Shown: positions 1 to 64,000, numbered from the stretch's first letter. The stretch is 64,000 nucleotides of DNA from Acidobacteriaceae bacterium (GCA_965277125.1 CBDIBU010000004.1:87940-151939), one strand, 5' to 3'. Notes: a model not told the origin generated them from the letters alone. Program-made: numbers and translations.

Positions 1-253
1 TCTTGGACGGGTTGAGTGACAGGATGCGGTCGTGGATCCACCCGAGACCAACCCGGCACCGCCGGCGTCTCCAAAGCACCCACCTCAAAAGCCTTGCCGT
101 ACCGGCTTCTGTGCGCGTTCCTTGCCCCTGATCGGTCCCGGCCCTGCCCGTTACGGGCGACCTCGCCCGTAAGTGGAACTCCCGATACATGGGGAAGGAA
201 AGTCTTTTCAGGAAGTTGCAGTCCAGTTTTTAGATCACGGAGCCACCAAGAGC

Positions 254-688
254 ATGTCCACCACGATCCCCAGCGGCAAGAACTTCAAGCGTAAGTGGTT
301 TGTCCTGGACGCCAGCGGCAAGACGCTTGGCCGCCTCGCCACCCACGCCGCCAACCTGCTCTCCGGCAAGCTGAACCCCCTCTATACCCCCTATATCGAC
401 ACCGGCGACCACGTTGTCGTCGTCAACGCCGGCAAGGTCGTCCTCACCGGCCTCAAGGCCGAGCAGAAGGTCTATCGCCGCTACACCGGCTTCCCCGGCG
501 GTCTGCGCGAAGAAAGCTTCCGCCGCCTGATCGAGCGCCGGCCGGAAAAGGTCATCGAGGAAGCCATCAAGGGCATGCTGCCTAAATCCAAGCTTGGCCG
601 CCAGATGGGCACCAAGCTCAAGGTCTACAAGGGTGCCGATCACCCGCACCTCGCCCAGCAGCCCCAACCCGCGGACATCGTCAGCTAA
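254..688 (+). CDS. rplM: 50S ribosomal protein L13 (uL13)
   Basis: ORF 173..688 trimmed to the ATG at 254 ([39 protein letters not shown]...). This is a typical L13 N-terminus, and rpsI follows directly as in the conserved rplM-rpsI pair. Confidence 0.95.
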
Positions 689-770
689 GCCGCTCGAACC
701 CGGGCACGTAACGACAACGGCGTTTCTGTAATCCCAGCCCAGCAAACCAGTTCAGCAACACAGGAGCAGC

Positions 771-1166
771 ATGGCGGATTTGATTCAGTTCTACGGCACC
801 GGTCGACGCAAGTCGAGCATCGCGCGCGTCTTTCTGCGCCCCGGCAGCGGCAACTTCACGGTCAATAAAAAAGACGTCGACACCTACTTCGTCACTCCGC
901 AGCAGCGCGCCGCGGCGCGGCGGTCGCTCGGCGTTCCCGATATCGGCGAAACCTTCGACGTCATCACCACCGTTCGCGGCGGCGGCGTCATGGGCCAGGC
1001 CGATGCCGTCAAACTCGGCATCGCCCGCGCCCTCATGGAGTTCAACCCCGAGTTGCGCAAGGCTCTCAAGGCCGAGGGTCTGGTCACCCGCGACTCGCGT
1101 GGCAAGGAGCGTAAGAAGTACGGCCAGAAAGGCGCCCGCGCCCGCTTCCAGTTCTCCAAGCGATAG
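771..1166 (+). CDS. rpsI: 30S ribosomal protein S9 (uS9)
   Basis: 131 aa with [14 protein letters not shown], a GGG...GQA segment and a C-terminal [17 protein letters not shown], the characteristic S9 tail. Confidence 0.95.
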
Positions 1167-1376
1167 AAGTTCCAGCAAAGTCTTTTGCCTTTGCTCGAAC
1201 GTTCTCGCCTCTGAATCTCCGGCGGAGGCGATCACACCCGATCACCTCGTCGATCGCACCACCCGCAGGCTCACCCCCGCGGCACGGAGTCAAATCTCCC
1301 CACCCCGGCCCACCGGGCGGGATCAATCCAGGCCACCGGCGACCACACCCGGCCGGCCTTCACCAAGGAGCCTCAT

Positions 1377-2303
1377 TTGGCTAACATCACTATGAAAGAA
1401 CTGCTCGAAGCCGGCGTCCACTTCGGCCATCAGACCAAGCGCTGGAACCCAAAGATGAAGGAGTACATCTTCGGCGAGCGCAACGGCATATACATCATCG
1501 ACCTCCAGAAGACGCTCAAGATGTTCAAGGATGCGTCCAAGTTCGTTACCGACCTGACCTCGACCGGAAAGCTCATCCTCTTTGTCGGCACCAAGCGCCA
1601 GGCGCAGGATGCCATCGCCGAAGAGGCGCAGCGCGCCGGCATGCCTTACATCAACTCCCGCTGGCTCGGCGGTCTGCTCACCAACTGGATCACTGTCCAA
1701 AAGTCCGTCAAGCGCCTCCAGGAGCTCGACGACATGTCCACCGACGGCCGCTACGAGCTGCTCACCAAAAAGGAAGTCATCAAGCTCGAGCGCGAGCGCA
1801 AAAGCCTCTCAACGTCGCTCTCCGGCATCAAGAACATGCGCCGCCTGCCCGACGCGCTCTTCGTCGTCGACTCCAATAACGAGGCCATCGCCGTTGCCGA
1901 AGCCCGCAAGCTCGGCATCCCCGTGGTCGCCGTCGTCGACACCAACTGCGATCCCACCGTGGTTGACTACGTCATCCCCGGCAACGACGACGCCCTGCGC
2001 GCCATCCGCCTGTTCACCACCAAGATCGCCGACTCCGCCGCTGAAGGCGTGCAGATGGTCTCCGACAAGGCCTTCCAGCAGGAGTACGCTGACGTCCAGC
2101 AGGCGCCCGTCGAGTCACACATCCTCGGGGAAGACCAGGAAGGCTTTGCCAGCGAGGAGACTCCGGCCGAGGCCATCGCCGAGGCTCCCGCGGAAGACGA
2201 GCCAGTCGACTTCGAGGCCGCTGTCGGCGGCAACATTCGCAAGGCCCCTGCCGCCGCGACCGTCCCTGAACCCGAGCCCGTCTCGGTCGAGACCGGCGCC
2301 TAA
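1377..2303 (+). CDS. rpsB: 30S ribosomal protein S2 (uS2)
   Basis: [27 protein letters not shown] is the S2 signature N-terminus. TTG start at 1377 lies 6 nt after AAGGAG; an ATG at 1392 is the alternative. Acidic C-terminal extension. tsf follows. Confidence 0.95.
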
Positions 2304-2434
2304 ACTCACCGAGCTCCGACGCGGCATCGAGAGCGTGGGGGTCGGCGCCGCACGCACCCGCGGCTACGCTCCACGCTCTTCTCACGCCTGGCCCCGTCCA
2401 CCCAGCCATCGCAACCGCCAAGGATACTGACCTC

Positions 2435-3106
2435 ATGAGCACTGCCGCAGAAACCACCAAAATCGACTCCAAACTCGTCAAGGAGCTGCGCGAAAAATCC
2501 GGCGCGCCCATGGGCGACTGCCTCAAAGCCCTCCAGGAGACCAAGGGCGACATGGAGCAGGCCTTCGTCGTCCTGCGCAAGCGCGGCATGGCGTCCGCCG
2601 CGAAGAAAGCCTCACGCTCCACCAACGAGGGCGCGGTCGGCACCTACATCCACGCAGGCGGCAAGATCGGCGTGCTCGTCGAGCTCAACTGCGAGTCCGA
2701 CTTCGTCGCTCGCACCGACGACTTCCAGACCCTGTTCCGCGACATCGCCATGCACATCGCCGCCACCGACCCGCGCTACGTCCGCCGCGACGATGTGACC
2801 GCCGCCGACCTCGATCGCGAAAAGGACATCTACCGCTCCCAGGCCGCCGCCACCGGCAAGCCCGCGCCGGTCGTCGAAAAGATCGTCGAAGGCAAGATGT
2901 CGAAGTTCTACGAGGAGGTCTGCCTCCTCGACCAGCCCTTCATCAAGGAGCAGTCCCAGACCATCGGCCAGCTCATCGCCGCCACCGTCGCCAAGCTCGG
3001 CGAAAATATCTCCGTCCGTCGCTTTGCCCGCTTCAAGGTCGGCGACCCCAACTGGACCGTCGCCACCACCCGGCTCGCTGCCGAAGACACCGACACCCAG
3101 TCCTGA
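2435..3106 (+). CDS. tsf: translation elongation factor Ts
   Basis: 223 aa. N-terminal UBA-like LVKELREKSGAPMGDCLKALQET plus the GKIGVLVELNCESDFVART core; conserved position after rpsB. Confidence 0.95.
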   Translation: MSTAAETTKIDSKLVKELREKSGAPMGDCLKALQETKGDMEQAFVVLRKRGMASAAKKASRSTNEGAVGTYIHAGGKIGVLVELNCESDFVARTDDFQTLFRDIAMHIAATDPRYVRRDDVTAADLDREKDIYRSQAAATGKPAPVVEKIVEGKMSKFYEEVCLLDQPFIKEQSQTIGQLIAATVAKLGENISVRRFARFKVGDPNWTVATTRLAAEDTDTQS

Positions 3107-3294
3107 TCCTGTGTGGCCCCACACGGGCGCGGCGCATCTAACCCCGCCGACTCACATCACGGAACCCGGAGCCTTCTGGCACTGGGTTTTCTATTGTGCC
3201 CAAAAGTTACTTACTGCACTATAGTCACAGTTGTACTGATTACCGACCCCACCAGACACGCCCCGCGCTCACGCGCCCTGAAGGTACCCGCTCG

Positions 3295-4458
3295 ATGCCT
3301 TCCTCCATCTCGCTCATGCCGCACGCCGTCTGCTGGGCCGCCGCTCCCCGGCTGATCTGGACCATGGTGGTCACCAATCTGGTCACTGCTCTGAGTTATC
3401 TGATTATCTGTCTCACCCTGCTCTTTCTGGCGCGCCGCACCCGGCGAGTCATCACCGGCGACTGGCGTTTCTTCGTTGTCGGCTTTGCCCTGTTTATCGT
3501 CGCCTGCGGCTCCACGCACCTGCTTGAGGTTGTGACCACCTGGATCCCCGTCTTTTGGGCCGACGCCTGGACCAACATCCTCACCGCCTGCCTCTCCGCC
3601 TTGGTGGCGCTCATGCTCATCCGGCGAGCACCCGCCATCGGCTTCGGTATAAACGACTACGCGGCCCGACTCGCTCGCAGCGAAAGCGAAAAACAGCAGA
3701 TGCAAGAAAGCCTGCTCGCCGCGCAAAAGCTCGAAGACTGGAGCCGCCTCTCCGCCGTGCTCGCGCACGAGATGCGTCAGCCGCTCGATGCGATCCAGAG
3801 CCTGCTTTACATGATCCGGACCACAGACGGCATCTCGCCCGAGGCCGCGCGGTTCGCCGACACCGCCACCGAAGAAGCCGAACGTATCACCACCCTCTCG
3901 CGCTCCGCGCTGTCGTTCTTCCGCAATGGCGAGACGCCGGAGCCGACCGATCTGGCCGCGGCGGCCGAGTCCGTACGGTTCCTGGTCGCGCCACATCTCG
4001 CCGAGACCCAGGCGGAACTCGAGATCTGCACCCTGGGCGACACCACCGTGGAGGCTCTCCCCGGGGAAACCCGGCAGGTGCTGCTGAATCTCGTCCGCAA
4101 TGCCTGCGAGGCCACCACCCACGCCGGCGAACGCGTCAGCGTCCGCATCGAAGGCCACAGCGACGACGTCGAGATCGTCGTGAGCGATCACGGCAGCGGC
4201 ATGGATCCTTCGGCCTTAGCGACCCTCTTCGAGTTCGGCCGCAGCACTAAGGGCAGCGCCGGCCACGGTATGGGCCTATGGACGGTGAAGCACATCCTCG
4301 ATAAGCACCAGGCGGACATTCGCGTGCGATCAATCCCCGGCCAGGGATCTCACTTCACCATCCGCTGGCCGCGAAGCTACACACCGCGGGAGCGCACCGC
4401 AGTCGCCATGGCCGGCCTGGCCTGCCCTCCAGCCGTAGCGGCCAACATCCCTATGTAG
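3295..4458 (+). CDS. sensor histidine kinase with ethylene-receptor-like three-helix N-terminal domain
   Basis: ORF 3196..4458 trimmed to the ATG at 3295. H-box LAHEMRQPLDAI; N-box LLNLVRNACEAT; DHGSGM and GHGMGLWTV ATP-lid motifs. The N-terminal three TM helices carry FIVACGSTHL. No response regulator is adjacent. Confidence 0.85.
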   Translation: MPSSISLMPHAVCWAAAPRLIWTMVVTNLVTALSYLIICLTLLFLARRTRRVITGDWRFFVVGFALFIVACGSTHLLEVVTTWIPVFWADAWTNILTACLSALVALMLIRRAPAIGFGINDYAARLARSESEKQQMQESLLAAQKLEDWSRLSAVLAHEMRQPLDAIQSLLYMIRTTDGISPEAARFADTATEEAERITTLSRSALSFFRNGETPEPTDLAAAAESVRFLVAPHLAETQAELEICTLGDTTVEALPGETRQVLLNLVRNACEATTHAGERVSVRIEGHSDDVEIVVSDHGSGMDPSALATLFEFGRSTKGSAGHGMGLWTVKHILDKHQADIRVRSIPGQGSHFTIRWPRSYTPRERTAVAMAGLACPPAVAANIPM

Positions 4459-4469
4459 CACCGGCCCGG

Positions 4470-4739
4470 TTACTTCTCCTCCACCTCGACCGCGTGCTGC
4501 CGCTCATACGCTTCATACTCCGCGGTCTTGCCCTCGGCATCGTACTTCGCCGCCCGAGCCCGGTCGACCAACGCATCGCCCGCGTCCTTCACATTGCCCC
4601 ACGCCTCGCGCGCGCCACCCTGCAGCTGGTCCTCTTTGCCGGCGACCTTCAGGTTCTCGTCGCCCACCAGCGCACCCGCCGCCTCTTCAATGTGCCCGCC
4701 GATCTTCTGGAGCACGCCTTTAATCTTGTCGTCGTTCAT
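4470..4739 (-). CDS. CsbD-family stress protein
   Basis: ORF 4470..4943 trimmed to MNDDKIKGVLQKIGGHIEEAAGALVGDENLKVAGKEDQLQGGAREAWGNVKDAGD. The KGxxxxxxGxxxE...G..D...AGK...GK pattern is typical of CsbD-like proteins. Confidence 0.8.
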   Translation of the reverse strand: MNDDKIKGVLQKIGGHIEEAAGALVGDENLKVAGKEDQLQGGAREAWGNVKDAGDALVDRARAAKYDAEGKTAEYEAYERQHAVEVEEK

Positions 4740-4848
4740 GACCGTTTCTCCTGGTTCTCCTGCGCTACCAGGATAGGGTGCGGACAGCAGAGCCGGGGTT
4801 GGCTGCCCCTGATCTTCCGCGCTCTTGATCTCCGTCAGGTACCGCTGT

Positions 4849-5763
4849 CTACTGCATGCTGGCCAGCAACTTCGTGAACCGCGCAAATCCCTCGTTCCAG
4901 GCTTGCTTGTTCTCGGGTGTCGCATCCGGCGCCTGCCCGGCACGCATGAATCCGTGCCCTGCCCCCGCGTATGTCACTGGATCAAACGTCTTCCCCGCAG
5001 ACGCCATCGCCGCCGTCGTCATCGGCAGCGTCGCCGTGATCCGCGCGTCGTTACCCGCATAGAACCCATACACCGGCGCCGTGATATTCCGCATGCCGCT
5101 GTCCGGCGACGGCCCATAGAAGACAAACGATCCCGCCAGCCCCTTGCGATGCGTCGCAAACGCAAACGTCTTGCCGCCACCCCAGCAAAATCCCGCCACC
5201 GCCAGCTTCCCGTTCGCCGATGCGATCTTCCCCGCATAGTCCGCGACCGCGTCCAGATCGGCCAGCACCTGCTCGGCCGGCAGCCCGGAGACCGCCTGCA
5301 CAATGCTGTCCACCGAGCCGTAGCTGTCCGTTCCCATGGCAGCCGTGGGTGTGTGCGCCGCGGCTGTCGTGGCATCCACATGCATCGCCCCATGCCCACC
5401 CGCCGGTCCAGTCACCTGACCCGCCGCCAGCGGCGCACCGGGACTCGTGCCTGACAACAGATCCGGCGCCATCACGATGTACCCCTTCGCCGCTAGCTCA
5501 TCCGCCATCAACTTCGCCCAGTCCGACAGCCCGAAGATCTCGTGGATCAGCAGCACCACCGGCGCCTTGCCCGGGCTCTCCGGATACACCACCAACGTAT
5601 TCACCGTCCGTCCCGCGGCCGTCTTCACCGGCACATACTCGCGATGCCGCGGGCTCTTATTCAGCGCCGCCCGCGCCCACTCCTGCGTCCACCCCCGTGG
5701 CGCGCCAAGCACGAGGGCAACAAGAACAAGCAACGCACGACGAAGACAAAGCGGTCTGATCAT
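4849..5763 (-). CDS. dienelactone hydrolase family protein (secreted)
   Basis: Signal-like N-terminus MIRPLCLRRALLVLVALVLGAP. LLIHEIFGLSDWAKLMADELAAKGYIVMAPDL and the nucleophile-elbow-like AVAGFCWGGG are typical of the DLH alpha/beta fold. Confidence 0.85.
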   Translation of the reverse strand: MIRPLCLRRALLVLVALVLGAPRGWTQEWARAALNKSPRHREYVPVKTAAGRTVNTLVVYPESPGKAPVVLLIHEIFGLSDWAKLMADELAAKGYIVMAPDLLSGTSPGAPLAAGQVTGPAGGHGAMHVDATTAAAHTPTAAMGTDSYGSVDSIVQAVSGLPAEQVLADLDAVADYAGKIASANGKLAVAGFCWGGGKTFAFATHRKGLAGSFVFYGPSPDSGMRNITAPVYGFYAGNDARITATLPMTTAAMASAGKTFDPVTYAGAGHGFMRAGQAPDATPENKQAWNEGFARFTKLLASMQ

Positions 5764-5997
5764 GCGCTGGAGTGTACGTGCCGCACCTGCCCTGACAACG
5801 GCCCAAGCCCGAATGCAACGGCGGGCTGATCGTCGCCGTGTTCACCTCGCGCGCCCCATGGTGTGCTTCTGAAAGAGATCGCGGTGCAGGACGCGGGGTG
5901 TTCAGCACGCGGCAATTTCACCGCTGAACCGTGCGCCCCATCGTCGCCATTTACTCCACAAACGAGAAATCCTCAGCAGATCCGTCATCTCACTCCC

Positions 5998-8049
5998 ATG
6001 AGTGCAAGGAGGCGAGCCGACGGCATGAGTCAGCAGATAGCAGAAGAGGCGATCACGCCGAGCACGAAGCGTCAGGCAGCAGACCGCCCCACCCGCCGCG
6101 CAGACGCCCATCCTCCCGCACCGAAGTCTGCCCGCAGACGCTCCTCACTCACTCCAGCGCCACGAGCAACCAAGATCTCCTGGCCGAAGATCCTCCAGGC
6201 GGCGCAGCAGCGCTTCGGCATTGAGCGCTTCCGCTCCGGCCAGAAGGCCGTACTCGAGCAGGTCTTCGCCGGCCACAGCGTCCTCGGCCTGATGCCGACC
6301 GGCGCCGGCAAAAGCCTCACCTATCAACTCCCCGCGCTCTTCCTACCCAAACCCGTCGTCGTCGTCAGCCCGCTCATCGCCCTCATGCAGGATCAGCAGC
6401 AGCACGCCGCCGAGGCCAACCTTGCCGTCGAAAAGATGGATTCAACCCTCAACGCGCGCGAGCTGCACCGCGCCGAAGAAGAGATCGCCGGCGGCATCGC
6501 CCAGCTCATCTATGTCACCCCCGAGCGGCTCGAAACGCCGGAGTTCCTCGACGAGCTCAAGGCAGCCGGCGGCATCTCGCTTCTGGTCGTCGACGAAGCC
6601 CATTGCATCGCGCAGTGGGGTCACGACTTCCGCCCGGCGTATCTCTGTATCGGCCAGGCACGCAAAGTCCTCGGCATGCCCCCGGTCCTCGCTCTCACGG
6701 CGACCGCCACCAAGGCCGTCGTCGACGAAATCCTCGACAGCCTGCACGCCCACAATGCGAGAATCGTCAACGCCGGCACCGAGCGCACCAACCTGCACCT
6801 CCGCGTGCACGCCACCGTCAACACCGAGGCCAAGCTCGCCCGCGTCACCTCCCTGCTGGAACAGGAAGAGGGCACCGGCATCATCTACACCGCCAGTGTG
6901 CGCACGGCCGACGAGCTCCACGCCTGGCTCAGCGACCACGCCGTCTCCGTCGGCCGCTACCACGGCAAAATGTGCGCCTCGGAGCGCAAGCGCGTCCAGG
7001 ACGAGTTCATGGCCGGCAGCCACAAGGTCATGATCGCCACCAAGGCCTTCGGCCTCGGCATCGACAAGCCCGACATCCGCTTCGTCTTCCACTACGAGTT
7101 CCCCGACTCCCTCGAAACCTACTATCAGGAGGCCGGCCGCGCCGGTAGAGACGGCCTGCCCAGCCGCGCCGTCCTGCTCTATCGCCTCGAAGACAAGCGC
7201 ATCCAGAGCTTCTTCATGGCAGGCCGCTACCCCACCCTCCACGACCTCGAAGCCGTCTGGGAGGCCATCCGCGGCACCGCGGCACCTACCACCACCGACC
7301 ACCCAGCCACTGCTCACGCCAATCAGCCCGCGAACGTGCCCTCCCCCGACGCATCCTTACCCACCTCCGCGCCACTGGACGCAAAAGACATCGCCCAGCG
7401 CTCCGGCGTCAGCCAGCGCAAGACCGCCGTCGTCCTGCATCTGCTCGAAGAGGCCGGTCTCATCCGCAAAGGCAAGCGGGGCTTCTCGCTCAAACAGACC
7501 CACGCTCCCACCGACGCCGCCCTCGTCGAGATGCTTCAGGTCTACACCGACCGCGCCCGGAACGATCGCGATCGGCTCGGCCAAATGATGCACTACGCCG
7601 AAACCTCCGGCTGCCGCATGCAGGTCATCCGCCAGTACTTCGGCGAGCCTAAGGGCGAGCCCTGCGGCCGCTGCGACAACTGCGAGCACCCCGCCGAAGC
7701 CCAACTCCTCCCCTCGCATGCGCGGACCACGCCCGCCGAGACCGACACGCCCCTCCAGCACAGCGGCCTGCTCGCCGTCAGCGCCGGCGAGGCGAGGCGC
7801 GCTGACCAGGCCCACGATGGTTCGGCCGTCGTCCGTATCGAAACCCCGATCGGCACCATCGTCACCACCGCCCCTGAGACCCTTTCCCGGGCCGTCGAAG
7901 AGAGCAGTGTCCACGTGGGCGACCGCGTCCGCCATAAGCAGTTCGGCGACGGCAAGGTACTCGACACCCATGACAACGTTGCCGTGGTCCGCTTTCCCGC
8001 CGTCGGCGAAAAAACCGTCAAGGTCGCCTTCCTGGAAGCGTCTTCCTAG
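5998..8049 (+). CDS. recQ: RecQ-family ATP-dependent DNA helicase with basic N-terminal extension and Tudor-like C-terminal tail
   Basis: PTGAGKSLTYQLPA (Walker A), DEAHCIAQWGHDFRPAY (DEAH), ATKAFGLGIDKPDIRFVFHY, QEAGRAGRDG and the Zn motif CRMQVIRQYFGE..CGRCDNC. The start is uncertain: ATG at 5998 or 6025, with the ORF open from 5863. Confidence 0.85.
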   Translation: MSARRRADGMSQQIAEEAITPSTKRQAADRPTRRADAHPPAPKSARRRSSLTPAPRATKISWPKILQAAQQRFGIERFRSGQKAVLEQVFAGHSVLGLMPTGAGKSLTYQLPALFLPKPVVVVSPLIALMQDQQQHAAEANLAVEKMDSTLNARELHRAEEEIAGGIAQLIYVTPERLETPEFLDELKAAGGISLLVVDEAHCIAQWGHDFRPAYLCIGQARKVLGMPPVLALTATATKAVVDEILDSLHAHNARIVNAGTERTNLHLRVHATVNTEAKLARVTSLLEQEEGTGIIYTASVRTADELHAWLSDHAVSVGRYHGKMCASERKRVQDEFMAGSHKVMIATKAFGLGIDKPDIRFVFHYEFPDSLETYYQEAGRAGRDGLPSRAVLLYRLEDKRIQSFFMAGRYPTLHDLEAVWEAIRGTAAPTTTDHPATAHANQPANVPSPDASLPTSAPLDAKDIAQRSGVSQRKTAVVLHLLEEAGLIRKGKRGFSLKQTHAPTDAALVEMLQVYTDRARNDRDRLGQMMHYAETSGCRMQVIRQYFGEPKGEPCGRCDNCEHPAEAQLLPSHARTTPAETDTPLQHSGLLAVSAGEARRADQAHDGSAVVRIETPIGTIVTTAPETLSRAVEESSVHVGDRVRHKQFGDGKVLDTHDNVAVVRFPAVGEKTVKVAFLEASS

Positions 8050-8154
8050 AACCAGTACCGACCCGTACCCTTCGCGGCGTAGAGCAGCTCATGGCTAAAG
8101 CCAAACATCCGGAGCAGATACCTCGCGCACCCGTGCCAGGTGCGGTGTTCGAGG

Positions 8155-9141
8155 TCAGCCCGCCAGCGCCGCCTGGATCGAATAGTCCACGTACAGCTCG
8201 TAGATCGTCTCGTGGATCGCCCGGCACTCTGTCTTGATATGCGCCAGATATGCCAGCACATCGCCGTCGAGAATCTCCTCGACCGAGGAGTAGGAGAGCG
8301 TCGCCTGCAGTCGTCCGGCGCGGCGCCGCAGCGGCTCCGCCCGCAGCTTGCCGCTCTCCCCCTGGATCGCCTCCAGCGCGCTTTGCAGGCTGTCGATCGA
8401 AAATCGCAGCGCATGCGGAAACGCCTTGTCCAGCAGCAGAAACTCCAGAATCTGCTCCGGCGTCAGATCCGCCGTGTACACCTTGCAGTACGCCTCAAAG
8501 GCGGTCGCCGAGCGCAGCAGCCCCATCCAGTCCAGGTACTGCGTCGCCTCGTGCAGCTCGTCCGCGGGCTGCCACATGTCCGGAAAATACGCTTCCAGCA
8601 GCATCGCCGTCGCCGTCGCGCGCTCGATAAACCGCCCTACCTGGATAAACTGCCAGCCCTCGCCGTGGCTCACCGTCGAGTCCGTCACGCCCTGAAAATG
8701 CTGTACCGCCTCCATCACCTGCTGCAGAAACTCCGTCGGCTGCTCATTGCCTACCATCAGCGCTTCGGCGTGCATATCGCTCTGCATCTCCGGCCGCGTC
8801 ACCTGCAGATACAGTGAGTTCAGCCGCGCCCACATCTCGGTCGAAATCTGCTCGCGCACATTGCGCGCATTCTCCCGCGCCGCGAAGATGCAGCCCAGGA
8901 TCGACGACTTGGTGGACGTATCGAACGTCAACGTCCGCGTCAGGTCGTACGGGTTGCCGTCCCACGTCACGTGCTTCGGGTTGCCCAACGCCAGCAGCAC
9001 CCGCTGCCATCGCCGCTCCGCCGACGTGGGCCCCTCATCCAGCATCAGGTTCAGATTCACATCGAGCAGCCGCGTCGTATGCTCCGCACGCTCCAGATAG
9101 CGACTCATCCAGTAAAGGCTGTCAGCGACACGGCTCAGCAT
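8155..9141 (-). CDS. alpha-E domain-containing protein (ATP-grasp partner)
   Basis: MLSRVADSLYWMSRYLERAEHTTRLLDVNLN is the hallmark N-terminus of alpha-E (DUF403) proteins, which are encoded downstream of circularly permuted ATP-grasp genes. Confidence 0.85.
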   Translation of the reverse strand: MLSRVADSLYWMSRYLERAEHTTRLLDVNLNLMLDEGPTSAERRWQRVLLALGNPKHVTWDGNPYDLTRTLTFDTSTKSSILGCIFAARENARNVREQISTEMWARLNSLYLQVTRPEMQSDMHAEALMVGNEQPTEFLQQVMEAVQHFQGVTDSTVSHGEGWQFIQVGRFIERATATAMLLEAYFPDMWQPADELHEATQYLDWMGLLRSATAFEAYCKVYTADLTPEQILEFLLLDKAFPHALRFSIDSLQSALEAIQGESGKLRAEPLRRRAGRLQATLSYSSVEEILDGDVLAYLAHIKTECRAIHETIYELYVDYSIQAALAG

Positions 9142-9237
9142 TTGGGAAAGCTCCGAAGTGTGTCAGGCGCTCTGACCAGTAAGAGCAAGCGCCATTCCCA
9201 ACGTTCTCGTCTTGGTTTCGACTATTCACTTGCTGTC

Positions 9238-9681
9238 TTACTGGCTACGATCAACGGCGTGCTCTTCCTCTTTATGACGGAGAGCTCGAGCTACGTAGAT
9301 GAAAGAATCCCGCATCATCAGGAGCGGCACGCCGAGGCGTTCAGAAAGTTCTCTCAGCTCAGAGTCATCAAAGATGAAATCAGCAAGTGAGGACTCATCA
9401 GAAACAAACACGTAGCCAAGCCACTCCTCTTCCGTTTCTTCAGGCTCCTTGACGATGGATGCGATATGCCACAGCACTCGATCAATCTCTGCTCTATATT
9501 GTTCGACGCGGTCTGTTGATGCAAATTCGATCTTCTTTGCCATAAGTAAAAATGCAGAACTGGTTCTATTCTGTTGAGCCTCGGCAAGCTTTATCTCTTC
9601 GCAATAGCCCTGTTGTTCCGCTGCTGCATGGTACAGCGAAATTAGCGTCCTTCGGTCAGCGGCTGCTTGGACCAGCGGCAT
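9238..9681 (-). CDS. hypothetical acidic protein (AT-rich orphan, probably translationally coupled to the upstream ATP-grasp gene)
   Basis: The only long ORF across the AT-rich stretch ~9185..9690. The ATG at 9681..9679 overlaps the ATP-grasp TGA (9683..9681) as TGATG; an upstream ATG at 9699 is also in frame. Acidic EPEETEEEW segment. I recognise no family. Confidence 0.5.
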   Translation of the reverse strand: MPLVQAAADRRTLISLYHAAAEQQGYCEEIKLAEAQQNRTSSAFLLMAKKIEFASTDRVEQYRAEIDRVLWHIASIVKEPEETEEEWLGYVFVSDESSLADFIFDDSELRELSERLGVPLLMMRDSFIYVARALRHKEEEHAVDRSQ

Positions 9682-11147
9682 CAATCGTTCAACACCCATG
9701 TATCCTTCGACCCGCCGCCCTGCGAGCTGTTCACCACCAGCGACCCGCGCCGCAGCGCCACCCGCGTTAGCCCGCCCGGCACGATCGTCACCTTATCCCC
9801 ATACAACACATACGGCCGCAGATCCACGTGCCGCGGTTCGAGCGCATCGCCGATCAGACACGGCGCCCGCGAGAAACTCACCGTCGGCTGTGCGATATAG
9901 TTCCGCGGGTCTGCCTCGATTCGCCGCGCGAACTCCTCCTGCTGCGCCTTGGTCGAATGCGGCCCGATCAGCATCCCGTACCCGCCGCTCTCGCCCACCG
10001 CCTTCACCACCAGCTTGTCCAGGTTGGCCAGCACATGCTGCCGCTCCTTCGGCCGCGTCATCAGAAACGTCTCCACGTTCTTCAGCACGGGCTCCTCGGA
10101 CAGGTAGTACTTGATAATCTCCGGCACATACGCATACAGCGCCTTGTCGTCCGCCACGCCCGTCCCGAACGCGTTCGCGAGCGTCACATTGCCCGCGCGA
10201 TACGCGTTGAACAGCCCAGCCACACCCAGAATCGAGTCCAGCCGAAACGCCAGCGGGTCGATAAAGTCGTCATCCACGCGCCGATAGATCACATCCACCC
10301 GCCGCAGCCCCGACGTCGTTCGCATATAGCAGACGTTGTCGTGCGTCACCAGATCGCGTCCTTCCACCAGCTCGATGCCCATCTGCCGCGCCAGGTACGC
10401 GTGCTCGAAGTACGCCGAGTTGAACACCCCCGGACTCAACAGAACGATGTTCGGCTCCGGCCGGCCCTCGGGCGCCAGCGACCGCAAACTGCCCAGCAGC
10501 AGCTGCGTGTACTGCTCAATCGGCCGCACGTTATATGTCCGGAAGAGCTGTGGAAAGATGCGCTTCATGATCCGCCGATTGGTCAGCATGTAGCTCACGC
10601 CCGAGGGCACCCGCAGGTTGTCCTCCAGCACCACAAACTCACCGGATTCCAGCCGGATCAGGTCCGTCCCGCACACCGCCACATACACATTGCGGGGCAC
10701 CTGCAGACCGCACATCTGCCGGCGAAAATGCTTGCACGAGTACACCACCTCGCGCGGCACAATGCCGTCCTCAAGTATCCGCCCCTGGTTGTAGATGTCC
10801 TTCAAAAACAGATTCAGCGCGATGATCCGCTGCGTCAGCCCCCGCTCCACCACCTCCCACTCCGCCGAGGTGATAATGCGCGGCAGCAGATCATAAGGAA
10901 AGATCCGCTCCGTCCCCTCATTCCGCCCATACACCGTGAACGTGATCCCCTGGTTCAGAAACGACAGGTCCGCCGCCTGCTTTCTCCGCTGCAGCTCCTC
11001 CGCCGGCAGCCCGGAAAAGTGCTCGAGCAGCGGCTGGTAGTGCGGGTGCAGCACGTCCCGCGTCTCAAACATCTCGTCGTAGGCATGGTCCAGCAGATAG
11101 TGCTTGAGCGCAGCCGTCTCGAATTGGGAGGACGAAGCCTGGGGCAT
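9681..11147 (-). CDS. circularly permuted type 2 ATP-grasp protein
   Basis: 488 aa with [76 protein letters not shown] and C-terminal [17 protein letters not shown], matching the family consensus as I recall it. Confidence 0.9.
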
Positions 11148-11168
11148 GGGGGAACTTCGAGTATAGAG

Positions 11169-11247
11169 GCAGACCTCCCGAGCGCAAGCGCGGCAGAACC
11201 GTCACCGCATCGCGGCAGAACCTCCCGACCGCAAGCGCGGCAGAACC
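11169..11247 (+). repeat. imperfect ~32-nt direct repeat (two copies, 46-nt period) in divergent intergenic region
   Basis: GCAGACCTCCCGAGCGCAAGCGCGGCAGAACC (11169..11200) and GCAGAACCTCCCGACCGCAAGCGCGGCAGAACC (11215..11247). CGCGGCAGAACC occurs three times. Confidence 0.7.
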
Positions 11248-11270
11248 GGCCCACGAGCGATTGCGAAAGC

Positions 11271-11300
11271 TTGTATGTTCTCCATTTGTTCGCCTAATCT
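11271..11300 (+). promoter_or_regulatory. promoter-like TTGTAT-18-TAATCT with a GTTC-N7-GTTC direct repeat (LexA-box-like) in the spacer
   Basis: TTGTAT 11271..11276; GTTCtccatttGTTC 11277..11291; TAATCT 11295..11300. The GTG start of the Y-family polymerase is at 11307. Confidence 0.35.
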
Positions 11301-11306
11301 ACCTCC

Positions 11307-12596
11307 GTGACCTCCCTTCCCCTGCGTTGGCTCTTTCTCGACCTCAACTCCTACTTCGCCTCCGTTGAGCAGGAGCTGCGACCCGAGCTACGCGGTCGGC
11401 CCCTCGCTATCGTCCCCGTCACCGCCCGAACCACCTGCTGCATCGCCGTCAGCTATGAGGCGCGGCGCTTCGGCATCCGCACCGGTCTCTCGGTCGAGCG
11501 CGCCCGTGCGCTCTGTCCCGAGCTCGAGCTCGTCGAAGCGCGGCCCCGGCTCTACGTCGAGATGCACCATCGCATCCTCGCCGCCATCGAGCGCGTCCTG
11601 CCCGTGCACGCCGTGCTCTCCTGCGACGAGTTCACCTCAAGCCTCGCCGGCTCGCAACGCGACCTCCAGCACGCGGAGCAGCTCGCCGCCGAGGTCAAGC
11701 AGAGCATCCACCGGCACGCCGGCTCCACCCTCCGCTGCTCGGTCGGCCTCGGCCCAAACCGCCTCCTGGCCAAGATCGCCACGGAGCGCGTCAAGCCCGA
11801 CGGCCTCGTCGCCATCACCTCGCGCAACCTGACCGAAACCCTCTTCGCGCTCTCGCTGGCAGAGATCCCCGGCGTCGGCGAACGCATGGAGCGACGCCTC
11901 CACGCCGCCGGCATCAGCACGGTGCGCGACCTTTGGCAGCTCAGCCGTCCGCGCCTGGGTGCGGTCTGGGGCAGCGTCCTCGGTGAACGCCTCTGGCTCG
12001 AGCTCCGCGGCGAAGACCTCCCTGATGCTCCCGCGCCGCCGTATCAGCACAGCATCAGCCGCCAGCACATTCTTCCGCCCGAGCAGCGCACCCGCGAAAG
12101 CGCCCGAAAGACTGCCCTCAAGATGCTCCAGGACTGCGCCCGTCGTCTCCGCAAGCGCGGTCTCTGGGCGGGCGGCCTCGGCATCGGCGTCTTCTATCTG
12201 CGCCATGACCACGCCTTTGAGGCCCACCGCCGCATCCCGCCGTGCAACGACGACCTCAGCCTCCAGCAGTACCTCCTGCCGCTCTGGGAGGGCTCGCCCA
12301 ACCACACCGCCTCCGGCCTCTACGTCTTCCTCTCCGACCTCCAGCCGCCGCCCGCGCCCAGCCTCTTTCCCTCGCCGCACAGCACGGCGCGCCTCGCCCT
12401 CATGCAGGCCATGGATCATGTCCAGCGTCGCTTCGGCCACAACGCGGTCTACCTGGCCTCAACCCACGGCGCGCAGGACTTCGCCCCCACCCGCATCTCC
12501 TTCGGCCCGCCGCCACCGCTCGATGAGTTCCCCCCAAGAGCCCTAACGCAGCGCTCCTACGCTAAACCCAGGCGTGCCCTGTTAGACTTGAAGTAG
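11307..12596 (+). CDS. dinB: Y-family DNA polymerase (DinB/Pol IV-like)
   Basis: N-terminal [29 protein letters not shown] (catalytic Asp motif), helix-hairpin-helix [23 protein letters not shown] start. Confidence 0.85.
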
Positions 12597-12671
12597 CGCG
12601 CTGCGCCCAGCCGGGGCCGCCCGCGACACCTCTCACCGACCTTTACACCAAGAACAGGAAAGCGCCCCCTC

Positions 12672-14510
<1,839 letters not shown>

Positions 14511-14533
14511 TCCCCACACATTATTAACTACGA

Positions 14534-14559
14534 AAAGGCCGCCATCTCTGGCGGCCTTT
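14534..14559. terminator. bidirectional hairpin terminator between convergent typA and SOD genes
   Basis: AAAGGCCGCC-atctct-GGCGGCCTTT with A-rich sequence 5' and T-rich sequence 3', so it can serve both strands. Confidence 0.5.
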
Positions 14560-14581
14560 CTCCTCCCAAAGCCCAGGGAAT

Positions 14582-15199
14582 CTAGGCCGCGCTCTGCGCC
14601 TTCTTAAAGCGCTTCTCAATCTCTTCCCAGTTCACCACGTTCCACCACGCCGCCAGGTAGTCCGGCCGCTTGTTCTGGTATTTGAGATAGTAGGCGTGCT
14701 CCCACACGTCGTTCCCCAGGATTGGATACAGACCCTGCGAGATGGGCGAGTCTTGGTTGGGCGTGGTCACGATCTCGAGCTTGCCGCCCTTCCACACCAG
14801 CCAGCCCCAGCCGGAGCCGAACTGCTTGGCCGTTGTCTCGTTGAACTTCTTCTTGAAGTCCTCAAACGAGCCGAAGTCCGTCTTGATCTGGTCACCGATC
14901 GTGCCCGTCGGCTCGCCGCCCCCGCCCGGCTTCATGATCTGCCAGAACATCGTGTGGTTCACGTCGCCGCCGCCGTTGTTGCGCACCACTGTGCGCACAT
15001 CCTCCGGCACGCTGTTCAGGTCCTTCAGCAGCTCCTCCGGTGTCTTCTTGCCCAGCTCTGGGTGTTTGTCCACCGCGCCGTTCAGGTTGGCTACATAGGT
15101 CGCGTGGTGCTTGTCGTGGTGCAGCGTCATGGTCTGCGCATCGATGGTCGGCTCAAGCGCTGCGTAGTCGTACGGCAGGGGCGGAAGTTCAAAGGCCAT
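14582..15199 (-). CDS. Fe/Mn superoxide dismutase
   Basis: ORF trimmed to [37 protein letters not shown]-terminal [18 protein letters not shown] is the Fe/Mn SOD signature. Confidence 0.95.
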
Positions 15200-15420
15200 G
15201 CAAATCTCCTCGTGCATCGGTTGGTCGAAAGCGGGCAGCGACCCGTCGCCACCATCTCGCATCCGAAGTCGTGATCACTTCATACGATGCCTGCGCCACC
15301 ACGGGCGATGCTCTTCCCTACACCCACCGCCCATCTCCCACCCCTAGCCACCGCTTCTTTTGCCAACTCTTCACCCGGACCCAGCACCGGCACGGGCGCG
15401 GAGAGTACCCTTGGAACCTG

Positions 15421-17895
15421 ATGACTGAACCCAAGATCTCCTATCGCTGGCTCCCCGACCAGGGACCTGCCTTCGGTTCGCCCGGCCTCCCGCCGCGCTG
15501 GACCTCCAGCAGGAAAGACGCCGTCCTGACCGCCTACTCCGCCGCCAGCCGCGTCTGGTGCACGATCTCGCACGGCACCATGAACGAGGTCTACTACCCC
15601 ACCGTCGATCGTCCGCAGACGCGCGACATGGAGCTGCTCTTCACCGATGGCGAAAGTTTCTTCCATGAGGAAAAGCGCGATCTCCATTACGACTTCCGCT
15701 ACCTCGATCCCGAAGCCCTCGCCGTCGAGGTTCGCGCGACCGATCCCGCCGGCCGCTATACCGTGACCAAGCAGTTCATCACCGAACCGCACTACCCCGC
15801 CGCGCTCATGCACGTCAAGATCGAGGGCGACCCCGCCTTGCTCGAACGCATGCGCTGCTACGTTCTGCTCGCCCCCCACCTCGACGTCGGCGGCGCGGGC
15901 AATAACGGCCGCTCGATCGACATCGCCGGCCAGCGCGCCCTAGTCGCCTGGAAGGACCAGGTCGCGCTCGCCCTCGGCGTCAGCTGCGGCTTCAGCCGAA
16001 GCTCCTGCGGCTATGTGGGCAAGAGCGATGGCTATCAGGACATCTCGCGCCACCTGAAGATGGACTGGCAGTTCGGCGAGGCGCTCGACGGCAACATCGC
16101 GCTCACCGGCGAGATCGAGCTCTGCAGACACGCCGAGTTCACCGTCGTCATCGGTTTCGGCCGCACACCGCATGCCGCGCTCACCAGCATGATGCAGACC
16201 CTTGCCGAACCCTTCCCTGATCAGCTGGCGCGCTTCATCGATCAGTGGAAGCGCGTCGGCACCCGCGCTCCGCTCGCCAATGCGTCCATGGACAAGGGCC
16301 GGCTCAGCCGCGTCAGCGAGAACGTCCTCCTCGCCCACGAGGACAAGCGCTACTCCGGCGCCTTTATCGCCTCCGCCTCCATCCCCTGGGGCGCCTCCAA
16401 GGGCGATGCCGACCTCGGCGGCTACCACCTGGTCTGGACGCGCGACATGGTGCAGTCCGCCACCGCCCTGATCGCTTGCAACCGCCCCCGCACCGCCGTG
16501 CGCGCGCTCGTCTACCTCGCCTGCACCCAGCGCGTCGACGGCGGCTTCCCGCAGAACTTCTGGGTCGACGGCGAACCCTACTGGTCCGGCATCCAGCTGG
16601 ATGAGGTCGCCTTTCCCATCGTGCTCGCCTGGCGCCTCTGGAAAGCCGGCGAGCTCGATAACTTCGGCGTCTTTGCCTTTGTGCAGCGCGCCGCCGGCTT
16701 TCTCGTGCGCTACGCTCCCGTCACCCAGCAGGAACGCTGGGAAGAAAACGCCGGCTACTCGCCCTCCACCCTCGCCATCGTCATCAGCGCCCTGCTCTGC
16801 GCCGCCGATATCGCCCGCGCCCACGACGCTGCCGAGATGGGCGACTTCCTCGAAAGCTACGCCGACTGGATCGAGGCGCATCTCGACGAGTGGACCACCA
16901 CCGACGACGGCGTGCTTCTGCCCGCGGTCAAGCGACACTACATGCGCATCCGCCCGCCCGCTGCTGGCGAGCCCTTCCACAACCCCGCCGTCAAGCCCGG
17001 CTGGATCCACATTGCCAACCGAGCCCCCGACGAGGTCGCCGAGTTCGAGGCCCGCGCCGTCGCCGACCAGGGCTTCCTTGAGCTCGTCCGCTACGGCGTC
17101 CGCCGCGCCGACGATCCGCTCATCGTCGATTCCCTCAAGGTCATCGACCACTGCCTCAAGTACGAGACGTCCTTCGGCCCGGCCTGGCGACGCTACAACC
17201 ACGACGGCTACGGCCAGCAAAAAGACGGTGGGCCCTACATAGGCTACGGTCAGGGCCGCTGCTGGCCGCTGCTCGGCGGTGAACGCGCCCACTTCGAGCT
17301 CGCCGCCGGCCAGGATACGAAGCCGCTCATCGCCGCCTACGAGCGCTTCAGCTCCATCGGCGGCATGCTTCCCGAACAGGTTTGGGATCACGCCGACATG
17401 CCCGACCTGGGCCTCTTCTGCGGTCAGTCCGCCGGCTCCGCGCAGCCGCTCGCCTGGGCCCACGCCGAATACCTCAAGCTGCTGCGCTCCGTCGCCGACG
17501 GCGTCGTCTTCGACCGCATCTCCATCGTCGCCGAACGCTACGCTCGCCCGGTCGGCCAACGCACCTTTAACAATAAAATTGAGGTCTTTCAACGCACCCG
17601 CCACATCACCGGCATCCCCGCCGGCCACACCCTCCGCCTGATCGATCCCGAGCCCTTCCAGGTCACCTGGTCGGCCGATAACTGGGCTACCGTCGAGCAC
17701 ACCGAAAGCCGCTCCGTCGGTTCCTCGGGCGCCTACGCCGATCTGCCCACCCGCCCCGATCAGACCGGCTCGCTCGTCTTCACCTATTTCTGGACGGAGC
17801 GCAACGAATGGCTCGGGGAAAACTTCGAGGTCGCCATCATCCCCAACGTCAACCCGGAAATCCCGCCGCCCGAGGCTGCCAAACCCAGCAACTGA
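15421..17895 (+). CDS. glycoside hydrolase family 15 (glucoamylase/glucodextranase-like)
   Basis: The long ORF 15040..17895 overlaps the SOD gene on the other strand, so it is trimmed to the ATG at 15421 (MTEPKISYRW...). GGYHLVWTRDMVQSA and QERWEENAGYSPSTLA resemble the GH15 catalytic barrel motifs. 824 aa. Confidence 0.85.
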   Translation: MTEPKISYRWLPDQGPAFGSPGLPPRWTSSRKDAVLTAYSAASRVWCTISHGTMNEVYYPTVDRPQTRDMELLFTDGESFFHEEKRDLHYDFRYLDPEALAVEVRATDPAGRYTVTKQFITEPHYPAALMHVKIEGDPALLERMRCYVLLAPHLDVGGAGNNGRSIDIAGQRALVAWKDQVALALGVSCGFSRSSCGYVGKSDGYQDISRHLKMDWQFGEALDGNIALTGEIELCRHAEFTVVIGFGRTPHAALTSMMQTLAEPFPDQLARFIDQWKRVGTRAPLANASMDKGRLSRVSENVLLAHEDKRYSGAFIASASIPWGASKGDADLGGYHLVWTRDMVQSATALIACNRPRTAVRALVYLACTQRVDGGFPQNFWVDGEPYWSGIQLDEVAFPIVLAWRLWKAGELDNFGVFAFVQRAAGFLVRYAPVTQQERWEENAGYSPSTLAIVISALLCAADIARAHDAAEMGDFLESYADWIEAHLDEWTTTDDGVLLPAVKRHYMRIRPPAAGEPFHNPAVKPGWIHIANRAPDEVAEFEARAVADQGFLELVRYGVRRADDPLIVDSLKVIDHCLKYETSFGPAWRRYNHDGYGQQKDGGPYIGYGQGRCWPLLGGERAHFELAAGQDTKPLIAAYERFSSIGGMLPEQVWDHADMPDLGLFCGQSAGSAQPLAWAHAEYLKLLRSVADGVVFDRISIVAERYARPVGQRTFNNKIEVFQRTRHITGIPAGHTLRLIDPEPFQVTWSADNWATVEHTESRSVGSSGAYADLPTRPDQTGSLVFTYFWTERNEWLGENFEVAIIPNVNPEIPPPEAAKPSN

Positions 17896-18131
17896 CCCCC
17901 GCCTTGATCGCGCCGGCGCCGGCAGGCGCGTACACTAGCCCAGACAAGGGGCCGGCTTACACCCCGGCCAACACACTAGCGCGGGGGCACTTCCGGGCTG
18001 AACACCCTGGGGTTCAACCCCTGAGAGCTCCGGTGCACCCGGGCGAAACATCGACGCGCGGATGCGCCCAAACCAACATCTAAAGTCTTGTCGACCCACC
18101 CGCGGTCGACCGCACAACACGAGGAGACGGC

Positions 18132-20141
18132 GTGACCGAAGAGCAAAAGAAGCAAGACGATCTTGATCAGCTTTCCATCAACACGCTTCGCTTTCTGGCT
18201 GTGGACGAGGTGGAAAAGGCAAAGTCCGGACACCCCGGAGCGCCGCTCGGCCTCGCGCCCGTCGCTTATCTGCTCTACACCAGGTTCATGAAGCATGATC
18301 CGAACGATCCCTTCTGGTCGGATCGTGACCGGTTCGTGCTGTCCAATGGCCACGCCTCCGCCCTGCAGTACGGCGCCATTCACCTTTCGGGGTACGCCCT
18401 GCCGATCGAGCAGCTGATGCAGTTCCGCCAGTGGGGATCGCACACCCCAGGCCATCCGGAGTACGGCGAAACTCCCGGCGTCGAGGTCACCACCGGCCCG
18501 CTCGGCCAGGGCCTCGGCGAAGGGGTCGGCCTCGCGATCGCCGAAAAACACCTCGCCGCGGTCTACAACCACGACAATCACACCCCCGTCGATCACTTCA
18601 CCTATGTCATCTGCGGCGACGGCGATCTGATGGAAGGCATCTCGCACGAAAGCTGCTCGCTCGCTGGCACCCTCAAGTTGGGCAAGCTCATCGTCCTCTA
18701 CGACGACAACCTCATCTCGCTCGACGGACCGACCGACCTGTCCTTTACCGAGGACGTCACCAAGCGCTTCGAGGCCTACCACTGGCACGTCCAGACGGTC
18801 GACGACGGCAACGACCTCGTGGCCATCAGCAAAGCCATCGAAAGCGCCAAGGGCGAGACCACCCGACCCTCCATTATCCGCGTCCGCACCGTCATCGGCT
18901 ACGGCAGCCCCAAGGCCGGCACCAGCAAGGTTCACGGCGAGGCCCTCGGCCCGGAAGCCACCAAGGAGACCAAGCGAAACCTCGGCTTTCCCGAGGACAA
19001 GAACTTCTACGTGCCGGAGGACGCCGCGAAGAATTGGCTCAAGGCCAAGGAAAAGGGCGCCAAGGTCCACGCCGAGTGGCAGGCGAAGTTCGAGGAATAC
19101 AAGAAGGCCTATCCGGAGCTCGGCCAGCAGTACGACCGCTGCACCTCTATGAAGCTCGCTGAGGGCTGGGAAAAATCACTCCCCGTCTTCCCCGGCGGCC
19201 CGGACGCCAAGCCGATCGCTACCCGCAACGCCGGCCAGACCGTCATGAACGCCATCGCCAAGGTCGTGCCCGAGCTCTTCGGTGGAGCCGCCGATCTCAC
19301 CAGCTCGACCAAGACCATCTTCAAGGACTCCGCAAACTTTCACCTCGATCCCAAGGGCCGCAACGTCTTCTTCGGCGTCCGTGAGTTCGGCATGATGGCC
19401 GCCGTCAACGGCATCTCCGCGCACGGCGGTCTGATCCCTTTCGGCTCCACCTTCTTCACCTTCTCCGATTACTGCCGCTCCGCCCTCCGCATGGGCGCGC
19501 TCCAGTCCTCGCACTCGCTCTACATCTTCACCCACGACTCCGTCGGTCTCGGCGAAGACGGACCCACTCACCAGCCGGTCGAGCACCTGATGGCCCTTCG
19601 CGCCATCCCCCAGCTCACCGACTTCCGCCCCGCCGACGCCAATGAGACCGCCGCCTGCTGGCGTCTCGCGCTGGAGCGTCACTCCGCCTGTTTCATGGCG
19701 CTCTCCCGCCAGGATCTCCCCGTGCTCGACCCCGTCAAGTACAACGTTGCCGAGGGCGCGCGCAAGGGGGCCTATGCCCTGGACAACTCCGGCAAGGACA
19801 TCATCCTGATTGCCACAGGCTCCGAGGTTTCCCTCATCATGGAAGCCGCCGCGGCGCTCAAAAAAGAAGGTATCCACGCCGGCATTGTCTCCATGCCGTC
19901 ATTCCGCGTCTTCGACGAGCAGGACGATGCGTACAAGAAGGAGCTCTTCCCGGAAGAGATTCCGAAGCTTGCGGTCGAGGCCGGGGCCACCATGGGCTGG
20001 TGGCAGTACGTCGGCCACAACGGAGGCATCATCGGTATCGATCGCTTCGGGGCCTCGGCGCCCGGTCCGATTGTGCTCGAAAAATTCGGCTTCTCTGTCG
20101 CCAATGTCGTCGAACAAGCCAAGAAACTGGTCAAGAAATAA
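18132..20141 (+). CDS. tkt: transketolase
   Basis: SGHPGAPLGLAP, GDGDLMEGISHE (ThDP motif) and HDSVGLGEDGPTHQPVEHL. GTG start 5 nt after GAGGAG. Confidence 0.95.
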   Translation: MTEEQKKQDDLDQLSINTLRFLAVDEVEKAKSGHPGAPLGLAPVAYLLYTRFMKHDPNDPFWSDRDRFVLSNGHASALQYGAIHLSGYALPIEQLMQFRQWGSHTPGHPEYGETPGVEVTTGPLGQGLGEGVGLAIAEKHLAAVYNHDNHTPVDHFTYVICGDGDLMEGISHESCSLAGTLKLGKLIVLYDDNLISLDGPTDLSFTEDVTKRFEAYHWHVQTVDDGNDLVAISKAIESAKGETTRPSIIRVRTVIGYGSPKAGTSKVHGEALGPEATKETKRNLGFPEDKNFYVPEDAAKNWLKAKEKGAKVHAEWQAKFEEYKKAYPELGQQYDRCTSMKLAEGWEKSLPVFPGGPDAKPIATRNAGQTVMNAIAKVVPELFGGAADLTSSTKTIFKDSANFHLDPKGRNVFFGVREFGMMAAVNGISAHGGLIPFGSTFFTFSDYCRSALRMGALQSSHSLYIFTHDSVGLGEDGPTHQPVEHLMALRAIPQLTDFRPADANETAACWRLALERHSACFMALSRQDLPVLDPVKYNVAEGARKGAYALDNSGKDIILIATGSEVSLIMEAAAALKKEGIHAGIVSMPSFRVFDEQDDAYKKELFPEEIPKLAVEAGATMGWWQYVGHNGGIIGIDRFGASAPGPIVLEKFGFSVANVVEQAKKLVKK

Positions 20142-20154
20142 ACCATTCTTTTAT

Positions 20155-20177
20155 GGGCGAAGTATCCAGCTTCGCCC
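20155..20177 (+). terminator. hairpin downstream of tkt (no U-tract)
   Basis: GGGCGAAG-tatccag-CTTCGCCC, 14 nt after the tkt stop. Confidence 0.35.
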
Positions 20178-20568
20178 GTAAAAGCCCGTTCCGGCAGAAG
20201 CAAGATGTGCTGCTTTCCTTGTTCTTGATTTGCCCCTGCAGCTTTGCTTGCCTTCGCTGTCATCCCGAACCTGCGCTTGTCAAAGAGAACGACCCTCTGA
20301 AGTTTGCTGTTGCTTGCCGCTTGTTCTTGCCTTTCGCCGTCATCCTGCCCCTGAGCTCCCCGCAGGCCCACCACCTGCTCCTACCATCGCCACCACGCTT
20401 CGCGCCGCGGAGATCCACACACCAAGCCATGCGCAATCCCTGGATTGACGAACAGACCCTCGAACCGTACGAGCCGGCAACCTCCCGCGGCCGCGACCCG
20501 GACTCGTCCGTCGCCGCCCAATACGAGGACTCCGTCCCGCCAGACGGAGACGAAACGCACGAGCCGTC

Positions 20569-21249
20569 ATGACCCAGGACGAAGCGAAGCTCCTCGTCGC
20601 CCAGCGCGCCGTCCAGTTCGTTCAGGACGGCATGACCATCGGCCTCGGCACCGGCACCACCGCCACCCTCTTTATCCGCGAGCTCGGCAAACGCGTCGCC
20701 GCCGAGCGCCTTCGCATCCGCGCCATCGCTACCTCCGACGCCTCCGATCGACTCGCCCGCGAGCTCGGCATTCCCATCACCACCTTCGTCGATACCCCCG
20801 TCCTCGACCTCAACGTAGACGGCGCCGATGAGATCGGCCCCGGCCTCGCCCTCATCAAGGGCGGCGGCGGCGCGCACCTCCGCGAGAAGATCGTCGCCTC
20901 CGCCGCCCGCCAGTTCCTCGTCGTCGCCGACGACACCAAGCTCGTCCCCATGCTCGGCCGCTTCCCCCTCCCGGTCGAGGTCATCCAGCTCGCCCTTCCT
21001 CTCGTCGAGCGCCGGCTCTCCGCCCTCGGCCTCAACCCCGTCCTCCGCCACCACCCCGACGGTTCGCTCTACCTCACCGACGAGCACAACGTCATCCTCG
21101 ACTGCCACTGCGACTCCATCCCCGACCCCGCCCAGACCGCCGCCGAGATCCGCGCCGTCATCGGCGTCGTCGAGCACGGCCTGTTCCTCAACATGGCCAC
21201 CCTCGCCCTTATCGCCGGCGACAATGGCGTCACCGAATATCGTCCCTGA
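20569..21249 (+). CDS. rpiA: ribose-5-phosphate isomerase A
   Basis: GMTIGLGTGTTA, NVDGADEI and IKGGGGAHLREK motifs. 226 aa. Confidence 0.9.
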   Translation: MTQDEAKLLVAQRAVQFVQDGMTIGLGTGTTATLFIRELGKRVAAERLRIRAIATSDASDRLARELGIPITTFVDTPVLDLNVDGADEIGPGLALIKGGGGAHLREKIVASAARQFLVVADDTKLVPMLGRFPLPVEVIQLALPLVERRLSALGLNPVLRHHPDGSLYLTDEHNVILDCHCDSIPDPAQTAAEIRAVIGVVEHGLFLNMATLALIAGDNGVTEYRP

Positions 21250-21305
21250 ACTCCCCGCCGCATCTCATCCATCGCGAACGCCCTTACTCTCATCCCTTGG
21301 TGTGT

Positions 21306-22229
21306 ATGCAAACTTCTTCCGTCGCCAACCCCCAAGAGAAGGTCTGGTTCCTCACCGGCGCCTCCACCGGCTTCGGCCGCCTGCTCGCTGAAGAGCTGCT
21401 TCGGCGCGGCGGCAAGGTCATCGCCACCGCCCGCTCGATGGACAAGGTCGCCGACCTCGAGCAGATGTATCCCGGCCGGGCCAAGGCCTACGCCCTCGAC
21501 GTCACCGACCCCGCGCAGATCGCCTCCGTCGTCGCCCAGGCCAGCGCCTGTTTCGCCCCCGTCGACATCCTCGTCAACAACGCCGGCTTCGGTCTGATCG
21601 GCGCCATCGAGGAGGCCACCGAAGACGAGTTCATGCCCGTCTTCGAGACCAACGTCTTCGGCCTCATTCGTGTGACGCGCGCCTTTCTGCCGCGCATGCG
21701 CGAGCGCGGCTCCGGCCACATCATCAACCTCTCCTCGATCGGTGGCCTCATCGCCCAGCCTGGCTGGGGCTTCTACAACGCCACCAAGTTCGCCGTGGAA
21801 GGCTTCTCTGAAGCGCTCGCCGCCGAGCTCAAACCACTCGGCATCCACGTCACCGTGGTCGAGCCCGGCGCCTTCCGCACTGACTTCCTCGGTCGCGCCG
21901 GCGTAGAAGCAGCGAACCAGATCCCCGCCTACGCCGCCACCGCAGGAAAAGCGCGCGAGTACGTCCACACCGCCGCCGGCAAACAGCCCGGAGACCCGCG
22001 ACGCGCCGTCGAAGCCATCCTCGACCTCGTCAACTCCCCCGAGCCGCCACTTCATCTGCTGCTCGGCAACATGGCCCTCAACCGCTTCCGAAAGCGCCTC
22101 ACCGACTGGACGGCCGAACTCGACCGCTGGGAGTCCACCACGCGAGGTGCGGACTTCCCCCAACCCGAGCAGGTGACCATGGCCTCCACCCTCCACGCCG
22201 AGACCGCCGGAAAGGCGGCCGGCCGGTGA
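21306..22229 (+). CDS. SDR-family oxidoreductase
   Basis: WFLTGASTGFGRLLA (TGxxxGxG), NNAG, and S...YNATK catalytic residues (YxxxK). Confidence 0.85.
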   Translation: MQTSSVANPQEKVWFLTGASTGFGRLLAEELLRRGGKVIATARSMDKVADLEQMYPGRAKAYALDVTDPAQIASVVAQASACFAPVDILVNNAGFGLIGAIEEATEDEFMPVFETNVFGLIRVTRAFLPRMRERGSGHIINLSSIGGLIAQPGWGFYNATKFAVEGFSEALAAELKPLGIHVTVVEPGAFRTDFLGRAGVEAANQIPAYAATAGKAREYVHTAAGKQPGDPRRAVEAILDLVNSPEPPLHLLLGNMALNRFRKRLTDWTAELDRWESTTRGADFPQPEQVTMASTLHAETAGKAAGR

Positions 22230-22867
22230 CCAACCCTGCCGCCCCGCCCACTATCGAGACCATCTTCTGGGATCTCGGCGGCGTCCTCCTGTCCAACGGC
22301 TGGGATCACACGCAGCGGACGCGCGTGCTCGGCCCGCTCGACGTCGATCTCGCCGCCTACGAGATCGCCCACGAACGGGAGAACTGGTTCTGGGAGCGCG
22401 GCCTGATGAGCGCCCGCGAGTTCTTCCAGCGCACTGTCGTCGACCCTAATCCCGCCCTCGGTATCACCTTCGATCAGCTGTGGCCCGCCGTCTGCGCGCA
22501 AAGCTCCCTCGCCTTCCCCGAATCCCTCGATCTGCTCCGCCGACTCGGGGGCTACCCCGAGTTCCGGCTCGCCACCCTCAACAACGAAAGCCCCGAGCTC
22601 AACGCCTATCGCCTGGACACCTTCGGCCTGCGCGACTGCTTTGACTTCTTCGTCTGCTCCGGCTACGTCCACGAGATGAAGCCCGCGCCGGCCATCTACC
22701 GCGCCGCTATCGAGATCTCCGGCCGCCCCGCCGCCACCGCGCTCTTCATCGACGACAAGGCGGAGAACTGCGATGCAGCCCGCGCCCGCGGCATGCGCGC
22801 CATCCTCTTCCAGTCCCCCGCGCAGCTCCGTCACGAGCTCGCGCGCTTCGGCATCCAACCTCACTGA
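22226..22867 (+). CDS. HAD-superfamily hydrolase
   Basis: The GTG start overlaps the SDR stop (GTGA). IFWDLGGVLL (DxG-type motif I variant), ...HEMKPAPAIY, LFIDDKAENCDAAR (motif IV). Confidence 0.8.
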   Translation: MTNPAAPPTIETIFWDLGGVLLSNGWDHTQRTRVLGPLDVDLAAYEIAHERENWFWERGLMSAREFFQRTVVDPNPALGITFDQLWPAVCAQSSLAFPESLDLLRRLGGYPEFRLATLNNESPELNAYRLDTFGLRDCFDFFVCSGYVHEMKPAPAIYRAAIEISGRPAATALFIDDKAENCDAARARGMRAILFQSPAQLRHELARFGIQPH

Positions 22868-22888
22868 CGAACGAAAGCGAGAACACAC

Positions 22889-23794
22889 ATGCAGCTTGGC
22901 CTCATCGGTCTGGGAAAGATGGGCTTCAACATGGCGGAGCGTCTCCGTCTCGGCGGTCACGAGGTCATTGGTTTCGACTTCAGCCCCGACGTGGTCGGCA
23001 AGCTCACCGCGACCGGCTCCAAGGGCGTCAACTCCCTCGAAGACCTGGTCCAGAACATGCAAACACCGCGAGTCATCTGGCTCATGGTGCCCTCCGGCGA
23101 TCCCGTGGATCAGACCATCGCCAAGCTCGAACCGCTCATGCAGAAGGGTGACATCTTCATCGACGGCGGCAACTCCAACTACAAGGACTCCCAACGCCGC
23201 CATGCCGAGTGCCAGGCCAAAGGCTTCGAGTTCGTCGACTGCGGCACCTCGGGCGGCGTCTGGGGACTCAAGGAGGGCTACTCCATGATGATCGGCGGCG
23301 ATGACGCCCCGGTTGAACACTGCAGGCCCATCTTCGAAACTCTCGCCCCCACCCCCACCACCGGCTGGGGCCACGTCGGCCCCTCCGGTGCCGGCCACTT
23401 CGTCAAAATGGTCCACAACGGCATCGAGTACGGTCTCATGCAGGCCTACGCCGAAGGCTTCTCCATCATGAAAGCCAAGACGCCGCTCGCGCTCGACCTC
23501 GAGCAGATATCGCAGATCTGGCGCTTCGGCTCCGTCGTCCGCTCCTGGCTGCTCGACCTCACCGCCGACGCCCTCGCCAAGAACCCGCAGCTCGACGGCC
23601 TCGAAGCCTATGTCACCGACTCCGGCGAAGGCCGCTGGACCGTCTTTGAAGCCATCGACCTCAACGTCTCCGCCCCCGTCATTACCGAGTCGCTCATCCG
23701 CCGTCTCCGCTCCCGCGAAGAAAACAACTTCACCGACCGCATGCTCGCCGTCATGCGTAACGAGTTCGGCGGCCACGCCGTCAAGAAGGCCTAG
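22889..23794 (+). CDS. gnd: 6-phosphogluconate dehydrogenase, decarboxylating (short ~300-aa form)
   Basis: MQLGLIGLGKMGFNMAERL (NAD(P) fold), IDGGNSNYKDS, GTSGGVWG and HFVKMVHNGIEYGLMQ. Confidence 0.9.
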   Translation: MQLGLIGLGKMGFNMAERLRLGGHEVIGFDFSPDVVGKLTATGSKGVNSLEDLVQNMQTPRVIWLMVPSGDPVDQTIAKLEPLMQKGDIFIDGGNSNYKDSQRRHAECQAKGFEFVDCGTSGGVWGLKEGYSMMIGGDDAPVEHCRPIFETLAPTPTTGWGHVGPSGAGHFVKMVHNGIEYGLMQAYAEGFSIMKAKTPLALDLEQISQIWRFGSVVRSWLLDLTADALAKNPQLDGLEAYVTDSGEGRWTVFEAIDLNVSAPVITESLIRRLRSREENNFTDRMLAVMRNEFGGHAVKKA

Positions 23795-23897
23795 CCTCTT
23801 CCTCGCTGGGTGGCGCTCACGCGTGCGCGTCGCCACCCGCCAACTTTCTTCCGCCTGAACCGAGGCCGGCATCGCCGGCCGAAGGAGCATCCGCACC

Positions 23898-25433
23898 ATG
23901 GGCACATCTGCTACCCTCGTCACCCAAGCCTCCCCCGCCGCGACCACCTCCGGGGAGCGCATCCCTGACCCCTGCGTCGTCGTCATCTTCGGCGCGTCGG
24001 GCGACCTCACCAAACGCAAGCTGCTTCCCGCGCTCTTCCATCTCGAGCAGTCCGGCCTGCTTCCCGAAAAGTTCGCCGTCGTCGGCGTCGCCCGCCGCGA
24101 CCTCTCGAAGACCTTCGCCCCGGACATGCAGGACGGCATTCTCAAGGGCGGCGGCGTCGAAGACTCCGACGTCAAGCTCAAGCCGTTCATGGACAAGGTC
24201 CAGTACTTCGCTATGAACTTCGACGACGACAACGGCTACGAGGCGCTCAAGAAGTTCCTCACCGAGATCGACACCAAGTTCGGCACCGCCGGCAATCGCC
24301 TCTTCTACCTCGCCGTCGCCCCCGAGTTCTTCGCCGAGATCATCCAACTCCTCGGCAAGCACGGCATGACCACGACCGCCGACGGCAAAGGCTGGGTCCG
24401 GGTCATCATCGAAAAGCCCTTCGGCACCGACCTCGCCTCCGCCAAAAAACTCAACGAAGACGTCAATGCCGTCCTCCGCGAAGATCAGGTCTTCCGCATC
24501 GACCACTACCTCGGCAAGGAGACCGTCCAGAACATCCTCGTCTTCCGCTTCGGCAATGGCATCTTCGAGCCCGTCTGGAACCGCAACTTCGTCGAGCAGG
24601 TCGAGATCACCGCCGCTGAGTCCATCGGCATCGAGGGTCGCGGCCCCTTCTATGAAAAGGCCGGGGCGCTCCGCGACGTGCTCCAGAACCACGTCATGGA
24701 GGTCCTCTCTTTTGTCGCCATGGAACCGCCGGACTCCTTCCAGGCCGACGCCGTCCGCATCGAAAAACTCAAAGTTTGGAAGGCCATCGAAGGCATCCCC
24801 GTCGAGGACACCGCGCGTGGTCAGTACGGCCCCGGCAAGGTCGACGGCCAGGAGGTCCCGGGCTACCGCCAGGAGGATCGCGTCGACCCCAACTCCTCGA
24901 CCGAAACCTACGCCGCCGCTCGCCTCGAGATCGAAAACTGGCGCTGGGCCGGCGTCCCCTTCTACATCCGCGCCGGCAAGCGCCTCGAAAAACGCATCAC
25001 CGAAGTCACCGTCGTCTTCAAGCAGGCGCCGCTCCATCTTTTTAAATCCAACAACACCGACGAGAAGATCGAGCCCAACATCCTCACCATCCGCATTCAG
25101 CCGGATGAGGGCATCTCCCTCCGCTTCAGCGCCAAGGTCCCCGGTCCCACCACCAACGTCAAGCCGGTCGAGATGGCCTTCAGCTACGCCGAGGCCTTCG
25201 GCAAGTCCTCCGCTAACGGCTACGAGCGCCTGCTGCTTGACGCCATGCTCGGCGAGGCCACGCTCTTCGCCGAACGAGAGGGTGTCGAAGCCACCTGGGC
25301 CCTCTTCACGCCCGTCCTCGAGGCCTGGGCCAAGATCAAGCCCGACTTCCCCAACTACGCCGCCGGCTCCGAAGGTCCGAAGTGCGCCGACGAGCTGCTC
25401 GAGCGCGACGGCCACAGCTGGCGAAAGCTCTAG
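23898..25433 (+). CDS. zwf: glucose-6-phosphate 1-dehydrogenase
   Basis: VIFGASGDLTKRKLLPAL and the active-site RIDHYLGKE motif. 511 aa. Confidence 0.95.
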   Translation: MGTSATLVTQASPAATTSGERIPDPCVVVIFGASGDLTKRKLLPALFHLEQSGLLPEKFAVVGVARRDLSKTFAPDMQDGILKGGGVEDSDVKLKPFMDKVQYFAMNFDDDNGYEALKKFLTEIDTKFGTAGNRLFYLAVAPEFFAEIIQLLGKHGMTTTADGKGWVRVIIEKPFGTDLASAKKLNEDVNAVLREDQVFRIDHYLGKETVQNILVFRFGNGIFEPVWNRNFVEQVEITAAESIGIEGRGPFYEKAGALRDVLQNHVMEVLSFVAMEPPDSFQADAVRIEKLKVWKAIEGIPVEDTARGQYGPGKVDGQEVPGYRQEDRVDPNSSTETYAAARLEIENWRWAGVPFYIRAGKRLEKRITEVTVVFKQAPLHLFKSNNTDEKIEPNILTIRIQPDEGISLRFSAKVPGPTTNVKPVEMAFSYAEAFGKSSANGYERLLLDAMLGEATLFAEREGVEATWALFTPVLEAWAKIKPDFPNYAAGSEGPKCADELLERDGHSWRKL

Positions 25434-25445
25434 GAGGCCGCCATC

Positions 25446-26261
25446 ATGCCGAAGCCGCTCACCATCACCTACAGCGTCTGGCCAAGCCCGGAGGCGGTCG
25501 CCCTGGCCGCCGCCCGGCTCTTCGCCGGCGCCGTTCACCACGCCGTCGACACCCGCGGCGTCGCCCGCATCGCCATCTCAGGCGGCACCACGCCCAAGCG
25601 CATGTTTCAGCTCCTCGCCGACCCCGGCAAACCCTTCGCCGCCTCCATCCCCTGGGCGAAGCTCCATCTCTATTGGGTCGATGAGCGCTCGGTCCCGCCT
25701 ACCGACGCCGAGTCCAACTTCCGCATGACCTCCGAGGCCCTGCTCTCCAAGGTCCCGCTCCCCGCCGAGCAGGTGCACCGCATGGAGGGTGAACTGCCGC
25801 CCGAAGAGGCCGCCAGCCGCTACGAAACCGTCCTGCGCAACTCCATGAAGCTCGAGGGCGCCGAGTCCCCCGCTTTTGATCTCCTCCTCCTTGGCATGGG
25901 CGACGACGGCCACACCGCCTCCCTCTTCCCCCACACCACCGCCCTCGAAGAGATCACGCGCCTCGTCGTCGCCAACCACGTCCCGCAAAAAGATACCTGG
26001 CGCATCACGCTCACCTCGCCCGTCATCAACCAAGCCCGCGAGGTCGCCTTTCTCATCGAGGGCGGCGCCAAAGCCAAGATCCTCGGCGAGGTCCTCACGG
26101 GCCCGCGCGACCCCGACCGCCTCCCCTCGCAGCTCATCCGGCCCAGCTCCGGCCACCTGCTCTTCCTTCTGGATCAAGCCGCCGCCGCCGCGCTTCCACC
26201 GCCCACACAGACCTTGACCGACGCCGACGGCTCCCATACCGTGGGCACGCTGGAGCGATAG
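25446..26261 (+). CDS. pgl: 6-phosphogluconolactonase
   Basis: ISGGTTPK, WVDERSVP and LLLGMGDDGHTASLFP motifs. Positioned after zwf. Confidence 0.9.
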   Translation: MPKPLTITYSVWPSPEAVALAAARLFAGAVHHAVDTRGVARIAISGGTTPKRMFQLLADPGKPFAASIPWAKLHLYWVDERSVPPTDAESNFRMTSEALLSKVPLPAEQVHRMEGELPPEEAASRYETVLRNSMKLEGAESPAFDLLLLGMGDDGHTASLFPHTTALEEITRLVVANHVPQKDTWRITLTSPVINQAREVAFLIEGGAKAKILGEVLTGPRDPDRLPSQLIRPSSGHLLFLLDQAAAAALPPPTQTLTDADGSHTVGTLER

Positions 26262-26269
26262 GACGAACG

Positions 26270-27331
26270 ATGATTCTTGCAGGTGATATCGGCGGCACCA
26301 AGGTCCATCTGGCCCTCTACTCCTTCGACGACGGCAAGCTGCGCATCCTGCGCGAGCAGAAATATCCCGCCAACGAATACCTCTCCCTCGAGGCCGTCGT
26401 CCAGGACTTTCTCTCGACCGAGCCCGAGCGCCGCCAGGAGATTGCCGCCGCCTGCTTCGGCTGTCCCGGCCCCGTCCGCGCCGGCCGCCTCAAGCTCACC
26501 AATCTCCCCTGGATCCTCGACGTCCACGACCTCTCCACCCGCCTCGACATCGAGCACATCTTCCTCATCAACGATCTCGAGGCCAACGGCTACGGCATCC
26601 CCGAGCTCCGCGCCGAATCCATCTTCACCCTCCATGCCGCTGACACCGCCGCGGTCGGCCATCGCGGTCTCGTCTCCGCCGGCACCGGCCTCGGCGAGGC
26701 CCTGCTCATCTGGGACGGCAAGCAGCAGCACGTGCCCATCCCCTCCGAGGGCGGCCACTGCGACTTCGCCCCGCGCACCGATCGCGAGATCGATCTGCTC
26801 CAATTCCTCCGCCGCACCCTCAAGGGCCGCGTCAGCTACGAGCGCGTCGTCTCCGGCCTCGGCTTGCGCAACATCTACAGCTTTCTTCGCGACGAGGTCC
26901 GCCTGGAAGAGCCCGCGTGGCTCCGCGACCGCCTCGCCGCCGAAGACCCGAACGCCGTCATCGGGGAGTGCGCCGAGGACGGCTCCTCCGAGCTCTGCCA
27001 TGAGACCATGCACATCTTCTCCTCCGCCTATGGCGCGGAGGCAGGCAACGTCGCCCTCAAGGTCCTGGCCAGCGGCGGCATGTACATCGGCGGCGGCATC
27101 GCCCCGAAGATCCTCAAGATCATGCAGAGCGGCCCCTTCATGGAGGCCTTCGTCGACAAGGGCCGCCTCCAGCCACTCCTCGAAGCTATCCCCGTCCGCA
27201 TCATCCTCAATGACAACTGTGCCCTGCTCGGCGCAGCCGCCTTCGCCGAAGCTCGCGCGTCCGAGGTCTCCGGCCGCTCCGAACGCGCCGCCTCCATCGC
27301 TCACACCAGCCCGCCGTCCTCGCCCGCCTAA
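26270..27331 (+). CDS. glk: glucokinase
   Basis: MILAGDIGGTKVHLAL (ATP-binding), EGGHCDFAP and GGMYIGGGIAPK, typical of Glk-type glucokinases. Confidence 0.9.
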   Translation: MILAGDIGGTKVHLALYSFDDGKLRILREQKYPANEYLSLEAVVQDFLSTEPERRQEIAAACFGCPGPVRAGRLKLTNLPWILDVHDLSTRLDIEHIFLINDLEANGYGIPELRAESIFTLHAADTAAVGHRGLVSAGTGLGEALLIWDGKQQHVPIPSEGGHCDFAPRTDREIDLLQFLRRTLKGRVSYERVVSGLGLRNIYSFLRDEVRLEEPAWLRDRLAAEDPNAVIGECAEDGSSELCHETMHIFSSAYGAEAGNVALKVLASGGMYIGGGIAPKILKIMQSGPFMEAFVDKGRLQPLLEAIPVRIILNDNCALLGAAAFAEARASEVSGRSERAASIAHTSPPSSPA

Positions 27332-27393
27332 CCTATCCTGAACCTACCCGATCAGCGTCACCTCCTGACAAAAAGCGTTAGCCGCCACGCCGC

Positions 27394-27448
27394 AATCCGG
27401 ATTTCCAATCCGGTTTCCGTTGACAGCCAACCGGCGACCACTTACCTT
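27394..27448 (+). promoter_or_regulatory. tandem AATCCGG(A)TTTCC direct repeat abutting a TTGACA-17-TACCTT promoter-like element
   Basis: Repeats at 27394..27406 and 27407..27418; TTGACA 27420..27425; TACCTT 27443..27448; GAGGA 27456..27460; ATG at 27465. Confidence 0.3.
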
Positions 27449-27464
27449 CCATCCTGAGGACATA

Positions 27465-27629
27465 ATGAATAAGCTCCGTCTTGCCCTGCTTGCCTTCGGT
27501 CTGTTGTGCGTCGTAACACCCCGTTCTTACGCGACCGGTGGCTGCCTCAACTCTCCCGAAAACCCCACCGCCGTTCTTGCCGTCATCGGCTCCGCGGGCG
27601 CCGTCTTCTTCTCGCGTCGACGCAAGTAG
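27465..27629 (+). CDS. small PExPT/PEP-CTERM-like sorting-signal protein (putative exosortase substrate)
   Basis: MNKLRLALLAFGLLCVVTPRSYA (signal peptide) + TGGCLNS + PENPT + AVLAVIGSAGAVFF (TM) + SRRRK. This matches the tripartite PEP-CTERM architecture, and the gene sits directly upstream of an exosortase gene. Confidence 0.7.
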   Translation: MNKLRLALLAFGLLCVVTPRSYATGGCLNSPENPTAVLAVIGSAGAVFFSRRRK

Positions 27630-27806
27630 CCCATCTCCTGCCTTGCCCCGAACGCGCGGGAAAACGATCGACCGCGCCGCGGAAGCTTCGTTCCCCACCC
27701 TGCAGCAACCGGGGTGATCTTCCTTTCTTCCTTCCACTAACACACCGCTCGCCCGCCCATCGTATGTAACCGCCCAAGATGGAGACGATGTAGCCGCCAA
27801 GAGCAC

Positions 27807-29483
27807 ATGGCCACCACCGAAGCGACCCTCCTCGACGCTCCCCCGGCCTCCCGGCTCCGCTACCCCCTCGGCGTCCCGCTCCCCATCCTCGCCGCCGTCG
27901 TCCTCACCCTCGCCGGCATCAGCAGCATCTGGCCCACCGCCCTCGTCCTCTACACCATGTGGATCGATGACCCGCTGAAGTCGATCGGCATGCTTGTGCC
28001 CGTCGCCAGCCTTGCCCTCATCCTGCGTGTCTGGCGCTCGCTCCGGTGGGAGATGCGTGGCTCCTGGTGGGGCCTCGCTCTTCTGCTCGCCACCGCCGCC
28101 GCCGTCCGCTTCCGCGAGCAGTCCGTCCTTGTCCTCATCCTTTCCCCACGCTGGTCCATCTACTTCCCTCCGCACTCGCTCGTCGCCCTCGCCTACGCCA
28201 CCGGCTGCGTCCTGCTCTTCGGCGGCCTGCAGCTTCTGCGCGCTGCCCGCTTCCCCGTCCTGCTCACCCTGCTCGTCAACCCCGTCCCCCACGTCTTCAA
28301 CGTCTTCGTCGACCTTCCGCTCCAGCGCGTCTCCGCCCACGTCGCTCGCGCCTTCGCCCACGCGCTCCACCAGAAGCTCACCCCCGACCAGATGCGGCTC
28401 ATGTTCACGCCCGACTTCGGCATGTTCATCGCCCCCGGCTGCAACGGCATCCGCGGCGCCGTCACCATGGGCATGATCGCCCTCGTCGTCGGCTATCTCT
28501 ATCGCTTCCGCCTGCGCGACCACGCCCTCTTCGTCGTCGCCGCCGTCCTTCTCGGCTACATCTTCAACTTCGTCCGCCTCTGCACCCTTGTCCTCTTCTA
28601 CATCCTGGCCCTCAAGATCCCGTGGCTTCAAGACCGTGCCGAGATGGGCGACTACCTCATCGGCGCCGCCCTCTTTCTCGTCGCCGTCGGCCTGCTCTTC
28701 TCCGTCATCCGCCACCTGCAGCGTGCCGAGGCCGCACCCGCACCCCGGCTCGTCGCCCCGGCACAGCACACCACCCGCGGCAGCCTTTTCGGCACCCCCG
28801 CCCACCTCGCCGCCATGCTGGTCTTCAGCCTGTTCGCCGGCGTTCACTGCGCGCACGCCTATTCCCGCGCCCAAGCCATCGCCGGCGCTAACCTAGTCTC
28901 GTCACACAGCTTCCCCCCCGCCGTCGGCGGCTACCACCTCGACCGCACCTGGGCCGAGGGCATGACCGGCGGTCCCATCCTCTTCGACTGGGCCGCCTAC
29001 GCCCCGCCCCCCAGCCCAGTCGGCGCCAGCCCCTCCCTCACCGACTCGCCGCCCCTCCCCGTCGCGATCGGCCTCTCCCCCACGCTCGGCTCCCACGACT
29101 CCTCCATCTGCCACTCCGCCCGCGGCGAGGACCCCGTCTGGCACGGCCAGCTCGAGATCCCCACCGCCGCCGGCCCACAAACCTTCAGCAGCTCCTTCTT
29201 CAACGACGGCGCCCTTCAGTACCTCGAGCTCAGCACCGTCTGCACCGCCCTCGGCTGCGCCGAATACACCACCGGCGACAACCACCTCGGCCTCATCTAC
29301 ACCCGCCCCGCCCCTGCCGAGGCCCTTGCTCCCGAGGCCCACCGCCCCATCCCCGTCCTCCTACGCATCGAAACCTCCGACACAGCCATGCCCGCCGACC
29401 TCGCCCGCGCCGAGCTCACCGCCGCCGCCCGCCAGTTTCTCGCGGGTGCCGACCTCCTCGCCATCATCCGCCCCACCCGCTAG
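27807..29483 (+). CDS. exosortase-family protein fused to a C-terminal periplasmic (EpsI-like position) domain
   Basis: Polytopic N-terminal ~310 aa with the Cys motif IAPGCNGIRGAV (Cys212, codon 28440..28442) and the Asn/Arg motif YIFNFVRLCTL. An extra TM follows (LAAMLVFSLFAGV), then a ~200-aa soluble domain with four Cys. Confidence 0.8.
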   Translation: MATTEATLLDAPPASRLRYPLGVPLPILAAVVLTLAGISSIWPTALVLYTMWIDDPLKSIGMLVPVASLALILRVWRSLRWEMRGSWWGLALLLATAAAVRFREQSVLVLILSPRWSIYFPPHSLVALAYATGCVLLFGGLQLLRAARFPVLLTLLVNPVPHVFNVFVDLPLQRVSAHVARAFAHALHQKLTPDQMRLMFTPDFGMFIAPGCNGIRGAVTMGMIALVVGYLYRFRLRDHALFVVAAVLLGYIFNFVRLCTLVLFYILALKIPWLQDRAEMGDYLIGAALFLVAVGLLFSVIRHLQRAEAAPAPRLVAPAQHTTRGSLFGTPAHLAAMLVFSLFAGVHCAHAYSRAQAIAGANLVSSHSFPPAVGGYHLDRTWAEGMTGGPILFDWAAYAPPPSPVGASPSLTDSPPLPVAIGLSPTLGSHDSSICHSARGEDPVWHGQLEIPTAAGPQTFSSSFFNDGALQYLELSTVCTALGCAEYTTGDNHLGLIYTRPAPAEALAPEAHRPIPVLLRIETSDTAMPADLARAELTAAARQFLAGADLLAIIRPTR

Positions 29484-29488
29484 ACAGC

Positions 29489-30565
29489 CTAATGCAGCAC
29501 TGTGGCGAGCGAAGTCGTGGCGCCGCGAGACGCAACCGCATAGTGGTCTGCGGCCGGCGGCGCATAGCGCCGATAGACGCTGATATGGAAGCATGATTGC
29601 TTGAACTCTTCTTCCACATCGACTTTGCCGCTCTGGATCAGCAACAGCAGGTAGCCGCGCATCCATGCGATCTCCGCGACGGACATGCCTCGCTTGGCGA
29701 GATCGACCGCCTGCCCGGTCAGGTGCGGCGAGGCTGTATCCCCGTCCGCGGGAGCGGCGTTGCCGTTGCGATGCATGAGCTGTTGCTGAAACTCCACGGT
29801 GCGCACGGCGGAGTTCACCTGCAGCGGCGTGTGGAAGCGCTGGAAGTGATCGCGCGCAAGATCATGGAGGAAGAGCGCGGTCCACGGCCGGACGAAGCGC
29901 CGGTTGGTCGGCAGTCGGTCGTCAACCACCAGCGCTGCGTTCACCGGAACGGCGGTCAACATGCCGCGCTCGCGCAGGGCGTCCAGGTCGGCGTCATTCT
30001 GCACTCGGCCAAGCCCGTCCTGGTCGGCCATCTCGTTCTGGTGCAAGAGAATATCGTGCGATCCGACGAGCGCCGCGGGGACCAGCAGGCGACCGCGAGG
30101 ATCGTACAGCTTGGGCAAGGCAAGCGGCTGGGTGGCGGCTTCGGCGACGTCCGGCAGCTGCGGCCGATTGGCCGTGGGGCGGATCAGGTTGACCACGGCG
30201 GTCTGGGCACCCGGATCCGAGGCGGGGCGCGCGGACGTCCCTTTTTCCGCTGCTCTAAATCTATTTGGCTGAGGGATTTGACGACCGTGCGGGGCAACGG
30301 CGTGGCGCGAAGCAACGGCCTGGCGTGAGGAGCGACCGGGCAGCGCGCGGGCGGTGACCGACCAACGGCCGCTGCGCTTAGCCACGGCATGAAGGCGGGG
30401 GCGTCGACGAGCGGCGTGAGCTGCCGGTCGACGAGGGGTCACGCGCGGTTCGGGACGGCGCGCAAGCTCCCTGTAATGAGTGGGGTGAGAGGCAAAGGAA
30501 GGCGCACCGAAGAGCAGCGCAAGCAGCGCGGAACAGACAGCAGCGGCAAAGGCCGAAGGTCGCAT
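29489..30565 (-). CDS. secreted peptidase M15-like (VanY/LD-carboxypeptidase fold) protein
   Basis: Signal peptide MRPSAFAAAVCSALLALLFGAPSFA, a low-complexity Arg/Pro/Ala region, then SPHLTGQAVDL (SxHxxGxAxD zinc motif) and a C-terminal ...CFHISV His. Confidence 0.7.
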   Translation of the reverse strand: MRPSAFAAAVCSALLALLFGAPSFASHPTHYRELARRPEPRVTPRRPAAHAARRRPRLHAVAKRSGRWSVTARALPGRSSRQAVASRHAVAPHGRQIPQPNRFRAAEKGTSARPASDPGAQTAVVNLIRPTANRPQLPDVAEAATQPLALPKLYDPRGRLLVPAALVGSHDILLHQNEMADQDGLGRVQNDADLDALRERGMLTAVPVNAALVVDDRLPTNRRFVRPWTALFLHDLARDHFQRFHTPLQVNSAVRTVEFQQQLMHRNGNAAPADGDTASPHLTGQAVDLAKRGMSVAEIAWMRGYLLLLIQSGKVDVEEEFKQSCFHISVYRRYAPPAADHYAVASRGATTSLATVLH

Positions 30566-30703
30566 GGATTGTGGCGGCGGTCGCGGGGATCCGTCCAGAG
30601 CACCGTAAGACTATCTCGCATATTGAGTTACTGGGAGTAGCGAGCTGGGTTCGAAAGGGCCGAAGGTATACTGAGCGCTTGGAACGGTAGATCGGGAGCG
30701 TTC

Positions 30704-31117
30704 ATGCGGGGCGTTGCAGCGAGTTTTGGTATTGGCGCTATATTATTGATATCAAGCAGTTTGCACTCGGTGCGGGCGAGTGAGGACGCGGGGAAGCCGG
30801 AGTTCTACACGGCGAAGGTCGCGCCAATTCTTCAAAAGAACTGCTACAGCTGTCACGGCAGCATGAACCATCGTGGCGGCTTTGATATGGCGACCCGCGA
30901 GGGAATGCTGAAAGGCGGCCACCATGGGTCGGCGCTGGTTCCGGGTGATCCAGCTAACTCTATGCTGGTCAAGCTGATGCGACATGAGGGACCGGCTGAT
31001 GACCCGATGAACATGCCGCCCGCGCCCAGGCCCAAAGTGTCGGATGCGGAGATCGCGACGGTGGAGCAGTGGGTGAAGGCGGGCGCGGTGATGCCGCCGC
31101 ACGTGCCCAAACCGTAG
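30704..31117 (+). CDS. c-type cytochrome domain protein (planctomycete-type PSCyt1-like)
   Basis: Signal-like N-terminus, haem motif NCYSCHG, and LKGGHHGSALVPGDPANSMLVKLM typical of the Planctomycete cytochrome C domain. Confidence 0.75.
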   Translation: MRGVAASFGIGAILLISSSLHSVRASEDAGKPEFYTAKVAPILQKNCYSCHGSMNHRGGFDMATREGMLKGGHHGSALVPGDPANSMLVKLMRHEGPADDPMNMPPAPRPKVSDAEIATVEQWVKAGAVMPPHVPKP

Positions 31118-31554
31118 GTCGAAACTCTGTCAAAAACGATGGGCAGGAGGTGGCTTTTGGAGGGCAGAACGGCATCATGAATCGCTTTCTGCAGGCGAAT
31201 GCGCATGGCTCTCGACGACGTGCTCCTTAAAGGGATGGGGAGGGCGTAGGCGGCCGTTCGGTCACGGACCGAGCCCCCGGGAGGCTGACCTGCTCTCGCG
31301 TGTGACCCCGAGGTTTGTCGGGGAACGTCAAAAGCACTGCGCGTGCAGGGAAGGTGAGTGTCTCGAGCTTAGGCTGGAGGATGTAGACCACTCCGGTACG
31401 CTTCACGCGCACGAAGAGGCATCCTGAGGAACAACGATTGATGGACGTGTGGATCGGCAGACGGCGGGTTGGGCTGGGGCGCGTGGCGGAGATGGGTCTT
31501 TTCTGGGGAGCGGTGTGCTCGGCGGCGCAAGCGGCAGAGCCAATCTAGGCACCG

Positions 31555-32643
31555 ATGACGGCGGAGCACTGGCGTCTGGCCGGACCGGACCGGGCGGAGC
31601 CGAAGGCGGATGCGGTGTTCATGACCAGGGAGGGCTTTCCGCAGGGAGCGTTGATCCTCAAGGCCGGCGGTGTCGCGCTCGATGGTCTGAACTTCCGCAA
31701 CGGGACGATCGAGTTCGATGTTAAGCCGATCGGGGAGGACATGCCCGGAATACGTTTTCGGCAGCGCGGCGCACCGGGGGTGCAGGATGCGGAGGAGTTC
31801 TACGTAAGGAACTTTTCGGAATGCCGGGCGTCGGATGACTGTGTGCAGTATGCGCCGGTGATTCACGGCTTCATGCTGTGGAATGTGTATCCGCAGTTTC
31901 AGTCACAGGCGTTTGTGGTGGAGGGATGGAACCACGTGCGGTTGGTGATCTCGGGGCGGCGGATGAAGGTGTACGTGAATCGCTTTCCGGGACCGGTGTT
32001 GACAGTGGGCAACCTGGAGAGCGAGTCGGCTGAAGGCGAGATCCAGCTAGAGGGGCCGGCGGTGTTCGCCAACGTGGTGATTACGCCAGACGCGGTGGAC
32101 GGGCTGCCCGAGCAGCCGCTGCCTGACCCGACGGCGGGGGACCACGGCATTATTCGTCGGTGGCAGCTGGGGCCATTGGAGCCGCTGCGCTTCGGCAAGA
32201 CACCTAGCTACGAAGCGATGCCGACCGATCCGCAGCTATGGAAGAGCATGGCGACCGAGAGGCTCGGTCTGTTGAACCTGAATCGGCAGTACCGGGCGGC
32301 GGACGTGCCGCCGGCGCTTGGCTGGCTGCGGTACACGGTCGAGAGTGACCGGGAGCAGCGGAAGCGGGTCTCCATGGGATGGATTGGGCAGGTGTGGATC
32401 TTTGAGAACGGACGGCTGATCACGGAAGGCAAGAACTTCTATGACCCGGAGCGCGAGCGGCGAGCGCCGGATGGGCGGCTGGCAATGGAGAACGGATCCT
32501 TCGATGTTCCGTTGCGCAAAGGACGAAATGAGATTGCGATTGCGCTGTATGGCTCCCCGCACGACGATGCACGGAACCGAACACCGTACGGATGGGGGCT
32601 GATGATGCGGTTTGCGGACCCTGAGGGGCTGCGGCTGCCGTAA
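31555..32643 (+). CDS. hypothetical beta-sandwich protein (DUF1080/3-keto-disaccharide-hydrolase-like N-terminal half); its signal peptide is cut off by an in-frame TAG
   Basis: 362-aa ORF. In the same frame, 31441..31545 encodes MDVWIGRRRVGLGRVAEMGLFWGAVCSAAQAAEPI followed by TAG at 31546..31548. The family call is weak and made by eye only. Confidence 0.6.
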   Translation: MTAEHWRLAGPDRAEPKADAVFMTREGFPQGALILKAGGVALDGLNFRNGTIEFDVKPIGEDMPGIRFRQRGAPGVQDAEEFYVRNFSECRASDDCVQYAPVIHGFMLWNVYPQFQSQAFVVEGWNHVRLVISGRRMKVYVNRFPGPVLTVGNLESESAEGEIQLEGPAVFANVVITPDAVDGLPEQPLPDPTAGDHGIIRRWQLGPLEPLRFGKTPSYEAMPTDPQLWKSMATERLGLLNLNRQYRAADVPPALGWLRYTVESDREQRKRVSMGWIGQVWIFENGRLITEGKNFYDPERERRAPDGRLAMENGSFDVPLRKGRNEIAIALYGSPHDDARNRTPYGWGLMMRFADPEGLRLP

Positions 32644-32931
32644 GGGACAGATGCGGGAACAGGGTCGTGTCGGCGCCTTGAGCGGGATCGCAGCGTGAGC
32701 GAGGTGAAGATTGCTCCGCGGCGAACGCACGATTAGGTCGTGCGTTCTTCGGTCGAGGTGACAGCGCGTCGTGCGTGGGGAGAGCGGGACCAGACAGGGC
32801 TGGGGCAGATGAGCGTGGAAGCGTACCTCACGGTCGCAGCCGTATCGTGCTCAACTTGGGATAGTGCCCAAAGTCTTGCGGAGTCTCCGCAAGCATGGGC
32901 GAGCGGAGACGCGGGGCGAGGCGAGCGGAGA

Positions 32932-35856
<2,925 letters not shown>

Positions 35857-35901
35857 CTATACTCGAAAGGTTGTCCAAATCGCAGGAAAGGAAGGCTCCA
35901 G

Positions 35902-36099
35902 ATGCCAAAGTTGAAGACCCACTCGGGCGCGGCGAAGCGCTTCCACAAGACCGGCACCGGCAAGTTCAAGCGCGGCCAGTCGAAGATGCGCCATATTCTG
36001 ACCTCGAAGATGCAGAAGACCAAGCGCAAGCTGCGCGAGGGGGTTCTGGTTTCGGTGGCGGATTCGCCCAAGGTTGCCCGCATGTTGCCGTACGCCTGA
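35902..36099 (+). CDS. rpmI: 50S ribosomal protein L35 (bL35)
   Basis: [36 protein letters not shown], the canonical L35 sequence. It forms the 3' end of the spurious 33334..36099 ORF. Confidence 0.95.
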
Positions 36100-36273
36100 T
36101 CGGCGACGGCTGTTGCATCGGCTCGAGCCGCGCGACGGGATGATCTCCGGGACCGTGCGATGGGCACAAGCCCCTGGACCGGATGTCGGGTCCACTGAGA
36201 GCCGAGCTGTACCGCGAGCGAAGAGGTCACCCTGCCTCCAGCCGCGAAACGATGTATTCAAAGGAGATCGACC

Positions 36274-36657
36274 ATGCCCCGCGTGAAACGGAGTACCAAG
36301 CGCAGCGACCGCCGCAAGAAGATTCTGAAGCGGGCGAGCGGCTATTTTCTTACCAAGTCCAAGCTGTACCAGGCGGCGCAGGAGGCGGTCGAGCGCTCGC
36401 TGATGTTTGCCTACACCGGCCGCAAGCAGAAGAAGCGGCAGTTTCGCTCGCTGTGGATTGTGCGTATCGGGGCGGCGGCGAAGCTGAACGGCATGAGCTA
36501 TTCGACGTTTATCGCCGGGCTGAAAGCGGCGGGCAACGGGCTTGATCGCAAGATCCTGGCGGACATCGCGGTGAATGATGCGGCGGGGTTTGCGGCGTTG
36601 GCGGAGCAGGCCAAGGCGGCGCATGCAGCGAAGCAGAACGTGAGCCAGGCGGCTTAG
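36274..36657 (+). CDS. rplT: 50S ribosomal protein L20 (bL20)
   Basis: [25 protein letters not shown]...[21 protein letters not shown], the canonical L20 sequence. Confidence 0.95.
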
Positions 36658-37694
36658 GGTTCTCTCTGTGCGGCTGCGGTCTCGGGCATGGGCTCGGGGA
36701 TGTGCTCGGTGACGCCACTCTTCCATCCGCGGTAGGCGGCATCGAGCAGGCGCATGTTGGTGACGCCATCTGCGGCCGTGGCCTGGAAGGGGGCGACGCC
36801 GCGCACGGCCTGGGCGAAGCTGTCGAGCATGGCGGCGAAGCTGCCGGCGTTGTCGATCTCAGTGTGCTCTTCGAGCTTGCCGCCGCGACGAAGTTCAAGG
36901 GTCACGGGCTGGTCGACGGTGAGGGCGTTTTCGCAGAGCAGGACGCCCTCGCTGCCGACGACCTCGACCTGCGAGCGATAGGCGGCGAGCGCGGAGACTG
37001 TGACGCTGAGCAGGCAGCCGCCGGTCATCTCGCCTTGCAAGGAGGCGATGGCTTCGAGCCGGTCGTAGCTCGCGTCGCCGAGTGCCAGGGTCTGCAGGCT
37101 GACGATCTCGCGATCGAGCACAAAGCGCAGCGCATCCAGGCAGTGCACACCGACGTCGCCGATCGGGCCGCCGCAGGCGAGTGTGCCGTCGGCGATCCAG
37201 CGCCGCGGGCTGCGCGTGCCGTTGTAGCAGAACTGCGCGCGCGCGAGCTGCGGCGTGCCGATGCGACCGGCGGCGATGCCCTCGCGCAGGAGCACAAGCG
37301 CCCGGTTCCAGCGCATGTTCTGCGCCACGCCGAGCAGCACACCGGCGCGCTGGGCCGCGGTCTGCATGGCGAGCGCCTCCGCGGCGTTCATGGCCAGCGG
37401 CTTTTCGCAGAGAATGCTTTTGCCATGCGCGGCGCAGAGCAGAACATCTTCGTGGTGCAGCGCGTCGGGCGAGGTGATGAAGACGGCGTCGACCTCGGGC
37501 GAGCGGCACAGATCTTCGCGCGCGTGAAAGACGTGCGGGACGAAGAAGTCGGCGGCGTTTCGCGCGGCGGCGGCCGGATCGCGGCGCCACAGGCCGACGA
37601 GCTGGGCTTCGGTGGCGCGGGCGAACGCGGGCATCAGCCGCTTGATGGCGTGATTGCCGAAGCCGAGGATGGCGAAGCGGACGGGTGCGGGCAA
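36654..37694 (-). CDS. Gfo/Idh/MocA-family oxidoreductase
   Basis: [20 protein letters not shown] Rossmann N-terminus and ILCEKPLA motif. There is no ATG near the domain start; the TTG at 37694 lies 5 nt after GGAGG. The ORF is open up to 38036. Confidence 0.8.
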
Positions 37695-37752
37695 GGGAGC
37701 CTCCGCTGCGAGGATACGCGGATCGAAGCTGGAAGGGCAGTATGGATGAGAG

Positions 37753-38853
37753 CTAGTGCGCGTCGTGCGTGAGCACTTCCTGGGCGAAGAAGTTCTCGAC
37801 CCGGGCCTGGTCCCGCAGGACCTGGAGGTAGGCGTTTTTGAGCAGCTGGGAGCGAGCCTCGCGGAGCTGCGAGCGGATGGCCTGCTGCACGCTGGGATCG
37901 TTGAGATCGCGTTGGCCGGCGGGCTCGCGGGCGACGAGCTTGTAGATGGCGTAGCCCATGGGCTTTTTGGTGCCGGCGTCGAGCAGCGGCAAGATATCGG
38001 TGATCTGGCCCGGCCGGAGTTTGGTGACGGCGGCATAGACGCTGGGGTCCGAGCGCATCTGCGACTCGGGAACGAAGCCCATGTCGCCGCCGCTGGACGC
38101 GGTCTCGGGCCGCTCGGAGAAGTTCATGGCGAGCGCGCCGAAGTCTTCGCCGGAGTCGAGCCGGTTTTTGATGGCCTGGATCTTCTTTTGCGCCTCGGCA
38201 TCGCTGGTAGCCTTGGAGCCCTGGAGGTTGCCGGGCTGGGCCGAGGGGACGTTGGTGACCTGAATCTGCTGCAGGCGGTACTGGGTCTCGATCAGGTTGA
38301 ACTCGGCCTTGTGCGAGTTGTAATAGCTCGCGATGTCGGCATCGGTGACGGTGATCTTGGAGTTGATTTCCTTGTTCAGGAGCTTGTCGATGGTGAGCGA
38401 GCGGCGGAGGTCGTGCTTGACGTCGTCCAGGGTGTGATTGCTGGCCTGGAGCCGCTGCTGGAACTGCTCCTCGGTGTAGGGCGCCTTCATCTCAGCGACC
38501 TTGGCGTCGACCTCCTCGTTGGTGGCGGTGAGGTTCATCTTGGCGGCGCGCTGCTGTACGATCTCCTCGTCGATGAGCTCGCGGAGGACGTTGAGGCGGA
38601 GCAGCTCGCCCTGGTCGAAGGAGGGCTGCTGGCCCTGGGTGTCGCCGAGCTGCGCCTGGTAGGCGCGATCGACCTCGGACTTCTGGATGGGGTGGCCGTT
38701 GACGGTGGCGACCACATCGGCCGAGTGGGCGCGGTGGCAGCCCGCAAGGGCGAACGGCAGCACAAGAATGGCGACCGCGCCAAGGAGCCCGCGACGGCAT
38801 CCGCGAGGGCGCCGGGGCGATCCGGCCGGCGACTTGGAGACGAGGTCGGGCAT
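37753..38853 (-). CDS. SurA-like periplasmic chaperone / parvulin-type peptidyl-prolyl isomerase (lipoprotein signal)
   Basis: Lipobox-like FALAGC, a SurA_N-like segment (ATVNGHPIQKSEVD...) and a parvulin motif region (SSGGDMGFV). Confidence 0.8.
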   Translation of the reverse strand: MPDLVSKSPAGSPRRPRGCRRGLLGAVAILVLPFALAGCHRAHSADVVATVNGHPIQKSEVDRAYQAQLGDTQGQQPSFDQGELLRLNVLRELIDEEIVQQRAAKMNLTATNEEVDAKVAEMKAPYTEEQFQQRLQASNHTLDDVKHDLRRSLTIDKLLNKEINSKITVTDADIASYYNSHKAEFNLIETQYRLQQIQVTNVPSAQPGNLQGSKATSDAEAQKKIQAIKNRLDSGEDFGALAMNFSERPETASSGGDMGFVPESQMRSDPSVYAAVTKLRPGQITDILPLLDAGTKKPMGYAIYKLVAREPAGQRDLNDPSVQQAIRSQLREARSQLLKNAYLQVLRDQARVENFFAQEVLTHDAH

Positions 38854-38856
38854 CGG

Positions 38857-39867
38857 CTAGCTGGCCGGCTTCGCGGCGGCGGAGGGGGCTTGGTTGGCAG
38901 CCGACGGGGCGGCGGCGGAGGGTGTGGGCGCGGACGGCGGCGTGCGACCCTGTGCCACCAGCGCGCCGTCGATCATGCGGAAGAGGGCCTCATTGGGGTA
39001 GGCGCCCTCGAACTTCTCGCCGTTGATGAAGAGGACGGGCGTGGAGCCGAGGCCGAGCGCGTCGCCCTCCTTGACTGAGGCTTCGACGGTGCGCGGGTCC
39101 TGATTGTCGATGCAGGCGCTCAACTTTGCTGCGTCCACGTGCTGCTGCGCGCCCTCGTCACGGGTGAGCGTGTCCAGGGTGTGGTTGGCGACCGCGAGGC
39201 TCTTGTCCGGTCCGCCGAGCTCGGCGGCGTGGGCATGGATGTGATCGACCAGGCTCCAGTAGCCGGCGGGGCTTTGCGCGGCGAGGCAGTTGACGTCGAT
39301 GGCGGCGCGCATGGCCCAGGGGTGGTTGGGCAGTGGATAGTCCTTGTAGACGAAGTGGACGTTGTTGCCATAGCGCTCAAGCAGCGCGGGAAAGATCTGC
39401 GCGTGGAGCTTGGCGCAGAACGGGCATTCGAGATCGTCGAAGCCGACGATGGTAACGGGCGCGGTGGTGGGACCGCCGCGACTCGGCCGGTCGGCGTCCG
39501 AGATCGCCTGCCTGGGGTCCTGGCTGAGGTCGTAGCGGCTGAACTGCGCGAGCGTCTTGCCGTCGGTGGAGACGAGGAAGTTGACCGGCTTGCTGGGCGT
39601 GCCGTCGGGGTTGGTGAAGAGCACGGCGAGCTGATCGAAGCCGGGGACCTCACTGGGGGTGAGCGAGCCCATGGTGACGGAGAAGTCGGGTGGCACATTG
39701 CCGCGGGTGCGAATCAGAACCTCAATGCGGCGGGCGAGCTCGGGCGAGAGCCGGGCGCCGGTCGAGGCGGGGACTGCCTGGCCGTGGCAACCGAGGGGGC
39801 TCAGCAGAAGCGCGGCGAGCAGGATTGGGAGGCGGCGAGACACGATCGGCACTGCTCTGATTATCAC
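38857..39867 (-). CDS. DsbA-family thiol:disulfide oxidoreductase
   Basis: Thioredoxin-fold active site DDLECPFCAKLH. Signal/lipobox-like N-terminus (LLLSPLGC). GTG start. Confidence 0.8.
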   Translation of the reverse strand: MIIRAVPIVSRRLPILLAALLLSPLGCHGQAVPASTGARLSPELARRIEVLIRTRGNVPPDFSVTMGSLTPSEVPGFDQLAVLFTNPDGTPSKPVNFLVSTDGKTLAQFSRYDLSQDPRQAISDADRPSRGGPTTAPVTIVGFDDLECPFCAKLHAQIFPALLERYGNNVHFVYKDYPLPNHPWAMRAAIDVNCLAAQSPAGYWSLVDHIHAHAAELGGPDKSLAVANHTLDTLTRDEGAQQHVDAAKLSACIDNQDPRTVEASVKEGDALGLGSTPVLFINGEKFEGAYPNEALFRMIDGALVAQGRTPPSAPTPSAAAPSAANQAPSAAAKPAS

Positions 39868-39980
39868 ATGCAGGCTCGCGGCGCGTGTATCCCTACAGGC
39901 CCGTCGCGTATCCCCTGCAGGCTCGCGGCGCGTGTATCCGACGCTCGCCGTGCGGCGCGGGATGGCCGTCCGGCAGGAGG

Positions 39981-42626
39981 CTAGAAGAGGCGCTCGGCGC
40001 GGCGCAGATTGCCGGCCGTGCCGATGTTGGCGAGGGTGAAGTTGAAGCGGTAGGCGTTCTCATTGCGGACGCTGCCGAGCTCGTACTTCCGGTACTCGAT
40101 GGCCAGGCCGCAGCAGTTCCAGTTATAGGAGGTCTGGACGGCGGCGTACTGGATCTGGGTGAGATCGAGGTCGAGGCCGGCGTTGGCGGCGACGCTGAGG
40201 CCGCCTTTGGTCGGGCTGCCGTAGCCGGCGAGCAGGCGCATCTGGTTGAAGTCCGAGGTGAGCGAGTTGACTCCCTCGACGTAGGAGCGACCGGGCGCAT
40301 TAAGGCGAGCGTAGCTGAGACCGGCGAAGGTGACGCCGCGGTGCACGTCGACGAAGACATTGTTGGCGGTGAACTTCTTGGCGCCGGTGTCGAGGTCGAA
40401 GTCCCACTCGAAGTCGACGAACTGCGAGGAGCGGATCTGCAGGCGCGAGATCAGGGGCGAGATGTTGCGGGGTTCGGTGAGGAAGGCGACGCCCGAGAAG
40501 TCGAGGGTGGAGGTGAGAATGTTGCGCCGGCCGGCGATGACGGCGCCGCCGAAGGTGGGGTTGAAGAAGCTCTTCTGGGCGAGCGTCCAGGTGACCCACT
40601 CGCGCGTGGTGCAGCGGGCGCCGATGACGGGAACGGCGATGCCGGGCAGCGCGTGGCCGCTGCCGAGGGCGGTGGGGACGGGGTCGCCGGAGCCGTTCGG
40701 CGCGGAGGCGTCGTCCAGCAGACCGCTGCCGCTCGCGTCCGTTGCGCCGGAGGCGTCCATCGAGGCGCCGCAGCTTTGATCGCGTGAGGCAGAGCGCACG
40801 AACACACGCTGGGTGACGCCGTATTCCAGCTCGTCGGTGTTGCTGACCACGTCGCGGTCGTCGAAGCGGAGGATGTTCTGGAAGTTGTGCACGCCGGTGA
40901 CGTAGCGATAGGTGAGGAAGGGCTCGACGGTGTGTTTGACCGGACCGTGGGCGAGGCGTTCGAGCAGCGGCGAATCAAAGACGCGCTCGACCACGGGGGC
41001 GCGCAGTTCGACCACGGCTTCGAGATTGGAGCGGCTGATGCTGCTGCGCTGTTCGATGGTCGGCGGCGGCCCGACAGGGGGCGTGATGGGAGGCGATCCC
41101 GGCAGCAGGTCGGGGTTGCGACTGCGGCTGTAGAAGGTCTCCCGCAGGCCGAGGGACGGGCGCAGGCGCCAGCCGTCGGCGGAGAGGCCGTAGGCGAGGG
41201 TGGGATGGAGGTCGAGCCGCTCGGTGACGCCGCCGGTGGCGAAGTTGGGCTGCACCCGCTTGAGGCCCGCGCCCTGGCTGTCGAAGTTCCAGCTGAGGCC
41301 GCGGACGCCGAAGGTGCGATCGGTGGAGCTGAACTCGAGCGAGGGCACATGGAAGATGCGGATCTCCTGCCCGGGGATGGCGGCCGCGGTGTCGGTCGCG
41401 GGGACGGGGACGCGCTTCAGGCCCTGGTAGCGATCGGACTCGAGGGAGGCGGTGTAGCCGTTGTGCGTGGTGATGCCGTAGGCCTCGGAGAGGATGTCGG
41501 TCGAGACCGCCTGGTTGAAGTTTTCGGTGAAGGCTTCGCGGTAGACATAGGAGCTGAGGTACTCGATGTCGGCGACGAAACGGGTCGCGGGGGAGAGATC
41601 GCGGCGGGCGGAGAAGACGAGGTCTTCCCCGCCCTGGTTGGTATAGGTTCCACCGGCGGGGGTGTAGCCGCGATCGAAGAGCTGGCTGTAGTGCGCTTGA
41701 AGGAAGTTGTCGCCCAGGCCGCGATTGCGCACGGTGAACTGATCGAGCCAGCCGCGCATGGAGAAGAACTCGGCGCCAAGCGTGATGTCGGTCGAGCGGC
41801 CGAGGGGGAGGTAGATCTGCTCGCCGAGCACGGTGCCCTTGGTCGAGGACTGGCCGATGACGGGGATAAGGAGGCCGCCCTGGCGACCCTCGGTCGCGAC
41901 CGGCTGGGTGACGTAGGGAAGGTAGAGCAGGGGCAGGTTGAGCAGATGGAAGACGGTGTTGCGCGCGCGCACCTTGTTGTCGTCCAGGCTGAAGAGGCCG
42001 CCGGAGAGCAGCCAGTCCGGGTGCGGCAGACGGCAGGAGGTGACGGTGCCGTCAAAGATGTCGTAGCTCTGGGGCCCTGTCTTGCGGACCTCGCGGCCAG
42101 TGAAGAGGAAGGGGTTGCCGTTGGCATAAACGAGCCGTTTGCCGACGGGCTTGAGGCCGACCGACCCGGTGACGTCGAAGAACTCGCCGACCTGGGTTTG
42201 GAGGTTGAGAGAGCCGCGACTGGCGTGGATCTCTTCGGCGTTGTTGCCGCCGCTGAGGTGGAGATGGCCGGTTGCGGTGAGCACGTGCGAGTCGGTGTCG
42301 TACTCGATGTGGTCGGCTTCTACCGTGCGGTCGGTGTAGTGGACGACGACGTCGCCATCGAGCACGTAGTGGTGGCCGGTCTTGGTCTGGGTGTCGCTGG
42401 TGATCGAGATGGGGGTGGTGTCCGTGGGGTCGGGGACGAGGTGGGCGAGCGGAAGGCCGGGGGCGGCGGGCAGGTTCGGGGGCGGCGTGGTGGGTTGTCC
42501 GCCTGGAGCAAGGGGTGCCTTCGTGGTCAACGTCTGGGCCACGGACGAGGGCGTGGAAAGGCCGAGGAGCATGGTAGATATCAGGAGGGCCAGGGCGCCG
42601 CGAGCGCTGAGGCCGACAAGGCGCAC
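39981..42626 (-). CDS. lptD: LPS-assembly protein LptD
   Basis: OstA-like N-terminal domain (HYVLDGDVVVHYTDRTVEADHIEYD...) followed by a ~700-aa beta-barrel region ending ...RRAERLF. The GTG at 42626 gives signal peptide (M)RLVGLSARGALALLISTMLLGLSTPSSVAQ; the ORF is open to 42758. Confidence 0.85.
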   Translation of the reverse strand: MRLVGLSARGALALLISTMLLGLSTPSSVAQTLTTKAPLAPGGQPTTPPPNLPAAPGLPLAHLVPDPTDTTPISITSDTQTKTGHHYVLDGDVVVHYTDRTVEADHIEYDTDSHVLTATGHLHLSGGNNAEEIHASRGSLNLQTQVGEFFDVTGSVGLKPVGKRLVYANGNPFLFTGREVRKTGPQSYDIFDGTVTSCRLPHPDWLLSGGLFSLDDNKVRARNTVFHLLNLPLLYLPYVTQPVATEGRQGGLLIPVIGQSSTKGTVLGEQIYLPLGRSTDITLGAEFFSMRGWLDQFTVRNRGLGDNFLQAHYSQLFDRGYTPAGGTYTNQGGEDLVFSARRDLSPATRFVADIEYLSSYVYREAFTENFNQAVSTDILSEAYGITTHNGYTASLESDRYQGLKRVPVPATDTAAAIPGQEIRIFHVPSLEFSSTDRTFGVRGLSWNFDSQGAGLKRVQPNFATGGVTERLDLHPTLAYGLSADGWRLRPSLGLRETFYSRSRNPDLLPGSPPITPPVGPPPTIEQRSSISRSNLEAVVELRAPVVERVFDSPLLERLAHGPVKHTVEPFLTYRYVTGVHNFQNILRFDDRDVVSNTDELEYGVTQRVFVRSASRDQSCGASMDASGATDASGSGLLDDASAPNGSGDPVPTALGSGHALPGIAVPVIGARCTTREWVTWTLAQKSFFNPTFGGAVIAGRRNILTSTLDFSGVAFLTEPRNISPLISRLQIRSSQFVDFEWDFDLDTGAKKFTANNVFVDVHRGVTFAGLSYARLNAPGRSYVEGVNSLTSDFNQMRLLAGYGSPTKGGLSVAANAGLDLDLTQIQYAAVQTSYNWNCCGLAIEYRKYELGSVRNENAYRFNFTLANIGTAGNLRRAERLF

Positions 42627-42910
42627 GAGGCCGACGGGGCATCGAGGGGTTTGAGCGATCGGCCGGCAGCGATCGTTTTCGCGGCCGGGGTCAGGTTCAG
42701 AGTCAGGATCCGCTGCTCCGAGCTTCGCCGCAATGCTGCTTTGGTTGGATGCCACCACGGTTCAAGGGTAGACGAAGCCGCTTGAGACGAGGTTGCGGAG
42801 GCGGGTTCCGGCGGCGAGCGACGGTTGGGACAGGACAGGACGGCTGCAACGGACGGGTTGCAAGAGACAGGGTTTTGAGAGACCGGTTTGAAGAGGCGAA
42901 CGGATTGAGC

Positions 42911-44455
42911 ATGAGCGCAGCGCAGCAGAGGGTGGAGGGAGGGGAGCCGACGGAGTTGATCGCGGAGCCGTTTGCGTTGAAGCAGCAGGTGGCCGAACGG
43001 CTGGCGCAGCACCGGGCGCGGCGACGGCGCGGCGACGAGGCTGGGGGTAACGCGCGGACGGAGACGACGCACGCCGACGCAGTGGGCTTGGGGAGGCCGG
43101 GCACGGGCCGGTCGGCGGAGATTGCGGCCGCTGTGGCGAAGCGGTATGCGGAGTCGCCGAGCTACCGGGCGGTGCTGGCGTCGGAGTCGGCGCGCTCGGT
43201 GTGCGAGGCGGAGGCGGCGGCCGAGGTCGCGAACATTAATGCGCGTGCGATCGCGCGGGCGCAGCAGCATCTGCTGGCGGAGCTGGGCGACTGGGGCTCG
43301 GAGGCGCCGCCGGTGCACACAGTGCCGATCGGCGGGCCACTGCCGGTGGCCGAGCCGGCGCGGGCGGCGGCGGCGATTCTGCAAGCGCAGCAGGCGCAAA
43401 GGGCGCAGAAGGAACAGTGGGCGCTCGAAGAGAGGTCCTTGCAGGAGCAGGAACAACGGCTGCAACAGGGGTTGGTCCGGGACGCCTCGCGTGGGCCGGC
43501 CTCGCCGGATCGTCTGGCCGAGGAGGCGATGGGGCGTGCGCCGGCGCCGGCGCGGGCCGAGGCGGTGGTGACGGAGGTTTCGCGCGCGGGGCTGACGGTG
43601 CGGCTGATCGAGGAGGTCACACGGCCGGCGTACCATGCGGGGCGGTCGCCGGCACAGCCGGTCGACGACGACCGGGAGACGATGGAACAGGAGTCGATGC
43701 TGCTGGACGAGGAGATTCTGTTCCGCAACGATCCGACGTTTGACGAGACGCGCGGACCGGAGCCGCTTGCCGCGAATCTGATTGAGTTTCCGCGGCAGCT
43801 GGTGGCGGCGCGCAAAGCCCGGCCGCGGCTGGCGGAGGGGCCGCTGTGGGGGGACGGAGCGGAGGCCGACGCGGGGCAGCTGCGCATCTTCGAGGTGGAG
43901 GCGGAGCACATCGCGGTCGCGCCGGCGATCGAGAGCCAGGCGGCGGAGTGGAGCTCGATTCTGCTGTCGGCGCAGCCGGCGACGACGTTCTTCGAGCCGG
44001 TGGACGGGGACTATGCGCCGCTGCTCGTGCCGCAGGCGGCGGCGGTGAGCCGGCGGATGATGGCGGGGGTGATGGACGGCGCGCTGATCACGATAGGGAC
44101 GCTGGCCGGGGTCGCGGTGTTTGTGCTGACCGTGCGCTTTCTGACGCATGAGCCGTTGGCCGTGCCGCGACTGGTGGCGGCGGGGGTGGTGGCGGCGGCG
44201 CTCGCGGTGTCCTGGGCGATCTACCATCTGCTGTTCTTTAGCTTTGCGGACGGCACGCCGGGGATGCGGTATGCGCGGATCGCGCTGTGCACGATGGCGG
44301 ACCAGAACCCGACGCGGGCGGCGATGCGGCGACGGCTGCTGGCGATGGCGCTTTCGGCGACACCCCTGGGGATGGGGTATGTGTGGGCGCTGCTCGATGG
44401 GGATCGGCTGGGCTGGCACGACCGCATCTCGCGGATGTACCAGCGGGCGTATTAG
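42911..44455 (+). CDS. RDD-family membrane protein with long coiled/low-complexity N-terminal region
   Basis: C-terminal TM region with ...DGTPGMRYARIAL... and LLDGDRLGWHDRISRMY is typical of RDD domains. Start chosen at the ATG at 42911; the ORF is open from 42749. Confidence 0.7.
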   Translation: MSAAQQRVEGGEPTELIAEPFALKQQVAERLAQHRARRRRGDEAGGNARTETTHADAVGLGRPGTGRSAEIAAAVAKRYAESPSYRAVLASESARSVCEAEAAAEVANINARAIARAQQHLLAELGDWGSEAPPVHTVPIGGPLPVAEPARAAAAILQAQQAQRAQKEQWALEERSLQEQEQRLQQGLVRDASRGPASPDRLAEEAMGRAPAPARAEAVVTEVSRAGLTVRLIEEVTRPAYHAGRSPAQPVDDDRETMEQESMLLDEEILFRNDPTFDETRGPEPLAANLIEFPRQLVAARKARPRLAEGPLWGDGAEADAGQLRIFEVEAEHIAVAPAIESQAAEWSSILLSAQPATTFFEPVDGDYAPLLVPQAAAVSRRMMAGVMDGALITIGTLAGVAVFVLTVRFLTHEPLAVPRLVAAGVVAAALAVSWAIYHLLFFSFADGTPGMRYARIALCTMADQNPTRAAMRRRLLAMALSATPLGMGYVWALLDGDRLGWHDRISRMYQRAY

Positions 44456-44743
44456 GCCATTCCCGGGGGTACCCTCCACCCCGTACTTTGATCACAGAGT
44501 ATTCCATTCAGGGTAGATAGGTCCGGACTTCGCAGTGGCTTGAGGCGCCGGATGTTGTGTGCCGGCCGGGGTACCCCGCAGCAGCCGCGTGGACCCCCGG
44601 CTCTGCTGATGTGTTTGACGATATGGAACGGAACGCTGCGATTGCGCCAATGATGGCCATCTCCGGGGTGCGGCTTGCGGCAAGGCAACCCGCTGCGGTC
44701 GAGATGATACGGCAGTTGTTGAGTGCAAGGGCAGTTTTCGCGG

Positions 44744-44780
44744 GCAGACGATGAGGCTGTCCGCTTCGGTCGAGATGACA
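44744..44780 (+). repeat. dispersed hairpin module, 5'-truncated copy
   Basis: CAGACGATGAGGCTGTCCGCTTCGGTCGAGATGACA is identical to the 3' two-thirds of the copy at 44843..44900. It is part of a 92-nt direct duplication (GGGCAGTTTTCGCGGGCA at 44729 and 44821). Confidence 0.8.
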
Positions 44781-44842
44781 CGGCAGTTTGTTGAGATGAC
44801 AGGCTGTATACGAGATGGCAGGGCAGTTTTCGCGGGCAAGGC

Positions 44843-44900
44843 AACCGCAGGTCTCTCCACTTCGCGGACGATGAGGCTGTCCGCTTCGGTCGAGATGACA
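44843..44900 (+). repeat. dispersed hairpin module, full copy
   Basis: AACCGCAGGTCTCTCCACTTCGCGGACGATGAGGCTGTCCGCTTCGGTCGAGATGACA. Stem GCGGAC (44864..44869) / GTCCGC (44879..44884) with 9-nt loop GATGAGGCT. Confidence 0.85.
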
Positions 44901-45075
44901 CAGTAGTTATAGGAGGTGACAGGCATCGGCGAGATGACACAGTAGTTATAGGAGGTGACAGGCATCGGCGAGATGACAGCGCAGTTATAGGAGGTGACGA
45001 GATGACTGGGTGGTTATAGGAGGTGACAGGCATCGGTGAGATGACTGGGTGGTTATATGAGAATGACAGGGTGGG
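44892..45075 (+). repeat. ~39-nt tandem repeat array (about 4.5 units)
   Basis: GAGATGACACAGTAGTTATAGGAGGTGACAGGCATCGGC at 44892..44930 and 44931..44969; a 29-nt unit at 44970..44998; variant units at 44999..45037 and 45038..~45075. Confidence 0.9.
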
Positions 45076-46003
45076 AACTGGACGCGATGCGGGGCGGCAG
45101 GGGGCGATTGATCGGGCGCTGCTGTCGCTGGACGGGCTCAGCGTGGGGGATGCGTTTGGGGAGTGCTTCGGCGGGATGCCGGAGGGTGAGGCGCGGGCGG
45201 CGGTTGCGGCGCGGCGGGTGCCGGCGCGGGCGGTCTGGCCGGTGACCGACGATACGCTGATGGCGATCGGCGTGGTGGAGACGCTGGCGCGGTTTGGAGG
45301 GATCGTGGAGCCGCGGCTGGCGGAGGCGTTTGCCCGTCGCTACCATCCGGGGCGCGGCTATGGGACGGCGATGCACGCGTTGCTGCCGCGGTGGAACGCG
45401 ATGGGCACGGAGGGCTGGGCGGACGACGCGAAGGCTCTGTTTGGGGGGCGGGGGTCGTTCGGGAACGGGTCGGCGATGCGGGTGGCGCCGTTGGGGGCGT
45501 ACTTCGCGGATGATCTCGATCGGCTACGGGCGGAGGCGGAGCGATCGGCACGGGTGACGCACTGGAGCGCGGAGGCGGTAGATGGCGCGATCGCGGTGGC
45601 GATAGCGGCGGCGCTGGCGTGGCGGGCGGAGACCGAGAAGGAGCTGCGCCGGCCGGCTGTGTTTCTGGAGACGATCCGGCGGGCGCTGTCCACGGGCGCG
45701 GTGCGCGATGGAGTGGAGCGGGCGCTGGGGCTGCCGGTTGGGTGCTCGCCTGTGGAGGCGGCCGCGGTGCTGGGCAACGGGTCGCGTGTGCGCTGCGCGG
45801 ATACGGCGCCGTTTGTGCTGTGGAGCGTGGCAACGGCGATGGAGCACTACGAGGAGGCTTTGTGGCGGACTGTGAGCGCGGGCGGCGACCGGGACACGAT
45901 GTGCGCGATGGTGGGCGGGGTGGTGGTGCTGAGGACTGGGGCGGACGGGGTGCCGGGGGCGTGGCGACGGCGGCGCGAGGGGCTGGCGGAGTGGATGGGG
46001 TGA
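45041..46003 (+). CDS. ADP-ribosylglycohydrolase family protein
   Basis: IDRALLSLDGLSVGDAFGE (N-terminal GDAxG motif), GRGYGTAM, FGNGSAMRVAPLGAYF and a C-terminal GGDRDTMCAMVGG metal-binding motif. The start is uncertain because the 5' end lies in the repeat array: GTG 45023, ATG 45041 or GTG 45071. Confidence 0.8.
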   Translation: MTGWLYENDRVGTGRDAGRQGAIDRALLSLDGLSVGDAFGECFGGMPEGEARAAVAARRVPARAVWPVTDDTLMAIGVVETLARFGGIVEPRLAEAFARRYHPGRGYGTAMHALLPRWNAMGTEGWADDAKALFGGRGSFGNGSAMRVAPLGAYFADDLDRLRAEAERSARVTHWSAEAVDGAIAVAIAAALAWRAETEKELRRPAVFLETIRRALSTGAVRDGVERALGLPVGCSPVEAAAVLGNGSRVRCADTAPFVLWSVATAMEHYEEALWRTVSAGGDRDTMCAMVGGVVVLRTGADGVPGAWRRRREGLAEWMG

Positions 46004-46068
46004 GACAGGCACCGCAGTTTCCGTTTGCGGAGACGATTCTTGTCGGACAGAGCCTAGCGTAGGCATTC

Positions 46069-46969
46069 CTAGGGATGGGCCCCAATCGTTATCATCACCG
46101 CGTCATCTCGGCTGGTTCTGAGGTTATCGACGCCTCGCCTCCCTTCTTCCATGTCGGGAATTATGCTCACGTTAGGTTGGCCAGGATGCTCTATTCCTGC
46201 TTCGAGCAGAGCTAGGGATAGTATGTTTGCGGATTTTGTGGTCGTTTCGGGGGCGTGCGTGCTTAGAAACAGAGTGACTCCGGGAACACACCCGTCCATT
46301 GTCGAGGCTTTGTCGAGTACCCATCCTGCTCTCTTTAGAGTGCGCAAAAGAACTGCCTGCAAATATTTTGCTTCGCCATCTCCAGTTCCAGATGTGCAGG
46401 GCTGGAAGTCAAATCGCTGCCCCTTGCGCTTTCTTATTCTTGAGACGAACAGCTTGTTAGTTTTGGCGTCATTTAGAAGCGTACCTCTTTGTTGGCTAAA
46501 CTCTTGCGACTCTATTAGGCCCGCGCGACGAAGGGAATTCGCAGCATCCCGCTCAGCTATCTCCGCATTTTCAAGAGCTTTCGCCGCCCTTGCCAAGGCG
46601 CTGGCTCCTTTTCTTTCTGCAGTTGCTGCTCGCTGTTGCGTTTCGCTACTAATTTCCGCATCGAACACTCGCACAATCCCGTCTGCCCGTGAAATGAAGT
46701 ACTCGCTTATGCCTTCACCGATCACACCGGAGACTACCAACAGCAGCCCTAATGTCGCGGCTATGGTTAACCAATCGGATTTCTCGTTCTCGGGGGGATG
46801 GCTGTAGCAGTCGCCCGTCCAAAATCGTCTCCACACCCTTTTTAAAGTCATGTACCACTTCAAACACTTCAAGAATGACTCCAACGGACACCGCAGCGCT
46901 CGACCCGATGAGGCACCAAAAATACACGTCCGCCATCGCGAGGGTTGCCTCGCGGGCTGACCAATTCAT
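46069..46969 (-). pseudogene. AT-rich orphan membrane/coiled-coil protein, apparently split by a +1 frameshift at an A5 run (or two overlapping ORFs)
   Basis: ORF 46715..47062 supplies TM1 (ADVYFWCLIGSSAAVSVGVILEVF). ORF 46069..46884 supplies TM2 (DWLTIAATLGLLLVVSGVIGEG), a coiled coil and a C-terminal domain. The frames switch at TTTAAAAAGG (plus-strand T5 at 46839..46843). Confidence 0.5.
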
Positions 46970-47074
46970 TCTGTCCAGCAAATTCGGGTCGGGTGTTCCT
47001 ACTAAATATTGAGATTGGAAGACGTACGTAATAGTCCAATGCATATTGATAACAATGTTCATTGTGACGGTAAG

Positions 47075-48184
47075 TTACTTGGAGGTCGGGGAGGTAGTGG
47101 AGGGGACACGGGCGGGTGCGGGGAGGTCGGGTTTCATGACGTCGAGGCGTTGGAGGACCTTGCGGGCGAGGCCGGTGAGGGGGTAGGTGGCGAGCTTGCG
47201 GGTGGGGACCCAGTGCAGGGCGCGGCCGGCGACGGGGACGGCGTTGCGCAGGGCGTGGTCTTGGCGGCTTTCGGGGCGGAAGACGCTGACATAGAAGTTG
47301 GTGTTGGTGATGGCGTGGCGGAGGCGGAGGGCGGGCTCGCGCCCGGTGACGGCGTCCTCGGGCAGGGGCGGGAGCTCGAACATGCCGGGCATGAGGGTGG
47401 CTTCGAGGTCGCGTTCTTCGAGCTGGACCTCGGTGACGGTGCCATTTTTGCGGACGTGAAGGAGGTAGGAAGCGGGGCGACTGCGGGTGGGCTGGCGGGG
47501 GAGGGTGGGGTGCTCGCCGCGGGTGCGGCAGAGGGCGAAGACGGGGCAGTGGAGGCAGAGGGGCGCTCGGGGAAGGCAGACGGTTGCGCCGAGCTCCATG
47601 ATGGCCTGGTTGTGGTCGCCGGGGGGGTTGTGGCGGGGGCTGCCGTTGCCGCGGGCGTCGGGGAGGAGCGCGGTGGCGAGGGCCTGGAGGCGGGCGCGGG
47701 CGGCGGCGGAGCGGTCTTCGACGAGACCGGCGACGCGGAGCAGGACGCGCTCGACGTTGCCGTCGACGACGGCGATGCGCTCGCCGAAGGCGATGCTGGC
47801 GATGGCGGCGGCGGTGTAGTCGCCGATGCCGGGGAGGCTGCGGAGCTCGAGGGCGGTGGAGGGGAGGACGCCGCCGCGCTCTTCGACGAGGAACTTGGCG
47901 GCGCGGTGGAGCATGCGGGCGCGGCGATAGTAGCCGAGGCCGGACCAGAGGGCGAGGACGTCAGCCTCGGTGGCGAGGGCGAGGCTGACGACGGTGGGGA
48001 AGCAGCGGAGAAAGGCGGTGTAGTGCTCGACGACGGCGGCGACGCGGGTCTGCTGGAGCATGATTTCGGAGACCCAGGTGCGGTAGGGATCGTGGATGCC
48101 GCGCCAGGGCAGGACGCGAGCGTGCTCGCGATACCAGTGGTGCAGGCTGCTGCGAAAGGCTCGGTTGCGTTCGCTCTCGACCAT
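47075..48184 (-). CDS. mutY: A/G-specific adenine glycosylase MutY
   Basis: LPWRGIHDPYRTWVSEIMLQQTRV, GLGYYRRAR, LPGIGDYTAAAI (HhH-GPD), the 4Fe-4S cluster CLPRAPLCLHCPVFALC and a NUDIX-like C-terminal domain. Trimmed to the ATG at 48184 because the upstream ORF part is repeat sequence. Confidence 0.9.
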   Translation of the reverse strand: MVESERNRAFRSSLHHWYREHARVLPWRGIHDPYRTWVSEIMLQQTRVAAVVEHYTAFLRCFPTVVSLALATEADVLALWSGLGYYRRARMLHRAAKFLVEERGGVLPSTALELRSLPGIGDYTAAAIASIAFGERIAVVDGNVERVLLRVAGLVEDRSAAARARLQALATALLPDARGNGSPRHNPPGDHNQAIMELGATVCLPRAPLCLHCPVFALCRTRGEHPTLPRQPTRSRPASYLLHVRKNGTVTEVQLEERDLEATLMPGMFELPPLPEDAVTGREPALRLRHAITNTNFYVSVFRPESRQDHALRNAVPVAGRALHWVPTRKLATYPLTGLARKVLQRLDVMKPDLPAPARVPSTTSPTSK

Positions 48185-48322
48185 GCCGTGTGCTGGAGAT
48201 TTTACGCGCGGGCGGGTGGATGGTGGGTGAATGGATGGCTGATTGGAGCGGTTTCTGTTTTGCGGCGGACCACATCTCAAGGCGCGAGATGAGCCACTCG
48301 GCGGGATTGCGGGGCCGAAGCG

Positions 48323-48385
48323 AACCGCAGGTTTCTCCACTGCGCACGCACGATGAAGCTGTGCGTTCTCCGGTCGAAATGACAC
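48323..48385 (+). repeat. dispersed hairpin module, full copy
   Basis: AACCGCAGGTTTCTCCACTGCGCACGCACGATGAAGCTGTGCGTTCTCCGGTCGAAATGACAC. Stem ACGCAC (48346..48351) / GTGCGT (48361..48366), loop GATGAAGCT. Confidence 0.85.
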
Positions 48386-48512
48386 CCCTATGGGGGGCGG
48401 AATGAAACCCTTATGGAGTCGAAATGACTGGGGTCGAAAATGACAGCCTATGAGGCCTAAATGACTGGGGTCGGAATGACACCGCTATGAGGTCGAATGA
48501 CTGGGGTCTGAG
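48374..48512 (+). repeat. tandem array of alternating long/short CGAnATGAC units (~37-nt period)
   Basis: TCGAAATGACACCCCTATGGGG.., GGAATGAAACCCTTATGGAG, TCGAAATGACTGGGG, TCGAAAATGACAGCCTATGAGGCC, TAAATGACTGGGG, TCGGAATGACACCGCTATGAGG, TCGAATGACTGGGG. Confidence 0.85.
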
Positions 48513-49482
48513 GGGTAAGGGCTTCGCGACGGGTGGCGGGGTCGCGGACGATGGGACGGCCTCTGGGATCGAGCGCGAGGCGGGCGGCGGGCAGGGCGTG
48601 GTCGTGAGGGAAGAGCACGAGCCAGTCTTCGGGGATGGCGCGGGCGAGAAAGCGGTGGCGCTCCTCGATGACGCGGAGGGGGTCGAGATCAAAGCCCATG
48701 CACCAGGTGGGCTGGAGGTGGGCGGAGGTGGGGATGAGGTCGCCGATGAAGCAGGCATGGCGAGTGGCGCCGCCTGGGGCGCGGCTTTCGAGGTGCACGG
48801 CGAGCATGTGGGCGGTGTGGCCGGGGAAGAGTTCGAGGCGGATGCCGGGGCAGATCTCGGGCGAGCGGCGGATGTCGTCGTCGGTGAGTGCGGTGAGCTG
48901 GCCGGAGCGCACGAGCGGATCGTAGTTGTCGGTGAGGTAGCTGACGCGGTCGCGTTCGAGTTGGCGATGGGCGTGGGCGAGCTCGCCGGCGGCGACGATG
49001 TGGCGGGCGTTGGGGAAGGTGGGGCGGACCTGCCCGTCGGGGTGGAGGGTGGTGTTCCAGCCGCAGTGGTCGAAGTGGAGGTGGGTGTTGATGACGAGGC
49101 TGATGTCTTCGGGGCGGAGGCCGGCGGCGGCGAGGGAAGCGGGCAGGCGCTGCTGATTTTCGAAGATCTCCTGGAGTTTGGGGGCGAGCTTGTTGCCGAT
49201 GCCGGTTTCGATGAGGACGGTGTGATGGGGGGTTCGGACGACGGCGCAGTTAGTGCCGAGCAGGATGCGGTTCTGGTCGTCGGCGGGGGCGCGCTGCTGC
49301 CAGAGGGTTTTGGGGACGACACCGAACATGGCGCCGCCGTCGAGGCGGAAGGAGCCGTCGGTGCAGTGGAGGATTTCGAGGTCGCCGAGGCTGGTGCGAC
49401 CGCGCAGGAGGGGGTCGGGGTCGGCTGGGGCAGTGGGGGCGGGCGAGGCGTCGAGCGGCGGAGGCATGGCTCTGAGCAGCAT
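48457..49482 (-). CDS. MBL-fold metallo-hydrolase
   Basis: INTHLHFDHCGWN (HxHxDH motif), later FPGHTAHM and ...GDLIP. Start at ATG 49482 or 49467; the ORF is open to 49584. The last ~18 codons (…PQTPVIRPHSGVIPTPVI) are read from the repeat array. Confidence 0.8.
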   Translation of the reverse strand: MLLRAMPPPLDASPAPTAPADPDPLLRGRTSLGDLEILHCTDGSFRLDGGAMFGVVPKTLWQQRAPADDQNRILLGTNCAVVRTPHHTVLIETGIGNKLAPKLQEIFENQQRLPASLAAAGLRPEDISLVINTHLHFDHCGWNTTLHPDGQVRPTFPNARHIVAAGELAHAHRQLERDRVSYLTDNYDPLVRSGQLTALTDDDIRRSPEICPGIRLELFPGHTAHMLAVHLESRAPGGATRHACFIGDLIPTSAHLQPTWCMGFDLDPLRVIEERHRFLARAIPEDWLVLFPHDHALPAARLALDPRGRPIVRDPATRREALTPQTPVIRPHSGVIPTPVI

Positions 49483-49552
49483 AGCGCGCGCGGCTGCCCC
49501 GAGGCCCGAGGGGACGGGCGGAGCGTGCCGCGCGGAGCTGGCGTGTGGGGGG

Positions 49553-49933
49553 CTAGCCGCCGGGGCGGGCGCCGGCGCCGGCAAAGGCAGGCTCTGGCGC
49601 GACAGCGGCGGAGATCATGGCATTTCGGCCCTGCCGCTGGAAGCACTCGCGGCAGAGCACAGGTCGGCCCTGGGTGGGTTTGAAGGGGACGGTGGTGTCG
49701 ACCTTGCAGGCCGAGCAGGTGGTTCGGGTCTCGGTGCGCAAGAGGCCGGCGGGGGCCGGGCCGCAACCGACGGCGGTTGCGGTGGAGACGGTGGCGCGCT
49801 GGCCCTTGCAGGGCTTGCAGCGCTTGGGGTCGTTTTTGAATTGTTTGTCGAAGAAGAAGAGCTGTTCGCCGGCGGTGAAGATGAACTCCCGGCCGCAGTC
49901 GGCACAGACAAGGATGCGATCGCTGAATGGCAT
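49553..49933 (-). CDS. zinc-ribbon domain protein (two CxxC pairs, probable nucleic-acid binding)
   Basis: MPFSDRILVCADCGREFIFTAGEQLFFFDKQFKNDPKRCKPCK ... CSACKVDTTVPFKPTQGRPVLCRECFQ. This duplicated CxxC...FxFxxxEQ / VPFxPxxxRPVxCxxCF pattern belongs to a widespread small zinc-ribbon family. Confidence 0.8.
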   Translation of the reverse strand: MPFSDRILVCADCGREFIFTAGEQLFFFDKQFKNDPKRCKPCKGQRATVSTATAVGCGPAPAGLLRTETRTTCSACKVDTTVPFKPTQGRPVLCRECFQRQGRNAMISAAVAPEPAFAGAGARPGG

Positions 49934-50164
49934 AAGGCACTCCCACTTGCGAAAAAGCAGGGCCCGGTGGAGCGGTTGCCAGCGGAGATGCGGGCTGGCG
50001 CCGGGTGGTCGCAGGGGAGGAGGGACGACCGATCGGCGGGTTGGTTTGGAGAAGCCGCCCTGAAGATGAGCTTCGGGGCGGCTTCTGTGGTCTTTACTAG
50101 GTAATGCGTAAAGCGCGGAGCAAAGGTGACACCGATTTGTTTTTTAATTCGGACTCGGTGCGGC

Positions 50165-50362
50165 TTAGTCCTGTTCCTTGCGAATCTTCTTGCGATTACG
50201 CTTGCGTGCCAAGGCTTCCTTGACGCGACGCTTCTCACCTGGCTTCAGGTAGAAGGAGTGGCGCTTGACTTCCTTGATGATGTCTTCGGTCTGCACCTTG
50301 CGTTTGAAGCGGCGGAGCGCGTTTTCAAGCGGCTCGCCTTCCTGCACTCGAACCTCTGCCAA
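50165..50362 (-). CDS. rpsU: 30S ribosomal protein S21 (bS21)
   Basis: MAEVRVQEGEPLENALRRFKRKVQTEDIIKEVKRHSFYLKPGEKRR, the canonical S21 sequence. Confidence 0.95.
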   Translation of the reverse strand: MAEVRVQEGEPLENALRRFKRKVQTEDIIKEVKRHSFYLKPGEKRRVKEALARKRNRKKIRKEQD

Positions 50363-50896
50363 TGGAAATACACCTCCAAGCTACCCATGCAGGGACAGAT
50401 GGTAGGGTACAGCGGATGCGGTATCGAAAGATAGGAGAAAGCGCTGGATTTCGACCATGTTTTAGGAAGCGCGCTACCGTTGGAGTAGGCATGGATTTGC
50501 AGGTCGGACAACCAATCTGCCCGAAGGAGCTACCAGGGATAGGGTTGCCGGGCTTTACGCGGCAGAGTCTTTCTGGAAGGGGCGTAACGGACGGCGCTGA
50601 TTTTTAGCGCTGGATGGTGCTGCAGCACCTCATCCGTGCCCTGGACGCGAGCACCTGATGGGAAGCAGATTGGCAGCTGCCGTGTCGTGAAATTTACCTG
50701 CGCGCTGGCCGGCGGTTAGCGAACGGATTGAACTTCCTTTCCTGGACTTCAATTGTACGAACAATTCGCGTAATTAATTCCGTATTATGAATAAATAATT
50801 TGCACAACGTTCTGCCCATTGCACCCTCTATTACTAAAGTACTGCGATACTCCGTCTGGCGGCGAACGAGAACAACTGACGCTTTCGGGAGAAGAC

Positions 50897-52428
50897 ATGA
50901 CAGATCGCACGGTATTTATTCGGCGTATCGCGAGCGGCTTTATTGGCCTTGCGTGTGCCATGGGGGTGTTCCCCGATGCTGCTCGGGCGCTGACACCGGT
51001 TTCCATTACCGCCCAGACGCCTGGGCCGACGCCGTTCATTGAAAAGATCACGGCGGACACGACGGGGAGAGGATCGCTCAGTTACGTTGTGTTCGCGGTT
51101 TACCCGAAGGCAGGCTCGTTTACGCGTCCGATGACAGGGGTTTACACGGCGAATCACCTGGCTGCGGAGGGCAACCTGACGAGCACGTCGGTGACGGTGC
51201 CGGTCTTTGGGCTGTATGCCGGGAGCACGAACAATGTTTTTCTGTACTTTGTGTTTGGCAACTCGGCAGCCAACTTCAGCACGGCCAGTGTAAATGCGAC
51301 GGTCACGACGACGGCGTACACCGACCCGTGCAATCGGCTGAACACCCCGGTGGTGCAGCAGAACCGTACGGCAAGGTCGAACATCGGCTTCGACTTTTTT
51401 ATGCTGAAGAACTCCTGCAGCCCTGATTTCCCGGCGCTTGTCGACACTGACGGGAACGTGCGCTGGGTTGGGGATGCGCATGTCGGCACGCAGTCGGCGA
51501 TTTTGTATAAAGACAATGTGTACGCGAGCGACGGCGGTTCGGGTGTAAACCGAATCACCCTGGACGGGATTGTGAGCAAGGTCGGCGATTATGCGGCGGG
51601 GTATAACGTCACGTTTACCGGCCACCATAACTTTGACCCGGGCCGGAATGGCATCATCCTCGATGTGAACACGACGACGCAGACGGAGTCAGTGGAGCTG
51701 GAGATCGATCCCACGACGGGCAAGGTGCTGCAGGTGTGGGATATGAGCCAGATCATCAGCGCCGCGATGGTTGCGGGCGGTGATGGCGCCAATGTGAATC
51801 AGTTTGTCTTTCCGGTCGGCAACGACTGGTTTCACAACAACGCGAGCACGTATAACCCTGCCGACAATACGCTGATCATTTCGAGCCGGGAAAACTTCGT
51901 GATGGCGGTGGACTACGACACGCCAGCGGACGGGGTGAAGAAGATTCACTGGATCCTGGGCGACCCGACCAAGCACTGGTATCAGTTCCCGTCGTTGCAG
52001 AAGTTTGCTCTTTCGCCGACAGGTAGCACGACGGTGCCGATCGGCCAGCACGCCGTCTCGATCGATCTTAGCGCAATCTTTTGCTGTTCGATGACGGGAC
52101 CGGAAGTACATTTCAGCAGCCTGCCGGCATGACCCGCACGTTCAGCGCTGCGCGGGCGTACCAGATCAATACAACCAATATGACGGCCACCGAGGTCTTC
52201 ACCTACGCTCCGCAGGGCAAGTACAGCGCCTTCTGCGGCAGCGTTTATGAACCCACGCGTGGCAGCTACCTGGTCGACTTTACTTTGGCCAACAATGAGC
52301 AGACAACGGAGCTTCAGGGTCTAGGCGCCGGCAACACTCTGGTGTTCGACATCCAGTATCCGGTGGCCAACTTCTGCGGCGCGGGTTGGAATGCTATTCC
52401 TGTACCGAGCACGTATATCGAGCAGTAA
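50897..52428 (+). pseudogene. aryl-sulfate sulfotransferase (ASST)-family gene, frameshifted
   Basis: Signal peptide MTDRTVFIRRIASGFIGLACAMGVFPDAARA. ASST-like NDWFHNNASTYNPADNTLIISSRENFVMAVDY and PIGQHAVSID, then a frame change near 52067..52072 into the ORF beginning (N)LLLFDDGTGS (52081..52428). Lower GC than the flanks. Confidence 0.7.
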
Positions 52429-52444
52429 GCTGTTGCGGCATAGG

Positions 52445-52482
52445 GGAGCACGCCTGACGATCTGGCGTGCTCCTTTTCTTTT
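52445..52482 (+). terminator. rho-independent terminator
   Basis: GGAGCACGCC-tgacgatct-GGCGTGCTCC followed by TTTTCTTTT, 17 nt after the ASST-like stop. Confidence 0.8.
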
Positions 52483-52720
52483 ACGGATGGCTGTGCCGAT
52501 CGAAGCTGAGGCGCAGCAACGAGGATGCCCGCCTCGGGAGTAGCGAGTAGGTTGTCAGGATTGTGGTCCGCAGGCGAGGCAACTGCCCGCCCGGTCAGGG
52601 AAGACGGCCATCATCGACGGCGAGTTTGATCCGGCTAGCTGTTCGTTTGCGCTTGATCGGCGTGTTGCGGTGAATGAATTTCCAAAGGGCACGGGATGCG
52701 CTGCCGTTAGACTGTAAAGG

Positions 52721-54049
52721 ATGGCTGTGATCTTGAAGGTTCGGGGGACGCGCGACCTGCTGCCGCCGGAGACGGCGCTGTGGAACCGGGTGGAGGCGAC
52801 CGCGCGCGGGGTCTTTGCGCGGTATGGGTTTGGCGAGATTCGGACGCCGATCTTTGAGGCGACGGAGCTTTTTGCGCGCGGGGTGGGGGAGGAGACGGAC
52901 ATTGTCTCGAAAGAGATGTACACCTTTACGCCCGCGGACGATGTAGGGCGGCGTGTGGGCGCGGGGGAGCGCACGGGCGAGGAGAAGGGGCACAGCCTGA
53001 CGCTGCGGCCGGAGAACACGGCCGGTGTGGTGCGGGCGTACATCGAGCACAAGCTGTATGAGGCCGGCACGCTGCAGAAGCTGTTTTATATCGGGCCGAT
53101 GTTTCGCCGGGAGCGGCCGCAGCGGGGGCGCTATCGGCAGTTCTGGCAGATCGGCTGCGAGGTGCTGGGGCCGGCGTGGTCGGGCGCGGAGAGCGCGCTG
53201 CGCGACGCCGAGGTGCTGGAGATGTTGGCGACGCTGCTGAATGAGCTTGGGGTGCGGGGATGGGAGTTGCAGTTGAACTCGATCGGCTCGGCGGCGGACC
53301 GGGCGCGGTATGGGGAGGCGCTGCGGGGGGCGCTCGAGCCGGTGCGCGGGGCGCTGTGCCCGGAGAACCAGCGGCGGGCGCAGACCAATCCGATACGGGT
53401 GCTGGACTCGAAGGACCCGCGGGACCAGGAGATTATCAACGGGCTGCCGAAGATCGGGGAGTATTTGGACGAGGAGTCGCGGGCGCACTTTGAGCAGGTG
53501 AAGGCGGCGCTGGCGGCGTGCGGTGTGCCGTTCCGGGAGAATTCGCGGCTGGTGCGGGGGCTGGACTACTACACGCGGACGACGTTTGAGTTTACGGTGC
53601 CGGACGGAAGCGGGCTGGGCACGCAGAATGCGCTGCTGGGGGGTGGCCGCTACGACGGGCTGAGCGAGATGCTGGGCGGACCGAAGGCGCCGGGGATCGG
53701 GTTCGCGATCGGGGAGGACCGGCTGCTGCTGCTGCTGCAGGCCCAGGCGGAGCAGGAGGGCGCGCTCGAGCGGAAGCTGGACGCGTTTATCGCGCCGATG
53801 GGTGTGGGGCAGAACGCGGCGGCGCTGGAGCTGGCACGCGAGCTGCGGGCGACCGGGCTGACGATCGAGCTGGGCGAGGGGGCGTTTCGGCTGCGGCGCT
53901 CGTTTGAGACGGCGGACAAGCTGGCGCAACGGATGGTGATTGTGGGAGAGGACGAGCTGAAGAGCGGCGTGTATCCGGTGAAGTACTTTGCGCGGGGCGA
54001 ACAGGCGCAGGTGCCGCGGGCGGAGCTGGCGGCGGCGCTGCGGCGGTAG
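52721..54049 (+). CDS. hisS: histidine--tRNA ligase
   Basis: VRGTRDLLP, GPMFRRERPQRGRYRQFWQ (motif 2), GGGRYDGL and GFAIGEDRL (motif 3 region). 442 aa. Confidence 0.95.
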   Translation: MAVILKVRGTRDLLPPETALWNRVEATARGVFARYGFGEIRTPIFEATELFARGVGEETDIVSKEMYTFTPADDVGRRVGAGERTGEEKGHSLTLRPENTAGVVRAYIEHKLYEAGTLQKLFYIGPMFRRERPQRGRYRQFWQIGCEVLGPAWSGAESALRDAEVLEMLATLLNELGVRGWELQLNSIGSAADRARYGEALRGALEPVRGALCPENQRRAQTNPIRVLDSKDPRDQEIINGLPKIGEYLDEESRAHFEQVKAALAACGVPFRENSRLVRGLDYYTRTTFEFTVPDGSGLGTQNALLGGGRYDGLSEMLGGPKAPGIGFAIGEDRLLLLLQAQAEQEGALERKLDAFIAPMGVGQNAAALELARELRATGLTIELGEGAFRLRRSFETADKLAQRMVIVGEDELKSGVYPVKYFARGEQAQVPRAELAAALRR

Positions 54050-54122
54050 AGGGGCACAGCGATGCTTTTTCTTGCAGAGCGCAGCCCTTAGCGGAGCGGG
54101 ATCGGCGACCGCGACCGGAGCA

Positions 54123-54185
54123 AACTGCAGGTTTCTCCACTCCGAACGCACGATACGACTGTGCGTTCTTCGGTCGAAATGACAG
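54123..54185 (+). repeat. dispersed hairpin module, solo copy
   Basis: AACTGCAGGTTTCTCCACTCCGAACGCACGATACGACTGTGCGTTCTTCGGTCGAAATGACAG. Stem GAACGCAC (54144..54151) / GTGCGTTC (54161..54168), loop GATACGACT. Confidence 0.85.
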
Positions 54186-54256
54186 GTTATGGGTAAGCGA
54201 AACATGTGGGTGAGCTGGGGTTAGCGAGCTGTGGCGGTGCAGCGCAGGGGGCGAGG

Positions 54257-54886
54257 ATGAGTGAACCGCAGTGGCTGCGATGGACGCGGGAGTTGCAGGC
54301 GATTGCGCAGAGCGGGCTGGCGTACACGCCGAGCGCGTATGACCGGGAGCGCTTCGAGCAGCTGCGCGGGATCGCGTCCGAGATGATGGCGGTGCGGACG
54401 GGTGTGCCGGCGGAGCGGATCGAGGCGCTGTTCGCGGGCGAGCATGGCTATGCGACGCCGAAGGTGGATGTGCGTGGCGCGGTGTTTGACGGGCAGGGGC
54501 GGCTGCTGATGGTGCGGGAGACGGCCGACGGTGGGCGCTGGACGCTGCCGGGCGGATGGGCGGATGTGAACCGAACGCCGGCGGAGTGCGTGGCCAAGGA
54601 GGTGCTCGAGGAGAGCGGGTACGCGGTGCGGGCGAGCCGGCTGGCGGCGGTGTGGGACCGATCGGCGCAGGGTCACACGGGCGGCGTGTTTTCCTGCTGG
54701 AAGCTGTTCTTTGTGTGCGAGGTGACGGGCGGGGCGGCGCGGGGAAGCCTGGAGACCTCGGAGGTGGGGTGGTTCGGGGAGGCGGAGCTGCCGCGGGATC
54801 TGTCGACGGCCCGGGTGCTGCCGCACCAGCTGCAGCGGATGTTTGCCCATGCGCGCGAGCCGGGGATGGCGACGGAGTTCGAGTAG
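54257..54886 (+). CDS. NUDIX hydrolase with N-terminal helical (Nudix_N-like) extension
   Basis: Trimmed to MSEPQWLRWTRELQAIAQSGLAYT. Nudix box GGWADVNRTPAECVAKEVLEESGY. Confidence 0.85.
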   Translation: MSEPQWLRWTRELQAIAQSGLAYTPSAYDRERFEQLRGIASEMMAVRTGVPAERIEALFAGEHGYATPKVDVRGAVFDGQGRLLMVRETADGGRWTLPGGWADVNRTPAECVAKEVLEESGYAVRASRLAAVWDRSAQGHTGGVFSCWKLFFVCEVTGGAARGSLETSEVGWFGEAELPRDLSTARVLPHQLQRMFAHAREPGMATEFE

Positions 54887-55025
54887 CGGCGGGATCGCCT
54901 GGGTACTTAGGATTGCCGGGGCAGCGGAGCGTCGTCGCGGGCCAGGCGGTTCCGGATGCATACTGGTGGGACGTTCCGCGGCGAGCTCGCATGCAGGGAG
55001 CGTACGTCGTGCGTGGGAGGGCCAG

Positions 55026-55904
55026 GTGCATCCGGATCTTGAGAGGTTGATTGTGCTGCAGCGGCTGGATGTGGAGCTGCGCAAGCTGCTGGAGGAGACC
55101 GCGGCGATTCCGTCGCGGATCGCGGCGTTGGCGGCGCGGTCGGCGGAGGCGCAGGGGGCGCTGCTGCGGGTGGAAGAGGCGCTGGCGCGCGAGGAGACGG
55201 GGCGGCGGTCGCTGCAACTGGAGGTGCGCACGCTGAATGAGCGGGCGGCGCGGTTGCGGCGGCAGATGGATGTGGTGACGACGACGACGCAGGCGGGGGC
55301 GCTCGAGCACGAGATCGAGTTTCTTGCTGGGGAGGTGCGACGTCTGGAGGATGAGGAGTTGGCGTCCATGGAGCGGACGGAGCTCTTTGAGGCGAAGCTG
55401 CCGGGGGCGCGCGAGGCGGTGACGGGGACGGAGGCGAACCTGGAGCTGGCGCGGGTGAGCGGGGCGGAGCGCGGGGCGTGGATCGGGGAGCGGACGGCGG
55501 AGCTCCAGGAGGAGCGTCTGGCGCTGCGGCGGGCGATGGGTCAGACGGGCGGCGATGCGTCGCTGGGGAGCTATGACCGGATCGCGCGATCGCGTGGGAC
55601 GGCGGTTGCGGAGGGCGTGGACGGCAAGTGCTCGGCGTGCCAGATGGTGGTGCGGCCGCAGCGCTGGAACGATCTGCGGGATCGATCGAACGACACGCTG
55701 ATGCTGAGCTGCGAGCACTGCGGGCGGCTGCTGTACTGGGATCCGGCGCGGGATGCGCCGCAGAAGAAGCCGGCGGCGGGGGTGGCGGGGACGGGCACCG
55801 GGGCTGCCGGCAGACCGCAGCCGCCGAACCGGCCGCGGATCGGGGAGACCAAGCCGGCGGATCGGGAGGAGAGCATCGCGGCGCGGATCGTGAGGGGGCT
55901 GTGA
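55026..55904 (+). CDS. coiled-coil protein with C-terminal C4 zinc ribbon (COG1579/DUF164-like)
   Basis: Long heptad-rich region, then CSACQMVVRPQRWNDL...CEHCGRLLYW. The GTG at 55026 lies 6 nt after GGGAGG; the ORF is open from 54843. Confidence 0.75.
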   Translation: MHPDLERLIVLQRLDVELRKLLEETAAIPSRIAALAARSAEAQGALLRVEEALAREETGRRSLQLEVRTLNERAARLRRQMDVVTTTTQAGALEHEIEFLAGEVRRLEDEELASMERTELFEAKLPGAREAVTGTEANLELARVSGAERGAWIGERTAELQEERLALRRAMGQTGGDASLGSYDRIARSRGTAVAEGVDGKCSACQMVVRPQRWNDLRDRSNDTLMLSCEHCGRLLYWDPARDAPQKKPAAGVAGTGTGAAGRPQPPNRPRIGETKPADREESIAARIVRGL

Positions 55905-56428
55905 CGCGGGTGGCGGTGGACATGGACGAGGTGATCGCGGACGCGGTTGCGGAGCACCTCGCACGCTATAACCGCAAGTTTCATGAGCGGCTGACGAAGC
56001 AGGATCTGGAGGGCAGGTGGCTGTGGGACGCGGTGCCGCCGGAGCGGCACGAGGCGCTGGAGGCGATGCTGCACACGGACGATTTCTTTGCCGACCTGCC
56101 GGTGTTTCCCGAGGCGCAGCGGGTGCTGCGGCGGATGGGCGAGCGCTACGAGGTGTTTATCGCGACGGCGGCGATGGAGGTGCCGAGGTCGTTTGCGGCG
56201 AAGTTTGACTGGCTTGATCGGCATTTTCCGTTTATCGCGCCGTCGCACATTGTGTTTTGCGGTGACAAGAGCGTGCTGGCGACGGACTTTCTGATCGACG
56301 ACAACCCGCGGCAGCTGCGGCGGTTTCGCGGCGAGGGGATTATGTATAGCTCACCGAGCAACCGGCACGTGACGGGGTTTCGGCGGGTGGAGGATTGGTT
56401 GGAGGTGGAGCGGATGTTTTTGGGGTGA
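55901..56428 (+). CDS. 5'(3')-deoxyribonucleotidase (NT5C family, HAD fold)
   Basis: VAVDMDEVIADAV (DxDxV/T motif I), ...VFIATAAM..., LIDDNPRQL. The GTG start overlaps the upstream stop (GTGA). Confidence 0.8.
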   Translation: MTRVAVDMDEVIADAVAEHLARYNRKFHERLTKQDLEGRWLWDAVPPERHEALEAMLHTDDFFADLPVFPEAQRVLRRMGERYEVFIATAAMEVPRSFAAKFDWLDRHFPFIAPSHIVFCGDKSVLATDFLIDDNPRQLRRFRGEGIMYSSPSNRHVTGFRRVEDWLEVERMFLG

Positions 56429-56445
56429 GAAGCGGTTTGATCGAG

Positions 56446-56535
56446 AGTTTTAGTTGGGAGTTGGGAGTTGAGTTGGGAGTTGGGAGTTGGGAGTTTAGTT
56501 GGTAGTTGAGAGTTTTAGTTTGGGATGTTGTTGGG
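56446..56535 (+). repeat. G/T-rich heptanucleotide microsatellite (TTGGGAG)n, imperfect
   Basis: TTTTAGTTGGGAGTTGGGAGTTGAGTTGGGAGTTGGGAGTTGGGAGTTTAGTTGGTAGTTGAGAGTTTTAGTTTGGGATGTTGTTGGG, between convergent genes. Confidence 0.85.
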
Positions 56536-56573
56536 CAGGGCTGGGCATGTCTTGGGCGCGTCTTGGGCGGTGT

Positions 56574-57035
56574 CTAGGTGTAGAGGGCAGCTTCGAAATT
56601 TTCGATGGCGGCGGGGTTCCAGGCGTGGGTGGCGGCGCGCCAGCGTTGGCCGGGTTCGGCGAGGAAGTTGGGGAAGTCGGCGCGGCAGAAGCTTTCGCGG
56701 CGGCCGAAGTCGACCATGGCCTGGGCGGCGCCGTCGAGGTAGAGCACGGCCTGGAGGCCGTCGCGCGACCACTCGATAGCGGCGAGACGTTCCGCGGCGG
56801 GATGCTTCCGAGCCGGATGGCCGGACGAGCGGGCCAAGGGGTTGTTGGCGGTGATGGCGGCGACGTTGTAGATCAGCATGGCGTCGAGGATGGCGGCTTC
56901 GCCGGGGCCGAGCGAGCGGTCGCAGGCGTAGAGGTAGGCGGCGACCCCCTCGTCCTCGAAGCGGACGAACCAGGGGCTGGTGGCGGAGGCGGACTCGAGC
57001 AGGGCGCGGCCGGGGGTGAAGGAGATCGACTCCAT
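56574..57035 (-). CDS. conserved hypothetical protein (possibly DUF2251-like)
   Basis: ORF 56574..57050 with an internal ATG at 57035. WFVRFEDEGVAAYLYACD...ILDAMLIYNV recalls a small family of unknown function, but this is memory only. Confidence 0.55.
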   Translation of the reverse strand: MESISFTPGRALLESASATSPWFVRFEDEGVAAYLYACDRSLGPGEAAILDAMLIYNVAAITANNPLARSSGHPARKHPAAERLAAIEWSRDGLQAVLYLDGAAQAMVDFGRRESFCRADFPNFLAEPGQRWRAATHAWNPAAIENFEAALYT

Positions 57036-57220
57036 GGCCACACGATACACTCGAGGCTGCCCGGCGCCCCTCTGTCCGGCCGAGTCGATCGCGCCCCTTT
57101 TTGGTCTGCCCGTCGTCTCCCTGCCCTGATGTTTTCTGTGCGGACACGGCGTGGGGTGGCGAGATGGCCGTCATGCCGGGGGCGCATGGCGGAGATCTTC
57201 TGTCTTGTGATGATGTGCCG

Positions 57221-58450
57221 ATGAAGCTGCGATGGTTTGTGCTGGGCCGGCCGCAGGCGATGGCCGCGCTGCTGCTGCTGTTCTTTGTCGGCGAGTGCCT
57301 GTGGACGATCGGCGACCAGCAGCTGTCGGCGGCGGACTTCCGCTATGCGCGGTGCGGGCGCGAGATGTGGGAGCGGCCGTCGCCGCTGGCGGGCTACTTC
57401 ACGACCTGCGGCAATCTGTCGGGGGACGGGCTGTTTGCGTATCGGCTGGCGGGGCTGCCGTTGACGATGCAGCGGCTGGTGCTGCTGGGGGCGGATCGGC
57501 TGCGCCGGCCGGAGAACCGGGTGTACGCGGGCGGGAGCCTGAACGGATCGACGTGGGAGGCGCGGCACGAGCTTGTGGATGTGAAGTATCTGCTGCATCT
57601 GCCGTTTGTGCTGTTTGCGGCGTGGCTGGGGGGCGGGCTGTGGTGGGTGACGCGGCGACTGTTCGGCAACGAGGGCGGGGCGTTTGCGCTGGGGCTGTAT
57701 GTGCTGTCGCCGATGGTGATCGGGGCGGCGGTGCGGCCGAACAACGATGTGCTGGCGATGTGGGGGCTGTACGGCCTGGTGTACACGGCGATCGGGGTGG
57801 CGCACGCGATGCAGGGGCCGCGCCGCAGGTGGCGGCCACGGCTGGCGCTGCTGACGACGGCGCTGGGTTTGACGGCGGCGGCGCACCTGCTGGCGGCGAC
57901 CTTCGGGGAGATGGCGGCGCTGGCGCTGATGCTGTATGTGGCGGAGCGGCGGCGATCGTATGTCATGCAGATTCTGATATTTGCGGGAATGGGCGCGCTG
58001 GGGATCGAGCTTGCGTTTTTTTCGTTTCGGTTCGCGCCGTTCACCTATGTTTTTACCGGGGGCGCGGCGCGCTTCGGCTTGAGCACGTTTGGTGCGCGGG
58101 CGCTGCTGCTGCCCTCGATGAAGGACGCGCTTTCGATGGCGAACGCGCCGGTGGCGGTGGCGATCGGGGCGGCGCTGGTGCTGTGGCTGGGGGTGCGGCG
58201 GAGCCGATACTTCGGCAACACGGCGCCGCTGCTGGTGGCGCTGCCGCTGGTGTTTTTGGAGCCGCTCGGGGCGCAGATGGCGCCGTGGGTGTGGGCGCTT
58301 CCCTTTCTGCTGACGTTTACGGGCGGGGTGTTTGCGGATGCGTTTGAGACGCGGCACCGGAGGCTGTTTTTGCTGGTGGCGGGAGCGATTCTGCTGACGG
58401 AGGCGGCGGCGACCCTGCCGGCGTTGCGGTTGATCGCGCACGCGGGCTAG
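57221..58450 (+). CDS. polytopic membrane protein (GT-C/ArnT-like glycosyltransferase fold suspected)
   Basis: About 10 predicted TM helices. Start at ATG 57221 (MKLRWFVLGRPQAMAALLLLFFV). Function is inferred only from topology and general resemblance. Confidence 0.55.
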   Translation: MKLRWFVLGRPQAMAALLLLFFVGECLWTIGDQQLSAADFRYARCGREMWERPSPLAGYFTTCGNLSGDGLFAYRLAGLPLTMQRLVLLGADRLRRPENRVYAGGSLNGSTWEARHELVDVKYLLHLPFVLFAAWLGGGLWWVTRRLFGNEGGAFALGLYVLSPMVIGAAVRPNNDVLAMWGLYGLVYTAIGVAHAMQGPRRRWRPRLALLTTALGLTAAAHLLAATFGEMAALALMLYVAERRRSYVMQILIFAGMGALGIELAFFSFRFAPFTYVFTGGAARFGLSTFGARALLLPSMKDALSMANAPVAVAIGAALVLWLGVRRSRYFGNTAPLLVALPLVFLEPLGAQMAPWVWALPFLLTFTGGVFADAFETRHRRLFLLVAGAILLTEAAATLPALRLIAHAG

Positions 58451-58614
58451 GGTTTGCGGATGCTGTGCCGCTGATGGACCGCGCTGAGGTCTTCTTGCTT
58501 GGGAGGCGACCACCTGTGCCTCACGGAGAGATGCTTTGGGTACCCTTGTGCGATACCTGCCGCGATCACGATAGGGCGGGGGCGGATGGATCGTATAAGC
58601 TCAGGGGCGACGAC

Positions 58615-60396
58615 ATGGCATGCTTTTTCCCTGCTCGATTTCTGCTGCGATCTTCCTCTGCTCGCCTGGCCGTTGCCGCCGCGGTCGCGCTCGGTCTGCT
58701 GTTTACGGGGGAGGGCTGCCGCAAGCAAAAGGCCGCGGGCGCGATTGCCGCGCCGAATACGGCGGAGTTCGCCGACGCGATCGAGCCCATGCTGCGCGGG
58801 CCGAAGCTCGACTTCCTGCGCTGGGGCGAGGTGGGCGATGTGCAGGGGGCGCTGAGCGCCTTTTACAACCAGCGCGAGATGCAGCTGGCGTGGAGCAAGG
58901 ACGGACGGCCGACCAGCCAGTCGAGAGCGATGATGGAGGCCTTTACGCACGCTGACGAGAAGGGTCTGCGGCCGGAGGACTACGACGCGGACCGATGGGA
59001 GGCGCGGGTGAATGCGCTGGGCGGTCGGGACCACGCGGCGGTGGCGCAGTTCGATGTGGCCATGACGGTGGACGCGATGCGCTACCTGAGCGACGTGCAC
59101 ATGGGGCGGGTGTCGCCGGGGCACTTTAACTTTGAGATCGATCGGCGGTCGAAGGCGTTGGATCTGCCGCAGGTGCTGAACGACCAGGTGCTTGAGGCGA
59201 CGGATGTGCCAGCGGTGATTAAGGGGCTCGAGCCGGATTCGGAGCTGTATCGCGAGACGCTGCAGGCGCTGCACAGGTATCAGGGTCTGGCCAAGCAGCA
59301 GGAGGGTGTGCAGCCGCTGCCGGAGCCCACGGGGCAGCTGCGCGCGGGCAGCCATTACGCGGGGCTGGCGGCGCTGCGGATGCGGCTGGCGCTCGAAGGG
59401 GACGGGGCGGCGCCGGCGGAGGATGCGAAGGACTCCGCCGCGCTGACGGCCGAGGACATGGAGGCGGTGAAGGCGTATCAGCAGCGGCACGGGATCTCGC
59501 AGGACGGGAAGCTGGGGCCGGCGACGGTGCGGAGCATGAATGTGCCGATGAGAGCGCGGGTGACGCAGATCGAGGACGCGCTCGAGCGCTGGCGATGGCT
59601 GCCGGAGCCGTACCTCAATCCGCGGCTGCTGGTGAATCTGCCGGAGTTTGTGCTGCGCGGATACACCCCGGACCACCAGCAGGAGTTCGCCATGCGCGTG
59701 GTGGACGGCAAACGCAAGGACAACCATGCGACGCCAGTGTTCACGCACATGATGAAGTATTTGATCTTCCGGCCGTACTGGAATGTGCCGGTGTCGATCA
59801 TCAAGAAGGAGCTGGTGGGGCACGTTGAGGCGCACCCCGGGTATCTTGAAGCGAAGAACTACGAGGTGCTGGGCAAGTCAGGCAAGCCGATCAGCGAGTA
59901 CACGGCGAGCTCGCTCGATCATGGCGGGTATGTAGTGCGCGAGAAGCCGGGGCCAACGAACTCGCTGGGGCTGATCAAGTTCATGTTCCCCAATCAGTAC
60001 GACATTTATCTGCACTCGACGCCGGAGAAGGCGTTATTTGATCGGTCGGTGCGGGACTTCAGCCACGGCTGCGTGCGGGTGCAGCATCCGGATGAGCTGG
60101 CGGTGTGGGTGCTGCACGGGCAGGAGGCGAAGGACGGCGAGGCGTGGGACCTGGACAAGGTCAACCAGGCGATGAACGATGAAGACGGCAACAACAAGCA
60201 GGTGAACCTGAAGACGCCACTGCCGATCGACATCTTTTACCTGACGGCGTTTCCGGATGGCGAGGGGAATATGAGCTTCTTCGACGACCTTTACGGGTAC
60301 GACGCGGATCTGGAGGGGACGATCGAGCATGGGCCGCCGTATCCGACGGCGCCGTTGCCGCCGAAGCCTACGGCCGAAGAGGGGGATACGGTTTAG
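58615..60396 (+). CDS. L,D-transpeptidase (YcbB-like, lipoprotein signal)
   Basis: Lipobox LLFTGEGC, PG-binding repeat AVKAYQQRHGISQDGKLGPATVRSMN, YkuD catalytic motif HSTPEKALFDRSVRDFSHGCVRV. Confidence 0.85.
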   Translation: MACFFPARFLLRSSSARLAVAAAVALGLLFTGEGCRKQKAAGAIAAPNTAEFADAIEPMLRGPKLDFLRWGEVGDVQGALSAFYNQREMQLAWSKDGRPTSQSRAMMEAFTHADEKGLRPEDYDADRWEARVNALGGRDHAAVAQFDVAMTVDAMRYLSDVHMGRVSPGHFNFEIDRRSKALDLPQVLNDQVLEATDVPAVIKGLEPDSELYRETLQALHRYQGLAKQQEGVQPLPEPTGQLRAGSHYAGLAALRMRLALEGDGAAPAEDAKDSAALTAEDMEAVKAYQQRHGISQDGKLGPATVRSMNVPMRARVTQIEDALERWRWLPEPYLNPRLLVNLPEFVLRGYTPDHQQEFAMRVVDGKRKDNHATPVFTHMMKYLIFRPYWNVPVSIIKKELVGHVEAHPGYLEAKNYEVLGKSGKPISEYTASSLDHGGYVVREKPGPTNSLGLIKFMFPNQYDIYLHSTPEKALFDRSVRDFSHGCVRVQHPDELAVWVLHGQEAKDGEAWDLDKVNQAMNDEDGNNKQVNLKTPLPIDIFYLTAFPDGEGNMSFFDDLYGYDADLEGTIEHGPPYPTAPLPPKPTAEEGDTV

Positions 60397-60506
60397 AGCA
60401 TTTCTCCTGATACTGTGCCGCTGTTCGACAGACGTGAAGGCCATTTTCCTTGAGAGAAAATGGCACGGACTCACGTGGCTTCCTCTACACCTTCAGGAGA
60501 AATGCT
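60397..60506 (+). other. 110-nt element bounded by perfect 14-bp inverted repeats with an internal 9-bp hairpin
   Basis: AGCATTTCTCCTGA (60397..60410) and TCAGGAGAAATGCT (60493..60506). Inner hairpin GCCATTTTC (60440..60448) - cttgaga - GAAAATGGC (60456..60464). Starts 1 nt after the L,D-transpeptidase stop. Confidence 0.5.
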
Positions 60507-60529
60507 ATAGCCCGAGACGCTGCGGAAAG

Positions 60530-60558
60530 AGACAGCCCTGCGCGGGGCAGGGCTGTCT
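60530..60558. terminator. bidirectional hairpin terminator between convergent L,D-transpeptidase gene and rpmA
   Basis: AGACAGCCCTG-cgcgggg-CAGGGCTGTCT with T-rich sequence following on both strands. Confidence 0.6.
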
Positions 60559-60583
60559 TTGGGTAGCGAGAGGTGCGGGGAAG

Positions 60584-60853
60584 TTACGCGGTAGCAGCTT
60601 CGGTGGGGACGATGGAGACGAACCGGCCGATCTGTCCGCGGTCCTGAAATTTGACGACGCCGTCGACCTTGGCGAACAGGGTGTCGTCCTTGCCGCGGCC
60701 TACATTGAGGCCGGGCTTGAGGGGGGTGCCGCGCTGACGGACGAGGATGGAGCCGCCGGTAACGGTTTCGCCGCCGAAGCGCTTGACGCCGAGCCGTTGT
60801 GCGTTGGAGTCGCGGCCGTTTTTGGAGGATCCTAGACCTTTTTTATGTGCCAT
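60584..60853 (-). CDS. rpmA: 50S ribosomal protein L27 (bL27)
   Basis: [29 protein letters not shown], the canonical L27 N-terminus. Confidence 0.95.
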
Positions 60854-60921
60854 TGCTGTGCCTCATGACGCGCCGCCCACGCCGGGACGTCTCACGCGTG
60901 CGAAATCGATGGAGTGGCGGC

Positions 60922-61254
60922 TTACTGGGCGTCCTGCTTGAAGGACTGGCCGTTGACCTGGATCTCGTTGATGCGGACCTCGACGAAGTTTTGTCGGTGC
61001 CCCTGCATCTTCTTGTACTGCTTTTTGCGCTTGAGCTTGAAGACGAGGATCTTTTCGCCGCGGCCTTCGCCGACGACAGTGCCGAGGACCTTGGCGCCGC
61101 CGAGCTCCTGCTCGAACTTGCCAGCTTCGGCGCTGACGGCGAGGACCTCGCCGAACTCGATGGCGCCGTTGTCGTGCGCGGCGGTCTCGATGCGGAGGGT
61201 CTCGCCCGGCTGAACCCGGTACTGCTTGCCACCTGTGCGAATCACTGCGTACAT
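60922..61254 (-). CDS. rplU: 50S ribosomal protein L21 (bL21)
   Basis: ORF trimmed to [23 protein letters not shown]...[14 protein letters not shown]. Canonical L21, upstream of rpmA. Confidence 0.95.
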
Positions 61255-61490
61255 GCTGCTTGCCTCTTCAGGAAGCCGCGCCGGATGTGGGCTGCGGATC
61301 GCTGATTCTGTTCGGGATGTCGTGTGGGCGCCCTGGTGTTGCCCGGAGATCGCGGACGGCTTGGGCCGGGGTGCGATGCCTGTCCGCTCCGGTGAGGGAG
61401 AGTTCAGCGCCAAACCTAGTAAGTGTACCCGCGGGGGCCGGGTGGGTCAACGGCCGAGCGTGAGGCTGGTGAGGTTTGGTCTCGATCGTC

Positions 61491-61511
61491 GATCCTGCCA
61501 AGGGCAGGATC
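61491..61511. promoter_or_regulatory. perfect 9-3-9 palindrome in divergent intergenic region
   Basis: GATCCTGCC-aag-GGCAGGATC between rplU (minus strand) and the membrane-protein gene at 61600 (plus strand). Could be an operator or a hairpin. Confidence 0.3.
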
Positions 61512-61599
61512 TGATCCGATCACTTCCGAGAGTGCGACGTGTCGGTTATCGATCAATCATCCTGAAGGCAATCGGAGACAGCATCTACTATTGGCATCC

Positions 61600-62160
61600 A
61601 TGGAAATCGATCAGGCGAAGAGAGATGTTCGCGAGGCTTTTCTTGGAGGATTCGCAGGCCAGCTTGTCTCGGCCGTGTTGTGGGGCATTTCAGCCGCCGC
61701 GTGCACCTGGCATTCTTTACATTCGGGAGAACTGATCCTTGTGTTCGGCGGATTCTTTATCTTTCCTCTGACCCAGTTGACCCTGCGAACCATGGGACAC
61801 ACCTACGCACTTCCAAAGGGCCATCCGATGAACGCGCTCGGTATTCAAGTGGCGTTCACCTTACCGCTGACATTGCCGCTCGTTCTTGGCATCGCATCGC
61901 TCAGACCTGCCTGGTTCTATCCAGCTTTCATGATCACATTGGGTGCTCACTACCTGCCGTTCGTGTTCATGTACGGCTTGTGGCAATTCACCGGACTGTG
62001 CGCACTCTTGGTGACTGCTGACCTCACACTTGCCATGTACGTGCCAAGACCCCTGAGCCTTGGAGCTTGGCTCACAGCGGCAATCCTGTTTGTGTTTGCC
62101 TTCATCGGGCTACACGCTGCACGGCACCGTGGTGGTCGCACGGAGAAGAGCCGAGGATAG
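61600..62160 (+). CDS. hypothetical membrane protein (about 5-6 TM)
   Basis: ORF trimmed to the ATG at 61600 (MEIDQAKRDVREAFLGGFAGQLVSAVLWGI...). Hydrophobic helices throughout. Lower GC than the backbone. Confidence 0.6.
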   Translation: MEIDQAKRDVREAFLGGFAGQLVSAVLWGISAAACTWHSLHSGELILVFGGFFIFPLTQLTLRTMGHTYALPKGHPMNALGIQVAFTLPLTLPLVLGIASLRPAWFYPAFMITLGAHYLPFVFMYGLWQFTGLCALLVTADLTLAMYVPRPLSLGAWLTAAILFVFAFIGLHAARHRGGRTEKSRG

Positions 62161-62363
62161 GTCCTTGTAAACGCCATTCTCTCACTTACTTCCGACTTCT
62201 TGAATCGAAATCCGCACCAACGATGAGCCGCGTCCTGATCACCCCTCACGAGAGTCGTCACAAAACTCCACTGTTGAAAATAGAGAAAAGCCAACCGTGT
62301 CGCTCTAAGCGGGGGCGGAGTGCGAGATCGCTCTGCCATGCCGATTTCTATGGACTCGCTGAG

Positions 62364-63215
62364 TTAACGATTGCTTGCTGCCGATATGCAGGAATCCCCT
62401 TGCACCCGTGTCCATCTGGCAGGCCGCGGTGCCTGATTCGGCGCGGCGACAAGGAAGGCCCCATCGCGAGAGATCGCTGCGGTGAACGGGTGCGAACAAC
62501 ACATGGGAGTGTAGGCCCTGAGTTCGACCTCAATGCGACCCGGTTCGGTTACATTCACTTTCGCAATCTCTCCGAAGTGCTCCCTCGCTCGTTCGGGACG
62601 GTGGAGACCGTTTGCATACCGCATCCGTCCTGGAACCTGGATGTCATCGCCCCAGCCGGTAAAGGTTCCATCCTGTGCCTGGGCGATATGCAGGCAGTTG
62701 TTCATCAGGCTATCGCGTTCGAACCATGTGCCTACGAAAAGATTCTTCTGAGGTCCTGTGGGGCGCTTCAACGTATTTGCCTGATTCCGAAAAGCTGCAC
62801 GTTCAAAAGCGCCGGTCCAAACCCGAGCTGCCTCATTCCACGCAAGATCGACATGCACCTCCGGAACTCCGCTTTCCTGCCTCAGATCGATCCGCAGGCG
62901 CCGACCGTCCCAAGTCGCTCCTCCGTTCACAGACGTGGTAAAGAAGTTGAATCCGAGTGGTTTCACGTCCGAGCCCGAGCGCTGGTTCAGACCGATCTCG
63001 AAGTCTTCTAATCTTTGCGGAACGCCGATCAGATCCATGGCAGAGCTGGGAACCGTTGTTGAGACCAGGATATTCATGCCGATCTCCCCACCTTGGCCGT
63101 CCGAAGCTTCCCATCGACCAGCCAGATCCTGCGGAGGATACAGTTGCTGCGCGTCCAGAGCAGGGGTTGATCTGATTCCGAACAGGACGAAACACAAAAC
63201 AGGGCGTATCCGCAT
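62364..63215 (-). CDS. hypothetical secreted protein
   Basis: ORF 62364..63305 trimmed to MRIRPVLCFVLFGIRSTPALDAQQ (signal peptide). Protein-like composition, whereas the antisense ORF 62067..63011 is Cys/Arg-rich. Lower-GC island. Confidence 0.55.
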   Translation of the reverse strand: MRIRPVLCFVLFGIRSTPALDAQQLYPPQDLAGRWEASDGQGGEIGMNILVSTTVPSSAMDLIGVPQRLEDFEIGLNQRSGSDVKPLGFNFFTTSVNGGATWDGRRLRIDLRQESGVPEVHVDLAWNEAARVWTGAFERAAFRNQANTLKRPTGPQKNLFVGTWFERDSLMNNCLHIAQAQDGTFTGWGDDIQVPGRMRYANGLHRPERAREHFGEIAKVNVTEPGRIEVELRAYTPMCCSHPFTAAISRDGAFLVAAPNQAPRPARWTRVQGDSCISAASNR

Positions 63216-63421
63216 AACGCCTCCCACAACCCCAGCGTAGCTGGATTGATAGTTAGACCCCATATCTCGACCGATTGTTCCCGAATTCCTGCTCCTAAGA
63301 CTCACTCGTGAAGTTAGTCCGCAGAAACGCGCCTGGGGAAGCGATGAAATCTTGGCAGCTTAGTAATCGCATTGGCTGCGGGTCGACGCACGAGCGTGAG
63401 GGCGGCGGCAGGAATTAGGGG

Positions 63422-64000
63422 TTAGGAGAGCCATTTTAGGAGGCGGATGATGCCCATGGCGGCGGGGCGGGAGTGGGCGGAGACGGTGGCGGCGTTCGCT
63501 TCGAGCTCGCGGCGGCGCTCGGTGTAGAAGCGGTAGGCGCGGGTCATCATCTGCTGGTTGGTGAGGGTGGGGCGCCAGCCGAGGCGGGAGCGGATGCGGG
63601 TGGTGTCGAAGTTGGGGTTGGGGTTGGGGTTGGGGTTGGGGTTGGGGTTGGGGTGGCGGAGCCGGGGTGGGGCTGGGGAGTAGTACTTGGCGCGGGGCTG
63701 GGGTCGGCTTCGGGGGTAGCGATGGAGCGGAGGAGGCGCTCGCCCTCGAGTTTGGAGCGGCCGTAGAGCTCGATGGGGCGGGGCTCGTCGACTTCGGTGA
63801 CTTCGCGGCCGAAGTTTTCGGCCCAGAGGCAGTTGCTGGAGGTGAAGACGAGGGAGCGGGCGCCGTGGCGGCGGGCGGCCTCGGCGATGATGCGGGTGCC
63901 GTCGACGTTGGAGGACCAGAGATCGCGCTCGTCGATCTTCTCGTGCGCGAGCATGGCGGCGCAGTGCATGACGGAGACGATTGGCTCCCCGGCGGCGGTC
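63422..64000 (-). pseudogene. NAD-dependent epimerase/dehydratase remnant (5' end outside the window, centre replaced by G-rich low-complexity DNA)
   Basis: N-part, one frame: ...VMHCAAMLAHEK...LVFTSSNCLW...YGRSKLEGERLL (S...YxxxK). C-part, another frame: FDTTRIRSRLGWRPTLTNQQMM...LLKWLS with stop at 63422..63424. Only ~150 nt lie between them instead of the ~450 expected. Confidence 0.6.
63612..63653 (+). repeat. (TTGGGG)7 hexanucleotide microsatellite
   Basis: Seven consecutive TTGGGG units. On the minus strand they read as (TP)n or (NP)n depending on frame. Confidence 0.95.

Follow-up and report, generated by a model that had tools for sequence, protein, structure and literature searches.

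Exosortase J and its adjacent 54-residue PExPT-CTERM partner in an Acidobacteriaceae bacterium

What can an exosortase do with a target that has almost nothing to sort? The question is raised by two neighboring genes in a 64,000-nucleotide stretch of DNA from an Acidobacteriaceae bacterium (hereafter the window), in which an initial annotation had read a 54-residue open reading frame (ORF) as a signal peptide followed by a PEP-CTERM-like sorting signal, and the larger ORF behind it as its exosortase. Both ORFs are present as called, and all features described here lie on the plus strand. The small one (mini-ORF, 27465..27629) encodes 54 aa plus a stop, with the full translation MNKLRLALLAFGLLCVVTPRSYATGGCLNSPENPTAVLAVIGSAGAVFFSRRRK. 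The large one (xrtJ, 27807..29483) encodes 558 aa from an ATG at 27807, exactly 177 nt past the mini-ORF stop, which is the gap reported earlier. The window is GC-rich with many long spurious ORFs, and its large downstream ORF is gyrB.

Identity and linkage of the gene pair

The large ORF is exosortase J (XrtJ) and the small ORF is its curated PExPT-CTERM partner. Against TIGR04199 the 558-aa protein scores 624.7 bits (cutoff 200, E = 1.5e-187), and the match is full length, with residues 32-556 aligned to profile positions 3-521 of 522. PF09721 is its sole match in Pfam (119.8 bits, residues 35-302), and the exosortase/archaeosortase signature TIGR04178 matches residues 207-305 at 43.5 bits (cutoff 23). 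The initial annotation had made its exosortase call depend on a significant match to models of this kind, and with TIGR04178 and TIGR04199 both above their cut-offs the call stands. The 54-aa ORF matches TIGR04200 at 59.1 bits (cutoff 40, E = 2.7e-16), which places both members of the pair above curated cut-offs. Relatives of the mini-protein carry the Pfam family PF27850 ("Targ_of_XrtJ") and public names that include 'PExPT-CTERM protein', homologues of the enzyme are named 'exosortase J' at NCBI and JGI, and the identical mini-protein sequence has already been called as a protein in NCBI/ENA. This gene pair of soil Acidobacteria is already a known family, with curated models in NCBIfam and Pfam and names in public annotations, and the window pair is a member that shows no difference in cut-offs, adjacency, motif or lineage (Acidobacteriaceae).

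The initial annotation was right that NCBIfam catalogues such a pairing (TIGR04199/TIGR04200). The family letter it gave was wrong, because XrtT is a different NCBIfam family (NF033770), absent from the 18 families listed for the XrtJ protein at E <= 10. The XrtA model (TIGR03109) reaches 46.3 bits on XrtJ, far under its cutoff of 208. On the tail of the mini-protein the canonical PEP-CTERM models stay under threshold (TIGR02595, 13.6 vs. 16; PF07589, 14.6 vs. 20.7). As judged from sequence profiles, the tail is akin to PEP-CTERM in layout, yet it is no canonical PEP-CTERM signal.

Linkage was assessed in 80 related loci plus the window (81 in total, nearly all Acidobacteriaceae). A mini-ORF lies just upstream of xrtJ on the same strand, at a distance of about 20-300 nt, in 69 of the 81; all 20 type-B loci have one, and each of the two paralogous XrtJ types, A and B, comes with a peptide variant of its own. 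This co-occurrence, which the initial annotation had proposed as a check, and the TIGR04200 score above cutoff uphold the view of the small ORF as a dedicated PEP-CTERM-like partner. The one-enzyme/one-substrate pairing is supported by this adjacency, but it is not strict in cis. The other 12 of the 81 XrtJ loci have no adjacent mini-ORF while their catalytic motifs are intact, no substitute small tripartite ORF was found in these loci, and orphan mini-ORFs also occur, so that a cis-encoded partner is not obligatory for the enzyme. No other PEP-CTERM-like tail was found in the 64-kb window or in the 1.06 Mb flanking XrtJ genes. XrtJ has housekeeping genes as neighbors, either zwf-pgl-glk or frr and bamA, the bamA adjacency being that of type B, with no conserved sensor kinase or regulator in the neighborhoods compared. 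An NHL/Ig lipoprotein gene follows type-A xrtJ in many loci, and no homologue of it was found in the window.

The exosortase core and the C-terminal domain

XrtJ has an eight-TM exosortase core (residues ~25-308; 27879..28730) supported by the PF09721 and TIGR04178 matches and by AF2, which places the core helices at 25-54, 56-78, 87-105, 123-146, 159-186, 212-232, 236-270 and 278-308. The three motifs quoted in the initial annotation, IAPGCNGIRG (208-217), FNFVRL (253-258) and EMGDYLIG (279-286), were all recovered. The presumed catalytic nucleophile, Cys212 (APGCNGIRG; codon at 28440..28442), is invariant in 51 XrtJ and 14 diverse exosortases and is present in 80 of the 81 loci scanned. N254 and R257 of N254-F-V-R257 (Arg257 codon, 28575..28577) are invariant in XrtJ and non-XrtJ exosortases alike, and at the start of TM8, where Asp282-Tyr283 (codons 28650..28655) open the motif D-Y-x-I-G, D282 and G286 are invariant in 14/14 aligned exosortases. 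Across XrtJ and XrtA-like exosortases the alignments show C212, G214, R216, N254, R257, D282 and G286 to be invariant.

These residues can be compared with those of the XrtA/PEP-CTERM system (EpsH), which has in common with XrtJ the 8-TM core and, within it, the conserved Cys, the Arg of C-x-G-x-R, the Arg of N-x-x-R and the Asp. XrtA has many cargo proteins and is located in exopolysaccharide loci, whereas XrtJ has one adjacent mini-target and housekeeping neighbors. XrtJ further differs in its additional TM helix and 200-aa domain, and in a Tyr where three of the other aligned exosortases have His. Among the 14 aligned sequences, the residue that follows the invariant Asp is Tyr in XrtJ, His in 3 non-XrtJ relatives (D-H-x-x-G) and another residue in 4. 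A tblastn search with an XrtA-like protein for a plasmid reference XrtA returned nothing, and the His comparison therefore rests on four XrtA-like metagenomic sequences. Tyr283 itself is invariant in 51 aligned XrtJ, and across 80 loci the pair reads D-Y in 78 and D-F in 2. The initial annotation had read EMGDYLIG where exosortases usually carry the third catalytic residue in an H-x-x-x-G motif. Asp282 is conserved in all exosortases aligned, Tyr283 occupies the column that is His in some relatives, and in this alignment XrtJ therefore keeps the Asp without the His.

An Arg-rich linker (residues 305-328) leads into an extra, ninth TM helix (residues 329-361; 28791..28889; an AF2 helix with pLDDT up to 97), which joins the core to a predicted C-terminal periplasmic alpha/beta domain (residues 362-558; 28890..29480). 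This domain lies within the TIGR04199 profile: on their own, the last 203 residues reach 177.9 bits (profile positions 338-521), and the AF2 model of residues 325-558, covering TM9 and the domain, has a mean pLDDT of 84.5. The order of core, extra TM helix and periplasmic domain is shared with XrtD, XrtW and EpsH-EpsI fusions. Similarity to the XrtW and XrtD profiles extends through TM9, to residue ~377, and the globular domain matches no EpsI, XrtD or XrtW model. The EpsI-type likeness suggested earlier thus survives as an architectural analogy only, since neither the domain nor its stand-alone homologue hits an EpsI model of Pfam or NCBIfam at E <= 10.

Within the domain lies the motif H430-D-S-S-I-C435-H-S-A-R-G-E-D-P-V-W445 (29094..29141), in which H430, D431, C435, H436, S437, A438, R439, G440, E441, D442, P443 and W445 are invariant in the XrtJ alignment and which is recognizable in 75 of 80 loci. 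Its H-D-x-x-x-C may resemble the H-x-P-x-x-C motif of EpsI. The protein has four Cys past the core (348, 435, 479 and 484), and the domain had been described as a four-Cys domain; C435, C479 and C484 are conserved, but Cys348 is unconserved and sits in the extra TM helix. Foldseek against the PDB with the domain-only model gave a best E of 0.018, a weak PsbP/SciW/DcrB-like resemblance; the full-length XrtJ model gave nothing under E 0.06, and a PDB profile search with the XrtJ sequence gave 0 matches at E <= 1. A search for homologues of the C-terminal domain alone found 6 XrtJ fragments and zero proteins from other families. One 'split' XrtJ (L082) resembles a frameshifted full-length gene, its second ORF sharing 46% identity with the C-terminal domain in the window, and was left out of the evidence.

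The mini-protein and its expression signals

The layout of the mini-protein, an N-terminal hydrophobic region, a Cys, P-E-x-P-T, a TM helix and a basic tail, is common to 65 distinct relatives. Sequence features predict a Sec signal peptide in residues 1-23 (27465..27533; MNK, hydrophobic core, P-R-S-Y-A), with a likely signal peptidase I site after Ala23. Behind it stands the invariant block G26-C27-L-N-S30-P31-E32-N33-P34-T35 (27540..27569), a putative recognition/cleavage motif with a Cys at fixed distance. All 65 distinct sequences keep the C, S, P, E, N, P and T, 98% of them keep the G, the Cys-to-motif distance shows zero indels, and the fuller block G-C-x-x-S-P-E-N-P-T-x-x-L-A is invariant. 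The invariant residues use all synonymous codons, each Pro occurring as CCA, CCT, CCG and CCC; at the level of sequence, purifying selection is shown to act on the peptide motif. The C-terminal TM helix AVLAVIGSAGAVFF (residues 36-49) and the basic tail SRRRK (50-54) occupy 27570..27626. Small residues abound in this helix, which includes the invariant L38 and A39, and its entropy (0-1.9 bits) is well below that of the variable signal-peptide region (2-2.9 bits per column). Motif, TM helix and basic tail together form the same tripartite target signal as in XrtA/PEP-CTERM. The near absence of cargo, already remarked upon in the initial annotation, extends to the family, since the best 120 of 1031 matches are uniformly tiny at 54-94 aa.

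The N-terminal hydrophobic stretch has also been viewed differently. An older JGI name for the family, 'XrtJ-associated TM-motif-TM protein', implies that curators once took it for a membrane helix and not for a cleaved signal peptide. The name favors a reading in which the mini-protein remains attached to XrtJ as an uncleaved TM-motif-TM hairpin, acting as subunit, pseudo-substrate or regulator, and the real XrtJ clients are encoded elsewhere in the genome. The 12 of 81 loci with an intact XrtJ and no adjacent mini-ORF would suit such an arrangement, as would the small-residue packing positions conserved in the C-terminal helix (L-A, G-S-A-G). We nevertheless consider it rather improbable. 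The N-terminal region evolves as a generic signal peptide does, with high entropy and, counted from the Cys, only P at -7 (72% of sequences) and A at -4 (71%) kept; the spacer from it to G-C varies by 2-8 residues among mini-proteins, and the invariant block is placed exactly as the cleavage motif is in exosortase-type signals. The 1.06 Mb of flanking sequence also yielded no alternative candidate clients.

The mini-ORF is preceded by signals of its own. A consensus scan identified a terminator-like hairpin after glk (CCGGATTTCCAATCCGG, then TTTCC; 27397..27413), which stands between the glucokinase gene (glk) and the mini-ORF transcription unit. Next come a -35 box, TTGACA (27420..27425), of which TTGAC is invariant across 6 aligned divergent type-A loci, and, 17 nt past it, a -10 box, TACCTT (27443..27448), the commonest -10 variant (17/41). 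The pattern TTGACN-17/18 nt-TANNNT, ending 15-20 nt 5′ of the ATG, occurs at 41 of 67 mini-ORFs vs. 0.5% of random 90-nt windows. A ribosome-binding site, GAGGA (27456..27460), lies 4 nt 5′ of the ATG, and GAGGA/GAGG is kept at this place in most type-A loci. From its sequence, the mini-ORF promoter at 27420-27448 looks strong and conserved. The gap between mini-ORF and xrtJ has a median of ~65 nt in the 67 loci, and in the window it holds a terminator-like site at 27696-27716. A terminator or attenuator between the two genes was rejected, as no hairpin consistently beats shuffled sequence across the 67 loci. An Rfam search of 27000-30000 found nothing at E <= 1.

Possible processing, competing readings and significance

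We think it likely that in XrtJ/PExPT-CTERM an exosortase is dedicated to a minimal substrate of its own, with transcription from the conserved promoter that directly precedes the mini-ORF. The 54-aa precursor would be exported by Sec, and cleavage by signal peptidase I after Ala23 would leave a 31-residue peptide, TGGCLNSPENPT-AVLAVIGSAGAVFF-SRRRK, anchored in the inner membrane in an N-out/C-in orientation. The active site of XrtJ, probably near the periplasmic ends of TM6-TM8, would recognize the invariant SPENPT block plus the adjoining L-A-containing helix and cleave in or beside the motif through a Cys212 thioacyl intermediate. Water or an envelope acceptor would then receive an N-terminal, Cys-containing peptide of about 9-12 residues. 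The C-terminal domain in the periplasm, which has the invariant HDxxxCHSARGEDPxW motif and a CxxxxC pair, could handle the peptide or the acceptor, and it may act through the invariant Cys of the peptide. If these steps hold, the product would appear to be a very small peptide or conjugate and not a sorted protein; the tiny peptide or conjugate proposed in the initial annotation is a plausible product.

Known systems offer both parallels and differences. ArtA of the ArtA/PGF-CTERM system processes large S-layer and other glycoproteins, coupled to lipid attachment, whereas the 'cargo' of XrtJ would be just ~ten residues. ArtA shares the superfamily signature TIGR04178 with XrtJ, and its Cys and Arg are essential, Cys173, Arg214 and Arg253 being required (PMC9263693), which gives a precedent for XrtJ catalysis. 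For the dedicated pair the precedent is the accepted category of one-to-one sorting systems whose genes lie side by side (Haft 2023 preprint, 10.1101/2023.06.07.544157). MrtJ/JDVT-CTERM, like the XrtJ pair, consists of one enzyme and one adjacent co-oriented target whose signature motif has an invariant Cys within it or close by (10.1101/2023.06.07.544157), but MrtJ is CAAX/Rce1-like and unrelated to the exosortase XrtJ, and JDVT targets are of ordinary size. Points against a dedicated exosortase with its own substrate are the 12/81 loci without a mini-ORF, the TM-motif-TM name, a signal-peptide call made from sequence only, and Tyr283 in place of the canonical His in the Cys/Arg/His triad that has been proposed for exosortases.

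A bolder version would make XrtJ a peptide-maturation and not a protein-sorting enzyme, whose Cys peptide of ~9-12 residues is cyclised through the fixed-distance Cys, joined by a disulfide to the enzyme's domain in the periplasm, or passed on to a lipid or glycan, and serves as a core envelope component or a signal in Acidobacteriaceae. It would fit the position of XrtJ beside bamA or central-metabolism genes and not in exopolysaccharide loci; we regard it as speculative and, as a whole, doubtful.

XrtJ could also work in the manner of AgrB on AgrD, the thiol of the invariant Cys or the N-terminal amine of the peptide attacking the thioacyl intermediate to give a cyclic thiolactone or lactam that acts as a signal or envelope factor. 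The likeness is one of functional analogy only, a polytopic membrane Cys protease beside a tiny fixed-Cys precursor, here with a strong-looking promoter. It gains from a Cys strictly fixed from the motif (C-x-x-S-P-E-N-P-T, 65 sequences) while the length N-terminal to G-C varies, and from the separate peptide variants of types A and B. There is, however, no sequence relationship between the systems, AgrB homology being absent from a Pfam result that consists of PF09721 alone. The context is Gram-negative, the neighbors are housekeeping genes with no adjacent two-component sensor and no conserved regulator nearby, and the peptide core is near-constant between species, unlike Agr specificity groups. 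We hold such chemistry to be distinctly unlikely.

Still less probable, in our view, is that G-C forms a lipobox, so that Lgt and LspA would lipidate Cys27 and remove the signal peptide while XrtJ trims the C-terminal anchor to leave a tiny lipopeptide. Cys and the Gly at -1 are indeed invariant (G 98% in 65 sequences), and type-B precursors (A-F-A-L-G-G-C) are compatible with a relaxed lipobox. Type-A precursors, including S-Y-A-T-G-G-C in the window, instead have Q/T at -3, their residue at -2 is often D, N or E, and in several of them 4-5 additional polar residues separate the Cys from the hydrophobic core (HAQTPINGC, HADTDGAGGC, HAQEGVIDGC), whereas genuine lipoproteins of the same loci have the canonical L-A-G-C. 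Finally, although a GC-rich window full of long spurious ORFs could produce a mini-ORF by chance, or one that is not expressed, and leave the exosortase to serve ordinary PEP-CTERM cargo, we give this practically no credence, because it is already contradicted by the conservation data (the TIGR04200 E-value of 2.7e-16, >1000 homologues, invariant residues written with varying synonymous codons, and conservation of the promoter and the ribosome-binding site), and canonical PEP-CTERM models stay under threshold on the tail.

The XrtJ pair is not new as a discovery, since the families are curated and named, and public data hold >1000 members of each. A literature search on XrtJ/PExPT-CTERM found no relevant paper, experiment, cleavage, product or phenotype, and one on exosortases in Acidobacteria or Granulicella found nothing relevant, which agrees with the earlier statement that an exosortase of this type has no demonstrated product or function. 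For bacterial exosortases in general, no product, cleavage site or acceptor is known to have been defined chemically. Read as a dedicated exosortase with its own substrate, XrtJ and its partner are about the smallest exosortase system imaginable, with a 54-residue precursor and a mature part of roughly ten residues. This minimal precursor, the easily mutated candidate catalytic residues and the strong-looking promoter make the pair an attractive model for studying exosortase chemistry by mass spectrometry, and it could show whether these widespread Acidobacteriaceae genes make a peptide signal or an envelope modifier.

Identity of the gene pair and conservation of the enzyme core

The NCBIfam matches settle the identity of both genes. 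The 558-aa product of xrtJ (plus strand, ATG at 27807 to 29483) matched TIGR04199 'exosortase J' end to end (residues 32-556 aligned to model positions 3-521 of 522), scoring 624.7 bits where the cutoff is 200, and the mini-ORF (27465-27629, plus strand), after which xrtJ starts 177 nt further on, encodes MNKLRLALLAFGLLCVVTPRSYATGGCLNSPENPTAVLAVIGSAGAVFFSRRRK, which matched TIGR04200 'PExPT-CTERM protein' (model targ_of_XrtJ) at 59.1 bits against a cutoff of 40. Other NCBIfam exosortase subfamilies all scored XrtJ far under their own cutoffs (XrtA 46.3 vs 208, XrtW 49.9 vs 425), and canonical PEP-CTERM models were sub-threshold for the mini-protein (13.6 vs 16 in NCBIfam, 14.6 vs 20.7 in Pfam). 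Pfam recognized only core residues 35-302 of XrtJ (PF09721); the mini-protein family has its own entry, PF27850 Targ_of_XrtJ. Both ORFs lie exactly where the initial annotation, made from the sequence alone, had placed them, and its motifs IAPGCNGIRG (208-217), FNFVRL (253-258) and EMGDYLIG (279-286) are all present. Its reading of an exosortase with a dedicated small PExPT-CTERM partner was right in outline and the finding is real. The suggested label XrtT has to be replaced by XrtJ, since XrtT is a separate NCBIfam family (NF033770) without a match to the window protein. Very long antisense ORFs, among them a 498-aa ORF opposite xrtJ (27378-28874, minus strand), are not genes but shadow ORFs of GC-rich DNA; they cluster between loci solely as mirror images of xrtJ.

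Invariant core residues among 51 XrtJ sequences include C212, R216, N254, R257, C259, D282, Y283 and G286. In an AlphaFold2 model (mean pLDDT 76.8) the core consists of eight helices, and an Arg-rich linker leads from it to a ninth helix (329-361) and then to an alpha/beta domain (362-558), with C212 at the start of TM6, R257 in the outer part of TM7 and D282 at the start of TM8. An orientation with the N-terminus inside would put all three residues close to the periplasmic face and the C-terminal domain in the periplasm. A Cys/Arg/His triad has been proposed for the exosortase superfamily (10.1101/2023.06.07.544157), and ArtA requires Cys173, Arg214 and Arg253 (PMC9263693). The initial annotation had read EMGDYLIG where the third catalytic residue was expected and left its placement to an alignment. 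When XrtJ was aligned with more distant exosortases from an exhaustive search (14 sequences), C212, G214, R216, N254, R257, D282 and G286 were invariant in all 14, and the column after the invariant Asp held Tyr in XrtJ, His in three non-XrtJ sequences (D-H-x-x-G) and other residues in four. Therefore, Asp282 is the universally conserved residue and Tyr283 occupies the His column.

Selection on the mini-protein and its linkage to xrtJ

Across 65 distinct mini-proteins of 54-75 aa, G-C-x-x-S-P-E-N-P-T-x-x-L-A is invariant and indel-free. Sequence in the N-terminal hydrophobic region varies (2-2.9 bits per column): the only residues kept there are Pro and Ala, at -7 and -4 from the Cys, and the spacer ahead of G-C differs in length by 2-8 residues. 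Every synonymous codon is used at the invariant residues, and therefore selection acts on the peptide. The ribosome-binding site GAGGA is conserved, and at type-A loci (one of two XrtJ orthogroups, with different neighboring genes) 41 of 67 mini-ORFs have a promoter TTGACN-17/18-TANNNT whose end is 15-20 nt from the ATG, vs 0.5% of random windows; its window boxes are at 27420-27425 (-35) and 27443-27448 (-10). No conserved hairpin was found between mini-ORF and xrtJ across loci, and the region of the pair had no Rfam family match. At 90% clustering the family has at least 1031 members, the best 120 of which are all 54-94 aa.

A scan of species-representative genomes yielded 80 loci at 43-66% identity, nearly all from Acidobacteriaceae (many MAGs as well as Granulicella, Edaphobacter and Tunturiibacter). 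With an HMM built from the mini-ORFs themselves, a same-strand mini-ORF was detected immediately before xrtJ at 69 of the 81 loci that include the window; one locus (L034:5521-5945) has two in tandem, each with the full motif, before a single xrtJ. The proposed one-enzyme/one-substrate pair stands as adjacency in most loci and fails as a strict rule. Twelve XrtJ loci have no adjacent mini-ORF (at one, the upstream sequence is too short to judge) and no substitute small ORF, and each of them still encodes a full-length XrtJ whose motifs are intact. For four of them, the same genome has a second XrtJ copy with a mini-ORF: in L030, L045, L049 and L053, glk lies directly upstream of a type-A xrtJ with intact catalytic motifs, the mini-ORF having been lost or never there, and the type-B copy does have one. 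Conversely, P0290 is an orphan member of the Targ_of_XrtJ family (61 aa, with the full motif; L083-L085:3501-3686): on five contigs its gene sits between a PolX/PHP (PolX-like) gene and an Rrf2 regulator, with no exosortase within 3.5 kb. Enzyme and peptide can therefore be unlinked, and XrtJ may act in trans.

Genomic context and the C-terminal domain

The two XrtJ orthogroups are type A, which includes the window (zwf-pgl-glk-(M1 peptidase)-mini-xrtJ, usually with a gene for an Ig/NHL-repeat lipoprotein next), and type B (frr(-)-mini-xrtJ-bamA). Neither type is part of an exopolysaccharide locus or borders a regulator gene. The type-A lipoprotein, seen directly downstream of xrtJ in L022:7230-10118 and about 43 other loci and absent from the 64-kb window, has a lipobox L-A-G-C-G, Ig-like (HYDIN/DUF1573) and NHL-repeat domains and a strikingly conserved extreme C-terminus (TLTEFVGLAxPVKTPLxGPxxxP). 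The 20 type-B loci (L056-L079; examples L060:1063-6078 and L086:3501-7195) always carry their own mini-ORF variant, …SPENPTLVLAGLAGG…, and place the pair between divergent frr and co-directional bamA, which is directly downstream in 17 of the 20. Seven of eight two-copy genomes have one copy of each type.

Downstream of xrtJ the window shows rearrangement when compared with L001, its closest relative (29484-36900 vs L001:7573-11446). First come genes for a DUF5715 protein (29489-30565, minus strand) and for a small cytochrome c of the PSCyt1 type (30704-31117), then gyrB (32932-35697, minus strand), which in L001 is close to xrtJ and on its strand. Nine type-B loci have DUF5715 homologues some 3 kb before xrtJ, and several type-B loci also have cytochrome c homologues upstream of it; this may reflect weak synteny or perhaps a functional link, likewise weak. 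About 8-13 kb downstream is a minus-strand outer-membrane biogenesis cluster (37753-42758) of SurA-like (37753-38853), thioredoxin-like (38857-39867) and LptD (39981-42758) genes.

The C-terminal domain is part of the XrtJ profile, and H430, D431, C435-H-S-A-R-G-E-D-P443, W445, C479 and C484 are invariant in the 51 sequences. No relatives outside XrtJ were found at the sensitivity of the homologue search used. A domain-level model (residues 325-558, TM9 included; pLDDT 84.5) resembled PsbP/DcrB/SciW-like sandwiches alone, and weakly (best E 0.018, TM about 0.3-0.44). At the divergent locus L081:1457-3320 the system is split: a mini-ORF with S-P-E-D-P-T is followed, 9 nt on, by a 317-aa core still above the XrtJ cutoff, and 15 nt after the core comes a separate 230-aa protein that aligns to profile positions 335-519 and retains both motifs, H-x-x-x-x-C and C-x-x-x-x-C. 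This split shows that the domain can stand as a module of its own. The next gene, on the opposite strand, encodes a thioredoxin, and several other XrtJ-like proteins are about 300 aa (e.g., P0164, P0177). The earlier comparison with EpsI-type domains holds as an analogy of architecture, the domain being separable from the XrtJ core as EpsI is from EpsH; this likeness does not imply homology, and neither EpsI nor any other model matched at E<=10.

Proposed processing and alternative readings

A dedicated exosortase system is the best-supported reading, with direct support from identity, linkage, selection and residue conservation; the processing steps would follow by analogy with the superfamily. 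The mini-protein would be exported by Sec and cut by signal peptidase I after Ala23. XrtJ would then recognize SPENPT and the adjoining helix and cleave through a Cys212 thioacyl intermediate. The outcome would be release or transfer of a peptide, about 9-12 residues long, that contains the Cys. Three features leave room for more unusual chemistry: the constant distance from the Cys to the motif, an odd number of invariant cysteines on the periplasmic side of the enzyme, and the housekeeping/bamA context. Such chemistry could be Cys-mediated cyclisation, mixed-disulfide formation or attachment to a molecule of the envelope.

A rival reading keeps the mini-protein as an uncleaved TM-motif-TM partner; homologues are named in public sources 'XrtJ-associated TM-motif-TM protein' as well as 'exosortase J' and 'PExPT-CTERM protein'. 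Another takes it along a lipoprotein route. Ordinary cargo elsewhere in the genome is the third, and no further PEP-CTERM-like tails were found in the 64-kb window or in the 1.06 Mb around XrtJ genes that were scanned.

NCBI/ENA already lists the two proteins of the window as called proteins. XrtJ/PExPT-CTERM is an already known, curated and widely annotated system, and the finding is a rediscovery of it. The main value of the pair is as a minimal model to work out exosortase chemistry.
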